Shown here: positions 1-64,000 of the stretch, piece after piece
Position numbering within the stretch: position 1 is the first letter of the stretch
How the letters are laid out: the number at the start of each line of letters is the position of its first letter
Assembly: GCA_964429555.1 (NCBI GenBank)
Contig: CAYSDD010000001.1
Location: 15,627 to 79,626 of the forward strand
Direction of reading: 5' to 3'
Source: an uncultured Syntrophaceae bacterium
Lineage (GTDB): Bacteria > Desulfobacterota > Syntrophia > Syntrophales > UBA2192
Length of the DNA: 64,000 nucleotides
Translations under genes and position numbers: made by a program
Notes under the pieces: generated by a model
What the model was told of the DNA's origin: nothing
Database searches by the model: none
The model's input: the letters and a program-made list of their open reading frames with translations, nothing else

Positions 1-2
1 TC

Positions 3-851
3 ATCAGCCGCGGTGGTCTCGGCCGCCCGGGGCCTGCCGGCGCCTATGCCATCGACGAGGCCATGTGCGAGGACCTCATGGAGGGCCGCTACGGCAAGCA
101 CCCCTCGGCCCTGGGGCCGTCGATGGCGATGGGGCTTGCGCGGCAGTACGGCATGCCCGCCGTCGTGATCGACCCGCCGAGCACCGACGAGTTTGCGCCC
201 CTGGCGCGCGTGTCGGGGCTTCCCGAGATCGAGCGCAAGAGCGCCTTCCACGCCCTCAACCAGAAGGCCGCAGCCCGCAGGGCGGCCGCCGCGCTCGAGA
301 GGCGATACGAGGAGATCAATCTCGTCGTCGCCCACCTGGGCGGCGGCATCACCATCGGCGCCCACTGCCGGGGGCGGGTGATCGACTGCACGCACGGGCT
401 GACCGAGGGGCCCTTCTCGCCGGAGAGGGCCGGGGCCCTGCCGACGCAGGACCTGCTCGACCTGGCCGGCCGCATGAGCCCGAAGGATCTGTCGAAGAAG
501 CTCGTGGGACAGGGGGGGCTTGCGGCCTACCTCGGGACGAACGATGCCGTCAAGGTCGAGGAGGCCGTGAAGAAGGGAGACGCGAGGGCCGAGTTGATCT
601 ACCGGGCCATGGCCTACCAGGTCGCCAAGGACATCGGCGCCATGGCGGCCGTCCTGGCGGGCGAGGTCGACGGGATCGTCCTGACCGGGGGGATCGCCCA
701 CTCGGAGATGCTCACCGGGTGGGTCCGGCAGCAGGTGCAGTTCATCGCTCCCGTCTGCGTCTTCCCGGGGGAGGACGAGATGGAGGCCATGGCCGAGGGC
801 GCCCTGCGCATCCTGCGTGGCGAGGAGATCCCGCGAAAATATCATCCCTGA
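3..851 (+). CDS. buk: Butyrate kinase, C-terminal ~280 aa (5' end lies upstream of the window)
   Basis: Frame 3 is open from base 3 (ISRGGLGRPGPAGAYAIDEAMCEDL...) and continues into ORF 63..851. The tail ...LTGGIAHSEMLTGWV...FPGEDEMEAMAEGALR is typical of the acetate/butyrate kinase family. Confidence 0.85.
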   Translation: MSRGGLGRPGPAGAYAIDEAMCEDLMEGRYGKHPSALGPSMAMGLARQYGMPAVVIDPPSTDEFAPLARVSGLPEIERKSAFHALNQKAAARRAAAALERRYEEINLVVAHLGGGITIGAHCRGRVIDCTHGLTEGPFSPERAGALPTQDLLDLAGRMSPKDLSKKLVGQGGLAAYLGTNDAVKVEEAVKKGDARAELIYRAMAYQVAKDIGAMAAVLAGEVDGIVLTGGIAHSEMLTGWVRQQVQFIAPVCVFPGEDEMEAMAEGALRILRGEEIPRKYHP

Positions 852-876
852 GGCGCAGGGGCGATGCGCCCCGGCC

Positions 877-1314
877 TCAACTCTGCTTGACCAGGACGAT
901 GCCGATCACCGTCAGGACGATCCCCAGGATCCGCTGGGGCGTCGCCGCCTCGCCGAGGATGAGGACCCCGAGGGCGGCCGTCAGGATCGGGTAGGATGCC
1001 GTGATGGGGACCACCTGCGAGATCATCCCGCTGCGCAGCACGTAGAAATAGGTCCACATGGCCAGAAGCCCCGCCATGACTCCCGTGGCGGCGAATATGG
1101 CGTAGTTTTTCATCGAGACCTTCGCCAGCTCCTGGAAGCGGCCCGTCGCCAGCAGGAACAGGGCCAGGAGGATCACCACGGCGGCGCTCCGGATGAAAAC
1201 GCCGATGGCCGGGTCGACCTCCCGGAGGCCGATCTTTTCCAGCAGGGGCGTCGTGCCCCAGAGAAGCATCGTGACGACGAGAAGGCCGATGTTCACCAGC
1301 TCGGCATGGGTCAT
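877..1314 (-). CDS. EamA/DMT-superfamily small membrane transporter
   Basis: ORF 877..1353; the likely start is ATG 1314 (MTHAELVNIGLLVV...). About 145 aa, all hydrophobic helices, with an EamA-like segment SYPILTAALGVLILGE. Confidence 0.7.
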   Translation of the reverse strand: MTHAELVNIGLLVVTMLLWGTTPLLEKIGLREVDPAIGVFIRSAAVVILLALFLLATGRFQELAKVSMKNYAIFAATGVMAGLLAMWTYFYVLRSGMISQVVPITASYPILTAALGVLILGEAATPQRILGIVLTVIGIVLVKQS

Positions 1315-1518
1315 GTGCTGTTCTCCTTGAAGGGAATCTGCCTGCAGACCCATCCATAGCCCGTTTCGCCGGTCCCGGCAAGAGGGAGCGTTCCGGCGTG
1401 ATTCCGTCCCGCCTCGGTTTGAGGGTTTATGAAACGCGCCCGCTGTGCTACACCTTCGTCACGCAGTTCATTGCCTGACACGGATCCCGACATCATCCGG
1501 GGGAAAACAGTCCGAGAT

Positions 1519-1560
1519 TCCCCTGTCGCCTCCGCGGGAGAGGGTCAGGGTGAGGGTGAG
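1519..1560. repeat. Intergenic G-rich motif CGGGAGAGGGTCAGGGTGAGGG (copy 1 of 2)
   Basis: tcccctgtcgcctccgcgggagagggtcagggtgagggtgag; a near-copy sits at 41233-41270 (cccggcgggagagggttcaggtgagggg). Both copies are intergenic. Confidence 0.4.
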
Positions 1561-1589
1561 AAGCGGAAAACAGGACGGCGCAAACCACC

Positions 1590-2189
1590 ATGGCAAAGAA
1601 GATCATCGCCATCACCGGCAGCTACCGCAAGGACGGCACCATCGAGCGCGCCGTGGAGGCCGTCCTGAAGGCGGCCGCCGAGAGGGGGGCAGAGACGGAG
1701 ACCATCCGCCTCATGGACCATCCCATCGAGTTCTGCCTCAACTGCCGCAAGTGCACGCAGAAGGAAGGGCCGCAAAGGGGTCCCTGCGCCCACCGAGACG
1801 GGATGGCGGACATCCTCGACCGCATCGAGGCGGCCGACGGCATCGTGCTGGCCTCGCCCGTGAACTTCTTCGGTGTCACGGCGGTCACGCAGCGCTTCAT
1901 CGAGCGGCTCCTGTGCTACGCCGTCTGGCCCTGGGGTAAGCCGGGGCCCGCCCTCCGGGTGAAGGACCGGGGCCTGAGGGCCGTGCTCGTGACCTCGAGC
2001 GCCATGCCCGCCGCCCTGGGGCGCGTGTTCACCCGGTCTCTCTCGAGCCTCAAGCGGGCCGCGCAGACCCTGGGCGCGAAGACGGTTGGGACGCTGTTTG
2101 TCGGCACGGCCGCCCTGCACGAGAGACAGGAGCTGCCGCAGGCGATTCTCGAAAAGGCGCGGAAGCTGGGACACGAACTGGCGCGTTGA
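1590..2189 (+). CDS. Flavodoxin-like NAD(P)H-dependent FMN reductase / iron-sulfur flavoprotein-like protein
   Basis: MAKKIIAITGSYRKDGT...GIVLASPVNFFGVTA resembles the FMN_red fold; a CLNCRKC cysteine cluster is present. Confidence 0.75.
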   Translation: MAKKIIAITGSYRKDGTIERAVEAVLKAAAERGAETETIRLMDHPIEFCLNCRKCTQKEGPQRGPCAHRDGMADILDRIEAADGIVLASPVNFFGVTAVTQRFIERLLCYAVWPWGKPGPALRVKDRGLRAVLVTSSAMPAALGRVFTRSLSSLKRAAQTLGAKTVGTLFVGTAALHERQELPQAILEKARKLGHELAR

Positions 2190-2207
2190 CACGCTGAAAC
2201 CGGAGCC

Positions 2208-3182
2208 ATGGCATTGATCGACCGAATCCTGCCCGACCTCTACCGCATCACCCTGCCCATGCCCTTCCGCCTCCGCCACGTGCACGTCTACGCCCTGCTG
2301 CACGACGGCAGGGTGGCCCTCTTCGACACGGGCATGAACATCCCCGAGACCTACAGGGTGCTCGACGAGGCGCTGGCGACCCTGGGGAAGACGACGAAAG
2401 ACATCGACTGCGTCTTCCTGACGCACTTCCACGCCGATCACTGCGGAACCGCGGGCAGGCTCCAGGAAATCTCGGGAGCCGCCGTGTATCTCTCGCAGTC
2501 CGACGAGATGCGCCTGCAATACAACAACCGTCACGAGGAACTCGTCGAGCGGGCCCGAAACTTCTTCCTTCCCCAGGGGCTGCCGCAGAAGGCCATGGAC
2601 AACCTGGTGAAGCTCATGGCCGTCTTCCGAAAGGCCACCGTTCCCTTCCGGGTGGACCGCCGCCTCGCGCCCGGCGACCGGTTCACGCTCGGCGGGCGGA
2701 CCCTCGAGGTCATCGCCGCCCCGGGCCACACGGCCGGGCAGATGTGCTTCTACTTCCCCGACGAGGGCATCCTCCTGGCGGGCGATCACATCCTGCCCGA
2801 CATCACCCCGAACCTGAGCCCCGACATCTTCCGGCTCGAGTACCGTCCGCTCAAGAGCTTTCTCGAATCCCTCGGCGCCCTTCGCGACCTGCCCGTCCGG
2901 ATGGTCTGGCCCGCCCACGGCGACCCCTATCCCGACCTGGCCCGGCGCGTCGACGAGATCCGCCGGCACCACGCCGAGCGGACGCAGCTCATCGCTGAGG
3001 CCCTGAAGGGGAAGGAGAAGACGGCCTTCGAGGTCTCCGGTGTCATCTTCGGGGAGGACCTGCCCGAGTTCGACCAGTTCCTCGCCCTCAACGAGACCTA
3101 CGTGCACATCGTGGAGCTGCTGGACCAGGGTGCCGTCCGCGCCGCCGAGCGCGGCGGGCTTGTCCGGTATCGTGCGGCATGA
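2208..3182 (+). CDS. MBL-fold metallo-hydrolase
   Basis: HFHADHCG (HxHxDH) motif, a downstream APGHTAGQ His and a WPAHGDP motif; 324 aa. Confidence 0.8.
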   Translation: MALIDRILPDLYRITLPMPFRLRHVHVYALLHDGRVALFDTGMNIPETYRVLDEALATLGKTTKDIDCVFLTHFHADHCGTAGRLQEISGAAVYLSQSDEMRLQYNNRHEELVERARNFFLPQGLPQKAMDNLVKLMAVFRKATVPFRVDRRLAPGDRFTLGGRTLEVIAAPGHTAGQMCFYFPDEGILLAGDHILPDITPNLSPDIFRLEYRPLKSFLESLGALRDLPVRMVWPAHGDPYPDLARRVDEIRRHHAERTQLIAEALKGKEKTAFEVSGVIFGEDLPEFDQFLALNETYVHIVELLDQGAVRAAERGGLVRYRAA

Positions 3183-3273
3183 TCGGCATCCCCGATTCCG
3201 AATTGATCGGTCCTCGCAATCATGCGAAGGTGACCCGCTTTTCTTCATAAACCCTGTCCACCGGAGGAGCGAA

Positions 3274-3855
3274 ATGCGAACGATTCTGATCCTGTTTCTT
3301 GGCGCCCTGCTGGCCGGCTGCGGCGCCGCCACGAACGTCCAGGTCATGAAGCCCGTCAACGGGGAGATCCAGCCCTTCCTCACGCCCGAACTGCAGAAGA
3401 GCCGCTGCTACAATTTCCTGTCGGCGGGGCGGGAGGGGGAGATGATCGCCAGGAAATCGAACATCCTTCTCAACGAGTGCAACCTGACGGCGAAGGATGC
3501 GGTCGACCGCGTCACCTACCTGACCTACACGACCCGGGACGCCTACGTGGCCGAGAGCGGAGAGAACCAGGTCATCTCGAAGCGGGTCATGGGGAACAAG
3601 GACATCGAGATCGAATCGAGGCTGTTCTATGAAAAGGAAGGGGGCGTCCGGGGGATCCGGGTGCTGATCAACGACTTTGTCGACAAGAATTACGTCAAGG
3701 GCTACGAGCCCGAATGGGTCGTGCGGGCCCTCTATCGGGAAGTCAAGCTGCAGGACGGGAAAATTGTCGTCGTCAGGGAGGGCATGACCCGGGAGGACTT
3801 CACGGAGCAGGACCGGATCGAGCATTACAGGAAGCTCAACCGGATGCTGAAGTAA
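3274..3855 (+). CDS. Lipoprotein, function unknown
   Basis: ATG 3274 is preceded by GGAGGAG. MRTILILFLGALLAGC contains a lipobox. The upstream part of ORF 3040..3855 is an Arg/Ser/Pro-rich artefact. Confidence 0.7.
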   Translation: MRTILILFLGALLAGCGAATNVQVMKPVNGEIQPFLTPELQKSRCYNFLSAGREGEMIARKSNILLNECNLTAKDAVDRVTYLTYTTRDAYVAESGENQVISKRVMGNKDIEIESRLFYEKEGGVRGIRVLINDFVDKNYVKGYEPEWVVRALYREVKLQDGKIVVVREGMTREDFTEQDRIEHYRKLNRMLK

Positions 3856-3887
3856 AGGCCGCAACCCCCCGAAGACCGATGGCCGCC

Positions 3888-3925
3888 AAAAAGGGCGGGG
3901 CCGCAGCGGGCCTTGCCCTTTTTCT
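3888..3925. terminator. Bidirectional rho-independent terminator between convergent genes
   Basis: AAAAAGGGCGGGGCC-gcagc-GGGCCTTGCCCTTTTT: a GC hairpin flanked by an A-run and a T-run. Confidence 0.5.
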
Positions 3926-4119
3926 TATTCCGACTCTTTCTTCTCGCTCTTCTTGCTGGAGCCGTCCTTCGTGACCGGGTTCTGTACCGAGTAGCCCGCT
4001 TCCTTGGCCTTGTAGCCGCCGTAGGCGCCGGCACCCGCCGCCGCGACGTACCAGCAGCCCGACAGGGCGGGGAATACGAACAGCAGAACGGCACAGGCAA
4101 CGAGTTTTCTGACGTGCAT
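3925..4119 (-). CDS. Small lipoprotein (64 aa), Gly/Ala-rich with a Lys/Ser/Glu tail
   Basis: MHVRKLVACAVLLFVFPALSGC contains a lipobox; GGGGAG lies 6 nt upstream of the ATG; a terminator follows directly downstream. Confidence 0.55.
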   Translation of the reverse strand: MHVRKLVACAVLLFVFPALSGCWYVAAAGAGAYGGYKAKEAGYSVQNPVTKDGSSKKSEKKESE

Positions 4120-4245
4120 GACTGCTCCCCGATGATGGAGGTCGGCGCCCGGTCTCTCGACTGCCGTGCGCCCGCATTCTCTTATCGTTCCTCCCGGGCC
4201 CGGACTTTAGCGGGAGGGCGCCGTCTCCCTGTCCGTCTTGCCGTC

Positions 4246-4584
4246 CTACTTCACCTCCTCGATCTTCACCACGTTCTCGTACATCGAGAAGATGGGGATC
4301 CGCCAGCCGTACTTCCAGATCTTGACCTGCTTGCCCTTCAGACGGATGGCCTCGTTCTGGATGTTCCCCGAGTCGAACTTGAAGCGATACTTGGCGTCAT
4401 AATTGGCCAGGGGCTTGTATTCGGTGGCGATCATGAACTTCCCGTCGACCATGTTCATCTGGGCGTCGGTGATCCGCGTGATGACCGTGTCGGAAACGAA
4501 ATAGCTGTAGAGCGGCACGAGAATGCACAGCAGGACCAACGCCGCGATGACCTTGAACTTCGTGCTCTTCAGGAACTCTATCAT
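4246..4584 (-). CDS. Membrane-anchored hypothetical protein (KFDS...YGWRIP motif, DUF1523-like from memory)
   Basis: ORF 4246..4635; the likely start is MIEFLKSTKFKVIAALVLLCILVP (ATG 4584). One N-terminal TM helix. GC is noticeably lower than in the neighbouring genes. Confidence 0.6.
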   Translation of the reverse strand: MIEFLKSTKFKVIAALVLLCILVPLYSYFVSDTVITRITDAQMNMVDGKFMIATEYKPLANYDAKYRFKFDSGNIQNEAIRLKGKQVKIWKYGWRIPIFSMYENVVKIEEVK

Positions 4585-4789
4585 AGCTTTCCCCTCGTAT
4601 TCTGTCTGATGCCATGAGTTCGTCTCAGACATCAAGGCCGCGAAGATCGGAAGAGCAGAAGCGAGGAAGAGCGGCCAGGAAAAGAAATGAACCGAACATC
4701 CTCTCCGCTCTTCATAACTTCCTCATTTCACAATCCTATGCGGCGGGCCATGCAACTCGGCATGATTGAACAGTCCGCAATCGGAAACG

Positions 4790-5275
4790 TTACACCTCCA
4801 CGACGGAGAGCTTCACCATCCTGTCGCCCTGCCGGATCGCGTTGACCACGTCCATCCCCTCCACGACCTTGCCGAACACCGTGTGCTTGCCGTCCAGGTG
4901 CGGCTGGGGCGAATGGGTGATGAAAAACTGGCTGCCGTTGGTGTTGGGGCCCGCATTGGCCATGGAGATGAACCCCGTGCCGTGTTTCAAGGGGTTTCCC
5001 CTGCATTCGTCCTCGAAGGAGTAGCCGGGACCGCCGCGGCCCGTCCCCGTGGGGTCGCCCCCCTGGATGACGAAATCGTCGATCACCCGGTGGAAGACGA
5101 CACCGTCGTAAAAGCCTTCCCTTGACAGGAAGACGAAGTTGTTCACCGTCTTGGGGGCATGCTGCGGGTAGAGCTCGAGGACGATGTTCCCCTTGGTCGT
5201 TTCCAGCGTCACCCGGTAATTTTTTTTCTCGTCGATCTGCATTGCCGGCGGCGTCCGCCACTGCTTTGGTGCCAT
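4790..5275 (-). CDS. ppiB: Peptidyl-prolyl cis-trans isomerase, cyclophilin type
   Basis: [30 protein letters not shown]...[16 protein letters not shown] is the cyclophilin signature; an RBS GGAGA lies upstream. Confidence 0.9.
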
Positions 5276-5422
5276 GGGTGGGTCTCCTTTCCGGTTCCCG
5301 CATGGAGAAATTCGCGTCCCCCCTTGCTAACAGAGCCCGACGGACAAGTCAAGGCGGGTCCTCCGTCGAGGAGGCTTGAAAAAAACGTTGAATGTCGGGC
5401 CGAACCGGGGCATAACCTCCCG

Positions 5423-6565
5423 ATGCCGGTTCGCGACATCGTTTTCATCCTCATCACGACCTCGACCGTCTACGCGTCGATCTACGCACCGCAGCCCATC
5501 CTGCCGCTGCTGGCCGGGGAGTTCGGGCAGACGACTGCCGGCGCCGCCCTTCTCATGACGGCCGTTCTGCTGCCCCTGAGTTTTGCGCCCCTGTTCTACG
5601 GCCTGCTGCTGGAATCGCAGCCCGCCAAACGGATGCTGCTCGTCACGATCGGGGCCCTGGCGCTGCTGCAGGCCGCCTTCGGAGCCGCCGAATCCTACGG
5701 TCAGCTCATCGCCGCCCGCCTCTTGCAGGGGGCCTGCGTGCCGGCCATCGTCGCCGCCATCACCTCCTATCTTGCCTACACGGTGGAACGGGAACACATC
5801 CAGCGGGCGATCACCTACTTCGTGGCGGCCAACATCCTGGGCGGTCTCGTGGGTCGCGTGCTTTCAGGCTGGGTGGCAACAGGCGCGGGGTGGCGCTACA
5901 CGTTTTTTCTGATCGCCGCGGTATTGGCCGGCTGCTTTGCGGCCGTGACCCGGATGAGGGCCGACTCGCGCCTGTCCATGTCGCCCGTGCGCCTCACGGC
6001 CGTCATGCCGATCCTCCGAAACGGCGACATCGCGAGGCTCTACGCCGTGGGCTTCACGATCTTCTTTGCCTTCATGGCCCTGCTGACGTTCCTTCCCTTC
6101 CGGCTCAAGGAGATCGACCCCTCCACCAGCGCCTTCGCGATCTCCATGACATACTCCGGCTTTCTCATGGGAATCGTCTCGTCGGCGACGGCGACGACGA
6201 TCATCCGGTTCGCGGGAGGCGAAAAGCGGGCGATGACGGTCGGACTCGGGATCTACGGGATCTCGATGCTGCTGGTCAACGCGCCCAGCGGGGCGGCGAT
6301 CTTCGCGATCATGTTCGTCATGTCCGGGGGGATGCTCTTCGTCCATGCCGTCGCCATGGGAACGGTAAACAAGCTTTCCGCGGAAAACCGGGCCGTCGCC
6401 AACGGCCTCTACATCTCCATTTACTACACGGGGGCGGCCCTGGGCTCCTGGCTGCCGGGGCTGATCTACCAGGGCGCCGGCTGGGCCGCCTTCACCCTCA
6501 CCCTCACGGCGGCCATCGCAGGCGCACTCGTCATCACCCGGGGCCTTCGCCTGCGGGCCGGTTGA
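5423..6565 (+). CDS. MFS transporter
   Basis: ORF 5159..6565; the realistic start is ATG 5423 (MPVRDIVFILITTSTVYASIY...). About 12 hydrophobic segments. The 5' extension overlaps ppiB in antisense. Confidence 0.8.
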   Translation: MPVRDIVFILITTSTVYASIYAPQPILPLLAGEFGQTTAGAALLMTAVLLPLSFAPLFYGLLLESQPAKRMLLVTIGALALLQAAFGAAESYGQLIAARLLQGACVPAIVAAITSYLAYTVEREHIQRAITYFVAANILGGLVGRVLSGWVATGAGWRYTFFLIAAVLAGCFAAVTRMRADSRLSMSPVRLTAVMPILRNGDIARLYAVGFTIFFAFMALLTFLPFRLKEIDPSTSAFAISMTYSGFLMGIVSSATATTIIRFAGGEKRAMTVGLGIYGISMLLVNAPSGAAIFAIMFVMSGGMLFVHAVAMGTVNKLSAENRAVANGLYISIYYTGAALGSWLPGLIYQGAGWAAFTLTLTAAIAGALVITRGLRLRAG

Positions 6566-6772
6566 GAGGCCGTTTCCTATTGCAAGATGTGAAAAACGTG
6601 AAGGTCTTTCCCTTCATCGCAGGTTTTCCATTTTACAGGGGCTACCCGAGATATCCAACCGGAACCCTGTAGGATAAACCCTTCGCTTTTGCCGTTTCCC
6701 GCAGGTCTGAGGCCGCCCGACATTTCAAATATTATCTTTTCATATCAATATCTTGCGAATAATCATTTGCTC

Positions 6773-6789
6773 CTGGTACATCCGTTGCT
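6773..6789 (+). promoter_or_regulatory. Sigma-54 (-24/-12) promoter candidate
   Basis: cTGGTACatccgTTGCT compared with the consensus TGGCAC-N5-TTGCW has the correct GG-N10-GC spacing. It lies in an AT-rich gap about 35-55 nt upstream of the FN3 gene start. Confidence 0.6.
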
Positions 6790-6820
6790 CAGGATACATG
6801 GCCGGGCCGCATGACGGCCT

Positions 6821-7630
6821 GTGTGCCCAGGAGCATCAGCGTTGAAGCGATACGTTAAAAAACAACAAAAAAACAAACACTTAAACAGAAATTCGGCCCT
6901 GCTGAACCTCTTCGTCGTTCTTGCCGTCCTGCTGGTCCCCCTCCTTGCTGAACCCTCTGGCGCTGCGACGGTGACCGTCGCCTGGGACCCGAATCCCGAG
7001 CCGACCGTGGCGGGGTATCGTCTGTATTACGGGACTTCGTCGCGCTACTACACGAACTCCGTGGACGTGGCGAGCTCGACGCGGTGCACCATCTCGGCAC
7101 TCCTCGAGGGGGTGACCTATTACATGGCCGTCACGGCCTACGACACATCGGGCAATCAGAGCGGCTATTCCAACGAGATCGTCTACTCGGTGCCGGTGGG
7201 GACGTCTCCCTCGCCTTCTCCTGACGGGGGCACGGTGTCCGGCGGCGGCGGTGGCGGGGGCGGGTGCTTCATCGCGACGGCCGCCTTCGGCAGCCCCCTG
7301 GAGCCGGAGGTCGCACTGCTGAGGGAATTCCGGGATACCTGCCTCCTGACGAACGGCCCCGGCCGGGCATTCGTGGATTTCTACTACCGGGTCTCGCCCC
7401 CCGTTGCGGACTTCATCAGCGGCAGCGAGGAACTCAGGCAGATCACCCGGGGCATCCTGTGGCCCCTTGTCATGGCCGTGAAGAACCCGACGGCCGCCGT
7501 GGCCGTGATCATCACGGCCCTGTCGCTGGGGATCCTGTGCGGGGCCGGCCGCGGCAAAAGGCGCCGAACCGAGAGGCGGATGCCCCTGCCCGCCGCGCGG
7601 CGCAGCCTCCTCTTCCGCAGGGAGACCTGA
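6821..7630 (+). CDS. Secreted fibronectin type III domain protein with Gly-run + CFIATAAFGS C-terminal module and TM anchor
   Basis: Signal-like LLNLFVVLAVLLVPLLAEPSGA and an FN3-like segment VTVAWDPNPEPTVAGYRLYYG...YYMAVTAYDTSGNQSGYS, followed by GGGGGGGGCFIATAAFGSPLEPEVALLREFRD. The start is uncertain (GTG 6821 or TTG 6842). Confidence 0.75.
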   Translation: MCPGASALKRYVKKQQKNKHLNRNSALLNLFVVLAVLLVPLLAEPSGAATVTVAWDPNPEPTVAGYRLYYGTSSRYYTNSVDVASSTRCTISALLEGVTYYMAVTAYDTSGNQSGYSNEIVYSVPVGTSPSPSPDGGTVSGGGGGGGGCFIATAAFGSPLEPEVALLREFRDTCLLTNGPGRAFVDFYYRVSPPVADFISGSEELRQITRGILWPLVMAVKNPTAAVAVIITALSLGILCGAGRGKRRRTERRMPLPAARRSLLFRRET

Positions 7631-7677
7631 CAGCCGTCCCGCACCCCTGCGTGCCTCACCCGTGAAGCCTCGATCGA

Positions 7678-7714
7678 CAGAGGACTCCTCCAATGTGGAG
7701 AGTCCTCTTTTTTT
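7678..7714 (+). terminator. Rho-independent terminator
   Basis: AGAGGACTC-ctccaatgtgga-GAGTCCTCT followed by TTTTTTT. Confidence 0.7.
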
Positions 7715-7789
7715 CAGGTGCCGATCTCGTGTCCCGTCCCGGAAAACCATTCAATACGTATCCGGGCGGGATCGTCCTTCATGCAAAAC

Positions 7790-7898
7790 CGTCATCGCGA
7801 GGAGGCGCAGCCGACGTGGCGATCTGCGATTGAGAACTCTCAAAGGGAATTCTCTCAACGGAGGATTGCCACGCTTCGCTCGCAATGACGATTTTTTT
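7790..7898. repeat. ~100-bp palindromic intergenic element (MITE/REP-like) with T-run
   Basis: The outer arms cgtcatcgcgagg...gacgtggcgatc and gattgccacgcttcgctcgcaatgacg are imperfect reverse complements. The inner part TTGAGAacTCTCAA...TCTCTCAA forms sub-hairpins. The element ends in attttttt. Confidence 0.6.
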
Positions 7899-8050
7899 AG
7901 ACTCAGCAAGAAGCCGGCTGGACAATCATTGTAAATGAACTTCTGAGACAGGATACTAGTTCCCGCCGGCGCTAAAGTTTCAGGTGCAAAACAGGCAAAA
8001 GCCGGTTACAGTATGGGCCGGCAAACAAGAGAAAGAAAGGAGGGCAGGCC

Positions 8051-8464
8051 ATGCACAAAGAGACCTTGAGAAGAATCCTGACGGCTGCGGTTGTTGCCGT
8101 CGCCCTGACATTCGTCTTTGCGGCCGCCAGCCCGGCGGCGCCCGCCGCGGACCAGAAGAAGTTCGAGGAATACCGTGCGGCGATCCAGAAGGCACACGGC
8201 ATCGACATCAGGAACTTCAAGCAGAAGCTCAAGGGCGGCCGTGCCGACGCCCACAGGGTCACGGACTTCGATCTCGATCAGCTGATCATGGGGATCAAGG
8301 TCGAGCAGGAGCACACGACGGACAAGTACACGGCCCTCGAGATTTCCATGGACCACCTCGAGGAGATCCCGGACTACTACACGCGGCTGCACGAGATGGA
8401 GGAGACGGCCGAACAGGAGGCAGCCGAAGAGACGAGAAAGAAAGAGGCGGAAAAGAAGAAATAG
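8051..8464 (+). CDS. Secreted hypothetical protein with Glu/Lys-rich tail
   Basis: AAAGGAGGG RBS and signal peptide MHKETLRRILTAAVVAVALTFVFAAASPAAPA. The core GIKVEQEHTTDKYTALEISMDHLEEIPDYYTRL resembles a DUF family recalled from phage and bacterial proteins (unverified). Confidence 0.7.
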   Translation: MHKETLRRILTAAVVAVALTFVFAAASPAAPAADQKKFEEYRAAIQKAHGIDIRNFKQKLKGGRADAHRVTDFDLDQLIMGIKVEQEHTTDKYTALEISMDHLEEIPDYYTRLHEMEETAEQEAAEETRKKEAEKKK

Positions 8465-8487
8465 GCTTGACGCCGTTGAGATGACAA

Positions 8488-8516
8488 GGGCACACCCTGC
8501 GGCGTGCCCTTTTTTG
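8488..8516 (+). terminator. Rho-independent terminator
   Basis: GGGCACACC-ctgc-GGCGTGCCC followed by TTTTTTG. Confidence 0.75.
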
Positions 8517-8569
8517 TGTCCTTTCGGCAGGCCCCGGATCTCGGAGCCCCTCCGGAATGTCGAAGCGGC

Positions 8570-9964
8570 TCAGGCCCCCTGCCCTCCGCGCCGCCCAAAG
8601 GACGCGATCAAGCGCGCCAGCGCCCTCGGCCGGCTCGCGAGGTGGAGATGGGCGTAGCTGGCCAGGATGTTGCCCCTCTGGAACCCCTCCTCGACGGGGA
8701 CCTCGACGCGCGGCTTGCGCATGCGGTAGACGGAGCGCCAGCCCTCGACGCCCACGAGGCTTGCCGTGAGCGTGGAGTGGTGGAACTCGTGGCCCCGGGC
8801 CGTCTCGCCGGCGAGGCCCCAGAGGGCGTCCTCCTTCAAGGTCACCTCCAGGTACGCCAGCGCCTGCAGCCCGCGGTGCATCTTCGTTGCCGCCGGCAGC
8901 ACGCCCGCCATGGGGTGCCGTTTCCCGTCGACCGTCTCCATCTCCCGGCAGAGGTACATGAGCCCGCCGCACTCGGCGTAAACGGGCCGGCCCGAGGCCG
9001 CAAAATCCCTGATTGCGGCCAGCATGGGGGCGTTCGACGAAAGCTCCGCGGCCATCTCCTCGGGGTAGCCGCCGCCGAGGTAGAGGCCGTCGAGATCCTC
9101 CGGCAGGGCCCTGTCCGCGGCGGGCGAGAACCGGACGAGGGTGCATCCCCCGTCTTCCAGCTCGTCGAGGACATCCCGGTAGTAGAAATGAAACGCCGCG
9201 TCGTGGGCCAACCCCAGGCGGGCCCTGCCCGTCAAGCCCTTTCTCTCCGGCGCCTCCACGTAGAGGAACGGCGCGCTGCGGGCGAGGTTGACGATCTCTC
9301 CGATTTCCGAGTAGTGCTCGAAGGCATCGGCCAGGGCCTCCAGGGCCTGCGGAGGGAGATTGCGCGAATCCGCCGTCACGAGGCCCAGGTGCCTCTCGGG
9401 CAGCGCCGGCAGCGCCCCCCGGGGGATGGCCGCGACCATGGGCGGCAGGCGCGAGGCCTGAAGCGCCTCGGCCAGCATGATTCCGTGCCGCACGGAGCCG
9501 CAGTGGTTGGCCATGACGCCCGCCACCCGGACCTTGCGCTCGAAGGCGGCAAAGCCCTTCACGACGGCTGCAAGGCTCCGGGCCATTCCGTAGACGTCGG
9601 CCACCAGGATCACGGGGGCCCTGAGCCATGCGGCGATCTCGGCCGTGCTTCCCTCGAGGCTGTCGTGCCCGGCCCCGTCGAAAAGCCCCATGACCCCCTC
9701 GATGACGGCGATGTCGGCATCGGCCGTGGCGCGAGCCACGAGCCTCTCCACGTAGTCGCGTCCCATCATCCAGCCGTCGAGGTTGTAGCAGGGCCGTCCC
9801 GAGGCGACGGCAAGGTAGGACGGATCCAGGAAATCGGGCCCGACCTTGAAGGTCTGGACCCTCGTTCCCCGGCGGCGAAGCGCCGCCACGAGGGCGAGGG
9901 TGAGCGACGTTTTCCCCACGCCGCTTTCCGTCCCGCCGATGACAATCCGGGGGCAGTCGATCAT
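8570..9964 (-). CDS. cbiA: Cobyrinate a,c-diamide synthase
   Basis: MIDCPRIVIGGTESGVGKTSLTLALVAALRRRG (P-loop), ...KVGPDFLDPSY..., and a C-terminal GATase-like domain containing ECGGLMYL. Confidence 0.9.
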   Translation of the reverse strand: MIDCPRIVIGGTESGVGKTSLTLALVAALRRRGTRVQTFKVGPDFLDPSYLAVASGRPCYNLDGWMMGRDYVERLVARATADADIAVIEGVMGLFDGAGHDSLEGSTAEIAAWLRAPVILVADVYGMARSLAAVVKGFAAFERKVRVAGVMANHCGSVRHGIMLAEALQASRLPPMVAAIPRGALPALPERHLGLVTADSRNLPPQALEALADAFEHYSEIGEIVNLARSAPFLYVEAPERKGLTGRARLGLAHDAAFHFYYRDVLDELEDGGCTLVRFSPAADRALPEDLDGLYLGGGYPEEMAAELSSNAPMLAAIRDFAASGRPVYAECGGLMYLCREMETVDGKRHPMAGVLPAATKMHRGLQALAYLEVTLKEDALWGLAGETARGHEFHHSTLTASLVGVEGWRSVYRMRKPRVEVPVEEGFQRGNILASYAHLHLASRPRALARLIASFGRRGGQGA

Positions 9965-10044
9965 GGTGTCACCTGTGTGTAAAGATGGCTAATGGCTTAA
10001 GGCTAAGGGCAAAAACCAAGTAGCAAATGGCCCCGCGCCTCGCC

Positions 10045-11001
10045 TTATTTCAGCAACGCGGCAAGCCCCTTGTGCGCCAGGGCGAAGACCGTCGCGGCCA
10101 GGATCGTCGTGGCGAAGAGCACCGCGTTTGCCTGCCGGATGTGATTCGGCTCCAGCCTCTGCAGCGGGTCCCCCATGAAGGGCTGGGGATCGAAGGAACC
10201 CCCGCGGAACACCGGCCCGCCCAGCTGTACCCCCAGGGCCCCCGCCATGGCCGCCTCGGGAAGCGCTGCATTGAGGTTGTCCTGGACCGCCCCGTCGCGC
10301 CGGCTCACGCGCAGGGCGGCCAGGGGCCTCATCCCGAGAAGCATCGCCGCGAGCGCTATGAACAGAACCGTCACCCGGGCCGGCAGCCAGTTTGCCAGCC
10401 GGTCGAGCCAGGCGGAGAACCGCCCGAAATCATAGTATTGCTCGTTCTTGTGTCCGAAGGCCGAGTCGAGGGCGTCGATGGCCTTGTAGAGAATGACGCC
10501 CAGGGGGCCGAAGAGGAAGGCGCAGATCAGCGGGGCCATGACCCCGTCGACGCCGTGGCGCGCGACGCTCTCGATGGCGGTCCGCGTTACCTCCTCGCGG
10601 TCCATGCGGTCCGTGTCGCGCCGCACCATCTCCGAGACGCGCTTGCGCGCCAGGGGCAGATTGCCCACCTCGAGGGCGCGGTAGACCTCCGAGGCCTGGT
10701 CCGCCAGGAATCTCGCGGAGAGGGCCGTGTAAAAGACCCAGATCGAAAGCGCCGTGTGCGCCCAGGGGTGCAGCAACGCCGCAAGCCTCAGGAGCCCCCA
10801 GGCCGCAAGGCCCGCAAGGCCGAGGACCATCACGGCTGTCAGCAGCCCCGCCTCACGGGGCGATTTGAGCATCCCTCGGATCGAGGGTTCCAGGGCGAGG
10901 GCAAATCGCCGCATCATCCTCGCCGGGTGGGGAAGCCCGCGGGGATCCCCGAACAGCAGGTCGAGGAACAGGGCGATCAGGATCTGGATCTCGAGGCTCA
11001 T
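10045..11001 (-). CDS. cbiB: Adenosylcobinamide-phosphate synthase (CobD/CbiB)
   Basis: ALFLDLLFGDPRGLPHPARMMRRF is the CobD/CbiB N-terminal signature. It is a polytopic membrane protein directly upstream of cbiA on the same strand. Confidence 0.9.
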   Translation of the reverse strand: MSLEIQILIALFLDLLFGDPRGLPHPARMMRRFALALEPSIRGMLKSPREAGLLTAVMVLGLAGLAAWGLLRLAALLHPWAHTALSIWVFYTALSARFLADQASEVYRALEVGNLPLARKRVSEMVRRDTDRMDREEVTRTAIESVARHGVDGVMAPLICAFLFGPLGVILYKAIDALDSAFGHKNEQYYDFGRFSAWLDRLANWLPARVTVLFIALAAMLLGMRPLAALRVSRRDGAVQDNLNAALPEAAMAGALGVQLGGPVFRGGSFDPQPFMGDPLQRLEPNHIRQANAVLFATTILAATVFALAHKGLAALLK

Positions 11002-11059
11002 GTCGCGCGTAATATACAGGAATTTTGGTCATTTCGAAAGGTTCAAGCCGCATGGCGAA

Positions 11060-12370
11060 TTGCCTCACAATAAATGTTACCGGGGACGAGTTTCCGTAAG
11101 GGTCGTTGACTCATAATTCATGTTACCGGGAGAGAGACCTTCTCCAGGAGCCATGACGATGAGTCCGCGAACCAAACGGGAGTACCTCGAAGCCGTCCAC
11201 CGCCGATACAAGAACGCCACCCGGGACCAGAAGAGCCTCATCCTCGATGAGTACTGCGCCACCACGGGGTGCCATCGCAAGCATGCCATCCGGCAGCTCA
11301 ACGGCTTTCAGCGATTCACCGCCCCCAAACCCAAGAAGCGGGGGCGAAAGACCCTCTACGATCCCGAGGCCGTCCTCCGACCGCTGAAGAAGATCTGGCT
11401 GGCGGCCAATCTGCCCTGCTCCAAGCGCCTCAAGCCCATCGTGGCGCTCTGGCTGCCGGGCTACGAGGCCTCCTTCGGGACCCTGGCCCCGAAGGCCAGG
11501 GCGGCCCTGCTGCGGATCTCGGCGGCCACCATCGATCGCCTCCTCCAACCCACCCGAGAGCAGATGGCGCATCGGGGACGGGCCACCACCAAGCCCGGCG
11601 CCCTGCTGCGCAACCAGATCCCCCTGGGCACCAACCAGTGGGATCAAACCCAACCGGGCTTCCTGGAGGCCGACACCGTCGCCCACTGCGGGCTCTCCAT
11701 GGCCGGCCAGTTCGTCTACAGCCTCGACTGCGTCGATATCGCAACCACCTGGACCGAACAGCGGGCCCTCTGGGGCCGCGGCGAGCAGGGTGTGCTGGAG
11801 CAGCTCCAGGACATCGAGCAGCACCTGCCCTTTGAGATCCTGGGCTTCGACTGCGACAACGGCGGCGAGTTCCTCAACCGACATCTCGTGCGCCACTTCA
11901 CCGAACGAGTCCGGCCCGTTCAGTTCACCCGCAGCCGCGCCTACCGAAAGGACGACAACGCCCACGTCGAACAGAAAAACTGGACCCACATCCGCCAGTG
12001 GCTCGGCTATGAACGCTTCGATGACCCGGCCCTGGTCCCCTTGCTCAACGAGCTGTACCGCACCGAGTGGCGGCTCTTTCACAACTTCTTCTGCCCCTCG
12101 GTGAAACTCCTGGAAAAGGAACGGATCGGCGCCAGGACCCGCAAACGCTACGACACCCCGAAAACCCCGTACCAGAGGGTCATGGCGTCCAACGCCATCC
12201 CTCGAAAAACCAAAATCGCCCTCGCCGCTCAGTTCCGGACTCTCAACCCCTTCGTGCTCCGGGAGGCCATGGAACGCAAGCTTAAAAAAATCTTCGATCT
12301 CTGCTATAAGCGGGCTCTCTCCCGTCAGCGACCTGGGCCCCCTCCTCGGTAACATTTATTTATGAGGCAA
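11060..12370 (+). mobile_element. Insertion sequence (~1311 bp) with a single DDE transposase
   Basis: The terminal inverted repeats are TTGCCTCAcAATAAATGTTACCGgGGA (11060-11086) and the reverse complement of 12343-12370 (TTGCCTCAtaAATAAATGTTACCGaGGA). A second terminal-like copy tcataattcATGTTACCGGGA lies at 11111-11131. Subterminal CGGGAGAGAG sits at 11127-11136, with its inverted partner at 12316-12327. No clear target-site duplication is visible. Confidence 0.8.
11153..12352 (+). CDS. DDE (integrase-core/rve type) transposase; family uncertain (ISNCY-like by recollection)
   Basis: The N-terminal HTH is KREYLEAVHRRYKNATRDQKSLILDEYCATTGCHRKHAIRQL. The catalytic triad context is LEADTV..., FDCDNGGEF..., DNAHVEQKNW. 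The start is either ATG 11153 (AGGAG upstream) or ATG 11120. Confidence 0.85.
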   Translation: MTMSPRTKREYLEAVHRRYKNATRDQKSLILDEYCATTGCHRKHAIRQLNGFQRFTAPKPKKRGRKTLYDPEAVLRPLKKIWLAANLPCSKRLKPIVALWLPGYEASFGTLAPKARAALLRISAATIDRLLQPTREQMAHRGRATTKPGALLRNQIPLGTNQWDQTQPGFLEADTVAHCGLSMAGQFVYSLDCVDIATTWTEQRALWGRGEQGVLEQLQDIEQHLPFEILGFDCDNGGEFLNRHLVRHFTERVRPVQFTRSRAYRKDDNAHVEQKNWTHIRQWLGYERFDDPALVPLLNELYRTEWRLFHNFFCPSVKLLEKERIGARTRKRYDTPKTPYQRVMASNAIPRKTKIALAAQFRTLNPFVLREAMERKLKKIFDLCYKRALSRQRPGPPPR

Positions 12371-12389
12371 CGGGATGGTCGTCACTTGC

Positions 12390-12418
12390 TTGACGGACCG
12401 GCGGAAAGGGGTTATACG
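12390..12418 (+). promoter_or_regulatory. Sigma-70-like promoter candidate for rnk with overlapping palindrome
   Basis: TTGACG-N17-TATACG. The perfect palindrome CGTTACAaaaaTGTAACG (12417-12434) overlaps the -10/+1 region and looks like an operator. Confidence 0.4.
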
Positions 12419-12539
12419 TTACAAAAATGTAACGATCATGAAGGGGTCCAGAATTCGTTCTGGAGGGAACCGGGACATGGTCGGGCCGCCGTCTCAGTTT
12501 GAGGTTGCGGCCTTTACGTTTGTCCTCAAGGAGGCAGCC

Positions 12540-12956
12540 GTGAGCGAGAGACAGATCTGGATCACCACGTTCGACCTGGAGAGGCTTAGCAGTCTCATCG
12601 ACGGGGTCCGGGCCGCGGGCCCGCAGAAGAAGTCCTACCTCGCCGAGTTGGAGAAGGAACTCGAGCGGGCCAGGGTGGTGGCCCCCCGGGAAATCCCGGG
12701 CGATGTCATCACGATGAACTCGACCGCCCGCATCCGGGACCTCGAGTCGGGCGAGGAGACAACGTACGCGCTTGTGTTTCCCGCAGACGCGCGCATCGAG
12801 GAAAACCGGATCTCCGTACTCTCGGCAATCGGCACGGCGCTTATCGGCTACCGCGTCGGGGACACCATCGAGTGGCGGGTCCCGTCCGGGCTCAAGCGGC
12901 TCCGGGTCGAGCAGATTGTCTATCAGCCGGAGGCCTCCGGTCACTATGACCGCTGA
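12540..12956 (+). CDS. rnk: GreA/GreB-family regulator of nucleoside diphosphate kinase (Rnk)
   Basis: GTG 12540 is preceded by AGGAGG. The 138-aa product contains ...VITMNSTARIRDLESGEE...VLSAIGTALIGYRVGDTIEW...YQPEASGHY, which matches E. coli Rnk in length and motifs. Confidence 0.8.
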   Translation: MSERQIWITTFDLERLSSLIDGVRAAGPQKKSYLAELEKELERARVVAPREIPGDVITMNSTARIRDLESGEETTYALVFPADARIEENRISVLSAIGTALIGYRVGDTIEWRVPSGLKRLRVEQIVYQPEASGHYDR

Positions 12957-13058
12957 CATTGCCGCGGCGATCTCTCCGCCTCCGGCGCTTCTCCGGGCCC
13001 GGCACCCGATTCGCCCGGGGCGGAAACGGCATCGACACCCGGGAAGAGGGTCAAAGGG

Positions 13059-13796
13059 ATGATGAAGAACCCCGGCAAGAAACAGCAAGCGCAGGACATG
13101 GCGATCCTGCGTCGCGCCGTCGAGGAGCGGGATGCGATGCTTCACGATCTTCGGCAGCGGGAAGCGGCGTCGAGGAAAGCGGCGGAAAAGTACCGCATCA
13201 TCGCCGACAACACCTACGACTGGGAATTCTGGCTCGGGCCGAATGCCCAGTTCATCTACTCATCACCCTCGTGCGAAAGAATCTCGGGCTATCTCGCGGA
13301 CGAATTCGAGACGGATCCCACCCTGTTTTACCGGATCATCCACCCCGAGGATCTCGCCCGCGTGAACGAGCACATGAGTTGCAGGAAATACGAACCCGGC
13401 CTGGCCGAGATCGAGTTTCGGATCATCCGCCGGGACGGTGCCGAGCGGTGGGTTGCCCTGGCTTTTCAGCCGGTCTACGACGGCTCGTCGAGGTTTCTAG
13501 GCACGCGGGGAAGCAATCGGGACGTCACCGAACGGAAGCGTGCGGAGGCGGAGCGCGAAAAGCTCATCGGCGAGCTTCGCGATGCGCTGTCGCGCGTCAA
13601 GCTGCTGAGCGGGCTGCTCCCCATCTGTGCCTCCTGCAAGAAGATCCGGGACGACAAGGGCTACTGGAACCAGATCGAGTCCTATATCCGGGACCACTCG
13701 GAGGCCCATTTCAGCCACGGGATCTGTCCCGAGTGCGCACGAAAGGAATACCCGGAGCTCTTCGCGGAAACGGTGAAGAGGAAAACAGGCAAATAG
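13059..13796 (+). CDS. PAS-domain sensor protein with a conserved Cys/His-rich C-terminal tail and no classical output domain
   Basis: The protein has a coiled-coil N-terminus and a PAS core YRIIADNTYDWEFWLGPNAQFIYSSPSCERISGY...RIIRRDGAERWV...RDVTERKRAE. The tail is LLPICASCKKIRDDKGYWNQIESYIRDHSEAHFSHGICPEC. Confidence 0.8.
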   Translation: MMKNPGKKQQAQDMAILRRAVEERDAMLHDLRQREAASRKAAEKYRIIADNTYDWEFWLGPNAQFIYSSPSCERISGYLADEFETDPTLFYRIIHPEDLARVNEHMSCRKYEPGLAEIEFRIIRRDGAERWVALAFQPVYDGSSRFLGTRGSNRDVTERKRAEAEREKLIGELRDALSRVKLLSGLLPICASCKKIRDDKGYWNQIESYIRDHSEAHFSHGICPECARKEYPELFAETVKRKTGK

Positions 13797-13911
13797 CGAC
13801 GAAATCCTTGAAACCGAAAGGCCGGGGATGCGGGCCGGACCGGTATTGCGTCAGGCCTCGAGACCCGCAGCCTCACGTCCGTGACCTGCCCGTGGCTTGC
13901 CTGCGGGAAGC

Positions 13912-13942
13912 AAAAGGCCCCCACCGATGCGCGGAAGGGGCC
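13912..13942 (-). terminator. Rho-independent terminator of the micro-ORF operon (minus strand)
   Basis: On the minus strand this reads GGCCCC-ttccgcgcatcggtg-GGGGCC followed by TTTTGCTT. It lies 50 nt downstream of the micro-ORF A stop. Confidence 0.55.
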
Positions 13943-13992
13943 CTCAGCAAGGAGAACATCCTGTATATGTGAACGCGGCCCTGGCCGCCGGT

Positions 13993-14076
13993 TTACTTTC
14001 CGACAAAAGCGGGAAAGCACATGGGGTCCGCCCAGAACTTCTTGTCCTTCTTGATTCCCTTCGCCGTCTTTTTCAT
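13993..14076 (-). CDS. Micro-ORF A, 27 aa: MKKTAKGIKKDKKFWADPMCFPAFVGK
   Basis: Not in the ORF track because it is too short. ATG 14076 has GGAGG 7 nt upstream; GC3 is about 78%. It shares the W-x-D-P-M-C-F-P core with its neighbours. Confidence 0.6.
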   Translation of the reverse strand: MKKTAKGIKKDKKFWADPMCFPAFVGK

Positions 14077-14089
14077 CTTGCAGCCTCCT

Positions 14090-14236
14090 TTACGGCTTGT
14101 GTTTGAGTCTATCGGCCGGTCCCTCGAATTCCGGAAAGCACATGGGGTCATACCAGATGCCGCCACGCCTGTAGACCTTGTCTTTCTCCGGTCTCCGCCT
14201 TTTCTTCACGTCGTTTCCGCGCATCGACGTCGCCAT
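14090..14236 (-). CDS. Micro-ORF B, 48 aa: MATSMRGNDVKKRRRPEKDKVYRRGGIWYDPMCFPEFEGPADRLKHKP
   Basis: ATG 14236 has GGGAGG upstream. Its stop (14090-14092) abuts the SD of ORF A, with a 13-nt gap. It shares the same core motif. Confidence 0.6.
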   Translation of the reverse strand: MATSMRGNDVKKRRRPEKDKVYRRGGIWYDPMCFPEFEGPADRLKHKP

Positions 14237-14245
14237 GATTCCTCC

Positions 14246-14338
14246 CTAGCGGCCTCGCTTCGGCGCGTAGACGGGGAAGCTCATCGGGTCTGTCCAGTAC
14301 TTCTTGTCCAGCTTTGCGTTCTTGCCTCTTTCCTTCAT
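14246..14338 (-). CDS. Micro-ORF C, 30 aa: MKERGKNAKLDKKYWTDPMSFPVYAPKRGR
   Basis: ATG 14338 has GAGGAGG 8 nt upstream. Its stop TAG (14246-14248) lies inside the SD of ORF B, with a 9-nt gap. The core motif has Ser in place of Cys. Confidence 0.6.
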   Translation of the reverse strand: MKERGKNAKLDKKYWTDPMSFPVYAPKRGR

Positions 14339-14375
14339 GACCATACCTCCTCGAGTGTTTATGCGAGCCCCGGGG

Positions 14376-14507
14376 TCAGCGTGCGAGGCCATTGCGGGGA
14401 GGCAGGATGGGGTCCTCCCACACCCTGTCCACCCTCTCGCCCATCAGGTTGATCCGGGGGTCTCTGGTAACCCTGCTGTGTGCCGTCGTTTGAATCCGCG
14501 TCATCAT
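14376..14507 (-). CDS. Micro-ORF D, 43 aa: MMTRIQTTAHSRVTRDPRINLMGERVDRVWEDPILPPRNGLAR (divergent paralogue)
   Basis: This is the C-terminal part of track ORF 14376..14708. The ATG-ATG at 14507 follows a weak SD (AAGGGAA). It retains the W-x-D-P-I-x-P-P core. Whether the short or the long form is made is unresolved. Confidence 0.45.
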   Translation of the reverse strand: MMTRIQTTAHSRVTRDPRINLMGERVDRVWEDPILPPRNGLAR

Positions 14508-14839
14508 GTCTTGTTCCCTTTCGTCACCCCCAATATACGGTTTTTTTGTTTCCGGAAAATCGGCGGCGGTCTGAATCTTGGGTAGGAAAGCCGGACTTTC
14601 GAAGGGCAGAGGGCGTCTGAGTGGACCATAGGAGGTATGCCTATGGCGCCATACTGCTCTTGATCCGGTTGCATGCGGGCGAAGGAACGCATTGATCGCT
14701 TTGTTCACCGCCGTTGAACGTTTCTTTCAAGAAAACCCCCTGTCGCTGGCCTCCCGGGCAGTGACGGGCACGCCGGGTCATGATCGATACTGTAATCGAT
14801 TCAACAACTTGCAGATTATCTGCCATCCTCCTTTCACGT

Positions 14840-14855
14840 TGGCACGCTCCTTCCA
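14840..14855 (+). promoter_or_regulatory. Sigma-54-like promoter candidate (imperfect -12)
   Basis: TGGCACgctccTTCCA has a perfect -24 element, but the -12 is TTCC rather than TTGC. It lies 45 nt upstream of ATG 14900. Confidence 0.35.
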
Positions 14856-14899
14856 ATACGGATAGGCAAGAACACAAACACACCGAGGAGGACCTGACC

Positions 14900-15172
14900 A
14901 TGAAAAAGACGCTTTCCACCCTGATTCTTTCCGCCGCCGTCGTTCTGATCACCGCCGGCTTCGCCTTTGCCGAGTACGCGGCAGCCGGGGCGGGCAACTT
15001 CCCCTACTTCCACCTGGGGGCCCTGATCGTGGGGGGCATGACGATCGTATCGCTCAAGCAGAAGTACGAGAAGCTCTACCTCAGCGAGGCGGTGGGCAGC
15101 TTTGCGATGTACGCGGTGCTGGTGGCGCTCTTCACGAGCCCGGTGGCCGAGGCGATCAGGAATCTCATGTAA
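14900..15172 (+). CDS. Small membrane/secreted protein (90 aa), unknown function
   Basis: GAGGAGG RBS and signal peptide MKKTLSTLILSAAVVLITAGFAFA, followed by two hydrophobic segments. Confidence 0.65.
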   Translation: MKKTLSTLILSAAVVLITAGFAFAEYAAAGAGNFPYFHLGALIVGGMTIVSLKQKYEKLYLSEAVGSFAMYAVLVALFTSPVAEAIRNLM

Positions 15173-15207
15173 GAGGTGTGCAGGACGCAAGACAGGAGGC
15201 AGGGGCC

Positions 15208-15459
15208 ATGGCAGCGCAGGTGAAGGCAAGAGTTCGGCAGATTGATTTTTCGCACATCCTGGTGATCGGTTCCTGGGGGTTTGCGATCGTGATTGCCTCG
15301 ATGCTGGCGCTGTACATGGGGTACCTGCTGGACGAGATGCTGCGGACGCCGCCGACGTTCATGCTGGGGCTGTTCTTCCTGGCGCTGCTGCTGTGCATCG
15401 GGCGGCTCTACAAGGATGCCTGGGACCGTGTGGGCACGAAGGAGAAGGCCCGGGGCTAG
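15208..15459 (+). CDS. AtpZ/AtpI-like small two-TM protein
   Basis: An AGGAGG RBS precedes ATG 15208. GFAIVIASMLALYMGYLLDEMLRTPPTFMLGLFFLALLLCIGRLYKDAW fits the pattern of the putative F0F1-ATPase subunit AtpZ/AtpI family, but no ATP synthase genes are nearby. Confidence 0.55.
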   Translation: MAAQVKARVRQIDFSHILVIGSWGFAIVIASMLALYMGYLLDEMLRTPPTFMLGLFFLALLLCIGRLYKDAWDRVGTKEKARG

Positions 15460-15538
15460 AGGCCCGGGGAGCGAGGGAAACGAAACCCCCGACGAACGCA
15501 ACAGACAAGACAGACCGTAGAAGGTCCTCCAATAGAAA

Positions 15539-15576
15539 CCCCCTCTCCGCAAGGCGGCGGAGCGGGGGTTTTTTTA
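15539..15576 (+). terminator. Rho-independent terminator
   Basis: CCCCCTCTCCGC-aaggcg-GCGGAGCGGGGG followed by TTTTTTT. Confidence 0.8.
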
Positions 15577-15959
15577 TAACCGACGTGCCCTGCCCTGGGC
15601 GTGCGTCCGGTTCCCCAAGCAAGGGTTCTGCCCTCTCGTCCTCTCCTGCCCCGCGGCGCCCGCCTTCGGGGCGGGCCCCTGCGGGCACGGCATTTCCGGG
15701 GGCCGCGTCCGAAGCGTCAAGGCCCTCGCGCGACGTGAAATCCCCATTTGACATGCAGAATGGCCATGCCTTAGACTTCGGCCATCGAGATCGAATTCCC
15801 CTCGGGCCGGGGATGAGGGCCCCGCTGTGCACACACGCACCGGCGGGATGTCCGCGGCGGGCGGCAAAGAGAATTCCGCCGGGCGAGGAGAGCGATCCGG
15901 ATTGCCGCTTGCACTGTCCCCGAGTCGCGTCCGCAGGGAAGGGGAGTCTGGAGGTGGTT

Positions 15960-17390
15960 GTGGAGCCGTTCCTGACCGAGGATTTCCTGCTGCACAGCCC
16001 GACGGCGAAAACCCTGTACCATGAATTCGCCGAGGGGATGCCGATCTTCGATTACCACTGTCACCTCCCGGCGGCCGAGATTGCCGCGGACAGGAGATTC
16101 GAGAACCTCACCGACATCTGGCTGCGCGGCGATCACTACAAGTGGCGCGCCATGAGGGCCAACGGCATCGCCGAGCGCCTGATCACCGGGGACGCGAGCG
16201 ATCCGGACAAGTTCAAGGCCTGGGCCGCCACCGTGCCCCGGACGCTTCGCAACCCGCTCTACCACTGGTCCCACCTGGAACTCAAACGCTACTTCGGGAT
16301 TTCCGGAAAACTGCTGGGCCCCGAAACCGCCGAGGAGATTTACGACACCTGCTCGGATATGCTCCGGACGGACGATTTCAGCGCGCGCCGCATCCTGCAG
16401 CGCATGAACGTGCGCGTGGTGTGCACCACCGATGACCCGGTCGACACGCTGGAACATCACCGGGCCCTCAGGGAGGAAACATCCTTTCCGGTGAGCATTC
16501 TGCCGGCCTTTCGCCCGGACAAGGCCCTGGCCGTAGACTCGCCCGCGTTGTTCAACCGCTGGGTGGCGCGGCTCGAGGAGGCAGCCGACAGGGACATCCC
16601 CGATTACGCGTCTTTCCTGGAGGCCATACGGAAGCGCCACGATTTCTTCCACGAGGCGGGCTGCCGCCTGTCGGACCACGGCATCGAGCATCCCTACGCC
16701 GCGGCCTTCACGGCGAAGGATGCCGCACGGGCGTTCGACAAGGCGAGGCGGGGGAAAAAGCCGACGGCCGGCGAGACCCTGAAATTCAGGTCGGCGCTGC
16801 TGTTCGAACTCGCCTCGATGAACGCGGAAAAGGGCTGGGTCCAGCAGCTGCACATGGGCGCCCTGCGAAACGTCAACAGCCGGGCCCTGAAGGCCCTCGG
16901 TCCCGACACGGGGTACGACACCATCGGCGACTTCGACATGGCCGCCGCCCTCGCCCGGTTCCTGGACCGCCTCGAGAGCGGCGGCAGGCTGGCCAAGACC
17001 GTGCTGTACGCGATGAATCCCCGCGACAACGAGGTGTTTGCGACGGCCATCGGCTGTTTCCAGGACGGGGTCATTCCCGGGAAGATGCAGTTCGGGTCGG
17101 CCTGGTGGTTCAACGACCAGAAGGACGGCATCGAGCGGCAGATCAACGCGCTTTCCAACATGGGGCTGCTGAGCAGGTTCGTGGGCATGCTCACCGATTC
17201 GCGAAGCTTCATGTCCTTTCCGCGGCACGAGTACTTCCGGCGGGTGCTGTGCAACCTGATCGGAAGCGATGTGGAAAACGGGGAGCTGCCCGGCGACATG
17301 GAGCTGCTGGGCGGCATGGTCCAGGACATCTGCTTCCGAAACGCCGCTGCGTACTTCGGCATGGGACTCGAGAGCCGCCGGGGGACATGA
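15960..17390 (+). CDS. uxaC: Glucuronate isomerase
   Basis: (V)EPFLTEDFLLHSPTAKTLYHEFAEGMPIFDYHCHL...WLRGDHYKWRAMRANG is the UxaC signature. The probable start is GTG 15960 (GGAGG upstream), giving about 476 aa. The long 5' extension of ORF 15393.. is an artefact. Confidence 0.9.
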   Translation: MEPFLTEDFLLHSPTAKTLYHEFAEGMPIFDYHCHLPAAEIAADRRFENLTDIWLRGDHYKWRAMRANGIAERLITGDASDPDKFKAWAATVPRTLRNPLYHWSHLELKRYFGISGKLLGPETAEEIYDTCSDMLRTDDFSARRILQRMNVRVVCTTDDPVDTLEHHRALREETSFPVSILPAFRPDKALAVDSPALFNRWVARLEEAADRDIPDYASFLEAIRKRHDFFHEAGCRLSDHGIEHPYAAAFTAKDAARAFDKARRGKKPTAGETLKFRSALLFELASMNAEKGWVQQLHMGALRNVNSRALKALGPDTGYDTIGDFDMAAALARFLDRLESGGRLAKTVLYAMNPRDNEVFATAIGCFQDGVIPGKMQFGSAWWFNDQKDGIERQINALSNMGLLSRFVGMLTDSRSFMSFPRHEYFRRVLCNLIGSDVENGELPGDMELLGGMVQDICFRNAAAYFGMGLESRRGT

Positions 17391-17460
17391 GCGGCCGTTT
17401 CGGAGAAACGCTACGGCTGCGGCAACGGCGGGACGACATGCCGCACGAGGGGGCCGGACG

Positions 17461-18294
17461 GTGGATCTCGAAAAGCTGATCCAGTCATACGATTTCTCCG
17501 GGTGCACCGTGGTCTTGACCGGCGGAACCGGGGTGCTGGGCTCCGAGATGGCCTGCGCGCTCGTGCGAACGGGCGCAAACGTGGCCATCCTGGCGCGCAA
17601 TCCGGCCGGGGCCGGGCCGCTGAAAGAAAAACTGGACAAGGGTCCGGGAAGCGCCATCCTGGTGAAGACGGACATTTTCTCGAGGGACTCCCTCCATGGG
17701 GCCGCAAAGGAGATCCACGGCCGGTTCGGCCGCGTCGATGGCCTGATCAATGCGGCCGGCGGAAACGATCCCGGGGCGACCACGGGCCCTGACAAGCCCT
17801 TCTTCGATCTGCCCGAGGAGGCGCTCAGGCAGGTGGTGGACCTGAACCTGCTGGGGACCGTCCTGCCCTGCCAGGTGTTCGGCCGCCTGATGGCGGATCA
17901 GGGAGAAGGGGTCATCATCAACATCGCGTCCATGGCCGGACTCCGGCCGCTGACCCGCACGGTCGCCTACAGCGCCGCCAAGGCGGCCGTCGGCAATTTC
18001 ACGCAGTGGCTGGCCGTTCACATGGCGCAGGAGTACTCCCCCCGGATCCGGGTCAACGCGATTGCGCCCGGCTTCTTCCACACGCGGCAAAACCACTTCC
18101 TGCTGTACGACGAGAAAACGGGGGGGCTGACCCCCCGCGGCCGGACCATCCTCGACCACACCCCGATGCGCCGGTTCGGCAACCCCGTCGATCTTCTGGG
18201 CACTCTATTCTGGCTGCTTTCCCCGGGGGCGGAATTCGTCACCGGCGCCGTGATCCCCGTCGATGGAGGGTTCTCGGCCTACGGCGGCGTCTGA
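17461..18294 (+). CDS. SDR-family oxidoreductase (candidate fructuronate/mannonate reductase, UxuB-type)
   Basis: VVLTGGTGVLGSEMA (TGxxxGxG), a YSAAKAA catalytic motif and PGFF. The GTG 17461 start is inferred; the gene lies next to uxaC. Confidence 0.85.
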   Translation: MDLEKLIQSYDFSGCTVVLTGGTGVLGSEMACALVRTGANVAILARNPAGAGPLKEKLDKGPGSAILVKTDIFSRDSLHGAAKEIHGRFGRVDGLINAAGGNDPGATTGPDKPFFDLPEEALRQVVDLNLLGTVLPCQVFGRLMADQGEGVIINIASMAGLRPLTRTVAYSAAKAAVGNFTQWLAVHMAQEYSPRIRVNAIAPGFFHTRQNHFLLYDEKTGGLTPRGRTILDHTPMRRFGNPVDLLGTLFWLLSPGAEFVTGAVIPVDGGFSAYGGV

Positions 18295-18459
18295 AAGCGT
18301 CCCCCTGCCCTTTGCGGCCCGTTTGCCGGGTTCGGAGCACCTGTCGAAAACCGCGGCGGATCCCCGATTCGGCCAGGTCTGGCGCGCAGAATTGACAAGC
18401 TCATCGATTCATGATATGCGAAACTACGTTCCGTAATGCGAAACGATGGACCCATCGCC

Positions 18460-19257
18460 ATGGCCCAGCCCAGGAAACCGAGCAATCATGTTCAGACGAT
18501 TGAACGGGTGTCCCTGATCCTCGACATGGTGGGGCAGAATCCCCAGGGGATCAGCTTGGGCGACATTGCGGCCGGCCTGAACCTGCCCAAGGGAACGGTG
18601 CACCGCATCCTCTCTTCCCTCTCGCATTACGGCTTCGTCCGCCAGAACGGCAAGGCCCGGAATTACTTTCTCGGGCTGAAGCTCATGGACCTGGGGACAC
18701 GGCTGGCCGGCCAGCTCGATCTCCGCCGAACGGCCGAGCCGGCACTGCGGGCCCTGGCGGAGAAGACCCGGGAGACCGTTCACCTGGTGCTCCTGGATAA
18801 CGGCGAGATCGTCTACATCGACAAGATCGAAAACCAGCAGGACACGAGCGGCCTGAAAATGGCGTCCAGGCTCGGGGCAAGAAATCCCGCCCACTGCTGC
18901 GCCGTCGGCAAGGCCCTGCTGTCCCATCTGTCGGAAGAGCTTCTCGAGGAATACATCCGCGAGAGGGGACTTCCCCCGCGGACGGCCAACACCATCACCG
19001 ACCCCGATCGCTTCAGGGACCATCTCCGGGCGGTGAGAAGCCAGGGCTACGCCGTCGACGACGAGGAGAACGAAAGGGGGATCCGCTGCGTGGCGGCCGC
19101 CGTTCTCAACGAAAAGGGCATGCCGGCGGCGGCCATCAGCGTGTCGGGGCCGGCCTTCCGCATCACGAAAAAACTCATCCAGGAATCTCTCCGGCACGAC
19201 GTCGTCCGGACGGCGATGGACATATCCCGCCAACTCGGTTATCGGGAGGGCAGATGA
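18460..19257 (+). CDS. IclR-family transcriptional regulator (KdgR-like context)
   Basis: The HTH is TIERVSLILDMVGQNPQGISLGDIAAGLNLPKGTVHRILSSL, followed by a C-terminal IclR effector domain. The alternative start is ATG 18436. Confidence 0.85.
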   Translation: MAQPRKPSNHVQTIERVSLILDMVGQNPQGISLGDIAAGLNLPKGTVHRILSSLSHYGFVRQNGKARNYFLGLKLMDLGTRLAGQLDLRRTAEPALRALAEKTRETVHLVLLDNGEIVYIDKIENQQDTSGLKMASRLGARNPAHCCAVGKALLSHLSEELLEEYIRERGLPPRTANTITDPDRFRDHLRAVRSQGYAVDDEENERGIRCVAAAVLNEKGMPAAAISVSGPAFRITKKLIQESLRHDVVRTAMDISRQLGYREGR

Positions 19258-19724
19258 ACCCGCAGGGCCGCGAGGCGATCGGCGGCATCATTCTTTTCCT
19301 CTTCGGGGGGGCGACCCTCGCCCTGTCCCTGGGGATGCCCATCGGGAACTTCCGCGCCGCCGGAACGGGGCTGTTTCCCATGATCCTGGGGATCCTCCTC
19401 ATGACCCTGTCCGGCCTTTTCCTTGCCGGGCTCGTCGCCGCAAAACGAAAATCCCCGTCGGCTCCGCCCGCAGTGCCGGCGGAGCCCCCCTTCGGGCGGC
19501 AGTGGGCGATGTTTATGGGCGCGACCGTGCTGGCCGTCGCCCTCTTCGGCACGCTGGGCTTTCCCCTGACGGTGTTCCTCCTCATGGCGCTCCTGCTGAG
19601 AAGCCTCGGGATGCGGAAGTGGGGAGGGGTTGCCCTGCTGTCCCTCGCGACGGCCCTCTCGGCCTATGTCCTTTTCGTCAAGATCCTGAAAATCCCTCTG
19701 CCCGCAGGCCTTCCCGGCCTTTGA
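19254..19724 (+). CDS. tctB: Tripartite tricarboxylate transporter TctB-family small membrane subunit
   Basis: 156 aa with four hydrophobic helices. Its ATGA start overlaps the IclR stop, and it directly precedes tctA. Confidence 0.8.
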   Translation: MNPQGREAIGGIILFLFGGATLALSLGMPIGNFRAAGTGLFPMILGILLMTLSGLFLAGLVAAKRKSPSAPPAVPAEPPFGRQWAMFMGATVLAVALFGTLGFPLTVFLLMALLLRSLGMRKWGGVALLSLATALSAYVLFVKILKIPLPAGLPGL

Positions 19725-19734
19725 GGTGCACCCG

Positions 19735-21249
19735 ATGCTCGAGTCCCTCCAGCATCTCTTTGCAGGGTTCGGCGTCGCGACGACGACGGTCAACCTGACC
19801 TATTGCCTGATCGGGGCCATTGTGGGCACGCTCGTGGGCGTCCTTCCCGGTCTGGGCCCCATCGCCGGGATCGCCCTCCTGATCCCCGCCACCTTCGGCC
19901 TCAGTCCCACAACGGCCCTGATCATGCTTGCCGGCATCTACTACGGGGCCATGTACGGGGGCTCCACGACCTCCATTCTCCTCAACGTCCCCGGGGAAAC
20001 GGCCTCCGTCATCACCTGCATCGACGGCTACCGGATGGCCCAGAAAGGCAGAGCGGGTGCGGCTCTGGCCATATGTGCCATCGGCTCCTTCATCGCCGGC
20101 ACCCTCGCGATCTTCGGGATGGTCTTTCTCGCCCCTCCCCTGGCGGAGGCGGCCCTGGCGTTCGGCCCCGCGGAGTACTTCTCCCTGATGGTCTGCGGGT
20201 TCGTCGTCCTGAGCAACGTGACGGGCGGCTCGATCGTCAAGTCCCTGATGATGGCCGTCGTCGGGCTGATCATCGGCACCGTCGGGCTCGACCCCGTCAC
20301 GGGGGATGCCCGCTTCACCTTCGGCACGACGTACCTGCTGGGCGGGATCGAGTTCGTCGCCGTCGCCATCGGGCTCTTCGGCATCGGCGAGATCCTGTCG
20401 AACGTCGGCAAGCCACAGGCTGCGCTGGACCAGTCGGTGACCGTGCCGCGCCTCAAGGAACTGTACCCTTCCCTCCAGGACCTGAAGCAGTCGATCGGCG
20501 CCATTCTCCGGGGGGCCGGCATCGGGTTCGGCGTCGGCCTGGTGCCCGGGCCGGCGCCGGTGATCGCCACCTACGCGTCCTACATGGTGGAGAAGAAGAC
20601 GTCCCGCCATCCCGAGACATTCGGACACGGGGCCGTCGAGGGGGTGGCCGGCCCTGAGGCCGCGAACAACGCCGCGTGCCAGTCGGCCTTCATCCCGCTG
20701 TTCGTGCTGGGCATCCCCTTCGCCCCGCCCACGGCCATCCTCCTGGGGGCCCTCCTGATCCACGGCGTCGTGCCCGGACCGATGATGATCTCGGAGCACC
20801 CGGAAGTCTTCTGGGGCGTCATCGCCAGCATGTACATCGGCAATTTCATCCTCCTGCTGCTGAACCTCCCCTTCGTCCCCCTCTTCGCCAACATCCTCCG
20901 CATCCCCAAGAGGGTTCTGCTGCCCCTCGTCATGGTCTTCTGCATCACGGGGATGTACACCGTGAACAACTCCATCCCCGACATCTGGGTGATGCTGCTC
21001 TTCGGCGTCATCGGGTACACGATGCGCATCGGGGGGTTCGAGGGGGCTCCGCTTCTGCTGGCGCTGGTCCTCGGCCCGAAGCTGGAGGTCGCCTTTCGCC
21101 AGGCGCTTATGATTTCCCACGGGGATTTCGGCGTGTTCCTCAGCCGTCCCATCTCAGCCTTTTTCCTGGCGGCGACCTTCCTCTTCTTGTGCGTCCCCCT
21201 CGTGCGGGCCGCCGCCCGCCGATGGCAGGCACGGGCGAATCCCGCGTGA
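19735..21249 (+). CDS. tctA: Tripartite tricarboxylate transporter TctA-family permease
   Basis: GVLPGLGPIAGIALLIPATFGL...AGIYYGAMYGGSTTSILLNVPGE are TctA hallmarks; about 504 aa. Confidence 0.9.
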   Translation: MLESLQHLFAGFGVATTTVNLTYCLIGAIVGTLVGVLPGLGPIAGIALLIPATFGLSPTTALIMLAGIYYGAMYGGSTTSILLNVPGETASVITCIDGYRMAQKGRAGAALAICAIGSFIAGTLAIFGMVFLAPPLAEAALAFGPAEYFSLMVCGFVVLSNVTGGSIVKSLMMAVVGLIIGTVGLDPVTGDARFTFGTTYLLGGIEFVAVAIGLFGIGEILSNVGKPQAALDQSVTVPRLKELYPSLQDLKQSIGAILRGAGIGFGVGLVPGPAPVIATYASYMVEKKTSRHPETFGHGAVEGVAGPEAANNAACQSAFIPLFVLGIPFAPPTAILLGALLIHGVVPGPMMISEHPEVFWGVIASMYIGNFILLLLNLPFVPLFANILRIPKRVLLPLVMVFCITGMYTVNNSIPDIWVMLLFGVIGYTMRIGGFEGAPLLLALVLGPKLEVAFRQALMISHGDFGVFLSRPISAFFLAATFLFLCVPLVRAAARRWQARANPA

Positions 21250-21330
21250 TCGCCCGCGAGTCTTTGCGATCCGGCCGTTTCGACGAGACAAACCATTCGA
21301 TCCGCAACCGACAGAAAGGAGGGCCAGGTG

Positions 21331-22278
21331 ATGTCAAAGAAAATCGTCCTGTCGTTGGTCATTCTCACCCTGCTTGTGATACCCGCTGCGGCCCCGGCCG
21401 CATTCCCGGAAAAGGAGGTGCAGATCATCGTGCCCTACGCGGCGGGCGGGGCGACGGATCTCATTTTCCGCGCCCTGGCCGAGTCGACGTCGAGGTACCT
21501 GGGCAAGGCGGTGGTCATCGTGAACCGTCCCGGAGGGGGCGGCACGGTGGGGTTCACGGAAGGCGCGCAGGCCAAGCCGGACGGCTACACGCTCACGGCC
21601 GTGATCACGCCGGTCACCATCCTGCCCCACCAGGTGAAGACGGCCTTCACGTACAAGAGCTTCGCGCCGATCATCAACGTCGTCGACGATCCCTCCATGT
21701 TCCTCGTCAAGGCGGACTCCCCCTGGAAGACGACGAAGGAGTTCGTCGACTACGCAAGGAAAAACCCCGGCATGATCACCGTCGGTAACTCCGGCGCGGG
21801 CGGCGGCGTCCACCTCGTGGCCCTGGCGTTCGAAAAGGCGGTCGGGGCCCGGTTCAATCACATCCCCTTCGCCGGCGGGGGGCCGTCCGTCACGGCTCTC
21901 ATGGGGGGTCACATCAACGCCGTCTCCGTCTCGCCCCCCGAAGGGATAGCCCAGGTCAAGGCGGGCAAGCTGAGGATCATCGCGCTCTTCGCCGACGAGC
22001 GCTTCGAGCTGTTCCCCAATGTGCCGACGGTCAAGGAGCAGGGCATCCCCTTCTCCATGGGCATGTGGCGCGGCCTGGCGGCGCCGAAGGGAACCCCGGC
22101 GGACGTCGTCAAGACGCTGCACGACGCCTTCAGGAAAGGCATGGAGGACCCCGCGTTCAAGAAGAACGCCCATGACATGTCCGTGAAACTCTTCTACCTG
22201 GGGCCGCAGGCGTTCGAGAAGCGGATGGCCGAAGACGATCAGTATTTCGCAAAACTGGTGGCCGAAATGAGGAAATGA
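21331..22278 (+). CDS. tctC: Tripartite tricarboxylate transporter substrate-binding protein (TctC/Bug family)
   Basis: A signal peptide is followed by FPEKEVQIIVPYAAGGATDLIFRALA..., the Bug/TctC N-terminal signature. AAGGAGGG lies 7 nt upstream of the ATG. Confidence 0.85.
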   Translation: MSKKIVLSLVILTLLVIPAAAPAAFPEKEVQIIVPYAAGGATDLIFRALAESTSRYLGKAVVIVNRPGGGGTVGFTEGAQAKPDGYTLTAVITPVTILPHQVKTAFTYKSFAPIINVVDDPSMFLVKADSPWKTTKEFVDYARKNPGMITVGNSGAGGGVHLVALAFEKAVGARFNHIPFAGGGPSVTALMGGHINAVSVSPPEGIAQVKAGKLRIIALFADERFELFPNVPTVKEQGIPFSMGMWRGLAAPKGTPADVVKTLHDAFRKGMEDPAFKKNAHDMSVKLFYLGPQAFEKRMAEDDQYFAKLVAEMRK

Positions 22279-22301
22279 GATTGACCGAAAGGAGGGTGTC
22301 C

Positions 22302-23288
22302 ATGAAGAGCGCAAGAGTCGTCGCGTCCAGTTTCACCCTGGTGTTCCTTCTGGTCGTCCTGGCGGGGGCCGGAGCGGCCGATGCGGCGCAGAAAACCGTG
22401 ATCCGCTTCGCCAGCCCGTTCAAGACGGGCCACATCCTCTGCGACGCCGGGGAGAAGTTCAAGCAGATCGTCGAGAAGGAAAGCGCGGGCCGGATCGAGG
22501 TCCAGGTCCAGCCCGGCGCGGGAAGCGAAGAGGAGATCAACGACTGGTGCAGCCAGGGCAAGGTGGAAATGCAGGCCACGGGGGGCCGCCCCCTGGAGGT
22601 CTCTGCGCCCCAGTACTTCTTCTTCAACGCCCCGTACGTCATGAAGGACTTCGATCACTTCATGCGGGTCTGGAACGGACCGTTGGGCAAGAAAGCCAGG
22701 GACCAGGTGGAGAAGAACGGCAAGCAAATCTACGTCGGGATCGTCTACCGGGGCCTGAGGCAGATGACCTCGAAGGTGCCCATCTACACCCCCGCGGACG
22801 TCTACAGGATGAAGCTCAGGCTGCCGACGGTGAAGACCTGGATCGCCGTCTGGAAGGGCCTGGGGGCCGAGCCCGTCCCCATCCCCCTGCCGGATCTGTA
22901 CCGGTCGCTCAAGGAGGGCAAGGCGGACGCCTCCGAGGGCGATCTCACCCAGATCTCCTCCTTCAAGCTCAACGAGGTGCAGACCCACCTCACCCTGACG
23001 AATCACCTTGTTCAGACAGGCGGGATCCTGATCAACAGCGGCTTCTTCAAGAAGCTCCCCAAGAAGGACCAGATGCTGGTCCTCAAGGCGGCAAAGGAGG
23101 CCTCCGACTGGGGCAGCATGAGGATCAAGACGGGTGAGAATGCCACGCTGGTCGAACTCCAGCGAAAGGGCATGCAGGTGGTCATCCCCGATGCCGAGTC
23201 GTTCCGGCAGGCGGCCAAACCCTCCGTCGAGGAGCTGTTCAAGACGGAATGGCCGGTCACGACCTGGGCGGCGGTCCTGGCGCAATAA
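22302..23288 (+). CDS. TRAP-transporter DctP-family solute-binding protein (no DctQ/M partner nearby)
   Basis: The RBS GAAAGGAGGG is followed by a signal peptide MKSARVVASSFTLVFLLVVLAGAGAADA. ...LRLPTVKTWIAVWKGLGAEPVPIPLPDLYRSLKEGKADASEG is DctP-like. Confidence 0.8.
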   Translation: MKSARVVASSFTLVFLLVVLAGAGAADAAQKTVIRFASPFKTGHILCDAGEKFKQIVEKESAGRIEVQVQPGAGSEEEINDWCSQGKVEMQATGGRPLEVSAPQYFFFNAPYVMKDFDHFMRVWNGPLGKKARDQVEKNGKQIYVGIVYRGLRQMTSKVPIYTPADVYRMKLRLPTVKTWIAVWKGLGAEPVPIPLPDLYRSLKEGKADASEGDLTQISSFKLNEVQTHLTLTNHLVQTGGILINSGFFKKLPKKDQMLVLKAAKEASDWGSMRIKTGENATLVELQRKGMQVVIPDAESFRQAAKPSVEELFKTEWPVTTWAAVLAQ

Positions 23289-23302
23289 ACGGGGGCTTGC
23301 CG

Positions 23303-24409
23303 ATGGCAAAAACCGACGAAATCAGGGAAAAGGAAAAACGAGTGCGTGCGTTCCTTCAGGAGAGGGGCCTCGGGGCCCTCCTCCTGAAGCGCCAGGCCAA
23401 TTTTTCGTGGCTGACCGCGGGCGGCCTCAACCTCGTGGGGATAGCCACCGAGGTGGGGGCCGTCTCCCTCCTCGTGACCGGGGATGCGAAATACGCCATC
23501 TCGAACGTCATCGAATCCCCGCGGATGATCGACGAGGAGAAGCTGGAGTCGCAGGGCTTCACCGTCCTGTCGTTCCCGTGGCACGAGGAGAGGGAGGCAT
23601 CGATCGTGAGGGAAAAGGCGGGCGCGGGCGGCCTGGCTTCCGACGTCCCCTTCCCGGGCGCAGCGGTGCTCACCGAGGACATCGCCCGCCTCCGGTATTC
23701 CCTCACGCCCGAGGAGCAGGAGCGATACCGGTGGCTCGGGGAGAAGGTTTCGCTGGCTCTCGAGAAGACGATGATCGAAACGAGGCCGGGGGAGAAGGAG
23801 TCGGAGGTCGTCGGGAGGCTCTGCCATGCGCTGTGGGCGGACCGGATCGACCCGATCACGCTCATGTCCGCGGCCGACGAGCGCGTCTTCCGGTTCCGCC
23901 ACCCCATCCCCACGGAAAAGAAAATCGATCGGTACCTGATGGTATCCGTCAACGCGAGGAAGTGGGGCCTCGTCGTCTCGCTCACCCGCTTCGTCCATTT
24001 CGGGGAATTGCCCCCGGAGCTCCGGCAGAAGTACAGGGACAACGTCTTCATCGACTGCACCTTCATGGCGGCCACCCGCCCGGGGGTCAGAGCCAGCGAG
24101 GTGCTGCAGAAAGGGATCGAGGCCTACCGGGAACGGGGCTACCCCGACGAGTGGAAATTCCACCACCAGGGAGGTTCCATCGGCTACACCGGCAGGGACT
24201 ACCGGGCGAATTTCCAGACGGCGGACACGGTCCGGGAGAACCAGGCCTTCACGTGGAACCCCTCCCTGACGGGGACGAAATCGGAGGACACGATCCTGGC
24301 CACCGCCAGGGGGCCCGAGCCCGTCACGAAACCGGTCCTCTACCCCACGATCAAGGTGGAGGCCGGCGGAATCGCCTTCGTCCGGCCCGACATCCTCGTC
24401 AAGCCGTGA
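23303..24409 (+). CDS. M24 (creatinase/prolidase)-fold protein, probably not a metallopeptidase
   Basis: The N-terminus MAKTDEIREKEKRVRAFLQERGLGALLL has a creatinase_N-like start. In a by-eye alignment of the C-terminal pita-bread domain, Ser replaces both Asp ligands (VSVN..., GLVVSLTRF) and Asn replaces one Glu (FTWNPS). Confidence 0.75.
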   Translation: MAKTDEIREKEKRVRAFLQERGLGALLLKRQANFSWLTAGGLNLVGIATEVGAVSLLVTGDAKYAISNVIESPRMIDEEKLESQGFTVLSFPWHEEREASIVREKAGAGGLASDVPFPGAAVLTEDIARLRYSLTPEEQERYRWLGEKVSLALEKTMIETRPGEKESEVVGRLCHALWADRIDPITLMSAADERVFRFRHPIPTEKKIDRYLMVSVNARKWGLVVSLTRFVHFGELPPELRQKYRDNVFIDCTFMAATRPGVRASEVLQKGIEAYRERGYPDEWKFHHQGGSIGYTGRDYRANFQTADTVRENQAFTWNPSLTGTKSEDTILATARGPEPVTKPVLYPTIKVEAGGIAFVRPDILVKP

Positions 24410-24443
24410 CACGGGAGCGAAGGATGAACGAAAGGAGTGACGC

Positions 24444-25637
24444 ATGGACCGAGTGAGAATCGGGATCATCGGCGCGCAGTTCGCGGCCCGCTTCCACATG
24501 ACCAGCCTCTCGAAGCTGCGGGGCCTCAAGGCCGACGTCGTCGCCGTCGCCTCGAAAACGGGGCAGAGCGCCGCCGCCCTGGCGAAAGCCTGGGACATCC
24601 CCGAGCACACCGGCGATTACCGGCGCCTCCTGGAGAGGCGCGACATCGACGTCATCGACCTGTGCGTCCCCACCGACCTGCACGAGCAGTTCTGCATCGA
24701 GGCGGCCCGGGCCGGCAAGCACATCATCTGCGAGAAGCCGCTGACCGGGTATTTCGGGAAGGACAGGCCGGAGGCGCTCGTGGGCGACTGCGTCGACAGG
24801 GGCACCATGCTCCGGGAGACGCTGGCAGGCTGCGACCGCGTCCGGCAGGCGGTCGAGGAAAACAGGGTGAAGTTCATGTACGCGGAGAACTGGATCTACG
24901 CCCCCCCGCTGGCCAAGCTCAAGAGCCTGATCCGGGTCAGCGGGGGGACCATCCTGGATATCCGGGCCGAGTCGAGCCATTCCGGCTCCCACGCGGTCTA
25001 TGCCAGGACGTGGAAGACCTCCGGCGGCGGGGCCGTGATGCGGCTGGGGGCCCACCCCGTCGGGGGCGTTCTCCATCTGAAGCACTACGAGGGGCAGCTC
25101 AGGCAGGGCAGGCCGATCCGCGTTCGGTCGGTGACGGCCGAGACGGCGAGGCACACCCGGATCGAATCGTTTCTCCGGGAGCCGAGGAAATACCTCGTTT
25201 CGGCCTGGGAGGACGTGGAGGACTGGGGCGTGATGGTCATCACCTTCGAGGACGGATCCTCGGCGACGGTCTTCTCGTCGGACGGCGTCCTCGGGGGCGT
25301 GCGCAACACCCTCAACGTCTACCTGTCAAACGCGGTGGTCAACGTGAACATGAACCCCCACGACGTGCTGGAGGTGTACGCGCCCGCCCCCGACGTCTTC
25401 GCCGACGAGTACATCGCCGAGAAGCTGGAGACCAAGGCGGGCTGGAACTACCCCAGCCCCGACGAGGACTGGGTCCGGGGGTATCCCCAGGAGATGGAGG
25501 ATTTCGTCGACTGCGTCCTTCACGACCGGGAACCGGCCTCGGGGTTCGACCTGGCCCGCGACGTCGTGGAGGTGATCTACGCGGCCTATCTCTCGGCCCA
25601 GGAGGGACGAAGGGTCGATCTGGGCGCGATACGCTGA
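24444..25637 (+). CDS. Gfo/Idh/MocA-family oxidoreductase
   Basis: RIGIIGAQFAARFH... is a Rossmann N-terminus, and IICEKPLTGY is the EKP motif. Confidence 0.85.
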   Translation: MDRVRIGIIGAQFAARFHMTSLSKLRGLKADVVAVASKTGQSAAALAKAWDIPEHTGDYRRLLERRDIDVIDLCVPTDLHEQFCIEAARAGKHIICEKPLTGYFGKDRPEALVGDCVDRGTMLRETLAGCDRVRQAVEENRVKFMYAENWIYAPPLAKLKSLIRVSGGTILDIRAESSHSGSHAVYARTWKTSGGGAVMRLGAHPVGGVLHLKHYEGQLRQGRPIRVRSVTAETARHTRIESFLREPRKYLVSAWEDVEDWGVMVITFEDGSSATVFSSDGVLGGVRNTLNVYLSNAVVNVNMNPHDVLEVYAPAPDVFADEYIAEKLETKAGWNYPSPDEDWVRGYPQEMEDFVDCVLHDREPASGFDLARDVVEVIYAAYLSAQEGRRVDLGAIR

Positions 25638-25745
25638 CCGGGAGGCATCAACCCGCGGAAGCGCCGCGGAACGGGATCCGGGGCGGATCGTGCGAAGCGG
25701 GGGCAGGGAGATCCAGGTATCGTGCCCCTGCGGGAGGCGGCAGTG

Positions 25746-26780
25746 ATGAAAAAAGTTGTGACCTTCGGCGAGATCATGCTCCGGCTCAATCCGCCGGGCT
25801 TCCTTCGGTTCGATCAGGCGACGTCCTTCGACGCCTCCTTCGGGGGCGGCGAGGCGAACGTCGCCGTTTCCCTCGCCCGGTTCGGCGTGGCGGTCGACTA
25901 CGTGACGCGCCTGCCCGACAACGAGCTGGGCGATGCCTGCATCGCCGTCCTGCGGGGCCACGGCGTGGGGACGTCCAAGATCCTGCGGGGGGGGAGCCGG
26001 ATCGGCATCTACTTCCTCGAAAACGGCGCGGCCCAGCGGGCGGGAAAGGTCATCTACGACCGCGAGGGCTCCTCCATCGCCGCGGTCGAGAAGGGGATGA
26101 TCGACTGGGAACGGGTCTTCGAGGATGCCGACTGGTTCCACTGGACGGGGATCACGCCCGCCGTGAGCCGCGGACTGTGCGAGGCCTGCCTCGAGGGGAT
26201 CGTGAAGGCGAAGGCAATGGGCCTCACGGTGTCCTGTGACCTGAATTACCGCTCCAAGCTCTGGAAATGGGGCAGGAAGGCGGGCGATGTGATGCCGGAC
26301 ATGGTGAGATACTGCGATGTCGCGGTCGGGAACGAGGAAGACGCCGAGAAGGTGTTCGGCATCCGGGCGCCCGGCGCGGACGTCGCCGGGGGAAAGGTCG
26401 ATCCGGAAGCGTACCGGCCCGTGGCCGAGGCGCTGAAAAGCCGCTTCCCCGGCCTGAAGCAAATCGCCATCACGCTCAGGGGCAGCATCAGCGCGAGCCG
26501 GAACACCTGGTCGGGGCTTCTCTATGACGGAAGGACGCTGTACCGGGGGCCCCTGTTCGACATCGACCACATCGTGGACCGCATCGGCAGCGGGGACGCC
26601 TTTGCGGCCGGTCTGATCTACGGGCTGCGCACCTACGGCGAGGCCCACCAGCGCACCCTCGATTTCGCCGTGGCGGCGTCGTGCCTGAAACATTCCGTTT
26701 TCGGGGATTTCAACCGTGTCGGTGTCGAGGAAGTGGCGGCCGTCGCATCCGGCGCGGCCTCGGGCAGGGTATCCCGTTAG
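25746..26780 (+). CDS. kdgK: 2-dehydro-3-deoxygluconokinase (PfkB family)
   Basis: MKKVVTFGEIMLRLNPPGFLRFDQATSFDASFGGGEANVAVSLARFG is the typical KdgK N-terminus, and a DRIGSGDAFAAG anion-hole motif is present. Confidence 0.85.
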   Translation: MKKVVTFGEIMLRLNPPGFLRFDQATSFDASFGGGEANVAVSLARFGVAVDYVTRLPDNELGDACIAVLRGHGVGTSKILRGGSRIGIYFLENGAAQRAGKVIYDREGSSIAAVEKGMIDWERVFEDADWFHWTGITPAVSRGLCEACLEGIVKAKAMGLTVSCDLNYRSKLWKWGRKAGDVMPDMVRYCDVAVGNEEDAEKVFGIRAPGADVAGGKVDPEAYRPVAEALKSRFPGLKQIAITLRGSISASRNTWSGLLYDGRTLYRGPLFDIDHIVDRIGSGDAFAAGLIYGLRTYGEAHQRTLDFAVAASCLKHSVFGDFNRVGVEEVAAVASGAASGRVSR

Positions 26781-26827
26781 ATCGGCACGGCGGATGCTCG
26801 CCGGACGAGCACGAGGAGGCAAGGGGC

Positions 26828-27502
26828 ATGGCACGATTCAAACGGCTGGACGTTCTCAACGCCATGATGGCAAGCGGGCTGGTCCCCGTCTTTTACCATG
26901 GCGAGGCTGAAACGGCAAAAAAAGTCGCAAAGGCGGTCGCGGAAGGCGGGGCGAGGCTCCTGGAATTCACCAATCGCGGGGATTTCGCGCACGAGGTCTT
27001 TTCCGAGCTCAGCCGGTGGTGCGGGCGGGAGCTCCCGGATCTGATCCTCGGTGCCGGGTCCGTCGTCGATCCGGGCACGGCGTCCCTGTACATCGCCAGC
27101 GGGGCGAACTTCATCGTCGGCCCGGTCCTCAACGCGGAGGTCGCGAAGCTGTGCAACCGCAGGAAGATCGCCTACCTGCCCGGGTGCGGCAGCGCAAGCG
27201 AGGTGTCGCAGGCCGAGGAGCTGGGCGTCGAGATCTGCAAGATCTTCCCCGGCGGCGAGGTCGGCGGTCCGGCGTTCGTAAAGGCCCTCCTCGCGCCGAT
27301 GCCCTGGACGAACATCATGCCGACGGGGGGAGTCGAGGCAACGAGGGAATCCATCCGGGAGTGGTTTGCCGCGGGCACGGCCTGCGTCGGCATCGGTTCC
27401 AATCTCATCACGAAGGCGTGCGTCGATGCGGGCGACTTCGGCGCCATTGCCCGGAAAACGGCCGAGGTGCTCGGCTGGATCCGCGAGGCGAGGAGCAGAT
27501 AA
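26828..27502 (+). CDS. eda: KDPG / 4-hydroxy-2-oxoglutarate aldolase
   Basis: An AGGAGG RBS precedes the gene. ...GLVPVFYHGEAETAKKVAKAVAEGGARLLEFTNRG...KIFPGGEVGGPAFVKAL is Eda-like; 224 aa. Confidence 0.85.
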   Translation: MARFKRLDVLNAMMASGLVPVFYHGEAETAKKVAKAVAEGGARLLEFTNRGDFAHEVFSELSRWCGRELPDLILGAGSVVDPGTASLYIASGANFIVGPVLNAEVAKLCNRRKIAYLPGCGSASEVSQAEELGVEICKIFPGGEVGGPAFVKALLAPMPWTNIMPTGGVEATRESIREWFAAGTACVGIGSNLITKACVDAGDFGAIARKTAEVLGWIREARSR

Positions 27503-28549
27503 ATGACCGGACAGACCGTGATCGTCGAGAGCGCCGCGCTGCGCCGTGTCCTTGCGAATCTGCTGTCGGCGGCAGGGGTCCGTGACGAAGACTCGCAGAT
27601 CGTCGCCGATTCCGTCACCACGGCGGAGCTCTTCGGTTTCCAGTCCCACGGCGTGATCCGGGTTCCCCACTACCTCAAGCGCCTCCGGATCGGCTCGATC
27701 AACAAGCGCCCGGAGATCCGGGTCGTGCAACGCTCGGGCAACACGGCGGTCGTCGACGGGGACCACGGGCTGGGGCACGCCGTCGCCCATTTCGCGATGC
27801 GCGAGGCCATCGGGCTGGCGGAAAGCGGGGTGGGGGTTGTCGGCGTGCGAAACAGCAGCCATTTCGGGATTGCGGGGTACTTCGCCCTGCAGGCGGTCCG
27901 GAGGGACATGATCGGGGTCGTCGTCAGCCACACCGACGCCAGCGTCGTGCCCTACGGGGGACGGAAGCCTGCGGTCGGGACCAACCCGCTTGCCGTTGCC
28001 GTCCCGACGGACAGGGAATACCCCGTTCTGCTCGACATGGCGACGAGCACCGCGTCCCTCGGAAAGGTCCTCGTGGCCAGGGACAAGGGGGAGAGCATCC
28101 CGCCCGACTGGGCCGTCGACGAGGAGGGGAACCCGACGACGGACCCGCACAGGGCGAAATACCTCCTGCCGATGGCCGGGCCGAAGGGCTACGGGCTGGC
28201 GCTGATCTTCGACATCCTGTCGGGGCCGCTCACGGGCGCTGCCTTCGGGAAGCACATCCCGCTGATGTACGGCGATTACGAGAAACACCGCGAGCTGGGT
28301 CATTTCATGGGGGCCATCAACGTGGAGCGATTCGTGCCGGTCGGGCAATTCAAGAGAAACGTGGGCCTCATGATGGACGACATCCACGCGACCCCCCCGG
28401 CCAGGGGGTTCGACCGCGTCCTTGTCCCCGGGGAACGGGAATACCTGATCATGCGCGCCTACGAGAGGGACGGCATCCCGATACCCCTTGGAACCATGAA
28501 CGACCTGAGAGCCGCGGCGAAAGAGCTCGAGGTCCGGTTGGATCTTTAG
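27503..28549 (+). CDS. Ldh_2-family (malate/L-lactate/diketogulonate-type) oxidoreductase
   Basis: ...TTAELFGFQSHGVIRVPHYLKRL...NSSHFGIAGYFA...GTNPLAVAVP are Ldh_2 family motifs. Confidence 0.8.
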   Translation: MTGQTVIVESAALRRVLANLLSAAGVRDEDSQIVADSVTTAELFGFQSHGVIRVPHYLKRLRIGSINKRPEIRVVQRSGNTAVVDGDHGLGHAVAHFAMREAIGLAESGVGVVGVRNSSHFGIAGYFALQAVRRDMIGVVVSHTDASVVPYGGRKPAVGTNPLAVAVPTDREYPVLLDMATSTASLGKVLVARDKGESIPPDWAVDEEGNPTTDPHRAKYLLPMAGPKGYGLALIFDILSGPLTGAAFGKHIPLMYGDYEKHRELGHFMGAINVERFVPVGQFKRNVGLMMDDIHATPPARGFDRVLVPGEREYLIMRAYERDGIPIPLGTMNDLRAAAKELEVRLDL

Positions 28550-28582
28550 AGAAAGGAAACCGCGGGCGTCCGGTCGATGGGA

Positions 28583-28611
28583 TTGACGGCAGGGCCGTCC
28601 TGGCATAGGAT
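28583..28611 (+). promoter_or_regulatory. Sigma-70-like promoter candidate giving a near-leaderless btuF mRNA
   Basis: TTGACG-N17-TAGGAT. The -10 ends 8 nt before ATG 28620, and no SD is present. Confidence 0.4.
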
Positions 28612-28619
28612 GACCTGCC

Positions 28620-29447
28620 ATGAAGAGAATCCTCTCAACTGCCGTCATCCTCTTCTGCCTCGCTGCGCCCGCCTTCGGGGCTCCGCCCGCCCGGATCGTC
28701 TCGCTTGCGCCCAACATCACCGAGATCCTCTTCGACCTGGGCCTCGGGGACCGCGTCGCGGCGGTGACCGACTTCTGCGACTACCCGCCGGCCGTGAAGG
28801 GAAAGCCCCGCGTGGGCGGCTTCACGAACCCCTCGCTCGAGGCCGTCGTCGGCGCGAAGCCCGATCTCGTGATCCTGACCGACGACGGCAACCCCAAGGC
28901 GATCTACAACCGTCTCCGGGATTTGGGCATCCCCTGCTACGTCTTCAGGCCGCGGCGCCTCGAGGAACTGCCCGGGGGCATCCGGGATCTGGGCGCGGTC
29001 CTGGGTGTCGGGAAGGACGCCGCGGCGCTTGCCGGCAAAATAGAAAGAGAGATGGCGGCCCTGGAGAAAAAGGCCCGTCAGAAGCGCGTCCGGCCCCCGA
29101 AGTCGGCCCTCTTCATCATCCAGCCTGAGCCCGTCGTCGTGGCAGGCCCCGGAACGCTCATCCACGAGGCCTTCGGCATCCTCGGCATCCGCAATGTCGC
29201 CGCCGACGGGACGGACAAATACCCAAAGTTTTCCCTCGAAGAGATCATCCACCGCAACCCGGACTACCTCCTTGCCGGGCAGGGGTTCATGTCGGGCGGG
29301 GGCATCGAGCGCCTCAAGGACAGGCTTCACATGCTTCCCGCCGTCCGGGAGGGTCGGATCTGTGTCGTCACGGAGCGGCTCTACCGCCTGAGCCCCCGGG
29401 CCGTCGCCGGGATCGAGGAAATGGCACGGTGCGTCGAAGGGCCTTAG
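28620..29447 (+). CDS. btuF: Periplasmic cobalamin/iron-siderophore ABC substrate-binding protein (BtuF-like)
   Basis: A signal peptide is followed by RIVSLAPNITEILFDLGLGDRVAAVTDFCDYP, a BtuF/FecB class III SBP signature. Confidence 0.8.
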   Translation: MKRILSTAVILFCLAAPAFGAPPARIVSLAPNITEILFDLGLGDRVAAVTDFCDYPPAVKGKPRVGGFTNPSLEAVVGAKPDLVILTDDGNPKAIYNRLRDLGIPCYVFRPRRLEELPGGIRDLGAVLGVGKDAAALAGKIEREMAALEKKARQKRVRPPKSALFIIQPEPVVVAGPGTLIHEAFGILGIRNVAADGTDKYPKFSLEEIIHRNPDYLLAGQGFMSGGGIERLKDRLHMLPAVREGRICVVTERLYRLSPRAVAGIEEMARCVEGP

Positions 29448-29552
29448 TGTTTTGTTCTCTATCTCCTTATTTTTCCTCCCTTCTTAACTTCCGGTTTTCC
29501 TGGTGACCGTCCTTTCTTGGTCCTTGACAAAGCCCCGATGCTTTGTTACGGG

Positions 29553-29725
29553 ATAACTATCCAAGGGGGTGGGCAGATGGAAGAGGGGTGAAAATCCCCC
29601 GCTGCCCCGCAGCCGTGATGGGAACGAAATCCCGATGAGCCACTGTCATGGTCACCATGATGGGAAGGCGGGAGAGTAGGCCGCCCTAAGCCGGAAGACT
29701 GGTCCATCCCGTTAGCCTCGAGGGA
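29553..29725 (+). promoter_or_regulatory. Cobalamin riboswitch 1
   Basis: GGTGAAAATCCCCCGCTGCCCCGCAGCCGTGA..., the B12 box GAGCCACTG, ...GGGAAGGCGG...AAGCCGGAAGAC. It ends just before the GAGGGAGG SD and the GTG of btuC. Confidence 0.85.
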
Positions 29726-29732
29726 GGTTGCG

Positions 29733-30824
29733 GTGACCCGGTTCTTCCTTTTCATATCCCTTTTGGCCGTTCCGGCAATCGCCCTTTCCGTCGCATCGAG
29801 AATCGAGACGGGCAAGGCGGCAACACCGCTTCGGGTGAGCCGCGTCTGCGTCCTGCTGTTCGGCGTGTTCGCGGCCGTGGCGGCCATGGCCGCCGTCACC
29901 GGCCCCCACCGGATCGACCTGATCGCACTGCTGAGGCAGGGCCTCGCTGCCGATACGTCGCCCGAGCACACCATCGTCTTCTCCGTCCGCATCCCCCGCA
30001 TCCTGCTGGCCGCCGTCGTCGGCGCCGCCCTGTCCACGGCGGGCGCCGTGTTCCAGGGGCTGCTGCGCAACCCCCTGGCTGACCCCTACATCCTCGGAGT
30101 CTCCGGCGGGGCCGCCGTGGGCGCCGTCCTCGGCATCATCGCGGGGCTCGACATCCTGCCCTTCGGCATCCCGGCGCTGGCCGCCCTGGGCTCCTTTGCG
30201 GCCATCGTCCTTGTCTTCGGCGTGGCCGGCCGCAGGGGCGAGACCCCGTCGGGAACGCTCCTGCTCTCGGGGGTCATCGTGAACGCCTTCTGCACGGCGG
30301 CCATCATGTTCCTGATCTCCACGGCTTCGGGCACGCGCCTGCACGGCATCATGTTTTGGCTGATGGGGGACCTGGGACTCGCCGAGAGCGGGCAGGCCCT
30401 CCTGGGGGCCGTTGCCCTGCTGGCGGGCTTCGCCATCATCTACCTGCACTCCCGGTCCCTGAACCTGCTCGTCATCGGCGAGGAGCAGGCCCTGCAGCTC
30501 GGGGTGGACGTCGAGAAAACGAGGCGGGTGCTCTTCTTTGCCGCCTCCTTCATCACGGCGGCCGCCGTGTCGCTCTCGGGTCTCATCGGCTTCGTGGGGC
30601 TTCTCGTGCCGCACCTGATCCGGATGATCTTCGGTTCCGACTACCGGCTGCTGCTGCCCGCCAGCTGTCTCTTCGGCGCCACCTTCCTCGTGGCGGCCGA
30701 CACGCTGGCCCGGACGGCTCTGGCGCCCAGCGAGCTTCCCGTGGGGGTGATCACGGCCCTCTTCGGGGCACCCTTTTTCATTTACCTGCTGAAGAAAACG
30801 GAGGCGGGCCGATGCCGCTTCTGA
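29733..30824 (+). CDS. btuC: FecCD-family ABC permease (cobalamin/iron-chelate import)
   Basis: ...RIPRILLAAVVGAALSTAGAVFQGLLRNPLADPYILGVSGGAA is the FecCD signature; GTG start. Confidence 0.85.
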   Translation: MTRFFLFISLLAVPAIALSVASRIETGKAATPLRVSRVCVLLFGVFAAVAAMAAVTGPHRIDLIALLRQGLAADTSPEHTIVFSVRIPRILLAAVVGAALSTAGAVFQGLLRNPLADPYILGVSGGAAVGAVLGIIAGLDILPFGIPALAALGSFAAIVLVFGVAGRRGETPSGTLLLSGVIVNAFCTAAIMFLISTASGTRLHGIMFWLMGDLGLAESGQALLGAVALLAGFAIIYLHSRSLNLLVIGEEQALQLGVDVEKTRRVLFFAASFITAAAVSLSGLIGFVGLLVPHLIRMIFGSDYRLLLPASCLFGATFLVAADTLARTALAPSELPVGVITALFGAPFFIYLLKKTEAGRCRF

Positions 30825-31585
30825 GCGTGGACAGGGTCAGTTTCAAGTACGGCGAGCAGTGGGTCCTGCGGGGGATCGACTTCGAGGTCGAGAAGGGCGA
30901 TTTCCTCGGCGTCATCGGTCCCAACGGCTCGGGCAAGACGACGCTGCTGCGTATCATCGACGGGATCCTCCGCCCCCAGGAGGGCGAGGTCCGGCTCGAG
31001 GGGACGGAGATCGGCAGGCTCCGGCGCGACGCCCTGGCCCGCAGCGTGGCCGTCGTGCCCCAGTACTCGGCCCTGGCCTTTCCCTTTTCCGTGGAGGAGG
31101 TCGTGCTCATGGGCCGCTCGCCGCATCTCGGCCGCTGGCGCTTCGAGGCCGACCGGGACTACCGCATCGCACGCGAGGCCATGGAGATGACGGACACGCT
31201 GGCCTTGGCGGCGCGCGACATGGAGTCGCTCTCCGGCGGCGAGCGGCAGCGGGTGCTCATCGCCCGGGCCCTGGCGCAAGAACCGAGGCTCATGCTGCTG
31301 GACGAGCCGACGGCCTTCCTGGACATCCGGCACCAGGTGGATTTCTTCGACCGCATCCGGGCGCTCAACCGCGACCGGGGGCTCACGATCGTCGCCGTGA
31401 CGCACGACATCAACCTGGCCGCCCACTACTGTGACCGGGTGATCCTGCTGAAGGACGGGCGCATCGAGGCGGCGGGTTCCGTCGAGGCGGTCATAACGGA
31501 CGAGAACATCCGGAGGGCCTACGAGACGAGGGTCCTGGTGGACCGGCACCCCGCGACGGGGTCGCCGAGGATCACGCTGACGTAG
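30812..31585 (+). CDS. btuD: ABC transporter ATP-binding protein (BtuD/FepC-like)
   Basis: Walker A GPNGSGKTTLL, signature LSGGERQRV and Walker B LMLLDEPT. ATG 30812 overlaps the end of btuC. Confidence 0.85.
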   Translation: MPLLSVDRVSFKYGEQWVLRGIDFEVEKGDFLGVIGPNGSGKTTLLRIIDGILRPQEGEVRLEGTEIGRLRRDALARSVAVVPQYSALAFPFSVEEVVLMGRSPHLGRWRFEADRDYRIAREAMEMTDTLALAARDMESLSGGERQRVLIARALAQEPRLMLLDEPTAFLDIRHQVDFFDRIRALNRDRGLTIVAVTHDINLAAHYCDRVILLKDGRIEAAGSVEAVITDENIRRAYETRVLVDRHPATGSPRITLT

Positions 31586-31599
31586 AGCAAAAGCGAAAA

Positions 31600-31765
31600 A
31601 AAAGAGAAAGAAGCTGTCGGAGCGAGGAAGCCGGTCGAAATCCGGCGCTGCCCCGCAACTGTAGGCGGAGCGAAATCCGCAGCGTTTGCCACGGGTCACC
31701 GGCACAGGGGGCCCGGAAGGCGCGGAGAGTAGGGGGCCGCAAGCCAGTAGACTCGACCGACGGCG
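31600..31765 (+). promoter_or_regulatory. Cobalamin riboswitch 2
   Basis: GAAGCCGGTCGAAATCCGGCGCTGCCCCGCAACTGTA..., a B12-box variant TTGCCACGG, ...CCGGAAGGCGCGG...AAGCCAGTAGAC. It lies upstream of the TonB-dependent receptor. Confidence 0.8.
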
Positions 31766-31803
31766 CAACAATGCCAATTCCCGAGGGGGAAGGAGGAAAA
31801 GAG

Positions 31804-33849
31804 ATGATTCGCATGAGCAGGGGAGTCGTCGTTTTGTGTCTTCTCGCGCTGGCCGTCACGGCCTCTCCCGGGCTTGCACGGGCCCAGGCGTCGCCGGACA
31901 CTGCCCGGCCCGAGTACCGGATGGGCGAGGTGGTCGTCACGGCCACCCGCGACGCCCAGGAGGTGCGCAAGGTCCCGGCCAACGTGACGGTGATCACGGC
32001 CGAGGATATCCAGAATTCGGGCGCCACGAGCGTTCCCGAGGTGCTGACGGGCCTCGTGGGCATCAACGTCACCAGCTACAGCGGCAACGCCTCGCAGTCC
32101 ATCGTGGACATGAGGGCGTTCGGCACGGAGGCGGGTTACCTTCGCCACGTGGTCCTGCTGGACGGCCGGCGCCTGAACCGCCCCGACATTGCCGGGGTCA
32201 ACTGGCTCGAGATCCCGCTGTCGGAGATCGAGCGCATCGAGGTGGTGCGCGGGGCAAGCAATGTGCTGTACGGGGATGCCGCCATCGCCGGCGCCATCAA
32301 CATCATCACCAAGCGTGGCGAGGGGAAGCCCAAGGGGGATGTAACCTTCATCGGGGGGAGCTACAACACGTACAACGGACGCGCCGGCATTCGGGGCTCG
32401 GCGGACAAGCTCTACTATGCGCTGAGCGGCGAGGGCCTCACGACGAGCGGCTACCGGGACCGCTCCAAGTTCACCACGGAAGGCGCGGGCGGCTCGGTCG
32501 GCTACAACCCCAGCGATGCCCTCGACGTCTCCCTGGGGATCACCTACAACAAGACCGACAACCAGTTCCCGGGCGCCCTGACGGCGGCCCAGCTCGCGTC
32601 CAACCGCCGGCAGGCCCAGAACCCCGACGACGACGCCAGCTCGAGCTTCTTCGACGCCAACCTACTCGTCAAAACCGTCCTGGGCCCCTACGGACGCCTC
32701 GACGGCAACTTGATCTACGGCAGGCGGGAGGTGACCTCCAACTATTCCTCCTTTGCCTCCTTCACGAAGATCGGCATCGACACGGTGGGCGCCACCCCAC
32801 GCTACATCCTCGACAGGAAGCTCTTCGGCTTCGACAACAAGCTCACCGTCGGCGTCGACTTCTACCGGGATCAGCTCGACAAGGACACCTTCTCGAGCCG
32901 CTCGCAGGCGGTGAGAACCTACGAGGCGGAACTGAAGCGCCGGACCGCGGGTCTTTACGCCCGCGACGAGTTCAGCATCCTGAAGGATCTCATCCTGGCG
33001 CTCGGCGCACGGACGGAGCGGGCCGACGTCGACGGCAGCGAAACGAATCTGGGCACGGGCGTGAAGGTCTTCGACGCCGAGAAGGTCCACAAGGGGACGG
33101 CCTGGGAGGGCTCGCTGACATATCTCTTCGGCCAGAAGGCGAAGGCCTGGGCCAAGTACGCAACGATCTACCGTTTCCCTTCGCTCGATCAGCAGGCCTC
33201 CTACTACGCCTTCCCCTTCGACAGCTTCCTGACGGACCTCGAGAAGGAAACGGGCAAGAGTTACGAGGTGGGCACGCAGGCAAGCCCCCTGAAGGACCTC
33301 AAGCTGGGGCTCACGTTCTACCTCATCGACATGGAGGACGAGATCAGCTACAACCCCGTCACATTCCGCAACGAGAACCTCGACAAGACGAGGCACCGGG
33401 GCGTCGAGTTCACGCTGGACTGGCAGTTCCGGAACGTGGCGCGCCTCCTGGCCAACTACACGTTCCAGGAGGCCTTCTTCCGCGAGGGGGCGAACAAGAA
33501 CAAGGACGTCCCCTTGGTGCCGAACCACATGGCGAACGGGGCCCTGGAAATTTATCTTCCCTGGAACCTCACGCTGCGGCCCGAGGTCCGGTACGTGGGC
33601 GATCAGTACTTCGGCTCCGACATCGACAACAGCTCGACGAAGCTCGACAGCTATATGATTGTCAACCTCTATTTGAGATACCAGCCCGACTGGAAGATGT
33701 TCGGGGTCGCGAAGCCGACGGCTTTCGTGGGGGTGGAAAACCTCTTCAACAAGAGCTACGTCCCCGTGGGGTATGAGACCTTCTCGGGGCTGAGCTATTA
33801 CCCCGCGCCGGAGATGAACTTCCGGGGAGGAATCTCCCTGTATTTCTGA
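31804..33849 (+). CDS. btuB: TonB-dependent outer-membrane receptor (BtuB-like by riboswitch context)
   Basis: The protein has a signal peptide, the TonB box and plug (GEVVVTATRDAQEVRKVPANVTVITAEDIQNSGA), and the C-terminal beta-barrel terminus MNFRGGISLYF. Confidence 0.85.
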   Translation: MIRMSRGVVVLCLLALAVTASPGLARAQASPDTARPEYRMGEVVVTATRDAQEVRKVPANVTVITAEDIQNSGATSVPEVLTGLVGINVTSYSGNASQSIVDMRAFGTEAGYLRHVVLLDGRRLNRPDIAGVNWLEIPLSEIERIEVVRGASNVLYGDAAIAGAINIITKRGEGKPKGDVTFIGGSYNTYNGRAGIRGSADKLYYALSGEGLTTSGYRDRSKFTTEGAGGSVGYNPSDALDVSLGITYNKTDNQFPGALTAAQLASNRRQAQNPDDDASSSFFDANLLVKTVLGPYGRLDGNLIYGRREVTSNYSSFASFTKIGIDTVGATPRYILDRKLFGFDNKLTVGVDFYRDQLDKDTFSSRSQAVRTYEAELKRRTAGLYARDEFSILKDLILALGARTERADVDGSETNLGTGVKVFDAEKVHKGTAWEGSLTYLFGQKAKAWAKYATIYRFPSLDQQASYYAFPFDSFLTDLEKETGKSYEVGTQASPLKDLKLGLTFYLIDMEDEISYNPVTFRNENLDKTRHRGVEFTLDWQFRNVARLLANYTFQEAFFREGANKNKDVPLVPNHMANGALEIYLPWNLTLRPEVRYVGDQYFGSDIDNSSTKLDSYMIVNLYLRYQPDWKMFGVAKPTAFVGVENLFNKSYVPVGYETFSGLSYYPAPEMNFRGGISLYF

Positions 33850-33886
33850 CGGGCCGCGGGCGACAGAGGATCCGGGCAGGCGAATC

Positions 33887-34693
33887 ATGAACGTCACGAC
33901 GTGGAGAAGGGAAGGCCCCGCTGACCTTGGCCTGGCTGTCGACGGGCCGGCGGAGCTCTCCGCGCGTCAGCCTTTGCGGCGCCGCGGCAGGGGCATGCTC
34001 CCCGGGATCGCCCTGTCCGCGGTTCTCCATGCGGCCGTCCTTGCGCTCGTCCTGTTTGCCGTGGCAAACCCCTTCATCGGGTTCCCGACGGACGGTGACG
34101 AGGGGATCGTCCGGGTCTCGCTCGTGACGGTCACAGCGGGGCCTGACAACGGCGCACCGGCACCGCCGGAGGCTAAGACCAGACAGGTCCGGGCGGCAAA
34201 GGCGGACCCCGTCGCGGTTCAGAAGGCCATGGAGAACACCGTCATCGCCGAAGCAGCCGATCGTCGCGCGGCCGAGCGGCAGGAGGCGGTGACGAGCATT
34301 GCCGTCGAGCCCGCCCGGTTGCAGGCGTCTGCGGGACGCGGCACGGCCGCGGGCGAGGCGGCCCGGGGGCAGCGGCAGGCGGGCTCAGCGCAGGAAGGCT
34401 ACTCGGAGGCCATGCCCCGCTACCGCGAGAACCGGCCCCCCGTGTACCCCGGCCTGGCGAGGCAGAGGGGGTACGAGGGCGATGTGCTGATCGCGGCCGA
34501 GGTCCGGTCCGACGGGCGCATCGGGGCCGCCCGCATCAAGCGCTCCTCGGGCTACGCTTCCCTGGACCAGTCGGCCCTCGAGGCCGTGCGGGGATGGCGG
34601 TTCGAGCCGGCAAGGCGGATGGGCAGCCCCGTGGACGCCTGGGTGGAGATTCCCATCCGCTTCAAACTCTCGCCGCATGACTCGTTCATGTAA
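33887..34693 (+). CDS. tonB: TonB-family energy transducer
   Basis: The protein has a TM anchor GIALSAVLHAAVLALVLFAV, an Ala/Pro-rich linker, and the C-terminal TonB domain YPGLARQRGYEGDVLIAAEVRSDGRIGAARIKRSSGYASLDQSALEAVRGWRFEPA. Confidence 0.75.
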   Translation: MNVTTWRREGPADLGLAVDGPAELSARQPLRRRGRGMLPGIALSAVLHAAVLALVLFAVANPFIGFPTDGDEGIVRVSLVTVTAGPDNGAPAPPEAKTRQVRAAKADPVAVQKAMENTVIAEAADRRAAERQEAVTSIAVEPARLQASAGRGTAAGEAARGQRQAGSAQEGYSEAMPRYRENRPPVYPGLARQRGYEGDVLIAAEVRSDGRIGAARIKRSSGYASLDQSALEAVRGWRFEPARRMGSPVDAWVEIPIRFKLSPHDSFM

Positions 34694-34764
34694 TCGCTGA
34701 GTAAAGGCGGACAGAATTACTCCTGCACCCTGGGGAGACTGAAGCTAAGAAGCCAGGCAGCGGG

Positions 34765-34832
34765 GAAGTTCGGAGAAGCCCGAGCTTGCGTTCGACCATA
34801 AGCTCGTCCAGACTTCAGAGCTTCTCAACTTC
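34765..34832 (+). repeat. Extended three-segment hairpin after tonB (terminator-like; member of a loose family)
   Basis: GAAGTT/AACTTC (6 bp), GAGAAGC/GCTTCTC (7 bp) and CGAGCTT/AAGCTCG (7 bp) are nested helices, followed by a T-rich tract. Confidence 0.4.
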
Positions 34833-34914
34833 ACAACTTCTCTTTGATTCGTTCATAAGTGCCCGTCCTGCAATGGTTTCAAGGGGCTCCCGGCGGCACC
34901 GTGAAAAAATTCTG

Positions 34915-34943
34915 TTGACAGCGACTCCCAATCGTGTTTTCAT
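34915..34943 (+). promoter_or_regulatory. Sigma-70-like promoter candidate of the aro leader
   Basis: TTGACA-N17-TTTCAT has a perfect -35 and a weak -10. It would place the TSS about 20 nt before the leader ATG. Confidence 0.35.
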
Positions 34944-34971
34944 GGGTCACTTTTTGAAGGAATCGCTCGTG

Positions 34972-35058
34972 ATGGACAGCACCCACATCCGTAATTTTGG
35001 CTTCTGGTTTAGCTATTATTTTTACGGACAGGTCTGCCCGTCGCTGAGGAGGACTTAG
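34972..35058 (+). CDS. Aromatic-rich leader peptide [28 protein letters not shown] (28 aa)
   Basis: This is the 3' part of track ORF 34786..35058. GAAGGAA lies 9 nt upstream of ATG 34972. Eight of ten consecutive codons are Phe/Trp/Tyr, and an intrinsic terminator follows immediately. Confidence 0.7.
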
Positions 35059-35082
35059 GCACGAAAGAATAAGCCGAACCAA

Positions 35083-35126
35083 AGCCATGGGTAGATCGAA
35101 AGACGCTGCCCATGGCTTTTTTGTTT
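35083..35126 (+). terminator. Attenuator terminator upstream of DAHP synthase
   Basis: AGCCATGGG-tagatcgaaagacgctg-CCCATGGCT followed by TTTTTTGTTT. It lies 66 nt upstream of the aroF ATG. Confidence 0.8.
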
Positions 35127-35191
35127 CTCCTTCTCCCCGGGCCATGAGGGCGGCAGCCATCATGGCCTTTTTCATTGGAGGTGACGGAATC

Positions 35192-36217
35192 ATGATTATC
35201 GTGATGAAGAAAAACGCAACGGACGGGCAGGTCGACCGGGTCGTCGAGTGGATCGAATCGGTCGGCTACCGTGCCCACCTGTCCCGTGGGACGGAAAAAA
35301 CGATTATCGGCGCTGTGGGGGATGCCCGCGGACGTGAGCAGATCAAGTCCGTCGCGCACCTGCCGGGCGTGGAAAGCGTCGTTCCCATCCTCAAGCCCTA
35401 CAAGCTCGCCAGCCGCGAGTTCCAAGAGAAAGACACGGTCGTGCGCGTGGGCGCGCTCGGGATCGGCGACGGCTCCTTCACCGTCATGGCGGGGCCCTGC
35501 GCCGTCGAGACGGAGGAGCAGCTCATGGAATGCGCCTGGGTGGCGAAGAAGGCGGGGGCCCACATCCTGCGCGGCGGAGCCTTCAAGCCCAGGACCTCGC
35601 CCTACAGCTTCCAGGGACTTGAGGAGGCGGGCCTCAAGCTCCTGAAGATGGTCCGCGAGCGGACGGGGCTCCCCGTGGTGACGGAGGTGGTCAACCCGGC
35701 CGACGTCGACCTCGTCGAGGCCTACGCCGACATCCTCCAGATCGGCGCCCGCAACGTCCAGAACTTCGCCCTGCTGAAGCGGGTCGGGCAGGCCCGAAAG
35801 CCCGTCCTGCTCAAGCGGGGCATGATGACGACCATCGAGGAGCTCCTCATGTCGGCCGAGTACATCCTCTCCGAGGGCAACGCCGATGTGATCCTCTGCG
35901 AGCGCGGCATCCGGACCTTCGAGACGGCCACGCGCAACACGCTCGACATCTCCGCCGTCGTCGTCCTCAAGCAGCTCTCCCACCTGCCGGTCATCGTGGA
36001 CCCGAGCCACGCGGCGGGTCACTGGAAGTACGTCGCCCCCCTGGCCCGGGCGGCCGTGGCCGTCGGGGCCGACGGGATCATCGTCGAGGTTCACCCCGAG
36101 CCCGAGAAGGCCGTCTCCGACGGGATGCAGTCCCTGAAGCCCGAGAAGTTCTACCAGCTCATGGAGGACATCGGGGTCCTCGAGAGGGCCATGCGGGAAG
36201 TGAGGACCGTGTCATGA
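35192..36217 (+). CDS. aroF: 3-deoxy-7-phosphoheptulonate (DAHP) synthase, type I-beta with N-terminal ferredoxin-like regulatory domain
   Basis: [26 protein letters not shown]... is an ACT/FL-like N-terminus, as in the Thermotoga-type enzyme. It is followed by [12 protein letters not shown]...[18 protein letters not shown] and IVDPSHA. Confidence 0.9.
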
Positions 36218-37308
36218 ACCGGATCCGCGTGAACCTCGACAGGCGCCTGAGCGCGAGCTACGACATCCACATCGGCCGCGGCATCCTGGACCGCATGGCG
36301 CTGATCCTCGCCAAGGGCAACTGGGCGGGGCGCTGGTTCATCGTCACCGACGAGACCGTTGCGGGCCTGCACGGCGGCCGCGTGCTCGAAGCGCTGGCCG
36401 GCGCGGGGCTCGGGGCCGAGCGCCTGACGATCCCCCCCGGCGAGGGGGCCAAGACCGTCTCGACCTGCCTGGGGCTTGCCGAAGATCTCCTGGAACGAGG
36501 CGCCGACCGGGCCTCGGGGCTCATCGCCCTGGGCGGCGGGGTGGTGGGCGACGTGGCGGGCTTCCTGGCCTCCATCTACATGCGGGGCATCCCATGCGTG
36601 CAGGTGCCCACGACGCTGCTGGCGCAGGTGGACAGCTCCATCGGGGGCAAGACCGGCGTGGACACAGGGGCGGGAAAGAACCTGCTCGGGACCTTCCACC
36701 AGCCGAGGGCCGTCTTCATCGACCTCGGCTTCCTCGAGACCCTCCCGCAGAGGGAGTTCACGAGCGGCCTGGCCGAGATCGTCAAGTACGGGATCATCGA
36801 AGACCCGGACCTGCTGGCGGCCCTCGAGGACAACGCCGCAGCCCTGCAGGGGCGGGACCCCGCCATCCTGGAGCGGGTCGTCTCGTCGTCGTGCCGCATC
36901 AAGAAGGGCATCGTCGAGATCGACGAGACGGAGAAGGGCCTGCGCCGCATCCTCAATTTCGGCCACACCCTGGGCCATGCCGTCGAGGCGGAGTCCGGCT
37001 ACGCCGTTTCCCACGGCGAGGCCGTGGCGATCGGGATGGCCGCCGCGGCGGCGATCTCGGAGCGGCTGCGCTACCTCAATGCCGAGGACCGGGAACGCAT
37101 CGAGAGGGCCATCGAGCGCGTGGGCCTGCCGCGCCTCATCCCCCGGGAGCTCGACGCGGGCAGGATCCTTGCACGGATGGAGAAGGACAAGAAGAAGGTG
37201 AACGGGCGGATTCACTTCGTCCTGCTCAAGAAACCCGGCATGCCCTTCGTCAACGGAGGCGTGCCGCTCGACGTGGTGCGGGAGACGGTCGAGGCGATGC
37301 GGTCATGA
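36214..37308 (+). CDS. aroB: 3-dehydroquinate synthase
   Basis: ...[46 protein letters not shown]...NFGHTLGHA. Its start overlaps the aroF stop. Confidence 0.9.
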
Positions 37309-38384
37309 AACGAAGGGACATCGAAGACATCCGGCGCGGGATCCGGGACAGGGACCGCCGGCTCGTGAGGCTCCTGAACGATCGCGCCCGGCTCTCCGTC
37401 GAGATGGGCCGGATCAAGGCCGACGCCGGGCTCGGCGTCTTCGACCCGGTGCAGGAGCGCAGGGTCCTCGACGGGATCGCGTCCCTGGGCGAGGGACCGC
37501 TGTCCGCGGAAGCCCTGCGGAACATCTGGCGCGAGATCCTGTCGGCCTCGCGCGCCCTGCAGGCGCCCCTCGCGGTGGCCTGCCTGGGCCCGGAGGGGTC
37601 CTTCGCACACCTGGCGGCCCTCGAGCGCTTCGGCAGGAGCACGCGCCTGGCGCCGCAGGTGACGATCGGCGCCGTCTTCGATGCCGTGGAGAAGCGCCGG
37701 AGCGACCTCGGCGTCGTTCCCCTGGAGAACTCCGTGGAGGGGCCCGTGCGGACTACGCTGGAGCGGCTCATCTCGACGCCCCTGGCGATCCGGGGCGAGA
37801 TCTGCCTGCGCGTCTCCCACTGCCTGCTGGCGAAGGGAGCCAGGGGGCGGATCCGCAGGGTCTACTCCCACCCCCAGGCGCTGGCCCAGTGCCGGCAGTG
37901 GCTGGCGCGGAACCTGCCCCAGGCCGTCCCCGTCGAGACGGAGAGCACCTCGGCGGCCGTGCTGCAGGCGCGCGGCGACCGGCAGGGGGCGGCCATCGCG
38001 AGCCGCCTGGCCTCGGAGATCCACGGGCTTCCCGTCGTCGAGGCGGGCATCGAGGACCACCCGGCCAATACGACGCGCTTCATCGTCATCGGGACGGGCT
38101 CGAACGGGCCGACGGGCCGGGACAAGACCTCCGTCCTCTTCTCGACGCAGCACCGGCCCGGGGCGCTGTACGCGGCCTTGGCGCCCTTCGCGGCGGCGGG
38201 GATCAACCTGCTGCGCATCGAGTCCCACCCGGCGCGGGACCGGATGTGGCAGTACCTGTTCTTCGTCGACCTCGAGGGGCACGCGGGGGACCGGGCCGTG
38301 AGGGACAGCCTGCGCAAGCTCAGGCGCAAGACGGCCTTTCTGAAGGTGCTGGGGTCGTACCCCCGGGAGGTGGAGCCCTCATGA
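37305..38384 (+). CDS. pheA: Bifunctional chorismate mutase / prephenate dehydratase (P-protein)
   Basis: The N-terminal CM_2 domain is IRRGIRDRDRRLVRLLNDRARLSVEMGRIK. The PDT domain is VACLGPEGSFAHLAA...NTTRF, and the ACT domain is TSVLFSTQHRPGALYAAL. The start ATGA overlaps aroB. Confidence 0.9.
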   Translation: MKRRDIEDIRRGIRDRDRRLVRLLNDRARLSVEMGRIKADAGLGVFDPVQERRVLDGIASLGEGPLSAEALRNIWREILSASRALQAPLAVACLGPEGSFAHLAALERFGRSTRLAPQVTIGAVFDAVEKRRSDLGVVPLENSVEGPVRTTLERLISTPLAIRGEICLRVSHCLLAKGARGRIRRVYSHPQALAQCRQWLARNLPQAVPVETESTSAAVLQARGDRQGAAIASRLASEIHGLPVVEAGIEDHPANTTRFIVIGTGSNGPTGRDKTSVLFSTQHRPGALYAALAPFAAAGINLLRIESHPARDRMWQYLFFVDLEGHAGDRAVRDSLRKLRRKTAFLKVLGSYPREVEPS

Positions 38385-39061
38385 TCTGCATCTCCGTCGT
38401 GCCCGCGACCAACGAGGAGGCCCTGTCGCTGCTGGGACGGGCCCTGCCCCTGGCCGAGCTCGTGGAGCTGCGGATCGACCGGATCGAAAAGCCGGAGCTC
38501 CCGATGCTGCTGTATGCCGGAAGGGAACGGATCGTCGTGACGAACCGCCGGCGCGACGAGGGCGGCTTCTTCGCGAGCTGCGAGACCCGCCGCCTGGAGC
38601 TTCTCCACGAGGCCGTCGAGCTGGGGGCCCGATTCGTGGACGTCGAGCAGCGCACGGGCGCAAAGGCCGTGGGGAGGCTTGCCGATGCGGTCCGGTCCCG
38701 GGGCGGAAGGACGGGGCTCATCGTGTCGCACCACGACCTGGCGGGCACGCCCTCCGCAAAGGCGCTGGCGGCAAGGCTGAGGGCCTGCCGGGCCCTCGGG
38801 GCCGACGTCGTGAAGATCGTGACCCTTGCGACCCGCGCGGAGGACAACCTCCGGGTCCTGGGGCTCCTGCCGCAGGCCCGGGAGATGGGACAGGACCTCG
38901 TCGCCTTCTGCATGGGCGAACAGGGGCGCCTGAGCCGGGTGGCGGCCCCGCTTCTCGGGTCCTGCTGGAGCTACGCGAGCCTCGAGAAGGGCGCCGCTTC
39001 GGCGCCGGGGCAGTTGACGGTCAGGGAGATGAGAACCATCCTGGGGATGCTGCAGTCGTGA
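38381..39061 (+). CDS. aroD: Type I 3-dehydroquinate dehydratase
   Basis: MICISVVPATNEEAL...VELRIDRI...IVSHHDLAGTP...DVVKIVTLA...FCMGEQGRLSRV. The start ATGA overlaps pheA. Confidence 0.85.
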   Translation: MICISVVPATNEEALSLLGRALPLAELVELRIDRIEKPELPMLLYAGRERIVVTNRRRDEGGFFASCETRRLELLHEAVELGARFVDVEQRTGAKAVGRLADAVRSRGGRTGLIVSHHDLAGTPSAKALAARLRACRALGADVVKIVTLATRAEDNLRVLGLLPQAREMGQDLVAFCMGEQGRLSRVAAPLLGSCWSYASLEKGAASAPGQLTVREMRTILGMLQS

Positions 39062-39081
39062 GGGCCGCCGTGGCGACAGGA

Positions 39082-39912
39082 ATGAGACACTTCGCACTTT
39101 TCGGGAACCCCGTGGGGCACAGCCTCTCGCCCCTGATGATCAACGCGGCCTTCGGGTCCATGGGGGTCCGCGCGGACTACGAGTCCCACCGCGTCGAGAA
39201 CCTGGAGCTCGCGGTCCGGATGATCCGCGAGCGTCCGCTCGACGGCGTGAGCGTGACCCTGCCTCTGAAGGGGGCCATCATGGCCTTCCTCGACGAGGTG
39301 GACGACGACGCCCGGGCCATCGGGGCCGTCAACACCGTGACCAACGAGCGCGGCTGGCTCAAGGGCTCGAACACGGACTGGACGGGCCTCTTGGCCGCCA
39401 TGCAGGAGCATTTTCCCCTCGCGGGAAGGACGGTCGCCGTGCTGGGCGCGGGCGGCGCCGCGCGGGCCGCCGTCTACGCGATCCTCCGGGCGGGGGGGAC
39501 CCCGATCGTCTTCAACCGGAGCCGCGACAGGGCCGAGTCCCTCGCCCGGTGGTTTTCGTGCGAGACACGGCCGCTGGCCGGTCTGGGGAGGACGGAGGCG
39601 GATGTCCTGATCAATGCGACCCCCGTCGGGATGCACCCCGACACGGGGGAATCCCCCGTGGACGGGCGTCACCTGGCCCGGTTCGAGTGGGTCGTGGAGA
39701 CGATCTACAACCCCCTCGAGACGCGCCTGCTCCGGGAGGCCCGGGCCGCGGGATGCGGTGTCGTCACGGGGCTCGCCATGTTCGTCCGCCAGGGGGCGGA
39801 GCAGATCCGCACCTGGACGGGGCTCGAGCCCCCGGTCGAGCTGATGACGCGCGTGGTGCGGACGACCCTGGCGCAAAACCGGGCCCGGGGTGAAGGGCAA
39901 AGAGAAACGTGA
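39082..39912 (+). CDS. aroE: Shikimate dehydrogenase
   Basis: MRHFALFGNPVGHSLSPLMINAAF...NVTLPLK...GAVNTV...NTDWTG...VLGAGGAARA. The alternative start is GTG 39058, which overlaps the aroD stop. Confidence 0.85.
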   Translation: MRHFALFGNPVGHSLSPLMINAAFGSMGVRADYESHRVENLELAVRMIRERPLDGVSVTLPLKGAIMAFLDEVDDDARAIGAVNTVTNERGWLKGSNTDWTGLLAAMQEHFPLAGRTVAVLGAGGAARAAVYAILRAGGTPIVFNRSRDRAESLARWFSCETRPLAGLGRTEADVLINATPVGMHPDTGESPVDGRHLARFEWVVETIYNPLETRLLREARAAGCGVVTGLAMFVRQGAEQIRTWTGLEPPVELMTRVVRTTLAQNRARGEGQRET

Positions 39913-39935
39913 AAGGGAGCCATGGGGAAGAGGCG

Positions 39936-41216
39936 ATGATCGACGTGAAGGAAATCAGGCCGCTGGCGGCTGTGAAGGCCGCGGTGCAGGTCCCCGGCTC
40001 GAAGAGCTTCACCCAGCGCGCCCTCGTCGCGGCGTCGCTTGCCGAGGGGACGTCGCTGCTGCGCAATGCGCTGATCGCGGAGGACACGGGTCACCTCGTC
40101 GGGGCGCTGCGCCTGCTGGGCGCGCAGATCGTCAACTCCGGCCCCGACGTGATCGTCACGGGCACGGGGGGCCGCATCGCGAACCCCGGCCGGGAGCTGT
40201 ACCTGGGCAGCAACGGGACAGCCATGCGGTTTCTCGCCGGTGTTGCGGCCACCGGGCCCGGCGAGATCACCCTCACGGGGGATGCGAGGCTCTGCGAGCG
40301 GCCCCTGAAGCCGCTGCTCGACGCGATCGGCAGCCTCGGCGTGTCCAGCGAATGCCGAAACGTCCCGGGCTATCCCCCGGTCACGATCCGCGGAGGCACC
40401 ATGCACGGCGGGCGTGCCGTCTTCCAGGACATCGAGAGCAGCCAGTATGTCTCCTCGATCCTGCTGGCGGCCCCCTACGCCGCGGGGGACGTGGAGGTCG
40501 AGATCCGCGGCTCCGCCGTCTCGCGTCCCTACGTGGAGATGACCCTCGCGACGATGAAGGCCTTCGGCGTCGCCGTGGAGAAGAGATCCGAGGCCCTCTT
40601 CACCGTGCGCAGCGGCCAGCGCTACCGGGCCTGCCGGTATCTCGTGGAAGGGGACCTGTCGAGCGCGTCCTATTTCTTCCTCGCCGCGGCCCTCTGCGGC
40701 GGAACGGTCCGCGTGGCGAACACGAACTTCTGGACCCACCAGGGGGACGTGCGCTTCCTCCGTTTCCTCAAGGAGCTCGGCTGCGGCGTTGCGGCCACGG
40801 ACCAGTGGATCGAGGTGTCGGGCGGGAGACTCGCGCCCGGCGATTTCACGGCCTCCATGGAGGACGTCCCCGACATGGTCCCGACGATGGCCGTTCTGGC
40901 GGCCCTGAGGCCGGGAAGGACGTTCATCCGCAACGTGCCGCACCTGCGTCTCAAGGAGAGCAATCGCCTGGCGGCCCTCGTCAGCGAGCTTTCGAAGACG
41001 GGCATACGCGCCGCGGAACTCGAGGACGGCCTCGTCGTCACGGGCGGGACGCCCCGGGGGGCGGAGATCGAAACCTACAACGATCACCGGATCGCCATGA
41101 GCTTCGCCGTGCTGGGGCTCGTCGCACCGGGCATGCGGATCCGCAACCCCGGCTGCGTGGGGAAATCCTTCCCCGGCTTCTGGGACGAACTCGAAAAGCT
41201 GTACCGGGCCGCTTGA
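39936..41216 (+). CDS. aroA: 3-phosphoshikimate 1-carboxyvinyltransferase (EPSP synthase)
   Basis: ...VQVPGSKSFTQRALVAASLAEG...LGSNGTAMRFL...DHRIAMSFAVLGL. The alternative start is GTG 39909. Confidence 0.9.
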   Translation: MIDVKEIRPLAAVKAAVQVPGSKSFTQRALVAASLAEGTSLLRNALIAEDTGHLVGALRLLGAQIVNSGPDVIVTGTGGRIANPGRELYLGSNGTAMRFLAGVAATGPGEITLTGDARLCERPLKPLLDAIGSLGVSSECRNVPGYPPVTIRGGTMHGGRAVFQDIESSQYVSSILLAAPYAAGDVEVEIRGSAVSRPYVEMTLATMKAFGVAVEKRSEALFTVRSGQRYRACRYLVEGDLSSASYFFLAAALCGGTVRVANTNFWTHQGDVRFLRFLKELGCGVAATDQWIEVSGGRLAPGDFTASMEDVPDMVPTMAVLAALRPGRTFIRNVPHLRLKESNRLAALVSELSKTGIRAAELEDGLVVTGGTPRGAEIETYNDHRIAMSFAVLGLVAPGMRIRNPGCVGKSFPGFWDELEKLYRAA

Positions 41217-41232
41217 TCTCCAAAACCGCAGT

Positions 41233-41270
41233 CTCTCTCCCCCGGCGGGAGAGGGTTCAGGTGAGGGGCC
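41233..41270. repeat. Intergenic hairpin + G-rich motif (copy 2 of the 1519-1560 motif)
   Basis: CTCTCCC-ccggc-GGGAGAG followed by GGTTCAGGTGAGGGG, in the aroA-aroK gap. Confidence 0.4.
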
Positions 41271-41289
41271 TGTAAGTTTGAAGGCTGAA

Positions 41290-41856
41290 ATGAATATTAT
41301 CCTGATCGGGTACCGCGGGAGCGGCAAGACATCCGTCGGAAGGAAACTGGCGAGGCTCCTGGGGAGGCCCTTTTTCGACTCGGACCGGATGGTCTTTGCG
41401 AAGACGGGAAGGACCGTCCGCGAGATCGTCGAGGCGGGGGGGTGGCCTGCCTTTCGCGAGGCGGAAAAGGCCGTGATCGCCGAGCTCTCCGCCCTCGACC
41501 AGGCCGTCATCTCGCTGGGCGGCGGCGCGGTCATGGACCCCGAGAATGTCACGGCGCTCAGGGAGCGGGGGAAATTCGTGTGGCTCAGGGCCGACGCGAG
41601 GACCCTTGCCGGCAGGATCCGCAACGACGAAAGCGGCGCGGGTCAGCGGCCGTCCCTCACCGGGGCGGGAACGCTGGAAGAGGTAGAGAGGGTGCTGGCG
41701 GAGCGCCTGCCGGTGTACCGTGCCGTGGCCGATCTGGCCGTCGACACGGCGGGAAAGTACCCCGAGGCCATTGCCGCGGAGATTGCCGGCGCGCTGTCGG
41801 GGAGCCCGGCCCGGCGGCGGGTAAAGAAAGACGGGAGGAGGCCGCATGTCCGGTAA
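41290..41856 (+). CDS. aroK: Shikimate kinase
   Basis: [32 protein letters not shown] contains a P-loop; ...GGGAV...; basic C-terminal tail. Confidence 0.85.
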
Positions 41857-42898
41857 CACCTTCGGCGTGCTCTTCAGGGTCACCACGTTCGGGGAGTCCC
41901 ACGGTCCCGGCCTCGGCGCCGTCATCGACGGCTGCCCGCCGGGCATCGATCTCGTCGATGCCGACATCCAGGACGAGCTGGACCGCCGCCGGCCGGGGGG
42001 ACACGCCGCGTCCACCCCCAGGCGGGAGGAGGACCGCGTGGAGATCCTCTCGGGGGTGTTCGAGGGGAAAACGACGGGGACGCCGATCGCCCTTTTGATC
42101 CGCAACCTGGACATAGACAGCAGCGCCTATGAAGAGCTGCGGGAGGTCTTCCGCCCCGGGCACGGGGACTTCACCTACATGAAGAAATACGGCATCCGGG
42201 ACCACCGCGGTGGCGGCCGCGCCTCGGGGCGTGAGACCGCTGCGCGCGTGGCGGCCGGGGCCGTCGCCCGCAGGATCCTGGCGCGCGAGGGGATCGCCGT
42301 GTCGGGCTGCACGGTGGAGCTGGGCGGCATTGCGATCGAGACGCGTTCCGAAGCGGCGGCCGGCTCGAACCGCCTGCGGTGCCCCGACCCGGCGGCGGCG
42401 GCACGGATGGAGGCCCTGCTCGAGGAGGCCAGGCGCGCAGGCGACACCCTCGGCGGCATCGTGGAGGTGCGCGTGACCGGCTGCCCGGCCGGGCTCGGCG
42501 AGCCCGTCTTCGACAAGATGGACGCAGACCTCGCGAAGGCCCTCATGGGCATCGGGACGGTGAAGGGCGTGGAGATCGGCGCGGGGTTCCAGGCGGCTCG
42601 GCTGAGGGGATCGCAGTGCAACGACCCCCTCGGGCCCGGCGGGTTCGGGACGAACCGCGCGGGCGGGGTCCTCGCCGGGATCACGACGGGGCAGGAGATC
42701 GTGATCCGCGCGGCCTGCAAGCCGATTGCCTCGATCGCCCTGGAGCAGGGCACGATCGACGTCCACGGGAACCCGAAAACGATCTCCGTGCGGGGCAGGC
42801 ACGACGCCTGCGTCATCCCGCGCGTGATCCCCGTCTGCGAGGCCATGGTGTGCCTGGTCGTTGCAGATCACCTGCTCAGACAAAAGGCAAACCGATGA
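41846..42898 (+). CDS. aroC: Chorismate synthase
   Basis: [33 protein letters not shown]...RPGHGDFTY...[18 protein letters not shown]. Confidence 0.9.
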
Positions 42899-43746
42899 AG
42901 AACACCGGAACCCCCATCTCCCCCCCGGAGCGTTTCCCCATCGGCATCATCGGGGGCACGGGCGGCATGGGCCGCTGGTTCGCCGCATTCTTCGAGAAGG
43001 AGGGCCACCCGGTCATCGTCTCGGGAAAGGGCACGGGCCCGCGCCCGGACGAGATGGCGGCGTCCTGCCCCGTCGTCATCGTGAGCGTGCCCATCGGGGC
43101 GACGATTGAGGTCATCCGGCAGGTGGGCCCGCACATGAAGCGGGATTCGCTCCTCATGGACCTGACGTCCCTGAAGGCTGAACCGGTGCGGGCCATGCTC
43201 GAATCGTCGGTCTCGGAGGTCATCGGCCTGCACCCGCTGTTCGGCCCGGGAGTGCCCTCCCTGGAGGGGCAGAACGTCGTCCTCTGCCCGGCAAGGGGCG
43301 ACAGATGGCTCCCCTGGGTTCGGGATGTCCTTGTGAAAGGTGGCGCGAATCTAATCGAGACGACGCCGGAGCGACACGACGAGATCATGGCCGTCGTCCA
43401 GGCGCTCAATCATTTCGACACGATCGTCCTGGGCCTTGCGATCCGCCGAAGCGGCATTGCGCGGGAGGTCCTGGAAGCCTTTTCCACACCCTTGTTCCGG
43501 GGGAAACTGGCGATGATCGACAGGGTATTTTCCCATCCGGAACTCCATACGGAGATCATCACGGCAAACCCGCATGCAGCAGGGATGATCGATCTCTATG
43601 GGCAGATCCTTGACAGGGTCGGACGGGTTGCCATAGAAGGAAATGCCGCGGATCTGGCGGCACTCATGCGGCCGGAAGAACCCGATGAAAAAAACGTGAT
43701 CCCTGTCGTTACGTTGTCAGAAAGACGCGCTTCGGACCTGCCGTAA
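42895..43746 (+). CDS. tyrA: Prephenate dehydrogenase
   Basis: [18 protein letters not shown] is a Rossmann motif; ...LMDLTSLK...GLHPLFGP...[18 protein letters not shown]. The start ATGA overlaps aroC. Confidence 0.85.
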
Positions 43747-43775
43747 TCCTGTGGGAAACCCGGTCGGACAGGCCC

Positions 43776-44252
43776 ATGGTACGGCAGATCCTGTTATCGG
43801 GACCGGGGCAGCCGGCGGAAACCGTCCTGAAGGAGCAATTTCCGGATTCGGTTTCATCCTCCTGCAAACTCATTGACGATCTGGCCGGGCGGATCGCGGC
43901 GTTTCTCGACGGAGCCGATGTCCGTTTTACACTCGAGCATGTGCAAATCGATCTCTGCCCCCCGTTTCAGCGGAAAGTCCTTCTGGCCGAATACGGCATC
44001 CCGCGGGGTTCCGTGAGCACGTACGGGCGGATGGCGGCCCATCTGGGCATTCCCGGGGGCGCCCGGGCCGTGGGCAACGCGCTGGCGACAAACCCCTTTC
44101 CCATCGTCATCCCCTGCCACAGGGCGATCCGCTCCGACGGAACGCTCGGCGGATACCAGGGAGGGCTCGCCATGAAGCGGGCGCTGCTCATGCAGGAAGG
44201 GGTTGATGTCGACGAGAGGGGAAGGGTTGTGTCGCCGAAACTCTACTATTGA
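43776..44252 (+). CDS. ogt: Methylated-DNA--protein-cysteine methyltransferase (MGMT/Ogt family)
   Basis: VSTYGRMAAHLGIPGGARAVGNALATNPFPIVIPCHRAIRSDGTLGGY contains the PCHR active-site motif. Confidence 0.85.
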   Translation: MVRQILLSGPGQPAETVLKEQFPDSVSSSCKLIDDLAGRIAAFLDGADVRFTLEHVQIDLCPPFQRKVLLAEYGIPRGSVSTYGRMAAHLGIPGGARAVGNALATNPFPIVIPCHRAIRSDGTLGGYQGGLAMKRALLMQEGVDVDERGRVVSPKLYY

Positions 44253-44285
44253 GTGCAGGCTGGTGACCGGGGGCGCAAGCCGACC

Positions 44286-44393
44286 AGAGAAGGTAAGAAG
44301 GTGAGAGGGTAAGAACGTTGGATGAGCCGATAGCTGTCTTCACGCTCTCCGCTTCTCCAACCTTCCCACCTTCATACCCTCTTACCCTCTGCC
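44286..44393. repeat. Long imperfect hairpin with a purine-rich 5' arm and pyrimidine-rich 3' arm
   Basis: agagaaggtaagaaggtgagagggtaagaacgttgg pairs with ccaaccttcccaccttcataccctcttaccctct. It lies between the ogt stop and the trp promoter. Confidence 0.4.
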
Positions 44394-44469
44394 TTTGCAT
44401 CCGGGCATTTAGACTAGCCTGGGTGAAACCCTTTCCCGAAAGGGCCGCAAAGGGCGCAAATAAACCGGG

Positions 44470-44498
44470 TTGACAGGCGGCGGAAAGCTTGCTATAAG
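44470..44498 (+). promoter_or_regulatory. Sigma-70-type promoter of the trp leader
   Basis: TTGACA-N17-TATAAG, about 25 nt upstream of the leader ATG. Confidence 0.65.
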
Positions 44499-44521
44499 TG
44501 CGCTCAGTTGGAGAAAGAATA

Positions 44522-44599
44522 ATGTTCAGCGAGATCCTTTCGAAAAACAGCTGGTGGTGGCGCAACTTCATAGGAGGGGTTTGCCTGCTGCCGGTATGA
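44522..44599 (+). CDS. trpL: trp operon leader peptide MFSEILSKNSWWWRNFIGGVCLLPV (25 aa)
   Basis: Not in the ORF track. GGAGAAAG lies upstream, there are three consecutive TGG codons at 44552-44560, and an intrinsic terminator follows. Confidence 0.8.
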   Translation: MFSEILSKNSWWWRNFIGGVCLLPV

Positions 44600-44618
44600 C
44601 GTGAAGAAGTGAAATCCA

Positions 44619-44661
44619 GGCCGTGGGGGACCCCGGAGGTGCCCCACGGCTTTTTTGTTTT
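44619..44661 (+). terminator. trp attenuator terminator
   Basis: GCCGTGGGG-gaccccggaggtg-CCCCACGGC followed by TTTTTTGTTTTT. Confidence 0.85.
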
Positions 44662-44683
44662 TAGCGTATTGCAGGAATCAGGA

Positions 44684-44710
44684 GGCCGTGCCGGGAGCAC
44701 GGCCTTTTTC
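44684..44710 (+). terminator. Second tandem hairpin + T-run downstream of the trp attenuator
   Basis: GGCCGTGC-cggga-GCACGGCC followed by TTTTTC. Its arms share GCCGTG/CACGGC with the first terminator. Confidence 0.6.
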
Positions 44711-44718
44711 ATTTCAGG

Positions 44719-44756
44719 GATTAAATCCCCCTCTTTCCCCCTTTGGGAAAGGGGGA
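44719..44756. repeat. C-run/G-run hairpin repeat, copy a
   Basis: gattaaatccccctctttCCCCCTTTgggAAAGGGGGa lies immediately upstream of the trpE RBS. Confidence 0.5.
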
Positions 44757-44774
44757 AGCACGGAAGGAAGAAAA

Positions 44775-46271
<1,497 letters not shown>

Positions 46272-46277
<6 letters not shown>

Positions 46278-46339
46278 AATCCCCCCTTCCCCCCTTTACG
46301 AAAGGGGGGCATGGAGACATCCCCCTTTAAAAAGGGGGA
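46272..46339. repeat. C-run/G-run hairpin repeats, copies b and c (tandem)
   Basis: gattaaaatccccccttCCCCCCTTTacgAAAGGGGGG (46272-46309) is followed by catCCCCCTTTaaAAAGGGGGa (46318-46339). Copy b starts at the trpE stop codon. Confidence 0.5.
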
Positions 46340-46378
46340 AACAGCGGGATCTTCAGAGCAAACATCAGGAGAAACGAC

Positions 46379-46966
46379 ATGTACCTCATGATCGACAACT
46401 ACGATTCCTTCACCTACAACCTCGTCCAATACCTGGGCCAGCTGGGCTGCGAGGTGGCCGTGCACCGCAACGACGAGATCACCCTCGAGGACATCGAGGC
46501 GATGGCCCCCGAGGCGATCTTCCTTTCGCCGGGACCCTGCACCCCGAAGGAGGCGGGGGTCACCGTCGAGACGATCCGCCGGTTCCACGAACGGATCCCC
46601 ATCCTGGGCATCTGCCTGGGGCACCAGGCCATCGGCTACGCCTTCGGTGCCGAGGTCGTCCGCGCCGAGCGGCTCATGCACGGCAAGACCTCACCCGTCT
46701 ACAACGACGGCCGGACGATCTTCAGGGGGCTGCCCAACCCGCTCACGGCGGGCCGGTATCATTCGTTGCTCGTCCGCCGGGATACGCTTCCCCCCTTTCT
46801 CGAGGTGAGCGCCGAGACCGAGGAAGGTGAGGTCATGGGGCTCCGTCACAGGCATTTCCCCCTCGAAGGGGTCCAGTTCCACCCCGAGTCGGTCCTCACG
46901 CCGAACGGCAAACGAATCTTGAAAAACTTCCTGGAGATCGTCTCCGGGAACGGGAAAGGAGCATAG
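46379..46966 (+). CDS. trpG: Anthranilate synthase component II (glutamine amidotransferase)
   Basis: [23 protein letters not shown]...SPGPCTP...[10 protein letters not shown]...VQFHPES. Confidence 0.9.
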
Positions 46967-46970
46967 CAAC

Positions 46971-47981
46971 ATGATCCGGGAAGCGCTGGCGAAGGTCGTG
47001 CAGGGAATCGACCTTCAGGAAATGGAAATGACGGAGGCCATGACGGAGGTCATGGAGGGGAAGGCGACGCCCGCGCAGATCGGGGCCTTCATCACCGCGC
47101 TGCGCATGAAGGGGGAGACCGTCGCCGAGGTCACCGGTGCGGCACGGGTGATGCGCCTCAAGGCCACGCGCATCGACGCGCGCTCGCCCGTCATCGTCGA
47201 CACCTGCGGCACCGGGGGCGACGGCCGCAACACCTTCAACATCTCCACCACGGCGGCCTTCGTGGTGGCGGCCGCGGGGCTCACGGTGGCCAAGCACGGC
47301 AACCGCGCCGTCTCGAGCGGCTGCGGCAGCGCCGACGTTCTCGAGGCCATCGGGGTCAACATCGACGCGCCCCCCGAGATCGTCGAGGAGTGCGTCCAGC
47401 AGGCGGGGATCGGGTTTCTCTTCGCACCGAAGCTCCATGGGGCCATGAAGTACGCCATCGGGCCCCGGCGCGAGATCGGCCTGCGCACGATCTTCAACAT
47501 GCTGGGGCCGCTGACCAACCCCGCCTCGGCGACGGCGCAACTCGTCGGAGTCTACGACCCGAAGCTCACGGAGATGTTCGCGGGGGTGCTGAAGAACCTC
47601 GGGACGAAGCATGCCTTCGTCGTGCACGGATCGGATGGTCTCGACGAGGCCACCGTCACGGGCAAGACGCGCGTCTCGGAGCTCAAGGACGGGATCGTCA
47701 GGACCTACAATATCGATCCCGTCGACTACTTCGGGGCGACCGACGGAGGGGAGGCGCTCGCCGGCGGCGATGCCTCGACGAATGCCGAGATCACCAAGGC
47801 CGTGCTTTCGGGCGAGGAAGGCGCCCGCCGCCGGATCGTCGTCCTGAACGCGGCCCTGGCCATCGTGGCCGGCGGGAAGGCGCAGTCGATCGCCGAGGGG
47901 ATCAAGGTAGCCGAGGCGTGCATCGACAGCGGCGCCGCAATCAGGAAGCTGCAGGCGCTCATCGAGATGAGCCGGAGCTGA
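46971..47981 (+). CDS. trpD: Anthranilate phosphoribosyltransferase
   Basis: ...VDTCGTGGDGRNTFNISTTAAFVVAAAGLTVAKHGNRAVSS...HGSDGLDE. Confidence 0.9.
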   Translation: MIREALAKVVQGIDLQEMEMTEAMTEVMEGKATPAQIGAFITALRMKGETVAEVTGAARVMRLKATRIDARSPVIVDTCGTGGDGRNTFNISTTAAFVVAAAGLTVAKHGNRAVSSGCGSADVLEAIGVNIDAPPEIVEECVQQAGIGFLFAPKLHGAMKYAIGPRREIGLRTIFNMLGPLTNPASATAQLVGVYDPKLTEMFAGVLKNLGTKHAFVVHGSDGLDEATVTGKTRVSELKDGIVRTYNIDPVDYFGATDGGEALAGGDASTNAEITKAVLSGEEGARRRIVVLNAALAIVAGGKAQSIAEGIKVAEACIDSGAAIRKLQALIEMSRS

Positions 47982-47996
47982 ATGGAGAAGGCGATA

Positions 47997-48087
47997 GGGT
48001 TCAGGAGAAGATGAAGCGGTGAAGCCGGGAAGCTGGGAAGTTCGGCAAGGCCCTCACGTGATGGACTGCAAGCTTTTCCTGATACCC
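47997..48087 (+). repeat. Large stem (about 14 bp, one bulge) enclosing a ~62-nt loop in the trpD-trpC gap
   Basis: GGGTTCAGGAGAAG (47997-48010) pairs with CTTTTCCTGATACCC (48073-48087). The loop contains gggaagttcgg, which also occurs in the 34765 hairpin. Confidence 0.4.
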
Positions 48088-48147
48088 GAGTCCCGATACA
48101 CCCTGACCGGAGAGACCGAACAGATCGAACAGACGGAATAGACCGCA

Positions 48148-48924
48148 ATGATTCTCCAGAAGATCGTTGACAACAGGCGCAGCGAGGTCGCCCGCCAGAA
48201 AGAGATCCTTCCCCATTCGGAGCTCAGGCGGATGCTGGCCGACAGGCCGCCGACGCGCGACTTCGCGGCGGCGCTCCGGGGGCGCGGCTGTGCGGTGATC
48301 GCCGAGGTCAAGCGCAGCTCACCGTCGAAGGGCCGGATCCGCGACGACTTCGACCCCGTCGCGATCGCCCGCACCTACGAGGAAAGCGGGGCTTCGGCCG
48401 TCTCCATCCTGACGGAGAGGAAATTCTTCGAGGGCAGTGCCGCTTATGTGCCCCAGATCCGAAAGGCCGTCAATCTGCCTCTTCTTCGGAAGGACTTCGT
48501 CATCGATCCCTTCCAGATCGCCGAGACCCGTGTCCTGGGCGGCGATGCCCTGCTTCTCATTGCGAGGGTCCTGGAAGCGGGTGAATTGCTGGACTTCATC
48601 GGCCTCGCCTCCGAGCTTGGCCTTGCGGCCCTCGTGGAAGTGCACGACGAGGCCGACCTGGAGAAGGCCCTCTCGGCGGGTGCGCGGATCGTGGGGATCA
48701 ACAACCGCGACCTGCAGACCTTCCGGACGGACCTCGAGGTCAGCATCCGGCTAGCCCGACGAATCCCGAAGGGCGTCACCGTGGTGAGCGAGAGCGGGAT
48801 CGAGGGCCGCAGGGACATTGAGCGTCTCATGGAAGCGGGCATCCACGCCTTTCTCGTCGGCGAGAGCCTCATGCGGGAGACAGACATCGGCAGGAAGCTC
48901 AGAGAATTGCTGGGAAATGAATAG
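48148..48924 (+). CDS. trpC: Indole-3-glycerol phosphate synthase
   Basis: MILQKIVDNRRSEVARQKE...VIAEVKRSSPSKG...ISILTERKFFEGS...LRKDFVIDPFQI...INNRDL. Confidence 0.9.
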   Translation: MILQKIVDNRRSEVARQKEILPHSELRRMLADRPPTRDFAAALRGRGCAVIAEVKRSSPSKGRIRDDFDPVAIARTYEESGASAVSILTERKFFEGSAAYVPQIRKAVNLPLLRKDFVIDPFQIAETRVLGGDALLLIARVLEAGELLDFIGLASELGLAALVEVHDEADLEKALSAGARIVGINNRDLQTFRTDLEVSIRLARRIPKGVTVVSESGIEGRRDIERLMEAGIHAFLVGESLMRETDIGRKLRELLGNE

Positions 48925-49003
48925 GCATCAGGCCGCAGGCGACAGGCATCAGATCAGAGAGATGGAATAAACCGGAAAGACCGGATAGCCGGGATAGACC
49001 GAA

Positions 49004-49675
49004 ATGATTCAGATCAAGATCTGCGGCATCACGAATATCGGGGACGGGCTCGCGGCAGCCGAGGCCGGTGCGGACGCATTGGGTTTTGTCTTTCACCCTG
49101 CAAGCCCCCGCTGCGTGACTCCTGCGCAGGTGAAGGCGATCATCGATGCACTGCCCCCGACGGTCTGCACGGTGGGAGTCTTCGTGAACCTGCCCCCCGA
49201 TGAAGTGCTGCAGATCGCGGATCTGTGCGGGCTCGACTTTATCCAGCTCCACGGGAGCGAAACGCCGGAATACTGCCGCCGCCTTCCCCGCGAGAGGCTG
49301 ATCAAGGCCGTCTCCTTCCGGAACGAGGCGGACTTTGCCGCGACGGCCGATTACCCCGTGCGGGCCTTTCTCGTCGATGCCCGCGACCCGGTCCGCTTCG
49401 GCGGGACGGGGAAGACTTGCGACTGGAACCTCGCGCGCCGCTTTGCCGCCCGCCACCCCCTCATTCTTGCGGGGGGGCTGCATGCGGACAACGTCGGGGC
49501 GGCCCTGGAGGCGGTTCAGCCCCTGGCCGTCGACCTGTCAAGCGGGGTCGAAGCGGCACCGGGGGAAAAAGATCATGACAAGGTCCGCGCCGTCGTTACA
49601 GCGGTCAGAACCCATGATGCCTCGCGTTTCGCGGGTGACCGGAAACCCATTTTCAGGAAGATGCCCCTGCGCTAG
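49004..49675 (+). CDS. trpF: Phosphoribosylanthranilate isomerase
   Basis: [30 protein letters not shown]...QLHGSE...GGTGKTCDW...LAGGL. Confidence 0.9.
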
Positions 49676-49739
49676 GGATGAAAAATGGGATATTCATGAA
49701 GGATGGCCATCAGCCAGCAAAGGAGACAAGGACGTGAAG

Positions 49740-50924
49740 ATGCCAGTGCTGCCCGACAGGAAAGGGCATTTCGGAATGTTCGGGGGGAGATACGTCGCCG
49801 AGACGATCATGCCCGCGCTCGCGGAGCTCGAGGCCGCCTACCGGGCAAGCCGCAGGGACAGGGCTTTCCAGGCGGAGTTCCGAGACTATCTCCGGCAGTA
49901 CTCGGGCAGGGAGACGCCGCTGTACCTGGCCCGAAACCTCACGGAGAAGCTCGGCGGGGCGAAGATCTACCTGAAGCGCGAGGACCTGAACCACACGGGA
50001 TCCCACAAGATCAACAACACCCTCGGACAGGCCCTGCTGGCCCGTCGGATGGGGAAGCGCCGCGTCATCGCCGAGACGGGGGCCGGCCAGCACGGGGTGG
50101 CCACGGCCACCGTGGCCGCGCTCTTCGGGATGGAGTGTCGCGTCTTCATGGGCGAGGAGGACATCCGCCGGCAGGCGCCCAACGTGCTGCGCATGCGGAT
50201 CCTGGGCTCCGAGGTGGTCCCCGTCACGGCCGGGTCGGCCACCCTGAAGGACGCCATGAACGAGGCCATGCGCCACTGGGTGACGCACGTGCGCGACACG
50301 TTCTACATCATCGGCTCCGTCGCGGGCCCGCACCCCTACCCGATGATGGTCCGGGACTTCCAGAGCGTCATCGGCCGCGAGACGAGGCGCCAGATCCTCC
50401 GGCTGGAAGGCCGCCTGCCCGACTGCATCGTGGCCTGCGTGGGCGGCGGCAGCAACGCCATGGGGATCTTCTTCCCCTTCCGCAACGACCGCGCCGTGCG
50501 CCTGGTCGGCGTCGAGGCGGCGGGGCTCGGGATCGCCACGGGAAAGCACTCGGCCTCCATCTCGGCGGGCAGCGTCGGCGTTCTGCACGGCAGCAAGTCC
50601 TACCTGTTGCAGGACGGGGACGGCCAGATCCGCGAGGCCCACTCGGTGGCGGCGGGGCTCGATTACCCCGGCGTGGGGCCCGAGCACAGCTGGTTCAAGG
50701 AGACGGGAAGGGCGGACTACGTCTCCGTCGAGGACGGAGAGGCCCTGGAGGCCTTCCGCACGCTCTGCACCACCGAGGGGATCATCCCCGCCATGGAGAG
50801 CGCCCATGCCGTCGCCTACGCCATGAAGCTGGCTTCGGCGATGGGGAAAGAACGGATCGTCGTCATCAACCTCTCGGGGCGGGGCGACAAGGACGCGGGG
50901 ATCATCGAGGAAAACAAAATGTAA
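49740..50924 (+). CDS. trpB: Tryptophan synthase beta chain
   Basis: [27 protein letters not shown]...[16 protein letters not shown]...[10 protein letters not shown]. The start may instead be GTG 49734 (AAGGAG 8 nt upstream). Confidence 0.9.
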
Positions 50925-50925
50925 C

Positions 50926-50958
50926 ATCCCCCTCTTTCCCCCCTGTTCCAAAGGGGGA
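50926..50958. repeat. C-run/G-run hairpin repeat, copy d
   Basis: atccccctctttCCCCCCtgttccaaAGGGGGa starts 2 nt after the trpB stop. Confidence 0.5.
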
Positions 50959-50993
50959 TGCAAGGGGAGTTTATCCTTCGGGAGACAAGGTTC

Positions 50994-51803
50994 ATGCATC
51001 GCATCGAAAAGACGTTTGCGGAGTTACGGAAGAGAGGAGAGAAGGCCCTCGTGGCCTACATCACGGCGGGCTACCCCGACTTGGAGACGACGCGGCAGCT
51101 GGTCCCGGCCCTGGAGAAAGCCGGTGTGGACATCCTGGAGGTGGGGGTGCCCTTCTCGGACCCCACGGCCGACGGGCCCGTGATCCAGGCCGCATCCCAG
51201 GCGGCCCTGAAAAAGGGCGCAACCCTCACCCGCATTCTGGACCTCCTCGGCGGTCTTCGGGGTGCCGTCGGGATCCCGATCGTGCTCTTCAGCTACTACA
51301 ACCCCATCTTTTCCATGGGGAACGAGAGCTTTGCGAGGCGAGCCTCCGCCGCGGGGGTGGACGGGGTGCTCGTCGTGGATCTCCCGGCGGAGGAAGCGGG
51401 AGAGCTTCGCCGCCACACCGACCCGGCCGGCATCGACTTCATCTCCCTCGTGGCGCCCACGACGGGCGCGGACCGGGTGAGGAAGATCGTCAGGGCGGCC
51501 ACGGGCTTCGTCTACTACATCTCCGTCACCGGCGTCACGGGCACCCGCGGCCCCGAGATGGAGGAGACGCGCGCAAACGTCGAGGCGATCCGTTCACTGA
51601 CGAAGCTACCCGTCGTCGTCGGCTTTGGCGTCACCACGGCCGAGCAGGCACGTCAGGTGGGCGGCATGGCCGACGGCGCCGTCGTCGGGAGCGCCTTCGT
51701 GCGGCTCATCGGCGAGAGGGCGGGCAACCCGGGAATGGCGGCTGCCGTGGGAGACTACGCGGCCTCACTCAAGGCGGCCCTTCGCCTCCGCTCTTCCGTT
51801 TGA
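50994..51803 (+). CDS. trpA: Tryptophan synthase alpha chain
   Basis: MHRIEKTFAELRKRGEKALVAYITAGYPDLETT...LEVGVPFSDPTADGPVIQ...GFVYYISVTGVTG. Confidence 0.9.
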   Translation: MHRIEKTFAELRKRGEKALVAYITAGYPDLETTRQLVPALEKAGVDILEVGVPFSDPTADGPVIQAASQAALKKGATLTRILDLLGGLRGAVGIPIVLFSYYNPIFSMGNESFARRASAAGVDGVLVVDLPAEEAGELRRHTDPAGIDFISLVAPTTGADRVRKIVRAATGFVYYISVTGVTGTRGPEMEETRANVEAIRSLTKLPVVVGFGVTTAEQARQVGGMADGAVVGSAFVRLIGERAGNPGMAAAVGDYAASLKAALRLRSSV

Positions 51804-51812
51804 TCGAGGGCC

Positions 51813-51841
51813 TTGTCGGCGGCCCGCGATCTTGGTATAGG
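51813..51841 (+). promoter_or_regulatory. Weak sigma-70-like promoter candidate for the response-regulator gene
   Basis: TTGTCG-N17-TATAGG, about 50 nt upstream of TTG 51892. Confidence 0.3.
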
Positions 51842-51891
51842 GGAGACACGGCGGCCGAAACCGCCGTCATGATCGGAGGCAACCTGTCCGC

Positions 51892-53253
51892 TTGAAACGA
51901 ATCCTGATTGTCGATAATGACGAGCCGGCACGGACCGCGCTGGCCGCCTTGCTTCGCGATGAAGGGTACGAGATTGATGAAGCGACCACCGAGATCGAGG
52001 CCATGCAGCTCGTGGAGCGACGCATCCCGGATCTGGTCGTTTCAGATCTGTGCGCGCCAGACTGCTTCTGCGTCGGCCTGCTGCACTGGATCAAGGAGCA
52101 CCACCCCCACCTGGACGTGATCATCGTCACGGCCTTCGGATCCATCGACTGCGTCGTCAAGACGATCAAGATGGGCGCCCTCAACTATGTCATGAAGCCC
52201 GTGAACAACGGGAAGTTCCTCGAGATCGTCCGCGAGGCCCTGCACCGGCGTGAGGGCGGGATGAAATCCCTGCGACGGGTCAATGAGCCTTACTGCTACC
52301 TCGTCGACGAGGTGGTGGGCGTCTCGCGCAGCATGGAGCAGGTCCTCAAGACGGCCCTCCGGGTCACCGACGTCGACAGCGGCATTCTCATCCGCGGCGA
52401 GAGCGGCACGGGCAAGGAGCTCATCGCCCGGATCCTCCACAACCGCAGCACCCATCGGCGCAACCGGGAATTCGTCGCCATCAACTGCGCCGCCATCCCG
52501 GGCGAGATCCTCGAGAGCGAACTCTTCGGCTCCGTGCGGGGGGCCTTCACGGGGGCGACCCAGACCCGCAAGGGTCTCATCGAGGTGGCCGACGGGGGGA
52601 CGCTCTTCATGGACGAGATCGGCGACACGTCGCCGCAGTTCCAGTCGAAGCTGCTGCGGGTCATCCAGGAAAAGGAGATCCGGCGGGTGGGTGACACGGC
52701 GTCGCGCTCCGTCGACGTGCGCATCGTGGCCGCCACCAACCGGGATCTCAAGAAGATGATCGGCGAAGGCACCTTTCGGGAGGACCTGTACTACCGGCTG
52801 AGCGTCATCGACATCATCGTCCCGCCGCTGCGGGAGCGCAAGGAAGACATCCAGCCCCTCGTGGACTACTTTCTCCAGGACATCAACGGCAGGCTCGGCA
52901 CCGGGATCGAGGGAGTCTCCGCGCAGGCCATGGCGGTCCTCATGGCCTACCCCTGGCCCGGAAACGTCCGGGAGCTGCGGAACAGCCTGGAGAGGGCCGC
53001 TCTGCTGTCGGGCCACAAGATGCTCAAGCCCGAGGACTTCCCGCTGGCCTTCGAGCACTACCTCCGGCTCACGCAGAAGGACAGGGACGATGAGATCATC
53101 CCCCTGAAGGAGATGGAACGCCGCCACCTGCTCAAGGCCATGCAGAAGTACAACTACAACCAGAAGCTCGTGGCGAAGAAGCTCGGCATCGGCTACACGA
53201 CGCTCTGGCGAAAGCTCAAGGAATCCGAGAAGGACATCAACTCGACGCCCTGA
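51892..53253 (+). CDS. Sigma-54-dependent response regulator (NtrC/bEBP: REC + AAA+ + Fis-type HTH)
   Basis: The start is TTG. The REC domain is KRILIVDNDEPARTAL...DLVVSD. The AAA+ domain carries Walker A GESGTGKE, the GAFTGA loop (RGAFTGA) and LFMDEIG. The C-terminal HTH is KLVAKKLGIGYTTLWRKL. No histidine kinase gene is adjacent. Confidence 0.85.
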   Translation: MKRILIVDNDEPARTALAALLRDEGYEIDEATTEIEAMQLVERRIPDLVVSDLCAPDCFCVGLLHWIKEHHPHLDVIIVTAFGSIDCVVKTIKMGALNYVMKPVNNGKFLEIVREALHRREGGMKSLRRVNEPYCYLVDEVVGVSRSMEQVLKTALRVTDVDSGILIRGESGTGKELIARILHNRSTHRRNREFVAINCAAIPGEILESELFGSVRGAFTGATQTRKGLIEVADGGTLFMDEIGDTSPQFQSKLLRVIQEKEIRRVGDTASRSVDVRIVAATNRDLKKMIGEGTFREDLYYRLSVIDIIVPPLRERKEDIQPLVDYFLQDINGRLGTGIEGVSAQAMAVLMAYPWPGNVRELRNSLERAALLSGHKMLKPEDFPLAFEHYLRLTQKDRDDEIIPLKEMERRHLLKAMQKYNYNQKLVAKKLGIGYTTLWRKLKESEKDINSTP

Positions 53254-53288
53254 GAGCGTGCGCTGAGCGAACGCTCCGTTTCGTTTTG
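53254..53288 (+). terminator. Weak terminator-like hairpin after the regulator gene
   Basis: GAGCGT-gcgctgagcga-ACGCTC followed by cgTTTcgTTTTg. Confidence 0.4.
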
Positions 53289-53337
53289 AAACACCCCCGC
53301 CCCGCCGCGGCCCCCCATCGGGGCCCCGCAGCCGATG

Positions 53338-53350
53338 TGACCCGCGGTCA
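53338..53350. promoter_or_regulatory. Palindrome, candidate enhancer (UAS) site
   Basis: TGACC-cgc-GGTCA lies about 100 bp upstream of the -24 element. A TGTGAC word recurs at 53336 and 53380, and an AT-rich tract with an IHF-like cATCAGaggcTTA (53386-53398) lies between them and the promoter. Confidence 0.3.
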
Positions 53351-53449
53351 GTTCACGCCGGAAAACAAAAATCTTTTTCTGTGACATCAGAGGCTTAAGC
53401 CGCCGTCGGCCGGCTTGGACCCGCCGCTTGCCGCAGGGTGGATTCCCCG

Positions 53450-53465
53450 TGGCACGGCCGTTGCC
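53450..53465 (+). promoter_or_regulatory. Sigma-54 promoter upstream of nuoA
   Basis: gTGGCACGgccgTTGCC is a near-perfect match to TGGCACG-N4-TTGC. The -12 element lies 42 nt upstream of the nuoA ATG. Confidence 0.7.
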
Positions 53466-53505
53466 ATCCATCGCTCATCCTCGAAAAGGGGCAACACGAA
53501 ACGGG

Positions 53506-53849
53506 ATGACGGCTTCCACCTCCATCTCCATCTATCTGCTGCTGGTCGTCGGGTCGGCGGCGCTGATCCTTCTGCTCTCCCATTGGGTCGGGCGCCGTCC
53601 CCTGACCCCCGAAAAGGACGTGCCCTACGAATGCGGCATGCCCCCCGCCGGGAGGGCGGGCACGCAGTTTCCCGTCCGGTTCTACAAGATAGCCCTGCTC
53701 TTCGTCGTTTTCGACGTGGAAATCGTCTTCCTGTACCTCTGGGCCGTCGTGGTCCGGGATCTCGGCCTCTTCGGGCTCGTCGAGATGTTCGTCTTCATCG
53801 CCGTCCTGCTGGCGGCCCTCGTCTACGTCTGGCACAAAGGAGACCTGCA

Positions 53850-53859
<10 letters not shown>
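53506..53859 (+). CDS. nuoA: NADH-quinone oxidoreductase subunit A
   Basis: ...[14 protein letters not shown]...[22 protein letters not shown]...; 117 aa with three TM helices. Confidence 0.9.
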
Positions 53860-54325
<466 letters not shown>

Positions 54326-54329
<4 letters not shown>

Positions 54330-54781
54330 ACCTCGACGCCCTCCGGGAGCGCTTCGGCACGGCCCTCGGCGAGCCGGCAACGTTTCGCGGCGAGACGACC
54401 CTGACGGTGGATCGCAACAGCCTTGTCGCGCTCTGTGAATGCCTACGCGATGACGAAGCCCTTGCCTTCGATTTCCTTGCCGACCTGTGCGGCGTAGACC
54501 GCCATCCCGCCGCGCCGCGCTTCGAGGTGGTCTACCACCTGTATTCGGTGCGGCACGGGCACCGTCTCCGGGTCAAGGTTGCACTCGAAGAGGAAGACCC
54601 GGTCATCGACTCCGTCACGGGGGTCTGGGAGACGGCGGACTGGCACGAGCGGGAGTGCTTCGACCTCTTCGGGATCCGTTTCCGCAATCACCCCGACCTC
54701 AGGCGCATCCTGCTGCCCGACGATTTCGAGGGGCACCCGCTGCGGAAGGACTTCCCCCTGGAGGGGATGGACAGGACATGA
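54326..54781 (+). CDS. nuoC: NADH-quinone oxidoreductase subunit C
   Basis: ...[11 protein letters not shown]...VVYHLYS...[34 protein letters not shown]...; the start ATGA overlaps nuoB. Confidence 0.9.
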
Positions 54782-55947
54782 GCGCCGAGACCCTGAGCCT
54801 GAACCTGGGCCCTCAGCACCCGAGCACCCACGGGGTTCTGCGCGTCATCCTCGAGCTCGACGGCGAGACCGTTGTCGACGCCCGCCCCGACATCGGCTTT
54901 CTGCACCGGGGCATCGAGAAGCTCGCCGAGAGCCGCACGTACCACCAAGTCATCGTGCTCACCGACCGCCTCGACTACCTGGCGGCCCTGAGCAACAACC
55001 TGGCCTATGTCCTGGCGGTGGAAAAGCTCATGGACATCGAGGTCCCCCGGCGGGCCCGCTACGTCCGCGTCGCCCTGGCCGAGCTGCAGCGGATCGCGAG
55101 CCACCTGTTCTGGCTCGGCACCCACGCCCACGACCTCGGGGCCATGACGCCGCTGTTCTATGCCCTGCGCGAGCGGGAGGCGCTCATGGACATCTTCGAG
55201 ACGCTCTCGGGCTCCCGGCTGACGCCCAGCTTTCTGCGGGTCGGGGGACTGGCGGCCGACATCGACGGCCGCTTTGTCGGGTCCGTGCGGGCCTTCACGG
55301 ACACCTTCCAGAAACGGGTGGACGAGTACGAGACGCTGCTGACGGACAACCCCATCTGGAAGCGCCGGACGAAGGGGGTGGGCGTTCTCGACGCGGGGCA
55401 GTGCATCCGCCTGGGCATTTCGGGTCCCATGCTGCGCAGCGCCGGGGTGCCCCTGGACCTGCGGAGGGCGCAGCCGTACAGCGGCTACGACGAATTTCAT
55501 TTTGAAATACCCACCGGAACGGCAGGCGACGTCTACGACCGGTACCTCGTCCGCATCCGGGAGATGCGCGAAAGCGCCCGCATCGCCCGGCAGGCCGTCG
55601 ACGGGCTCCCCGAGGGTCCCTGGACGGCGTCGGGCTCGCCGGCCGTCTTCCCCGCGAGGGACGAGCTGAAGCACAGCATCGCCGGCCTCATCCGGCATTT
55701 CGGTCTCGTCATGGAGGGCATGAAGCCCCCGGCGGGCGAGGTCTATCACGCCGTCGAGTCGCCGCGGGGAGAGCTGGGGTTCTACATCGTCAGCGACGGC
55801 GGCCCGCGGCCCCTGCGGTTCAAGGTCCGCCCCCCGTCCTTCGTGAACCTCCAGGGCCTCGTGAAGATGATCCGCGGCAGGCTCCTGGCCGACGTGGTGG
55901 CCGTCATCGGGGCCGTGGACATCGTGCTGGCCGAGGTGGACCGGTAA
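54778..55947 (+). CDS. nuoD: NADH-quinone oxidoreductase subunit D
   Basis: LNLGPQHPSTHGVLRVILELDGE...GFLHRGIEKL...DRLDY...ESPRGELGFY...VDIVLAEVDR. Confidence 0.9.
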   Translation: MSAETLSLNLGPQHPSTHGVLRVILELDGETVVDARPDIGFLHRGIEKLAESRTYHQVIVLTDRLDYLAALSNNLAYVLAVEKLMDIEVPRRARYVRVALAELQRIASHLFWLGTHAHDLGAMTPLFYALREREALMDIFETLSGSRLTPSFLRVGGLAADIDGRFVGSVRAFTDTFQKRVDEYETLLTDNPIWKRRTKGVGVLDAGQCIRLGISGPMLRSAGVPLDLRRAQPYSGYDEFHFEIPTGTAGDVYDRYLVRIREMRESARIARQAVDGLPEGPWTASGSPAVFPARDELKHSIAGLIRHFGLVMEGMKPPAGEVYHAVESPRGELGFYIVSDGGPRPLRFKVRPPSFVNLQGLVKMIRGRLLADVVAVIGAVDIVLAEVDR

Positions 55948-55992
55948 AAAAGCAAAGGGCGAAAGGCAATCGGTCAAGGGAGAAGGGAAACG

Positions 55993-56475
55993 ATGAGACA
56001 GGAGCTCGTAAAACAGTTTTCGGAGGAGCAGATGGCGAAAGTGGACGCCCTGATCGAGTCGCACCGCAGGGTGCCCGGCTCCCTGCTCGTGGTGCTCGAG
56101 AAGGCGCAAGACATCACCCTGTACCTGCCCGTGACTCTCCAGCGATACATCGCCGAGGGGATGGGGATCCCTCCGAGCAAGGTTTCCGGCGTGGTGACCT
56201 TCTACTCCTACTTCAGCACCGTCCCGCGGGGACGAAAGGTCGTCAAGGTCTGCAGCGGGACCGCCTGCTACGTGAAACGCTCCGGCGAGATCATGGACCG
56301 GCTCAAGCAGAAGATCGGGGTCGAGGAGGGGGAGGTCTCCGCCGACGGCGAGTACTCCATCGAGGAGGTCCGCTGCCTGGGGGCCTGCGGCCTGGCGCCC
56401 GTCGTCGTCATCGGCGAGGAGACCTTCGGCCTCATCGACCCGGAACACGTGGAGGAGATCATCGAAAAGGCCTGA
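55993..56475 (+). CDS. nuoE: NADH-quinone oxidoreductase subunit E (thioredoxin-like 2Fe-2S)
   Basis: ...SLLVVLEKAQD...VKVCSGTACYVKRSGEI...VRCLGACGLAPVVVI. Confidence 0.9.
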   Translation: MRQELVKQFSEEQMAKVDALIESHRRVPGSLLVVLEKAQDITLYLPVTLQRYIAEGMGIPPSKVSGVVTFYSYFSTVPRGRKVVKVCSGTACYVKRSGEIMDRLKQKIGVEEGEVSADGEYSIEEVRCLGACGLAPVVVIGEETFGLIDPEHVEEIIEKA

Positions 56476-56508
56476 ACCCGGGCTTTTCGGGAAACGGGGT
56501 GCGCGCAC

Positions 56509-56901
56509 ATGACCATCAAGGAATTGACTGAAATCAAGGAAAGCTACATCGACGAGCGGAAGAAAGAGCTCGAGGAGGGCGTGGCGACCGTCGACGTCCA
56601 CATGGGCACCTGCGGCATCGCCGCCGGCGGGCGCAATGTCTTTTCCGCCCTGCAGGGGGAGATCGAGCGCCTCGGGATCGGCCGCGTGAAGCTGCGCGTC
56701 ACGGGCTGCGCGGGGCTCTGCAGCATGGAGCCCATGATCACCGTGCATCTTCCCGGGCAGGCGCCCGTCAAATACGGCAAGCTCGACGCCGCGAAGACCC
56801 GGGAGATCTTCTACAGCCACGTCCTCGGCGGCCGCCCGAAGGCGGAGTACGCCATCGGGCAGGGCCTCGAGAAACCGCAGAAACGGGTGGAGATCGAATG
56901 A
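56509..56901 (+). CDS. Stand-alone thioredoxin-like [2Fe-2S] ferredoxin domain protein inserted between nuoE and nuoF
   Basis: VDVHMGTCGIAAGGRNV...LRVTGCAGLCSMEPMITV has the Cys pattern of the 2Fe-2S domain that is fused to the N-terminus of HydB/HndC-type subunits. Confidence 0.75.
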   Translation: MTIKELTEIKESYIDERKKELEEGVATVDVHMGTCGIAAGGRNVFSALQGEIERLGIGRVKLRVTGCAGLCSMEPMITVHLPGQAPVKYGKLDAAKTREIFYSHVLGGRPKAEYAIGQGLEKPQKRVEIE

Positions 56902-58685
56902 TCTCGTCGGTCAGCAAGATCGCCTACTGCGCGAGCCGGAGCTGCAAGTTCCGCAAGCCCATCGACGTGCGCTCTCTGCTGGAGAGGGCCCTCGACGAAC
57001 TGGGCTATCGCGACCGGATCGGCCTCGTGGAGACCGAGTGCCTGATCTCGTGCTACCAGGGCCCCTCCATCATGTTCCTGCCGGGCGGCAAGGTTTTCCA
57101 GGTCCTCTCGGAGGAGCACTTCACGGAAACGCTGAAGGGCTTCTTCGCCTCGCTGCAGCACCCCACCTCGCCACTGCTGAGCGAGCCCCGCACCGAGAAG
57201 GAGATCCCGGGGATCGAGCACCTGGACTTTTTCGCGAAGCAAAAGCTCATCGTGCTGCGCAACCGGGGCCACATCGACGCCGAGTCGATCGAGGAATACA
57301 TCGCCCACGACGGCTATCTCGCCCTGTACAAGGCCCTGACGGCCATGACGCCCGAGGAGGTCATCGGCGAGGTGAAGCTCTCGGGCCTTCGCGGCCGGGG
57401 CGGCGCGGGGTTCCCCACGGGCACCAAGTGGGAAGAGGCGCGCAAGTACGCCGCCTTCCCGAAGTACGTCATCTGCAACGGCGACGAGGGAGACCCCGGC
57501 GCCTTCATGGACCGCAGCGTCATGGAATCGGATCCCCACGCCGTCCTGGAGGGGATGATCGTCTGCGGCTACGCCATCGGCGCCCGCCAGGGCTACATCT
57601 ACGTCCGGGCCGAGTATCCCCTGGCGCTGCGGATGCTGCGGACGGCCATCGACAGGGCCCGCGAGAAGGGGTTCCTGGGCCGCAACGTCCTGGGCACGGG
57701 ATTCGATTTCGACATCGACATCTACCCCGGGGCGGGGGCCTTCGTCTGCGGCGAGTCGACGGCGCTCATGTACTCCATCGAGGGAAAGCGCGGCATGCCG
57801 CGCATCAAGCCCCCCCGTTCCACCGAGTCGGGCCTCTGGGGCCGGCCCACGTGCCTCAACAACGTGGAGACCTTCGCCAACATCCCCCGGATCATCCTCA
57901 ACGGGGGCGCGTGGTTCCGCGCCATCGGCACCGAGGACAGCACGGGCACGAAGGTCTTTTCGCTGACGGGGGCCGTGAAGAACGTGGGTCTCGTGGAGGT
58001 GCCCATGGGGACGGATTTGCGGACGATCATCTTCGAGATCGGCGGGGGCATCCGGGGCAACGCCCGCTTCAAGGCCGTCCAACTGGGCGGTCCCTCGGGG
58101 GGATGCCTCACGGAACAGCACCTGCACCTGCCGGTGACCTTCGATTCGCTGCAGGACGCCGGCGCCATGATGGGCTCGGGCGGCGTCGTCGTCATGGACG
58201 ACACGAACTGCATGGTGGACGTGGCCCGCTTCTTCACGCAGTTCAGCGTCGACGAGTCCTGCGGCAAGTGCGTTCCCTGCCGCGTGGGCCTCAAGGTCAT
58301 GCTGGGCACGCTGGAGAAGATCATCGTCGGGCAGGGGGAGCCCTCGGACCTGGCGCTCCTGGAGAGGCAGGCCAACCACATCGCCGCCACCTCCCACTGC
58401 GGTCTCGGGCAGGCGGCCCCCAACCCCGTCCTGAGCACCCTGCGCTACTTCCATGACGAGTACGAGGCCCACATCCGCGAGAAACGCTGCCCGGCGCTGG
58501 TCTGCACGGACCTCATCCGCTTCGAGATCGACGCGGAGGCCTGCAAGCGCTGCGGGCTGTGCGCGAAGGTCTGCCCCGTCAATGCCATCTCCTGGCAGAA
58601 GAAGGAGCCGGCCGTCCTGCACCAAGAGAAATGCATCCGCTGCAAGTCCTGCATCCGGGCCTGCAGGTTCAAGGCGATCCACTAG
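56898..58685 (+). CDS. nuoF: NuoF-like NADH dehydrogenase FMN/NAD-binding subunit, extended (595 aa) HydB/HndC-type architecture
   Basis: The N-terminal extra domain has YCASRSC...ECLISC. The NuoF core is GLRGRGGAGFPTGTKW...ICNGDEGDPGAFMDR...ESCGKCVPCR. The C-terminal 2x[4Fe-4S] motifs are CKRCGLCAKVCP and CIRCKSCIRAC. Confidence 0.85.
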   Translation: MISSVSKIAYCASRSCKFRKPIDVRSLLERALDELGYRDRIGLVETECLISCYQGPSIMFLPGGKVFQVLSEEHFTETLKGFFASLQHPTSPLLSEPRTEKEIPGIEHLDFFAKQKLIVLRNRGHIDAESIEEYIAHDGYLALYKALTAMTPEEVIGEVKLSGLRGRGGAGFPTGTKWEEARKYAAFPKYVICNGDEGDPGAFMDRSVMESDPHAVLEGMIVCGYAIGARQGYIYVRAEYPLALRMLRTAIDRAREKGFLGRNVLGTGFDFDIDIYPGAGAFVCGESTALMYSIEGKRGMPRIKPPRSTESGLWGRPTCLNNVETFANIPRIILNGGAWFRAIGTEDSTGTKVFSLTGAVKNVGLVEVPMGTDLRTIIFEIGGGIRGNARFKAVQLGGPSGGCLTEQHLHLPVTFDSLQDAGAMMGSGGVVVMDDTNCMVDVARFFTQFSVDESCGKCVPCRVGLKVMLGTLEKIIVGQGEPSDLALLERQANHIAATSHCGLGQAAPNPVLSTLRYFHDEYEAHIREKRCPALVCTDLIRFEIDAEACKRCGLCAKVCPVNAISWQKKEPAVLHQEKCIRCKSCIRACRFKAIH

Positions 58686-58694
58686 AGGAACCCC

Positions 58695-61031
58695 ATGATC
58701 ACCCTGAAAGTCAACGACATCGAGGTCACCGTCCCGCGGGGGAGCACCATCCTGCAGGCCGCCGAGAAGGCGGGCGTTTTCGTGCCGACGCTCTGCCACG
58801 ACAAGCGGATCGCCCCCTTCGGGGCCTGCCGCCTCTGCGTCGTCGAGGACCGGAAGAAGCCCGGCAGCCTGATCCCGTCGTGCTTCACCCCCGCGCGGGA
58901 CCGCATGGAGATCCTCACGGAGACCCCCGCCGTACTCGACGCCGTGCGGACCCAGCTGCAGCTCATCCTCGTGAACCACCCCCTGGACTGCCCCGTGTGC
59001 GACAAGGCCGGCGAGTGTACCCTGCAGGACCTGGTGATCCGCTACAACATCACCGAGTCCCCTTTCGGGACAGAGCGTTTCGCGCGCTATGTGGATCGCC
59101 GCTCGCCGCTCATCGAGCGCGACATGACCCGCTGCGTCCTGTGCGGCCGCTGCGTGCGGATCTGCGGCGAGCTGCAGGGCCGGGACGAGCTGGAGTTTCT
59201 CCACCGGGGCCACCGGACGGTTGTGGGAACCGACGGGGGCCGGCCCCTCGATTGCGACTTCTGCGGGCTCTGCGTCTCCACCTGTCCCGTGGGCGCGCTC
59301 AACGACAAGCTCTTCAAGGACCGGACCCGCGTCTGGAAACTTCGGCAGGAAACCACCGTCTGCAGCCACTGCGGCCTCGCCTGCCGGGCCGACTTCCACC
59401 TGGAAGAGGGACGGCTGCGGCGCGTGACACCGGCCGCCGCGTCGGGAGGCGAAAAAGGCCTTCTCTGCGCGAGGGGGCAGTTCGGCTGGCGTGCCTTCGA
59501 GAGCCCCGGCCGTCTCGGCGCCCCGAAGCTCCGCAGGGACGGGGCGTTGTGCGAGGCCGGCTGGGACGAGGCCGTCGGCCATGCGGCGAAGGCCCTCGAC
59601 GACATCCGGCGCGCCCACGGCGCGGCGTCGATCGCCCTGCTCACGGCGGACCATCTCACGACGGAGGAGGCGGCTGCCTGGGGCGCCTTCTGGCGGGACA
59701 CCCTGGGCGGCGGCCCGATCGGCTCGATCCAGGCGGGCGGGTACCGCCGGATCCTCGAGATCCTCGAAGGCGCCCGGGGCACGCGGGTCGCAGTGGGGAC
59801 CCTCCGGGATCTCGACGAAGCGAATGTCCTCATCGTCCTGGGAGGAGGGGCAGCCGAGATGCACCCCGTGCTCAAGCCCCTCGTCAACGGCTGGATGAAA
59901 AAGGGCGACAGGCAACTCGCCGTCGTCTCGTCCTGGCCCGACGCCCTGACACGGCGGGCGACACTTGCCCTCACCGTCGGCCCCGGGCTGGTGGAGGAAT
60001 TCTGCGCGGAGCTTCTCGAGGCCCTCGGCCCGGAGAGGATAAATCCCCCGGCTGACCTGGCGCGGTTCGGCATCGACTCCTGCGCCCTGGCCCGCCTCAT
60101 CGGCCTGCTCGAGGAAAAGCGGGACATCGCGGTGCTCGTCGCGCCGGAGCCCTGCGGGGACAACCGGCACAAGGCGCGCCTGGCGGCATACCTGCAGGAC
60201 CGGGTTCGGGCCGTTGTGCCCTTGGGAGGGCAGGCCAACAGCGCCGGCGCCGTGTTCGAAGCGGGCTTTACCTCCGGTGAAGTGGCCGTCGACGGGCTGT
60301 CTCTTGTCGAGGCCATTGAGGCCGGCCGCATCCGGGCACTCTACCTCCTGGGCGAAGATCCCCTCGAGAGCCTGCCTGACCCGTCGCGGGTGCGGCAGGC
60401 CATGGAAAAGCTCGACTGCATCGTCTGCCAGGGCCCCTTCGAAACGGCCGTCACCGGCCTTGCGCACGTGGTCCTGCCCGCGGCCCTCCTCCACGAGAAG
60501 CGGGGGACCGTTCTGTCGCTCCTGGGGGAGAAGCGCACCCTCCGTCCCGTGCTGCCCCCCTTCGGGCGGTCCCGGCCGGACGGGGAGATCCTCCGGGCCC
60601 TCGCCGCGGCCCTCGGCAGCGAGGCCGTGCCCCGCGTGCCGGCTGCCCCGGCGGCGCAGAAGACGGCGATCCCGTCCGTGGGCGCCGTGCCCCGGGATGC
60701 CGGGCAGGGGATGCCCTTCATTCTCGAGGCGGTGCCCTCGCTTTTCGGCGATGGGATCCTGTCGAGGCAGAGCCCCGATCTGGCGCAGCTGCGCCGGGGC
60801 CTCCGGGTCGTGATGAGCGCCGGGGACTTCGAGCGCCTGGGGCTTGCGGAGCGTGAGATCGTGGAGGTCAGGACTCCCTTCGGCTGCGCCCGGGCCGAGG
60901 CGGAGCGGGACGCGGCCGTGCCGTGCAGCCGGCTTCTCCTGCGGCACGCGGCGGGCAGCGCCGCAGGTCTTTCCCTCACCCGGCCGGGCACAAGCGCCGT
61001 GCCGGCGGCCATTGCGAGGATCGGGACATGA
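58695..61031 (+). CDS. nuoG: NADH-quinone oxidoreductase subunit G
   Basis: The N-terminal 2Fe-2S region is LCHDKRIAPFGACRLCVV, followed by HPLDCPVCDKAGEC, CVLCGRCVRIC and CDFCGLCVSTCPVGAL, and then a molybdopterin-oxidoreductase-like domain. Confidence 0.85.
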   Translation: MITLKVNDIEVTVPRGSTILQAAEKAGVFVPTLCHDKRIAPFGACRLCVVEDRKKPGSLIPSCFTPARDRMEILTETPAVLDAVRTQLQLILVNHPLDCPVCDKAGECTLQDLVIRYNITESPFGTERFARYVDRRSPLIERDMTRCVLCGRCVRICGELQGRDELEFLHRGHRTVVGTDGGRPLDCDFCGLCVSTCPVGALNDKLFKDRTRVWKLRQETTVCSHCGLACRADFHLEEGRLRRVTPAAASGGEKGLLCARGQFGWRAFESPGRLGAPKLRRDGALCEAGWDEAVGHAAKALDDIRRAHGAASIALLTADHLTTEEAAAWGAFWRDTLGGGPIGSIQAGGYRRILEILEGARGTRVAVGTLRDLDEANVLIVLGGGAAEMHPVLKPLVNGWMKKGDRQLAVVSSWPDALTRRATLALTVGPGLVEEFCAELLEALGPERINPPADLARFGIDSCALARLIGLLEEKRDIAVLVAPEPCGDNRHKARLAAYLQDRVRAVVPLGGQANSAGAVFEAGFTSGEVAVDGLSLVEAIEAGRIRALYLLGEDPLESLPDPSRVRQAMEKLDCIVCQGPFETAVTGLAHVVLPAALLHEKRGTVLSLLGEKRTLRPVLPPFGRSRPDGEILRALAAALGSEAVPRVPAAPAAQKTAIPSVGAVPRDAGQGMPFILEAVPSLFGDGILSRQSPDLAQLRRGLRVVMSAGDFERLGLAEREIVEVRTPFGCARAEAERDAAVPCSRLLLRHAAGSAAGLSLTRPGTSAVPAAIARIGT

Positions 61032-61987
61032 CGACAGCGGATTTCCTGTGGGGCGTAGTGCGGATCGTCCTCATCTTTTCGGCCGTCATGGGCCTTGTCG
61101 CCTATATGACCCTGATGGAGAGACGCTTTTTGGGCTTCTTCCAGGTCCGGCTGGGCCCCAACCGCGTCGGCCCCGGGGGCCTGCTGCAGCCGATCGCCGA
61201 CGGGATCAAGCTCCTCTTCAAGGAGGACATGACCGTCTCCCATGCGAACCGCTTCTGGTTTCTCCTGGCGCCGGCCATCGCGCTCGTGTCGGTGCTGGCC
61301 TGCTTCGCCGTCGTGCCGGCCTCGCCGACGGTCGTCGTGGCGGATCTGCCCGTGGCCGTCCTGTACCTCCTGGCCCTCTCTTCCCTGGGCGTCTACGGCA
61401 TCCTGATGGCCGGCTGGTCTTCCAACAACACGTACTCGCTGCTGGGCGGGCTGCGGGCCGCCGCCCAGATGATCAGCTACGAAATCCCGCTGGCGCTGTC
61501 CGTCGTGGGCGTGCTGATCCTCGCCGGCTCCATGAGCCTCGTCGAGATCGTGAAGGCCCAGGAGGGGCTCTGGTTCGCCGTGAAGCAGCCCCTGGGGTTT
61601 GCCCTTTTTCTGATCTGCATCTCCGCGGAGACCAACCGCACGCCCTTCGACCTGCTGGAGTGCGAAAACGAACTGGTCGCCGGCTACCAGACGGAGTATT
61701 CCTCCATGAAGTTCGGGCTCTTCTACATGGCCGAGTACGCCCACATCCTGCTGGCCTCGTGCCTGGTGAGCCTCTTCTTCCTGGGCGGCTGGAACGGCCC
61801 GCTGCTGCCGGCGCCCCTGTGGCTGCTCGTCAAGGTCTTCTTCGTCTTTGCGGCGTTCATCTGGGTACGGGCCACCTTCCCCCGCATCCGCTACGATCAG
61901 CTGATGGGATTTTCCTGGAAGGTGCTGCTGCCGCTTGCCTTCGTGAACCTGATGGCGACGGCGGCGCTGACGGTACTCCTTTCGTGA
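61028..61987 (+). CDS. nuoH: NADH-quinone oxidoreductase subunit H
   Basis: LMERRFLGFFQVRLGPNRVGPGGLLQPIADGIKLLFKED...ETNRTPFDLLECENELVAGYQTEYS; the start ATGA overlaps nuoG. Confidence 0.9.
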   Translation: MTTADFLWGVVRIVLIFSAVMGLVAYMTLMERRFLGFFQVRLGPNRVGPGGLLQPIADGIKLLFKEDMTVSHANRFWFLLAPAIALVSVLACFAVVPASPTVVVADLPVAVLYLLALSSLGVYGILMAGWSSNNTYSLLGGLRAAAQMISYEIPLALSVVGVLILAGSMSLVEIVKAQEGLWFAVKQPLGFALFLICISAETNRTPFDLLECENELVAGYQTEYSSMKFGLFYMAEYAHILLASCLVSLFFLGGWNGPLLPAPLWLLVKVFFVFAAFIWVRATFPRIRYDQLMGFSWKVLLPLAFVNLMATAALTVLLS

Positions 61988-61996
61988 GGAAATGAC

Positions 61997-62422
61997 ATGA
62001 GCAAGGCCCTGCTGAAGGGGTTGGCCCTGACCCTGCAGACGTTTTTCCGAAAGCCCGTCACGGTGCAGTACCCCGACGAGAAGCGGCCCGTTCCGGGTCG
62101 CTTCCGGGGGCGGCCGGCACTCGTCGCCCGCGAGGACGGCGCGCCCCGCTGCGTGGCCTGCGGCCTCTGCGAGAAGATCTGCCCGAGCCTCTGCATCGCC
62201 GTCACGGCCGAAACGGGCCCCGAGGGCATCCGGGCGCTTGCCCGCTACCGCCTCGATCTCAACCGATGCTCCTTCTGCGGGCTCTGCGTCGAGGCCTGCC
62301 CGGTGGAGGCCATCATCATGAGCGCCGACTACGAACTGGCCGCCGCCGGCCGCGAGTCCCTTGTCTGGGACAAGGGGCGCCTGCCGGCCGGGTCTGGCCG
62401 GGCCGGGGAGGGACGATCATGA
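61997..62422 (+). CDS. nuoI: NADH-quinone oxidoreductase subunit I
   Basis: Two ferredoxin motifs are present: [12 protein letters not shown] and [12 protein letters not shown]. Confidence 0.9.
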
Positions 62423-62928
62423 TCGAGACAGTCCTCTTCTGGGTTCTGGCCGCCGCTTCCGTCGCCTCCGCCCTGGGGGTCGTCGCCCTGCGAAGCCCCG
62501 TTGGCAGCGTCATGGCGCTGCTTGCGGCCATGCTGGCCACGGCGGGTCTCTACGCCCTCATGGGGGCGCCCGTGCTGGCCCTCTTCCAGGTCATCGTCTA
62601 TATCGGGGCCGTCCTCGTGCTCTTCCTGTTCGTCGTCATGCTCCTCGATCTCAAGGGGACCACTGCCCGCGGGAGGCCCTCGGCCCGTGCCGCGGCGGCG
62701 GGCGCGGCCGGCATCGGACTCACGGCGGCGGCAGCCTGGGGGGCATGGAAGGGTTTTTCGCAGGCGGCCCCCGTGGGCGGTCTTCGTCCCGCGCCCGGCA
62801 TTTCCGAGATCGCCATCGACCTCTTCGGCCGGCATCTGCTCGTCTTCGAGTTGACCTCCGTGCTGCTCCTGGCCGCGGCCGTCGGGGCCGTGTTCGTCAG
62901 CCGGACGAAAAAAAGGAGGCCCTCATGA
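62419..62928 (+). CDS. nuoJ: NADH-quinone oxidoreductase subunit J
   Basis: [35 protein letters not shown]...[21 protein letters not shown]; the start ATGA overlaps nuoI. Confidence 0.85.
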
Positions 62929-63224
62929 GCCTGGAACACGTCGTCGGATTGGGGATCGTCCTCTTCGCCATCGGGGCGGCGGGGTTCTTCGTCCGCTCCA
63001 ACGCCCTCGTGCTGCTTCTGTGCGTCGAGCTCATGCTCAACGCCGTGAACCTGATCCTCGCGGGGTTTTCCCGCTACCTCCACGGGACGGATGGGCAGGT
63101 CTTCGTCTTCATGATCATGACGGTGGCCGCCGCGGAGGCCGCCGTGGGGCTTGCCATTCTCGTGGCCCTCTGCCGGCTCCTCGGGACCCTCGACATGAGC
63201 CGGATCAACATCCTGAAAGGGTAA
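62925..63224 (+). CDS. nuoK: NADH-quinone oxidoreductase subunit K
   Basis: ...[20 protein letters not shown]...[18 protein letters not shown]; 99 aa. Confidence 0.9.
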
Positions 63225-63229
63225 GCGCC

Positions 63230-64000
63230 ATGCTGTCCGAATCGATCTGGATCCTTCCCGCCCTGCCTGCCCTGGGGGCCCTGGCCAACGGCCTTCTCGG
63301 CGCCCGGTGGAGCGAAAAAGGCATTGCCGCCGTCGCCATCGGTTCCGTGGGCCTCGCGCTGGCGGCGGCCCTCGCCCTGCTGGCGGAGATGCTTGCCGGC
63401 CCGGCCGACCGGGCGTTCTCGGTCACGCTGTGGAGGTGGCTCTCCGACGGGGCGCTCCGCATCGAGACGGGCTTCGTGCTCGACCGCCTCGCCATGGTCA
63501 TGGTCATGGTCATCCTCTTCGTGGGGTTTCTCATCCACCTTTACTCGGCCGGTTACATGAAGGGCGATACCGGGTACCGCCGCTTCTTCGTCTGCCTCAA
63601 CCTCTTCGTCTTCTTCATGCTCGTCCTCGTGCTGGCCGACAACCTGGTGGTCACCTTCGTCGGCTGGGAGGGCGTGGGGTTGTGCTCGTACCTGCTCATC
63701 GGGTTCTGGCACGAGAAGACCTCGGCCTGCGACGCCGGCCGCAAGGCCTTCGTCGTCAACCGCATCGGCGACTACGGGTTTCTCCTGGGGACCCTGCTGG
63801 CCGCTGTGACCTTCGGGACGGTCAACTACGGGGACCTCGCCCGCCTCCTGGCGACGGGCCCCGCCGTCTCCGAAGGCACCGTCGCCGCCGTCGCCCTGCT
63901 GCTCTTCATGGGGGCTATGGGCAAATCGGCCCAGTTCCCTCTCCACGTCTGGCTGCCCGACGCCATGGAGGGCCCCACGCCGGTCTCGGCCCTGATCCAC
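63230..64000 (+). CDS. nuoL: NADH-quinone oxidoreductase subunit L, N-terminal 257 aa (continues past the window end)
   Basis: Not in the ORF track because there is no stop in the window. My translation from ATG 63230 reads MLSESIWILPALPALGALANGLLG...FVGWEGVGLCSYLLIGFWH...MGKSAQFPLHVWLPDAMEGPTPVSALIH. Confidence 0.85.
   Translation, partial: MLSESIWILPALPALGALANGLLGARWSEKGIAAVAIGSVGLALAAALALLAEMLAGPADRAFSVTLWRWLSDGALRIETGFVLDRLAMVMVMVILFVGFLIHLYSAGYMKGDTGYRRFFVCLNLFVFFMLVLVLADNLVVTFVGWEGVGLCSYLLIGFWHEKTSACDAGRKAFVVNRIGDYGFLLGTLLAAVTFGTVNYGDLARLLATGPAVSEGTVAAVALLLFMGAMGKSAQFPLHVWLPDAMEGPTPVSALIH

Follow-up and report, generated by a model that had tools for sequence, protein, structure and literature searches.

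Four short open reading frames (ORFs D, C, B and A, in the order in which they are read) follow one another on the minus strand of the window, the whole 64-kb stretch of Syntrophaceae DNA that was analysed; they are preceded by an upstream control region and followed by a terminator-like hairpin (Table 1). The initial annotation had delineated these ORFs, and their coordinates, lengths and sequences were all reproduced; in a six-frame translation of the 64-kb window, the pattern W.DP[MI]..P has four matches, solely in ORFs D, C, B and A. The strong Shine-Dalgarno sequence (SD) described 5-8 nt before A, B and C stands as such for C and A (7 nt in each case), but the GGGAGG of B lies only 4 nt before its ATG; for D, the upstream signal is only AAGGGAA, ~10 nt before the start. 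The short gaps reported between the genes are as described, the C stop lying within the SD of B (9 nt) and the B stop adjoining the SD of A (13 nt). The GC3 of the micro-ORFs (0.75-0.83, versus 0.80-0.88 in adjacent genes) also agrees with the gene-like value of ~80% given earlier. Their description as unannotated was only partly true, as products of 27, 30/32, 43 and 48 aa already figure as hypothetical proteins in public gene calls, where the 43-aa D family forms ~60 clusters at 90% identity; the calling of genes shorter than 30 codons is patchy in public data, as seen with the D-C-(B)-A operon.

Table 1. Features of the micro-ORF operon in the window, listed in the direction of reading.
Feature	Position	Strand	Length or sequence	Remarks
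Control region	14516..14654	minus	139 nt	Promoter plus operator, or structured leader
Inverted repeat H1	14626..14646	minus	CCATAGG-N7-CCTATGG	Seven pairs
Invariant block	14557..14576	minus	ATTCAGAC-CGC-CGCCGATTT	Expected position of a -35 element or activator site
-10-like hexamer	14537-14532	minus	TATATT	GATAAT in most orthologous loci
ACGAAAGGGAACAA element	14511..14524	minus	ACGAAAGGGAACAA	Just upstream of D; nearly invariant in 61 sequences
ORF D	14507-14376	minus	43 aa, MMTRIQTTAHSRVTRDPRINLMGERVDRVWEDPILPPRNGLAR	First gene in operon
ORF C	14338-14246	minus	30 aa, MKERGKNAKLDKKYWTDPMSFPVYAPKRGR	SD GAGGAGG 7 nt before ATG
ORF B	14236-14090	minus	48 aa, MATSMRGNDVKKRRRPEKDKVYRRGGIWYDPMCFPEFEGPADRLKHKP	SD overlaps C stop
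ORF A	14076-13993	minus	27 aa, MKKTAKGIKKDKKFWADPMCFPAFVGK	SD AAGGAGG next to B stop
Intrinsic-terminator-like hairpin and TTTT	13912..13943	minus		Closes the operon

The four ORFs had been presented as paralogues of one another. A, B and C do align over their full length; for D, the term is overstated, since D matches A and C over a 10-residue core only (hhalign probability 39%, P 3e-4), and by these alignments the core alone is what D has in common with A, B and C. Across the families this core reads W-x-D-P-[M/I/L]-x-x-P, in which W-x-D does not vary in A, C or D and hardly varies in B; a B-like copy in the divergent locus L022 carries L-F-D in place of W-x-D. The emphasis placed earlier on a Cys/Ser-x-Pro motif does not survive the comparison of orthologues: the residue at this site is Cys or Ser in A, where Cys gives way to Ser in some orthologues, mostly Ser and also Cys or Asn in C, and Leu in D. 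All four peptides are hydrophilic and basic (GRAVY -0.56 to -1.44, net charge +3 to +6, pI 10-11.5), contain two to five prolines each, and are devoid of a signal peptide or hydrophobic segment. AlphaFold, run with the family alignments, returned a pLDDT of 57 for D, with no secondary structure, and 57 for B, and no usable model for either; D and B are thus predicted to have no stable fold on their own.

The genes keep the order D-C-(B)-A across 96 non-redundant loci, of which almost all bear the label Syntrophales or Syntrophaceae. D is always the first gene of the operon, C (90 loci) always the second and A (72 loci) always the last, while B is present in 37 of the 96 loci and defines a B-containing locus type. 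Reading frames are kept in all examined loci, save that the C-like ORF of L022 may be frameshifted; start codons and lengths are conserved in ~100 loci, SDs are conserved among orthologous loci, and substitutions fall mostly at third codon positions (in C, the variable columns number 6/15/24 by codon position). The pN/pS ratio is 0.08 for the B core, 0.16 for A, 0.17 for C and 0.47-0.58 for D, and purifying selection spans the full length of each peptide, an N-terminal “leader” being as conserved as the “core”. The earlier contention that selection acts on the peptides and not on a DNA repeat is borne out by these frames and ratios, and the four ORFs are almost certainly real, selected coding genes. 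Could they instead be a non-coding repeat, or chance ORFs in GC-rich sequence, where spurious ORFs are numerous? The initial annotation had named a nucleotide identity above the amino-acid identity as the mark of such a repeat, and between the paralogue cores of the window this is formally what is seen (0.44-0.73 versus 0.27-0.60), nucleotide identity not being below amino-acid identity; the test is a weak one because the paralogues are short and diverged, and it is overridden by the orthologue comparison. Frames, starts and lengths kept in ~100 loci, third-position substitutions with pN/pS well below 1, conserved SDs and a motif confined to these ORFs within the window leave this reading a probability next to nil, and the comparison of orthologous sequences effectively refutes it.

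No library that was tried (Pfam, NCBIfam, PHROGs, PADLOC, PDB) yielded an assignment, in line with the earlier statement that the family was not recognised. Searches of Pfam-A, NCBIfam, PHROGs and PADLOC with each of the four peptides gave no match at E values up to 10, bar one of B to the PatC model TIGR04447 (16.7 bits, below the cut-off of 30); a profile search of PDB sequences gave zero matches, and a full-text literature search with the motif strings found no paper. An HMM search of 1.84 billion representative proteins returned 24 hits, 22 from these four families and 2 spurious, and the DNA pattern of the core has 168 matching stretches across the entire metagenome collection. By homology search, then, the micro-ORF family is narrow, unclassified and without larger homologues. 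A phage origin was considered and dropped, no relative of D being found in the viral contig collection.

Upstream of D, the 139-nt block contains one gap column and 45 invariant columns over 61 distinct aligned sequences. Within it, ATTCAGAC-N3-CGCCGATTT is present in exactly one copy per locus in 92 of the 96 loci (640 kb searched), lies upstream of D in every locus checked and has a single match in the window; there is no second copy in the window or in the 640 kb of flanks that would point to a regulon. The inverted repeat H1 reads CCATCAG-N7-CTGATGG in loci without B, its central two pairs changing jointly (CG/AU to AU/GC) between the B-containing and B-less locus types, and 91% of its cells are paired, versus 30-40% in slid controls. 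For the upstream block, RNAalifold predicted a long-range stem; window-type loci break this stem while keeping the local 7-bp H1. Such a repeat could be either an RNA or DNA hairpin or a palindromic operator; its sequence fits both. The -10-like TATATT singled out earlier is real, and a GATAAT/TATATT block occupies the same position in nearly all 61 orthologous upstream regions. A sigma-70 consensus scan found no -35 matching this hexamer, no GG-N10-GC of a sigma-54 promoter is seen by eye in the upstream region, and GCCGATTT resembles, by eye, the sigma-28 -10 element, GCCGATAA. The ACGAAAGGGAACAA element is not simply an SD in most loci, since its distance to the ATG of D varies from ~3 to ~50 nt. 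A search of Rfam with both strands of 13800-15000 gave nothing credible, the best matches being a snoRNA at E 0.21 and TPP, the latter at 14 bits against a cut-off of 54 and on the wrong strand. Since the -10-like box lacks a -35 match and adjoins invariant and palindromic blocks, expression would seem to require a dedicated regulator.

At the other end of the operon, the terminator proposed by the initial annotation is recovered: a scan places a hairpin and T-run at 13937-13918, and by eye GGCCCC/GGGGCC followed by TTTT is seen at 13942-13912. A GC hairpin with a T-run also follows the last micro-ORF in three other loci (L001, L015 and L022), and the gene after the operon is convergent or has its own promoter. 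The upstream block and the terminators both support the view that the operon is compact and has a promoter-like element and a terminator of its own, and D-C-(B)-A is, as far as sequence can tell, a self-contained, lineage-specific unit made of control block, genes and terminator. In some loci D continues in frame into C past a TGA, and P0083, a public protein, is a fusion of the two; programmed read-through was nonetheless rejected, since in the window and in L008 the two ORFs stand in a different phase.

Two conserved genomic contexts surround this unit. Synteny with the two small membrane-protein genes had been suggested from the window and holds for B-containing loci (11 loci have the pair, 9 of them with B), while the suggested link to the PAS gene recurs in just one other locus. 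Within 5-10 kb, the window-type context contains the Pfam families IclR, SDR, UxaC, AtpI-like, PAS, Rnk, CobD, CbiA and others; the second context contains Metallophos, M48, nitroreductase, flavodoxin, ThiF/ThiS, AFOR and thioredoxin-like families; no known maturase figures among them. The absence of an adjacent maturase, protease or exporter, observed earlier for the window, extends to 6-10 kb in both contexts, and no C39- or ABC-type genes are found in either. In loci without B, the M48 peptidase gene that lies downstream is served by its own promoter beyond the terminator, and its product bears a lipoprotein-type signal; this gene was not found in any of the 37 B-containing loci. UBA2192 is among the genomes with a B-less, Metallophos-linked copy of the operon. 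On the divergent side, membrane proteins are encoded in both contexts: a TM-Metallophos protein in one and the 90-aa/AtpI-like pair in the other, between which there is no similarity. No partner gene is identifiable by synteny.

The explanation that we favour, with a probability of roughly 0.4, is that the operon encodes basic, translated microproteins that are disordered and dock onto a common partner through their core; the figure is a compromise between near-certainty about the coding genes and a much lower confidence in the docking. With strong SDs and stops that overlap the next SD, translation of the paralogues would be coupled and their products made together, under the control of the dedicated regulator that the promoter layout suggests. 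The products would remain in the cytoplasm, as they carry no signal peptide or hydrophobic segment, have negative GRAVY values and bear a net charge of +3 to +6. Disordered when alone, the peptides would dock into a common macromolecular partner through the W-x-D-P-[M/I/L]-x-x-P core, and their N-terminal halves, rich in Lys/Arg, would contribute electrostatic attraction to an acidic surface, be it nucleic acid, ribosome or acidic protein. Partner docking through the shared invariant core is put forward tentatively; a role as a small basic regulatory or nucleic-acid-associated peptide is possible. Very small basic proteins are known in and around the ribosome (the bL34, bL36, bS21 and Sra type), and the peptides resemble them in size (27-48 aa), pI (10-11.5), strong SDs and want of an independent fold. 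In contrast to these proteins, they have no Pfam, NCBIfam or PDB match to such families and a narrow clade distribution instead of a universal one; tandem paralogy, as in the D-C-(B)-A operon, is moreover not typical of ribosomal proteins.

The same layout, several short tandem paralogues with a conserved C-terminal core, is also typical of RiPP precursors, which raises the question as to whether the peptides are precursors of an unrecognised RiPP or peptide-derived cofactor, modified at W-x-D, a three-residue motif of the cyclophane type, or at the Cys/Ser site by a maturase whose gene lies elsewhere in the genome. All the families have the same W, D and P (with rare exceptions in B), one site in A and C alternates between Cys and Ser, and the lack of a predicted fold would suit this reading too, low AlphaFold confidence being equally expected for a modified peptide. 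As in RiPP clusters in general, there are short precursor-like genes (three to four tandem ORFs of 26-48 aa under purifying selection), but neither an adjacent modifying enzyme (radical SAM, YcaO, Lan, MNIO or similar) nor a leader protease and/or exporter is found in the cluster; over 6-10 kb in two unrelated contexts, none of the loci has a gene for a radical SAM, YcaO or Lan-type enzyme, a protease or an ABC exporter. The Cys/Ser site can also be Asn, and is Leu in D, the N-terminal “leader” is conserved equally with the “core”, and no NCBIfam or Pfam precursor model was matched apart from the sub-threshold PatC (16.7 bits against 30). Substrates of the anaerobic sulfatase/formylglycine enzyme (anSME) carry the motif C/S-x-P-x-R; the peptides likewise present a Cys or Ser with a Pro two residues on, but here the segment reads [C/S/N]-[F/Y]-P-[A/V/E]-[F/Y], without Arg at +4 and with C/S not invariant, and the micro-peptides are not sulfatases, so that the likeness to a formylglycine-type motif drawn by the initial annotation falls away. 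Radical-SAM cyclophane RiPPs make use of three-residue aromatic-X-X motifs, e.g., WPR and WGK, and the precursors of the described systems have a radical SAM/RRE set close by (PMC11851443). The peptides share with these triceptides (WprA, WgkA and streptide type) their shortness, an aromatic-X-X motif and the presence of multiple disordered copies, W-x-D being a short pattern that could match by coincidence. They differ in that a triceptide precursor adjoins a radical SAM and a recognition-element protein, whereas no radical SAM/SPASM synthase, with or without an RRE, is found in the flanks of any locus type (6-10 kb), and in that the whole peptide is conserved here and not the core alone. The absence of a nearby maturase and the variable Cys/Ser site weaken the precursor reading, which we rate as rather improbable. 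Quite improbable, too, is its more specific form, in which the four peptides would serve as precursors, or as scaffold plus precursors, and a new peptide-derived natural product or redox cofactor would be made from the Trp-x-Asp-Pro core (e.g., through a Trp-Asp or Trp/Cys cross-link) by an unlinked maturase, with a dedicated regulator acting via the 139-nt region.

The peptides might also be leaderless exported cationic peptides, a bacteriocin- or phenol-soluble-modulin (PSM)-like multi-peptide set acting on membranes or other cells. The architecture is like that of known multi-peptide operons of tiny genes missed by annotation; the net charge of +3 to +6, the basic N-termini and the C-termini rich in Trp, Phe and Pro could suit membrane-active peptides, and the divergent neighbour codes for membrane proteins in both contexts. 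These neighbours, however, are not the same in the two contexts and show no relationship; neither an ABC exporter nor an immunity gene lies nearby, and the peptides are not amphipathic helices, as they are strongly hydrophilic (GRAVY -0.6 to -1.4) and contain 2-5 prolines; AlphaFold predicts no helix for D or B, and the amphipathic or hydrophobic helix that marks PSM-like peptides or leaderless bacteriocins is thus missing. PSM alpha genes form one operon under a dedicated regulator. Staphylococcus aureus has four alpha-type PSMs of 20-24 aa (PMC8451463), which need the PmtCD ABC transporter for export (PMC12623860). Tandem paralogous micro-genes of 20-odd codons, missed by standard annotation, are common to both systems, but PSMs are hydrophobic amphipathic helices whereas the D-C-(B)-A products are highly charged, contain proline and are predicted to be unstructured, with no transporter nearby and no sequence similarity, and export of this kind is highly improbable. 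A cis-acting function, in which the ORFs would be leader or ribosome-arrest sequences and the act of translation would matter instead of the product, could draw on the tight coupling and strong SDs, and in arrest peptides such as TnaC the critical residues typically include Trp, Asp and Pro. Against this stand purifying selection along the whole peptide length and the lack of a downstream gene to regulate on the same transcript: a terminator or terminator-like hairpin comes after the last ORF (window, L001, L015, L022), and the gene beyond is either convergent or equipped with a promoter of its own. We know of no precedent for three to four ORFs in series as leaders, and the chance that this is what they are is very remote.

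Methanogenic degradation has key partners in the Syntrophales, most of them uncultured. The operon provides a well-delimited, strongly selected set of microproteins that combines an invariant motif with a private, unusually rigid control region. Should the peptides bind to nucleic acid, to RNA polymerase or to the ribosome, a clade-specific regulatory layer would be at hand; if they are modified, they would represent a RiPP or cofactor class with unlinked biosynthesis. The operon is also a tractable entry point to the function of tiny proteins, as peptides of 26-30 aa are directly synthesisable and the control region could lead to the condition that induces the operon. The loci come from anaerobic digesters, sludge and wetland sediments, and at least one genome harbours two paralogous copies of the operon.

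Four consecutive micro-ORFs, D first and A last, occupy the minus strand of the window from 14507 to 13993; the description in the initial annotation is confirmed with minor corrections, and the sequences are as given there. They are real genes under selection and form a microprotein operon restricted to one clade, which has a control region and terminator of its own and lies outside any recognisable gene cluster for biosynthesis or export. In a six-frame translation of the 64 kb window, the pattern W.DP[MI]..P has four matches, all within D, C, B and A. The SDs of C (GAGGAGG) and A (AAGGAGG) lie 7 nt before the ATG, within the 5-8 nt first reported for A, B and C, while that of B (GGGAGG) is closer, at 4 nt; upstream of D there is only AAGGGAA, about 10 nt before the start. 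The suggested stop/SD overlaps are present, the stop of C lying inside the SD of B (9-nt gap) and that of B abutting the SD of A (13-nt gap), and GC3 is gene-like as claimed, at 0.75-0.83 in the micro-ORFs versus 0.80-0.88 in neighbouring genes. The ORFs had been called unannotated, which is only partly true, as public gene callers already list them as hypothetical proteins.

Features of the operon and its surroundings in the window, with the comparative data for each micro-ORF family
Feature	Position	Strand	Description
ORF D	14507-14376	minus	43 aa; 70 unique sequences, pN/pS 0.58
ORF C	14338-14246	minus	30 aa; 66 unique sequences, pN/pS 0.17
ORF B	14236-14090	minus	48 aa; 24 unique sequences (core), pN/pS 0.08
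ORF A	13993-14076	minus	27 aa; 55 unique sequences, pN/pS 0.16
Conserved upstream block	14654-14516	minus	139 nt upstream of D
Element 1	first in block		7-bp inverted repeat, CCATAGG-N7-CCTATGG (window) or CCATCAG-N7-CTGATGG (other locus type)
Element 2	after inverted repeat		second short palindrome built on TCAGAC
Element 3	after TCAGAC palindrome		variable GC-rich stretch; local folding possible in individual sequences
Element 4	after GC-rich stretch		invariant ATTCAGAC-N3-CGCCGATTT
Element 5	after invariant block		-10-like GATAAT/TATATT
Element 6	last before D		ACGAAAGGGAACAA
Two small membrane-protein genes	14780-15459	plus	divergent from operon; about 90 aa (signal-like N-terminus) and about 83 aa (weak PF09527 ATPase_gene1/AtpI-like match)
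PAS_3 protein	13059-13796	plus	convergent with operon; Cys-rich C-terminal tail (LLPICASCKKIRDDKGYW...HGICPECARKEY)
410-aa ORF	11120-12352	plus	three genes from operon; no precomputed Pfam match

Relatives of the four peptides are confined to a narrow range of hosts. A profile search of a 5.8-billion-protein collection matched 82 tiny proteins, all hypothetical and all in the same four families, and their organism, where the source names one, belongs to Syntrophales or Syntrophaceae. When each species was represented by a single genome, a scan found D in 15 loci. Of these, 13 bear the label Syntrophales, Syntrophaceae, Syntrophobacterales or uncultured delta proteobacterium, and another, divergent one comes from a bin labelled Nitrospirota. 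Across the whole metagenome collection, no more than 168 stretches fit the back-translated core W[ATN]DPM[SC][FY]P, 137 of them relatives (80 fetched). Across 96 non-redundant loci, the gene order is constant (D, C, optional B, usually A), and frames and lengths are kept, frame breakage being limited to one possible case, the C-like ORF of the locus L022. Third codon positions carry most substitutions and pN/pS ranges from 0.08 to 0.58, the D family comprising three sub-types; this upholds the proposal that selection acts on the peptide and not on a DNA repeat. Comparing nucleotide with amino-acid identity among the paralogues of the window lends no support to coding, a test that is weak for short diverged copies. 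Since the orthologue data outweigh it, coding status can be taken from these comparisons as settled: the micro-ORFs are real genes.

A, B and C align over their full length (M-K-x4-6-K-x-D-[KR]-[KR]-aromatic-W-x-D-P-M-[C/S]-[F/Y]-P) and, by sequence, are clearly paralogues. The claim of four paralogues extends to D for the 10-residue core only (hhalign probability 39%, P 3e-4), and D is counted in the family because of this core and its constant co-location. All four peptides share W, D and P, a Met or aliphatic residue, and another P at +4. The site of Cys or Ser emphasised at first varies: it is C or S in A, Leu in D, and in C it is S in most cases, with C or N as alternatives. That the family was not recognised is borne out: Pfam, NCBIfam, PHROGs, PADLOC and PDB sequences contain no family match for the four peptides, and a literature search did not find the motif strings. 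In an exhaustive HMM search, 1.84 billion representative proteins yielded 24 matches, all members of the four families except two spurious repeat proteins, and no larger protein with the module; D is not encoded by any contig of the viral collection searched. The family is absent from every searched library, without detectable relatives. Conserved orphan families of small proteins, like operons of tandem micro-genes, are already familiar.

The region upstream of D is unusually rigid, with one gap column and 45 invariant columns among 61 distinct sequences (alignment A6 of loci L001-L108); an array of operators and a structured RNA leader are both conceivable, and Rfam has no match to it. In its inverted repeat, 91% of cells are paired versus 30-40% in slid controls, and between the locus types the two central pairs are exchanged jointly, a pattern compatible with a hairpin and with a palindromic operator alike. 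Element 4, which is invariant, has a single match in the window; 92 of 96 loci contain exactly one copy (640 kb searched), and it lies upstream of D in every locus checked. The TATATT box first noted is real and corresponds to element 5, for which a consensus scan found no -35 partner. In another locus, L001, the M48 gene downstream of the operon has a near-consensus sigma-70 promoter, TTGACT-17-TATGAT, 3' of the operon terminator (within 6490-6590), a sequence match showing that canonical promoters are in use in this clade; because the operon has no -35 match while this gene has a canonical promoter, the operon promoter is probably activator-dependent. The hairpin and T-run terminator described after A was found in the window, and terminator-like hairpins also follow the last micro-ORF in L001, L015 and L022, which makes the operon a closed unit.

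Loci fall into B-containing (n=37, window included) and B-less (n=59) types. In the B-less type, the operon is preceded by a divergently transcribed gene for a membrane-anchored metallophosphoesterase in 39 loci and followed by one for an M48 peptidase in 26. A divergent pair encoding a 90-aa membrane protein and an AtpI-like protein adjoins the operon in 11 loci, nine of them with B; the proposed check for synteny with the two small membrane-protein genes is thereby passed for B-containing loci, while synteny with the PAS gene is not supported, the gene being common to only one other locus. The two kinds of membrane neighbour have no similarity, and no ATP synthase genes lie near the AtpI-like gene of the window. 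Both types occur in one genome, that of Syntrophaceae bacterium UBA2192 (L011 and L023), so these are paralogous operons. The reported lack of an adjacent maturase, protease or exporter extends to both types: no radical SAM, YcaO or lanthipeptide-type enzyme, leader protease or ABC exporter is encoded within 5-10 kb.

The peptides have a net charge of +3 to +6, a pI of 10-11.5, a GRAVY of -0.56 to -1.44 and 2-5 prolines each, and no signal peptide or hydrophobic segment is seen in their sequences. AlphaFold with the family alignment gives a mean pLDDT of 57 for both D and B, with no secondary structure in D and only a weak two-strand hairpin in B. A tentative reading, with a probability of about 0.3, is that the products are disordered basic microproteins that would stay in the cytoplasm, where they would use the invariant W-x-D-P-[M/I/L]-x-x-P core to dock onto a partner shared by all of them and the Lys/Arg-rich halves would strengthen attachment to an acidic surface; translational coupling would ensure that they are made together, and a dedicated regulator would govern their expression. 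No new mechanism is demonstrated, and the host organisms are uncultured; the operon is solidly real and well delimited, its control region is private to it, and its motif lends itself to testing.

The tandem copies and the W-x-D triad would also suit precursors of a RiPP or cofactor whose maturase is encoded elsewhere in the genome, and the described radical-SAM cyclophane precursors do use three-residue motifs (PMC11851443); however, those precursors adjoin their enzymes, whereas none is found here within 5-10 kb, and such a role is unlikely. Still less probable are exported cationic peptides, PSM-like or leaderless-bacteriocin-like: PSMs are amphipathic helices needing PmtCD (PMC8451463, PMC12623860), whereas the micro-ORF products are hydrophilic and proline-bearing and have no transporter nearby in either locus type. 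Leader or arrest peptides are very improbable, the downstream gene to regulate being absent, and a non-coding repeat, refuted by the orthologue comparison, has a negligible chance. Next to partner docking by disordered microproteins, functions beyond these readings keep a good share of the probability.

The most divergent locus, L022 (7780-8480 of contig DATJZV010000160.1, from the bin labelled Nitrospirota), has an intact D, a C-like ORF with a seemingly lost ATG or a 1-nt shift relative to its orthologues, and a B-like ORF carrying RRHGILFDPMCYP (Leu for Trp; Leu-Phe replacing Trp-Tyr); the conserved upstream block is largely missing, and the contig may be mis-binned or a true outlier. One public protein, P0083 (86 aa), is a D-C fusion in which the TGA stop of D has become TGG (Trp), with the reading frame running on through the 36-nt spacer. 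C shares the phase of D in some loci (L001), whereas the two differ in phase in the window and L008; on this ground the fusion is probably a point variant rather than programmed read-through. Finally, 11120-12352 holds two equally long ORFs on opposite strands; the 410-aa ORF on the plus strand looks like a putative DDE-type transposase/integrase, which might perhaps be linked to the different context of the window's locus type.

Follow-up and report, generated by a model that had tools for sequence, protein, structure and literature searches.

What governs transcription of a nine-gene block whose products are chorismate, phenylalanine and tyrosine is the question raised by this locus, which lies in a 64-kb stretch of DNA (the window, meaning the whole stretch analysed) and in which the block is preceded by a short open reading frame (ORF) crowded with aromatic codons. 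One way to answer it is to read the upstream region as a ribosome-mediated leader-peptide transcription attenuator of the Syntrophales aromatic amino-acid operon; sequence comparison and predicted folding give this reading a probability of about 0.85. The argument begins with the following parts.

34915..34943, + strand: putative promoter; -35 TTGACA at 34915-34920, 17-nt spacer ending in TG, -10-like TTTCAT at 34938-34943 (extended -10-like)
34956..34962, + strand: leader Shine-Dalgarno GAAGGAA, 9 nt 5' of the leader ATG
34972..35058, + strand: leader ORF; ATG at 34972, 28 codons, then TAG at 35056-35058
34996..35025, + strand: candidate regulatory codon run; eight of ten codons aromatic (four Phe, one Trp, three Tyr)
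35047..35052, + strand: AGGAGG (Arg-Arg codons), Shine-Dalgarno-like, just 5' of the leader stop and conserved at the nucleotide level
35177..35194, + strand: Shine-Dalgarno (GGAGG, 35177-35181) and start (ATG, 35192) of the DAHP synthase gene (DAHPS)
35192..43746, + strand: operon of DAHPS, aroB, pheA, aroD, aroE, aroA, aroK, aroC and tyrA, by Pfam matches

The first-pass annotation had placed the TTGACA box, the leader Shine-Dalgarno sequence, the leader ORF and the DAHPS start at these positions, had counted eight aromatic codons in ten, and had described the operon as the common shikimate pathway plus pheA and tyrA; all of this holds, and the Pfam content agrees (DAHPS joins a ferredoxin-like regulatory domain to DAHP_synth_1; pheA is of CM-PDT-ACT form). 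The genes abut or overlap and are presumably co-transcribed. Transcription would start near 34950, about 20 nt 5' of the leader ORF. A simple consensus scanner did not call the promoter, because its -10 lacks an A at position 2; nor did it call the terminator T1 described below, because an internal loop interrupts that hairpin and its apical region exceeds the scanner's limit of 3-8 nt.

The codon run is singular within the window: a site with at least seven aromatic codons in ten occurs nowhere else in the six frames of the 64 kb, and in none of 50 shuffles. The run uses TTT over TTC by 3:1 and TAT over TAC by 2:1, as against TTC over TTT by 91:10 and TAC over TAT by 60:14 in the window's genes; the run is enriched for TTT and TAT, the rare member of each synonymous pair.

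The comparison set comprised 80 related Syntrophales genomes or loci, with detailed leader and RNA counts made on 76 sequences. The earlier annotation had made its case depend on persistence of the aromatic run in relatives, and about 75 of the 80 loci have an aromatic-rich leader equally far from DAHPS. The promoter, Shine-Dalgarno sequence, ORF, codon run and terminator are all kept across the Syntrophales: a TTGAC(A) box and a TGn-extended -10-like element (TTTTAT/TTTCAT) lie 5' of 76/76 leaders, and purine-rich, Shine-Dalgarno-like motifs precede the leader start in relatives too. Homologous leaders are 22-36 aa long, with the same frame over the segment called R2 below in 75/76. Their N-termini are variable, and F/W/Y composition is kept while residue order is not; at the nucleotide level likewise, the region 5' of R2 is variable except for codon composition. 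Phe, Trp and Tyr are all present in 70 of the 76 leaders (per-leader means 3.0 F, 1.4 W and 3.7 Y); most have just one or two Trp codons, and five of the 76 have none.

Between the codon run and DAHPS lie segments with overlapping capacities to pair, numbered R1 to R4, whose helices are written 1:2, 2:3 and so on.

34966..34980, + strand: R1, candidate anti-antiterminator strand, CTCGTGATGGACAGC, lying over the leader start codon; partner of R2 in the minimum-free-energy (MFE) fold
35031..35045, + strand: R2, 5' strand of the predicted antiterminator, GGTCTGCCCGTCGCT, in the V-C-P-S-L codons; mimics the 3' arm of T1 and pairs with R1 or R3
35081..35122, + strand: T1, predicted attenuator terminator, AAAGCCAUGGGUAG...CUGCCCAUGGCUUU at 35081-35119, with a U-run at 35117-35122
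35081-35097, + strand: R3, 5' arm of T1, AGCCATGGGTAGATC, which doubles as the 3' strand of the antiterminator
35106-35119, + strand: R4, 3' arm of T1, which pairs with R3

An intrinsic terminator after the leader ORF had been proposed from inspection, and folding, covariation and the U-tract all agree with it. The T1 fold has z = -4.0, with none of 200 shuffles as good; among relatives 95.8% of cells in the helix are paired, with 24 compensatory cells (0/500 shuffles), T1 is present in the RNAalifold consensus, and a mean of 7.8 U is found in the 9 nt after the stem.

The antiterminator was likewise seen in part at the outset, as a pairing of the end of the leader ORF, CCCGTCGCT (35037-35045), with the 5' arm of T1, AGCCATGGG (35083-35091). 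The helix extends to 15 positions (35031-35045 with 35083-35097), of which 14 pair and one is a C.C mismatch. In 76/76 sequences no upstream segment pairs better with the T1 5' arm than R2 does, and 92.5% of cells in the 2:3 helix are paired, against 24-44% when the strands are slid. The distal part of R3 differs among paralogous classes of attenuator (GUAGAUC, GUGAGCC, GCGGACG), and R2 changes to match: cells with a double change across these classes number 36, against 10.6 +/- 2.7 in shuffled comparisons (0/500). A second pairing noted at the same time, of GGCTTCTGGTT (34999-35009) with AACCAAAGCC (35077-35086), exists in the window without being conserved; it was rejected, being only 60.8% paired in relatives (37/500 shuffles as good) and close to the value of the +1 slide, and a stalled ribosome would cover it.

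R1 does not appear in the first-pass annotation, and its assignment as an anti-antiterminator is made with moderate confidence. In 59/76 sequences the upstream strand that pairs best with R2 takes in all or part of the start codon (mean dG -18.4, mean z -1.9). Of the cells in the 1:2 helix 74.7% pair; sliding the strands lowers this to 32-54%, 5/500 shuffles do as well, and the helix is weakly supported in the Smithella clade. R1 appears to be conserved as RNA, because in one relative (L018) the strand holds a stop codon and lies outside the ORF. It carries no regulatory codons, unlike segment 1 of the sister trp leader in this window, and that a ribosome stalled in the 1:2 loop would exclude 1:2 is for that reason an assumption.

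The mean duplex energies of the three alternatives are balanced (1:2, -19.4; 2:3, -18.5; 3:4, -22.8), and the mutually exclusive structures on which the earlier claim depended appear when folding is followed by length: RNA ending at 35060 gives 1:2, RNA to 35100 gives 2:3, and RNA to 35122 gives 1:2 plus 3:4. Masking a 30-nt ribosome footprint alone was uninformative, as R1 then pairs with R2 across the ribosome and termination is always predicted; it was replaced by blocking everything 5' of the ribosome. When R1 is blocked, 2:3 is less stable than 3:4 by only 1-6 kcal/mol, a situation like that of E. coli trp. Equilibrium stability favours the terminator state in every case; therefore, the switch must be kinetic.

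These parts suggest the following cycle. With no ribosome on the leader, R1 would pair with R2 and R3 with R4, forming T1, and transcription would stop at about 35119-35123. A ribosome translating smoothly to the stop codon, which lies 10 nt after R2, would cover R2; T1 would again form and transcription stop. If charged tRNA-Phe, tRNA-Tyr or (probably) tRNA-Trp were scarce, the ribosome would stall in the aromatic run, where the first codon of each kind lies 17-35 nt 5' of R2; the stalled ribosome would keep R1 off R2, R2 would pair with R3 as it emerged, T1 would be blocked, and polymerase would read through into DAHPS...tyrA. The spacing in relatives fits a stall at aromatic codons that would free R2 and a ribosome at the stop that would mask it: the first F, W and Y codons lie at least 13 nt 5' of R2 in 75/75, 68/71 and 76/76 leaders, with median gaps of 5 nt from the last aromatic codon to R2 and 10 nt from the end of R2 to the stop (the ribosome footprint size used here is general knowledge). 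The conserved parts, the R2:R3 covariation and the alternative folds thus support the pheL/trpL type of architecture first suggested for this leader; termination, read-through and amino-acid specificity, especially for Trp, are predictions from them.

A further hairpin stands beyond T1, and the same arrangement recurs in an attenuator elsewhere in the window; the first-pass annotation had missed both.

35140..35172, + strand: H2, second terminator-like hairpin of the MFE folds; R5, GGCCATGAGGGC, pairs with R6, GCCATCATGGCC, with a U-run at 35168-35172
44522-44712: sister attenuator with a W-W-W leader, in the same window, in front of trpE

H2 is a covariation-supported, terminator-like hairpin present in all relatives: 76/76 have a GC-rich stem (9-12 bp) with 5-8 U behind it (mean 6.9 U in 9 nt), 99.7% of the core cells pair, eight pairs show 46 compensatory cells between them, and the hairpin is in the RNAalifold consensus. 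The GCCATGG core of T1 recurs in H2, R4 and the 5' arm of H2 are complementary, and in most relatives the end of H2 lies about 23-25 nt from the DAHPS ATG. In three loci (L052, L074 and L075) H2 and DAHPS are separated by an additional structured stretch of about 140 nt, for which Rfam gave no match.

H2 may be independent of leader translation, T1 being the sole regulated attenuator, and we would put this at a little under an even chance; it is compatible with the attenuation reading of T1. H2 could then be a constitutive partial terminator setting maximal expression, a 5' hairpin that stabilises the RNA after processing, or a modulator of DAHPS translation; in the window's clade, the sequences flanking it can pair with the DAHPS Shine-Dalgarno sequence. 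One relative (L021) has no leader ORF and keeps an H2-like hairpin all the same. Covariation for R4:R5 was sought in the relatives and none was found, complementarity being kept by conservation and G.U pairs alone; variants of the T1 and H2 cores (A versus G) show no correlation among aligned orthologs. In the window itself R4:R5 contains a C.A mismatch, and 2:3 plus 4:5 is 9 kcal/mol worse than 2:3 plus 5:6. Against independence, however, a stem and U-run found in 76/76 sequences would block the operon's only visible promoter unless suppressed; about 90% of cells preserve the 8-bp complementarity between R4 and the 5' arm of H2; the mean dG of 4:5 (-19.2) is comparable to that of 2:3; and the sister trp attenuator has the same arrangement of T1 and H2, with a matching GCCGTG core in both hairpins.

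These last observations leave room for a coupled reading, which is put forward tentatively, as possible rather than probable: one stalling event would control two tandem intrinsic terminators through a five-helix relay (1:2, 2:3, 3:4, 4:5, 5:6), on a modular Syntrophales chassis with swapped codons. R4, freed when R2 pairs with R3, would pair with R5 and suppress H2, which lies 20 nt past T1. The logic is that of the his attenuator of Salmonella and E. coli, where segments A-F form A:B, C:D and E:F or else B:C and D:E, and only E:F is a terminator; the proposed alternatives here are likewise 1:2, 3:4 and 5:6 versus 2:3 and 4:5. It differs in that both 3:4 and 5:6 are followed by U-tracts, and in that the 4:5 relay is only proposed. 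If real, a double-terminator relay would multiply the tightness of the off state while one sensor suffices, and would be a compact design principle for attenuators of high dynamic range; no description of such a design for leader-peptide attenuators was found in the literature searched.

To return to T1, a protein or ligand rather than the ribosome might be supposed to govern it, through a riboswitch, a T-box, or a TRAP- or PyrR-like protein on the GCCAUGG hairpins, with the small ORF incidental or auxiliary. The GCCAUGG/CCAUGGC core is nearly invariant, repeated in T1 and H2, and common to the paralogous aromatic-pathway attenuators; plain terminators are seldom so alike in sequence, and the core could be the mark of a binding site. 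The overlapping pairings, however, in which R2 resembles R4 and R1 resembles R3, alone explain strong sequence conservation. No T-box or riboswitch aptamer or specifier structure was recognisable, and an Rfam scan of 34000-36000 and 44300-44900 at E up to 10 gave chance matches only (terminator-like TEG147, miRNAs, suhB). The ORF, its frame, its Shine-Dalgarno sequence, the position of its stop relative to R2 and its codon composition are all conserved, and the regulatory codons change with the downstream gene, as with WWW before trpE. Control of this kind is very unlikely.

The end of the leader peptide, VCPSLRRT, looks conserved as protein; the codons show that the constraint is on the RNA and not on the peptide, because the synonymous sites are frozen. 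Within R2, Val is GTC in 64/66 cases, Cys TGC in 73/75 and Ser TCG in 43/43, and Pro-to-Leu changes (CCR to CTR, 21/75) are tolerated with G.U pairing kept. At the AGGAGG site of the relatives' leaders, Arg is encoded by AGG in 44/47 and 50/51 cases and CGN does not occur; in the window's genes, by contrast, CGC and CGG dominate. One ortholog (L034) reads the R2 segment in a different frame, and paralogous leaders on the same chassis end in the unrelated RAHPCP, KSAHGRAG and VCLSVGRV and keep the R2:R3 complementarity. Selection at the amino-acid level, as expected of a TnaC/SecM-type peptide, was not seen in codons 21-28, which are conserved as nucleotides, and the codon evidence led to the rejection of a peptide-level function for this C-terminus. 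An arrest peptide of that type, in which V-C-P-S-L-R-R-T would stall the ribosome near the stop on free aromatic amino acid, is thus scarcely credible, for all that the eight residues, a Pro among the last of them, give a first impression of conservation and that AGGAGG before the stop codon could hold the ribosome; the shift of frame, the unrelated paralogous C-termini and an aromatic part conserved in composition only stand against it as well.

Ribosome-mediated attenuation, the preferred reading, is best known from Gammaproteobacteria and Actinobacteria. As in E. coli pheL-pheA and trpL-trpEDCBA, the Syntrophales leader is short and carries codons for the products; segments form 1:2, 2:3 and 3:4, with 3:4 the terminator; the stop is placed so that the ribosome would mask segment 2; and the choice between antiterminator and terminator would be kinetic. 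Unlike those systems, it mixes three amino acids, is followed by an extra terminator-like hairpin, and would govern the shikimate pathway together with pheA and tyrA, not a single terminal branch; its segment 1 lies over the start codon, not over regulatory codons as in the classical trp and phe leaders. Nor is there any sequence or covariance-model similarity between the E. coli leaders and those of this other taxon: Phe_leader (RF01859) and Trp_leader (RF00513) did not match either leader region even at E up to 10.

Multivalent leaders are themselves classical: the E. coli thr leader contains Thr and Ile codons and that of ilvGMEDA Leu, Val and Ile codons, and starvation for any one end product of the shared pathway relieves termination. 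The Syntrophales leader is alike in serving several end products from one leader, although its amino acids are different ones, the three made from the chorismate branch point, and its RNA is unrelated to theirs. It probably integrates the charging of all three aromatic tRNAs.

That such a mixed leader should precede DAHP synthase had been singled out as unusual, and here the earlier view needs correction: in Corynebacterium glutamicum the aroR leader (Phe-Tyr-Phe) precedes aroF, a DAHP synthase gene (Mentz et al. 2013, PMC4046766). The documented likeness is one of functional analogy. There are three aromatic codons in aroR, none of them Trp, and the phylum is unrelated; the Syntrophales leader has 7-9 aromatic codons including Trp, nine genes behind it, and tandem hairpins. 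Neshat et al. 2014, as summarised in PMC11802643, found that Phe limitation relieves attenuation at aroR and that Tyr availability has no effect; the presence of a codon is not proof of sensing, because the Tyr codon of aroR is one without such an effect. A search of the literature on leader peptides or attenuation with DAHP synthase, Deltaproteobacteria, Syntrophus or tandem terminators returned C. glutamicum aroR only, and an earlier in-silico mention is possible. The proposed mechanism is then classical, and the Syntrophales version is one for which, with the same reservation, no prior description was found.

Syntrophales are syntrophic anaerobes, rich in uncultured members, with essentially no experimental genetics; the comparison would extend leader-peptide attenuation to another phylum and offers a testable regulatory logic for their aromatic amino-acid synthesis. 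One leader would serve nine genes, those of the common pathway together with the Phe and Tyr branches, and the sister W-W-W leader the trp branch. About 100 aro-type leaders, with paralogs, have been collected, enough for a new RNA family model.

The paralogs carry the same chassis further. Metagenomes contain both Phe-run and Trp-run leaders built on it; downstream of the Phe-run leaders stand genes for an aminotransferase, an MBL-fold protein and a PaaK-like ligase, and downstream of the Trp-run leaders other genes, including one for a putative outer-membrane channel (Phenol_MetA_deg). As read from these sequences, codon content tracks the regulated genes, and a GCCAUGG-based expression platform may have been reused with swapped codons: F/W/Y for the common pathway, WWW for trpE and the channel, runs of F elsewhere. 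The codon content of a paralog could accordingly be used to predict the function of the gene downstream; the aminotransferase and the PaaK-like ligase would be tied to Phe, and the Phenol_MetA_deg outer-membrane protein to Trp.

The first-pass annotation proposed that a leader peptide with mixed Phe, Trp and Tyr codons attenuates the shikimate operon. The leader elements it listed are all present on reading 34700-35400. The aro leader, that is, the aromatic-rich short ORF and hairpins between the promoter and the DAHP synthase (DAHPS) start at 35192, is laid out as follows:

34915-34920, + strand: -35 box TTGACA; TTTCAT follows after 17 nt, preceded by TG in an extended -10-like arrangement
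34956-34962, + strand: leader Shine-Dalgarno GAAGGAA
34972 (ATG) to 35056-35058 (TAG), + strand: leader ORF, 28 codons
34996-35025, + strand: aromatic codon run, codons 9-18
35081-35119, + strand: hairpin T1, 14 bp, AAAGCCAUGGGUAG...CUGCCCAUGGCUUU, running into UUUUUUG

The run is the sole case in the 64 kb, over all six frames, of at least seven aromatic residues per 10 codons, and a 7-of-10 stretch occurred in none of 50 shuffles. The T1 hairpin begins 22 nt past the leader stop codon, and the leader region folds far better than shuffled sequence (z = -4.0). The consensus scanner called neither the promoter, because its -10 lacks the canonical A, nor T1, because the hairpin has an internal loop. 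Pfam assignments give the downstream order as DAHPS, aroB, pheA, aroD, aroE, aroA, aroK, aroC and tyrA; these genes overlap or abut one another, the DAHPS carries a ferredoxin-like regulatory domain, and pheA is of CM-PDT-ACT type. Directly 5' of the promoter (31771-34693, + strand) lie genes for a TonB-dependent receptor (Plug and beta-barrel) and a TonB C-terminal-domain protein, which are unrelated to the attenuator.

A protein-guided scan, taking a single genome from each species, found 80 loci, without exception from Syntrophales, Syntrophaceae, Smithella or Syntrophus MAGs (DAHPS identity 73-96%). The aromatic-rich leader is conserved among them: about 75 have the small ORF 110-230 nt 5' of DAHPS, and three of the contigs without a clear one are truncated. 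Leaders range from 22 to 36 aa, vary at the N-terminus and contain on average 3.0 F, 1.4 W and 3.7 Y, with 70 of 76 having each of these residues; a TTGAC(A) box and a TGn-extended -10-like element precede every leader. Individual loci depart from this pattern. In one (L002), a tandem duplication of 23 nt within the run puts the leader out of frame, perhaps through misassembly or because the leader is decaying; in another, devoid of a leader ORF (L021), the upstream gene extends to a degenerate T1-like hairpin and an H2-like hairpin is kept. In three loci (L052, L074, L075) H2 is set apart from the DAHPS start codon by an additional insert of some 140 nt, which has strong hairpins (e.g. CCGGTCAAGGCGACGCCTTGA) and, at E up to 0.01, matches nothing in Rfam.

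Six conserved RNA segments stand out when 76 leader regions are aligned:

R1, consensus GAUGGRCAG, over the leader start codon
R2, GGUCUGCCCAUCGCU, in the V-C-P-S-L codons
R3 and R4, AGCCAUGGGUAGAUC and CUGCCCAUGGCU with a U-run, together terminator T1
R5 and R6, GGCCAUGGnGGC and GCCAUGGCC with a U-run, together the other hairpin, H2, some 24 nt upstream of the DAHPS start

R4 has a mimic in R2, and R3 has one in R1. T1 and H2 make up the RNAalifold consensus, with compensatory changes at 11 pairs; U-tracts follow both hairpins in all 76 sequences (mean 7.8 and 6.9 U per 9 nt).

Comparative support for each helix: alignment cells paired (in brackets, when slid); compensatory cells; shuffles as good; mean duplex energy in kcal/mol
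3:4 (T1): 95.8%; 24; 0/500; -22.8
5:6 (H2 core): 99.7%; 46; 0/500; -21.5
2:3 (antiterminator): 92.5% (24-44%); 10; 0/500; -18.5
1:2 (anti-antiterminator): 74.7% (32-54%); 42; 5/500 by covariation score and percentage paired, 22/500 by compensatory-cell count; -19.4
4:5 (proposed relay): about 90%; not above shuffles; not significant; -19.2

The five mean energies are balanced. The pairing of the ORF 3' end with the T1 5' arm, noticed by eye in the first-pass annotation, holds throughout: an unbiased duplex search of all sequence upstream of R3 chose R2 for all 76 sequences, and always in the same register. Among paralogs the distal part of R3 is class-specific (GUAGAUC, GUGAGCC, GUAGACG, GCGGACG or GUGGAUC), with matching changes at the leader ORF's 3' end; in a 63-sequence alignment including paralogs, double-sided changes number 36 vs 10.6 +/- 2.7 in shuffles, with the caveat that its register is anchored on the predicted R2:R3 duplex. 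This co-change is the strongest evidence for the antiterminator. The mutually exclusive structures also emerge, as the fold of the window sequence switches with transcript length: RNA ending at 35060 adopts 1:2, at 35100 2:3 (15 pairs), and at 35122 1:2 together with 3:4. Once all sequence 5' of the stalled ribosome is blocked, 3:4 is the more stable helix, ahead of 2:3 by 1-6 kcal/mol; the antiterminator thus has to prevail by forming earlier, as it likewise does in E. coli trp.

Classical attenuation at T1 is the best-supported model. In the median leader the aromatic codons end 5 nt short of R2 and the stop codon comes 10 nt past it, so that a ribosome which has reached the stop codon masks R2. 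Distances from R2 back to the first Phe, Trp and Tyr codons have medians of 32, 23 and 23 nt, and are at least 13 nt in 75/75, 68/71 and 76/76 leaders; R2 therefore stays free when a ribosome stalls at the first hungry codon, whichever of the three amino acids is scarce. Codon choice fits a stalling sensor that prefers rare, wobble-read codons: genes in the window (65.7% GC) favor TTC over TTT by 91:10 and TAC over TAT by 60:14, whereas its leader has TTT 3:1 and TAT 2:1 (five of seven Phe/Tyr codons rare), and across the 76 leaders about 76% of the codons for Phe and Tyr are TTT or TAT. Because R1 overlies the start codon and not the regulatory codons, exclusion of 1:2 would depend on the ribosome, or one trailing it, covering R1 or holding it physically apart.

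The C-terminus VCPSLRRT looks like a conserved peptide, yet its conservation reflects RNA constraint. Synonymous sites over R2 are frozen (Val GTC 64/66, Cys TGC 73/75, Ser TCG 43/43), Pro (CCR) becomes Leu (CTR) in 21 leaders with a G.U pair retained, and one locus (L034) translates the R2 nucleotides in another frame. Conservation of R1 is likewise at the RNA level: in L018 this segment lies upstream of the ORF and includes a stop codon. The two Arg codons before the stop (35047-35052) read AGGAGG in almost every relative, and CGN is never used there, unlike in the window's genes, where CGC and CGG predominate. This Shine-Dalgarno-like motif, kept at the nucleotide level, could serve to keep the terminating ribosome on R2, or pair elsewhere.

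A second attenuator of the same design lies about 900 nt after tyrA, ahead of trpE (Pfam; probable start 44776):

44470-44712, + strand: sister attenuator, TTGACA at 44470
44522-44599, + strand: leader encoding MFSEILSKNSWWWRNFIGGVCLLPV
44575-44593, + strand: partner of the WWW codons in a classical 1:2 helix
44618-44652, + strand: T1, GCCGTGGGG...CCCCACGGC and U6
44682-44705, + strand: H2, GGCCGTGC...GCACGGCC and U5

Its R2:R3 duplex is worth -22.9 kcal/mol, and it has no match to Rfam Trp_leader. A metagenome scan with T1 plus the H2 5' arm as pattern returned 120 loci, about 85 aro-type and about 24 with other leaders (e.g. L120, L200, L130, L106, L103, L114 and L118). Phe-run leaders (e.g. 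MQCGSFFFFFYFSRAHPCP) precede a class I/II aminotransferase or an MBL-fold protein; Phe/Gly leaders, a PaaK-like AMP-binding ligase; and Trp-run leaders (..GWWWW..), a Phenol_MetA_deg outer-membrane protein or a 452-aa PALP (perhaps TrpB2-like) enzyme. These links suggest roles in Phe and Trp supply for the genes concerned. The regulatory codons track the downstream gene on a constant expression platform, as ribosome-mediated attenuation predicts; an RNA sensing a protein or ligand would not predict this. Since the pattern required its 5' arm, finding H2 among the metagenome loci is in part circular; no such bias touches the H2 hairpins of the 76 genome loci or of the trp leader in the window.

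The aro leader works like the pheL and trpL leaders and the multivalent thr and ilv leaders, and has, beside a putative anti-antiterminator (1:2), the other computationally testable defining features of leader-peptide attenuators. A mixed aromatic leader before DAHPS, singled out at first as unusual, has one experimental precedent, C. glutamicum aroR (Phe-Tyr-Phe), reported to respond to Phe and not to Tyr (Neshat et al. 2014, via PMC11802643; Mentz et al. 2013, PMC4046766). Searches of both leader regions placed neither the aro nor the trp leader in any Rfam family, and the literature searched on Syntrophales or delta-proteobacteria generally yielded no such leader; an earlier mention, above all in comparative-genomics work, is possible. 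The family, undescribed in that literature, is well supported, and useful for annotation and an RNA family model; its mechanism will not surprise a specialist. Tandem relay terminators on a modular chassis are a possible architectural variant.

H2, downstream of T1 and ahead of the sole gene start near the promoter, looks like a strong terminator, and must therefore be bypassed when the operon is on. The natural route would be a relay like that of the his attenuator, in which R4, released by 2:3, pairs with R5. The R4:R5 complementarity is conserved, without covariation, and a C.A mismatch weakens it in the window; the relay is judged somewhat less likely than not. In the minimum-free-energy fold, a pyrimidine tract after T1 (UUUCUCCUUCUCC, 35120-35135) pairs with the DAHPS Shine-Dalgarno region (GGAGGUGACGGAA, 35177-35189), enclosing H2; found in the window and its closest relatives and not kept in more distant ones, this pairing may add a translational layer.

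Follow-up and report, generated by a model that had tools for sequence, protein, structure and literature searches.

The window analyzed here, a 64,000-nt stretch of DNA from an uncultured Syntrophaceae bacterium, carries a series of trp genes headed by trpE, with trpG, trpD, trpC, trpF, trpB, and trpA identified downstream (order trpE-G-D-C-F-B-A). The trpE gene is preceded by a promoter, a short open reading frame (ORF) with consecutive Trp codons, and two hairpins, T1 and T2, each followed by a T-run (Table 1). All features named in the original prediction were present in the sequence, apart from small slips in coordinates. The TTGACA-N17-TATAAG promoter was located at 44470-44498, where it also forms an extended −10 element, and the 25-codon ORF with its three TGG codons could be read with its start corrected to 44522. 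The distance from the first T-run to the second hairpin, previously given as 23 nt, is 21 nt. A second leader with the same two-terminator design lies 9.6 kb upstream of the trp leader, ahead of aroF, and an ogt gene and a 105-nt hairpin (44288-44390) stand between the aro genes and the trp leader. Two ORFs in this region, 44188-44712 on the minus strand (174 amino acids) and 44318-44473 on the plus strand, had no Pfam match and were treated as spurious.

Table 1. Coordinates of the trp and aro leader features in the 64-kb window
Feature	Position	Strand	Basis
aro (Phe/Trp/Tyr) leader, same two-terminator design	34972-35172	+	collinear alignment with trp leader
aro leader ORF	34972-35058	+	
aro T1	35081-35119	+	
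aro T2 (U-tract to 35172)	35140-35167	+	
aroF ATG	35192	+	
trp leader promoter, −35 hexamer TTGACA	44470-44475	+	sequence read directly
trp leader promoter, −10 hexamer TATAAG (spacer, 17 nt)	44493-44498	+	sequence read directly
Extended −10, TGcTATAAG (TG at 44490-44491)	44490-44498	+	sequence read directly
Shine-Dalgarno GGAG of leader ORF, 8 nt ahead of ATG	44510-44513	+	
trpL-like leader ORF, 25 codons plus TGA, product MFSEILSKNSWWWRNFIGGVCLLPV (ATG at 44522; stop TGA at 44597-44599)	44522-44599	+	
Three consecutive TGG codons (WWW, codons 11-13)	44552-44560	+	
Segment 1: three UGG codons and next bases; 5′ arm of 1:2	44552-44569	+	
Segment 2: end of leader ORF, GGGGTTTGCCTGCTGCCG; pairs with segment 1 or segment 3	44576-44593	+	
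Segment 3: T1 5′ arm and part of T1 loop, GGCCGTGGGGGACCCC	44619-44634	+	
T1 (hairpin 1): arms GCCGTGGGG (44620-44628) and CCCCACGGC (44642-44650), then TTTTTTGTTTTT (44651-44662)	44620-44662	+	
Segment 4: T1 3′ arm (ending CCCCACGGC) and U-tract TTTTTTGTTTTT	44638-44662	+	
Portion of segment 4 pairing with segment 5 in the proposed ON state, CACGGCTTTTTT	44645-44656	+	
Segment 5: purine-rich run and T2 5′ arm, CAGGAGGCCGTGC	44679-44691	+	
T2 (hairpin 2): arms GGCCGTGC (44684-44691) and GCACGGCC (44697-44704); loop CGGGA	44684-44709	+	
Segment 6: T2 3′ arm GCACGGCC and U-tract TTTTT	44697-44709	+	
T2 T-run TTTTT	44705-44709	+	
trpE (anthranilate synthase component I)	44775-46277	+	Pfam Chorismate_bind, Anth_synt_I_N

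A custom finder for tandem hairpins with T-runs returned only two sites on both strands of the 64-kb window, the trp leader and the aro leader (35081-35167), both positioned after aromatic-codon leaders. Folding of the region 44505-44720 gave an energy of −87.3 kcal/mol (z = −3.3 versus shuffles). A generic promoter and terminator scan listed neither the trp leader promoter nor T1 or T2. These misses can be ascribed to the pattern rules of the scan, given that G is the last base of the −10 hexamer, the T1 loop is longer than 8 nt, and the T2 stem can probably be extended into its own T-run; the scan was thus discarded as counterevidence. Across the whole window no Rfam attenuator family matched at the gathering threshold, and at E ≤ 10 on 43700-45000 there was likewise no attenuator family, Trp_leader (RF00513) included. 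The sole weak Rfam matches were miRNA-like and fell on the unrelated 105-nt hairpin. Taken by themselves, the scan and the Rfam searches could be read as favoring a region with no regulatory element, made up of chance features or of terminators belonging to the upstream ogt gene. We regard this reading as scarcely credible, as two such tandem sites in 64 kb both lie behind aromatic-codon leaders and the order-wide conservation upstream of trpE effectively refutes it.

Identification of the trp element as a ribosome-mediated (leader-peptide) Trp attenuator, in which readthrough would depend on Trp, is well supported by its arrangement. The short ORF has its own Shine-Dalgarno sequence and start codon, and its consecutive Trp codons sit in the segment that pairs, as the 1:2 hairpin, with the 5′ strand of the antiterminator; two predicted intrinsic terminators, T1 and T2, lie between this ORF and trpE. 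The 2:3 antiterminator pairs 44576-44592 with 44619-44634 (∼17 bp) and has an energy of −25.6 kcal/mol in the window. It takes in the end of the leader ORF together with the T1 5′ arm and loop and excludes T1, and its 5′ strand would be covered by a terminating ribosome but not by a stalled one. In the window, T1 has an energy of −28.3 kcal/mol and T2 of −17 to −22 kcal/mol, depending on the flanking bases folded. Under a mask representing a stalled ribosome, 2:3 was the minimum-energy fold until segment 4 exists. At full length, T1 plus T2 was the most stable combination at equilibrium even under this mask, as in E. coli, and both switch steps would thus depend on kinetic trapping. The switch was judged by the order of preemption and by findpath barriers in place of equilibrium folding.

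The arrangement resembles that of trpL in E. coli and Salmonella, where segment 1 of a short translated leader likewise contains consecutive UGG codons, a 1:2 hairpin is present, and a 2:3 antiterminator, which excludes 3:4, reaches into the end of the ORF. The ribosome geometry is also equal, with the stop codon at the 3′ edge of segment 2. The Syntrophales leader would work alike, although it is not a member of the Trp_leader family. It differs from trpL in the number of Trp codons (2 in trpL; 3 to 5 in 63 of 65 Syntrophales leaders), in a much longer antiterminator (∼17 bp, −22 kcal/mol), and in the addition of a terminator 20 to 37 nt downstream together with a 4:5 helix able to couple it.

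Conservation was assessed in related trpE loci taken from the best 80 hits, which yielded 78 assessable Syntrophales loci; all related sequences were from metagenome-assembled genomes or metagenome contigs. A Trp-codon leader ORF together with T1 and T2 was present in 72 of the 78, and 65 trp leaders were aligned. Runs of two, three, four, and five UGG codons occurred in 2, 39, 23, and 1 of these leaders, respectively, and close relatives carried GGAG or GGA at the Shine-Dalgarno position. The TTGACA/TGnTA leader promoter was conserved upstream across the aligned relatives, and in most of the 65 a TTGAC(A) hexamer preceded the UGG run by ∼82 to 100 nt. Forty relatives scored TTGAC-N16-19-TA.... 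with at least four of six matches to TATAAT, and most of the remainder showed ..CTGnTAg.. at equal spacing. The ORF, the promoter, 1:2, 2:3, T1, and T2 were kept upstream of trpE whatever gene precedes it. The suggestion that the trp genes are nested inside a larger operon was not borne out, as the trp leader owns this order-wide promoter and the ogt gene and the 105-nt hairpin intervene.

RNAalifold predicted 1:2, T1, and T2 unprompted from the alignment. The OFF set of helices (1:2, 3:4, and 5:6) was 92.2% paired among the 65 leaders, compared with 40 to 62% when the partners were slid, and both partners had changed in 18 of its pairs, versus 10.9 ± 1.8 in shuffles. The main helix of 1:2, also seen in the fold of the window, was 90.1% paired (n = 65), and the 2:3 helix was 92.2% paired (n = 65) with four pairs changed on both sides. 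The tail of the leader peptide (..EGFVHR or ..GGVCLLP) is probably conserved because its coding stretch forms the 2:3 helix. For T1, 63 of 65 relatives had at least six U residues among the 8 nt that follow the stem, and the count was likewise 63 of 65 for T2, which also has an A-tract upstream. The antiterminator, together with the conservation of the ORF and of both hairpins, thus supports the earlier identification of a classical Trp-codon leader-peptide attenuator for trpE, and the second terminator hairpin said to follow the first was recovered as T2. Repressor operator palindromes acting at the DNA level were considered and set aside, as the half-sites are not equally spaced in T1 and T2 and the length of the T2 loop ranges from 3 to 12 nt, which would not suit them.

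The paralogous aro leader was compared with a separate set of 64 distinct aro leaders, drawn from metagenomes and genomes and all sharing the layout. Like the trp leader, it presents, in order, an ORF ending ..GxVC.., segment 2, T1, a U-tract, T2, and a U-tract, and by eye it has the internal C·C mismatch of 2:3 at the equal position. It differs in that its regulatory codons are a mixture of Phe, Trp, and Tyr and in that the stem core is CCAUGG in all four arms, where the trp leader has CCGUGG/CCACGG. Its T2 is also relatively stronger than that of the trp leader (−22.5 kcal/mol, versus −15.5 kcal/mol for the aro 4:5 helix). The long aroF ORF from 35087 begins within a terminator; aroF actually starts at 35192.

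The original prediction also raised the possibility of cross-pairing between the two hairpins. Such pairing is conserved, specifically between segment 4 and segment 5. The T1 3′ arm and its U-tract (segment 4) are complementary to the A-tract and 5′ arm of T2 (segment 5), and this 4:5 pairing was present in all 65 aligned relatives, with the core helix 98.5% paired and 4:5 the minimum-energy fold of the segment 4 to segment 5 stretch in every sequence. The ON set as a whole (2:3 plus 4:5) was 92.8% paired (n = 65), compared with 47 to 57% when slid. Segment 3 can pair with segment 2 (antiterminator) or with segment 4 (terminator), and segment 5 with segment 4 (T2 blocked) or with segment 6 (T2 formed).

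From these sequence comparisons we infer a relay, new to this analysis, in which trpEGDCFBA would be controlled by two successive intrinsic terminators and six RNA segments of alternating complementarity. Transcription would start from the TTGACA/TGcTATAAG promoter, and the 25-codon ORF would place three UGG codons in segment 1. In untranslated RNA, 1:2, 3:4, and 5:6 would form. When Trp is plentiful, the ribosome would reach the UGA and mask segment 2, so that 3:4 pairs as T1, and a polymerase escaping T1 would then encounter 5:6 as T2. When charged tRNA-Trp is scarce, the ribosome would stall on the UGG codons and leave segment 2 exposed, which with segment 3 and the T1 loop could form the antiterminator before segment 4 is synthesized. 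Segment 4 (CACGGCUUUUUU), left unpaired, may in turn capture the purine-rich run (in most relatives a run of A) and the T2 5′ arm as these emerge, leaving segment 6 without a partner, and T2 would fail too. One stall would in this way disable both terminators, and the OFF level would be the product of two termination efficiencies at no cost to the ON state. We lean slightly toward this reading of the trpEGDCFBA leader as a six-segment leader-peptide attenuator with serial terminators that a single stall disables; for a 2:3/4:5 relay operating order-wide, in both trp and aro leaders, the chances appear about even.

Mean energies were −18.7 kcal/mol for 1:2, −21.7 for 2:3, −23.0 for T1, −16.9 for 4:5, and −18.3 for T2, so that each "anti" helix falls short of the terminator it would preempt by ∼1.3 kcal/mol. 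The mean estimated barrier was 15.1 kcal/mol from 2:3 to T1 and 9.0 kcal/mol from 4:5 to T2 (10.5 kcal/mol in the window). An identical calculation on the verified trpL attenuator of E. coli gave 5.8 kcal/mol for 2:3 to 3:4.

The leader could also be a classical 1:2/2:3/3:4 attenuator followed by an uncoupled fail-safe T2 that lowers both states, the likeness of T2 to T1 being a leftover of duplication. T2 is a canonical terminator that beats 4:5 at equilibrium by ∼1.4 kcal/mol in trp leaders and ∼7 kcal/mol in aro leaders. It is absent from five lineages (L025, L041, L051, L057, and L063), and its loss in several lineages suggests that it is dispensable. Covariation is also of little help to the 4:5 helix. 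Pair 120:174 was A-U in 45, G·U in 13, and G-C in 7 of the 65 trp leaders and unpaired in none, but the seven G-C cases appear to be one clade by leader sequence and hence roughly one event. In addition, 5 of the 12 pairs of 4:5 match the U-tract with the A-tract, and any two adjacent terminators flanked by such tracts would share those five pairs. Among the aro leaders, 61 of 64 kept the central 4:5 pairs (51 as Watson-Crick and 10 as wobble pairs), and three had a mismatch there. Leaders in which T1 had changed to G-C kept A-U in T2, which leaves 4:5 with an A·C mismatch (L043 and L143 and, by eye, L121). Within the 64 aro leaders, 4:5 covariation thus gave no support beyond conservation, with L043 and L143 as clear counterexamples. 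Independent covariation for 4:5 therefore appears weak overall and the relay draws mostly on conservation and compatibility, which could alternatively have arisen from T2 originating as a copy of T1.

Several observations nevertheless argue against an uncoupled T2. An unregulated terminator would depress induced and basal expression to an equal extent. The T2 stem hardly varies at its base, where it is complementary to segment 4, and this complementarity was found in all 65 trp leaders and in 61 of the 64 aro leaders. It has been kept even though TrpE proteins of the order are only 63 to 93% identical and the loop, the apical pairs, and the spacer have drifted; the T2 loop and spacer vary freely, and the loop-proximal T2 pair 176:187 varies with compensation (A-U in 41, C-G in 8). 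The estimated barrier from 4:5 to T2 is also higher than that which, calculated identically, is enough for E. coli trpL. An uncoupled fail-safe is on this evidence unlikely, but it is an alternative to be taken seriously beside the proposed relay.

T2 might mainly be something other than a terminator, such as a hairpin stabilizing the 5′ end of the trp mRNA, whether readthrough or processed, or the 3′ end of a trans-acting leader small RNA (sRNA). The rnTrpL of Sinorhizobium acts in trans in this way. sRNAs that derive from attenuators have been described (PMC6614838). The U-tract directly after T2 is poor in some aro leaders, in which the U-run lies 3 to 5 nt from the stem, and a T2-like hairpin persists alone in L064. 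For a nonterminator role there is, however, no known target or partner of such an RNA, and the U-rich stretch directly after T2 in 63 of 65 trp leaders, combined with the A-tract, is typical of efficient intrinsic termination, which makes such a role improbable.

A further reading is the one in the original prediction, that T2 is a second decision point, served here by a separate sensor (protein, ligand, or second small ORF) between T1 and T2. Serial attenuators in which each terminator has its own sensor exist elsewhere, as in tandem riboswitches, tandem T-boxes, and the three PyrR attenuators of the B. subtilis pyr operon. In these systems multiple intrinsic terminators likewise multiply OFF tightness, but an aptamer or binding site serves each terminator, whereas the Syntrophales leader has one sensor, the leader ORF. 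The spacer between T1 and T2 is just 20 to 37 nt among relatives, is conserved in neither length nor sequence, and holds neither an ORF nor an Rfam match, so that it would leave no room for a second sensor; nothing between T1 and T2 is conserved but the complementary arms. An independent sensor for T2 is therefore not favored and seems very improbable.

Leader-peptide attenuation is a textbook mechanism, and to our knowledge the textbook cases have a single terminator. The closest likeness to the proposed relay is the his attenuator of Salmonella and E. coli, reportedly described by Johnston et al. in 1980 as six segments that pair as A:B, C:D, and E:F or as B:C and D:E. As in the proposed relay, its six segments form a chain that transmits the location of a single ribosome through two alternative helices formed one after the other, and both helix sets of the Syntrophales leader are at least 92% paired (n = 65). 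In his, the terminator is E:F alone and C:D is a plain hairpin, whereas the middle hairpin of the Syntrophales leader, 3:4, is followed by UUUUUUGUUUUU and has the form of a full terminator with a U-tract, which would give two termination sites. The regulatory codons and sequences of the two are unrelated.

Searches of the literature for leader-peptide attenuators with two terminators returned nothing relevant, the one related item being a remark on the rimP-leader, which in some Gammaproteobacteria has a second tandem terminator (Naville and Gautheret 2010, PMC2965389). The rimP-leader shares with the Syntrophales leaders tandem terminators in a 5′ leader and related stem motifs, inverted in rimP. 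It has no leader peptide, however; its extra terminator lies upstream with its own antiterminator hairpin. The searchable literature held nothing on trp or aro attenuation in Syntrophales or on leader peptides of Syntrophus or Deltaproteobacteria.

The analysis documents classical attenuation for the trp and aro operons of Syntrophales (formerly Deltaproteobacteria), and analysis of the aro leader corrects a gene call, with the aroF start at 35192 replacing that at 35087. The relay, if true, would be a simple RNA-only means of coupling two terminators to one sensor. With it, OFF-state tightness would be squared and induction fully preserved, which may be useful in synthetic RNA switches, and the relay would explain why the terminator stems are fixed in sequence across the whole order.

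Exactly two sites in the 64-kb window, identified on both strands with a custom finder, carry tandem hairpins with T-runs: the trp leader upstream of trpE and the aro leader, a Phe/Trp/Tyr leader upstream of aroF (35081-35167). The promoter, Trp-codon ORF and both hairpins of the original prediction were each found in the trp leader, the gap from the first T-run to the second hairpin being 21 nt rather than the predicted 23 nt. Neither the trp leader promoter nor its two terminators (T1 and T2) were among the matches of a generic consensus promoter/terminator scan, because its rules demand a −10 sequence ending in T and loops of ≤8 nt; the scan probably also lets the T2 stem run on into the T-run that follows it.

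Features of the trp and aro leaders and their surroundings in the window
Feature	Position	Strand	Remarks
Cobalamin riboswitches (RF00174)	29538-29721; 31624-31754	+	76.8 and 74.7 bits
aro leader	34972-35172	+
aro leader T1	35081-35119	+
aro leader T2	35140-35167	+
aroF start	35192	+	ATG (MIIVMKK)
ogt-like gene	43776-44252	+	methylated-DNA-protein-cysteine methyltransferase domain
Imperfect hairpin	44288-44390		105 nt; 47-nt arms, 74% complementary; no T-run after
CCCTTT-N(2-8)-AAAGGG	44429-44444		5′ of leader promoter
trp leader −35, TTGACA	44470-75	+	read from sequence
trp leader −10, TATAAG	44493-98	+	17-nt spacer; TG at 44490-91 (extended −10)
Shine-Dalgarno GGAG, trp leader ORF	44510	+
trp leader ORF	44522-44599	+	25 codons; MFSEILSKNSWWWRNFIGGVCLLPV
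TGG TGG TGG	44552-60	+	within trp leader ORF
Segment 3	44618-44625		AGGCCGTG
T1 arms	44620-28; 44642-50	+	GCCGTGGGG; CCCCACGGC, then TTTTTTGTTTTT
T2 arms	44684-91; 44697-704	+	GGCCGTGC; GCACGGCC; loop cggga; then TTTTT
Segment 6	44698-44705		CACGGCCT
CCCTTT-N(2-8)-AAAGGG	44739-44753		T2-trpE
trpE start	44775	+
CCCTTT-N(2-8)-AAAGGG	46292-46306; 46323-46336		trpE-trpG
trpG	46379-46966	+
σ54-dependent response regulator	51892-53253		directly 3′ of trpA

A TrpE protein scan, with one genome retained per GTDB species, provided the best 80 trpE loci, all from Syntrophales, Syntrophaceae or Smithella metagenome-assembled genomes (TrpE identity, 63 to 93%). Nearly all had a short ORF with a Trp-codon run 120 to 270 nt 5′ of trpE, and relatives were found to keep the leader and two hairpin-and-U-tract elements in 72 of the 78 assessable loci. 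Only the first hairpin was present in five (L025, L041, L051, L057, and L063), and locus L031 had neither leader nor hairpin. Locus L064 (about 9900-10000) has lost the leader and T1, keeping only a T2-like hairpin right after TTGACA, and in the closest relative among the best 80, L001 (9745-9915), the T1 U-tract is degenerate (GGCTTGTTTGTTTG) and T2 intact. Among 65 aligned leaders, the UGG run comprised two, three, four, or five codons in 2, 39, 23, and 1, respectively, and at least six U residues were found in the 8 nt after both hairpins in 63. TTGACA and a TGnTA... −10 region occur order-wide ∼82 to 100 nt 5′ of the UGG run; thus, the trp operon has its own promoter. The suggested nesting of the trp genes inside a larger operon is not demonstrated.

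The trp leader lies in an aromatic supra-cluster, all on the + strand, in which aroF (DAHP synthase), aroB, pheA (CM-PDT), aroD, aroE, aroA, aroK, aroC, and tyrA are followed by ogt, the trp leader, trpE, trpG, trpD, trpC, trpF, trpB, and trpA. The ogt-like gene between tyrA and the leader sits in an otherwise purely aromatic-biosynthesis cluster. The response regulator gene beyond trpA is followed by NADH dehydrogenase subunit genes (Oxidored_q6 and Complex1_30kDa), to position 54781. The two cobalamin riboswitches were the only Rfam elements in the window; the trp leader region gave no match even at an E value of ≤10, bar weak miRNA-like matches caused by the imperfect hairpin that separates the stop codon of ogt from the leader promoter. 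This hairpin may represent an inserted REP- or MITE-like sequence or may act as a stability element. The mini-palindrome CCCTTT-N(2-8)-AAAGGG has four copies (none expected), all intergenic within the trp cluster; in close relatives, the T2-trpE interval contains different small palindromes, CCCTCTCCC..GGGAGAGGG.

The element is very probably a Trp attenuator, and the predicted Trp-codon leader control of trpE is supported by the conserved ORF and the helices 1:2, 2:3 (antiterminator), 3:4 (T1), and 5:6 (T2), as formed by six segments. Unprompted, RNAalifold returned three hairpins from the 65-leader alignment: 1:2 (UGG codons with the ORF end), T1, and T2. These helices were 92.2% paired, compared with 40 to 62% when partners were slid, and 18 pairs had changed on both sides (10.9 ± 1.8 in shuffles). 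When a ribosome halted at the UGG codons was masked and the transcript ended before the T1 3′ arm, each sequence inspected gave as its minimum-energy fold a long 2:3 helix, the antiterminator alternative anticipated by the original prediction (−25.6 kcal/mol in the window). It joins GGAGGGGUUUGUCCACCGCU (last leader codons) with AGCCGUGGAGACCUCUC (T1 5′ arm and loop) and was 92.2% paired across the 65 leaders, with four pairs changed on both sides. This pairing explains the otherwise odd conservation of the peptide tail (..EGFVHR, ..GGVCLLP) and T1 loop. Segment 2 has the leader stop codon at its 3′ edge, so that it is covered by a terminating ribosome but not by one stalled at UGG. At equilibrium the terminator is more stable than the antiterminator, as in E. 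coli, and the switch must therefore be kinetic.

T1 and T2 share the stem core GCCGUG/CACGGC order-wide, and an A-run usually precedes T2. Segment 4 (T1 3′ arm and U-tract, CACGGCUUUUUU) is consequently complementary to segment 5 (A-run and T2 5′ arm, AAAAAGGCCGUG; CAGGAGGCCGUG in the window), and the cross-pairing between hairpins suggested earlier corresponds to a 4:5 helix in all 65 leaders. It was the minimum-energy fold of this stretch in 65/65, in constant register, with its seven core pairs 98.5% paired. Because T1 and T2 are alike, segments 3 and 6 are perfectly complementary too, which would also permit 3:6 to nest around 4:5. Mean energies across the 65 leaders were −18.7 (1:2), −21.7 (2:3), −23.0 (T1), −16.9 (4:5), and −18.3 (T2) kcal/mol; 2:3 and 4:5 are each ∼1.3 kcal/mol weaker than the terminator they would pre-empt and are transcribed first. 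Estimated mean refolding barriers were 15.1 kcal/mol from 2:3 to T1 and 9.0 kcal/mol from 4:5 to T2 (10.5 in the window), with 5.8 kcal/mol for 2:3 to 3:4 of E. coli trpL (benchmark sequence 100% identical to RefSeq genomes).

The sequences, their conservation and the helix energies are observed, whereas the folding order, termination at T1 or T2, and Trp dependence of the relay proposed here are inferred. In the OFF state, 1:2 (or a ribosome on segment 2), T1, and T2 would form, giving two chances of termination. In the ON state, stalling of a ribosome at UGG would allow 2:3 to form, freeing segment 4 to pair as 4:5; segment 6 would be left unpaired and neither terminator would form. The T2 stem pair outside 4:5 (176:187), the T2 loop, and the 20- to 37-nt T1-T2 spacer vary freely, and with such a spacer T2 as a second decision point, as once suggested, is not favored. 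Support for the relay comes from conserved and compatible pairing and not from recurrent compensatory change: the sole variable core pair of 4:5, 120:174, is A-U in 45 leaders, G·U in 13, G-C in 7, and unpaired in none, and the seven G-C cases appear to be one clade. A portion of 4:5 is mere U-tract with A-tract pairing, and T2 has been lost several times among relatives, as would suit an uncoupled fail-safe T2 descended from a T1 duplication.

The aro leader is collinear with the trp leader in alignment and has the same layout, with each of its four arms carrying a different core, CCAUGG. A long-ORF call placing the aroF start at 35087 was rejected, as this lies inside T1. By eye, segment 2 of the aro leader (GGTCTGCCCGTCGCT) has a further potential partner in the region around the start codon of the same leader (GTGATGGACAG); the resulting 1:2 helix would differ in kind from that of the trp leader. 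When the hits of a metagenome scan with AroF were pooled with the genome loci, 64 distinct aro leaders were obtained, all with T1 and T2 (mean energies, −15.5 kcal/mol for the 4:5 state and −22.5 for T2; barrier, 7.6). Central 4:5 pairing was Watson-Crick in 51 of them; 10 had a wobble and 3 a mismatch. In aro leaders L043 and L143, T1 has switched to G-C and T2 has kept A-U, creating an A·C mismatch in 4:5 with a 12- to 13-bp helix remaining; the same mismatch was seen by eye in L121. Some aro leaders (among L128-L134, L144, and L160) have 3 to 5 nt between the T2 stem and U-run. Given these weaknesses, the fail-safe T2 stays a serious rival, and the chance that T2 is coupled through the relay is about even or slightly better.

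The six-segment logic of the proposed relay resembles that of the his attenuator, in which, reportedly (Johnston et al. 1980), A:B, C:D, and E:F are set against B:C and D:E, but the middle hairpin of the trp leader is itself a terminator. Full-text literature searches yielded no account of a leader-peptide attenuator from Syntrophus or Syntrophales, nor of one with two terminators under one leader ORF; the nearest published remark is that the rimP-leader of some gammaproteobacteria has another terminator in tandem (PMC2965389). As an element type, the attenuator is ordinary and its order little studied, and the novelty, if the relay holds, would be a coupled double terminator on an ordinary attenuator design.
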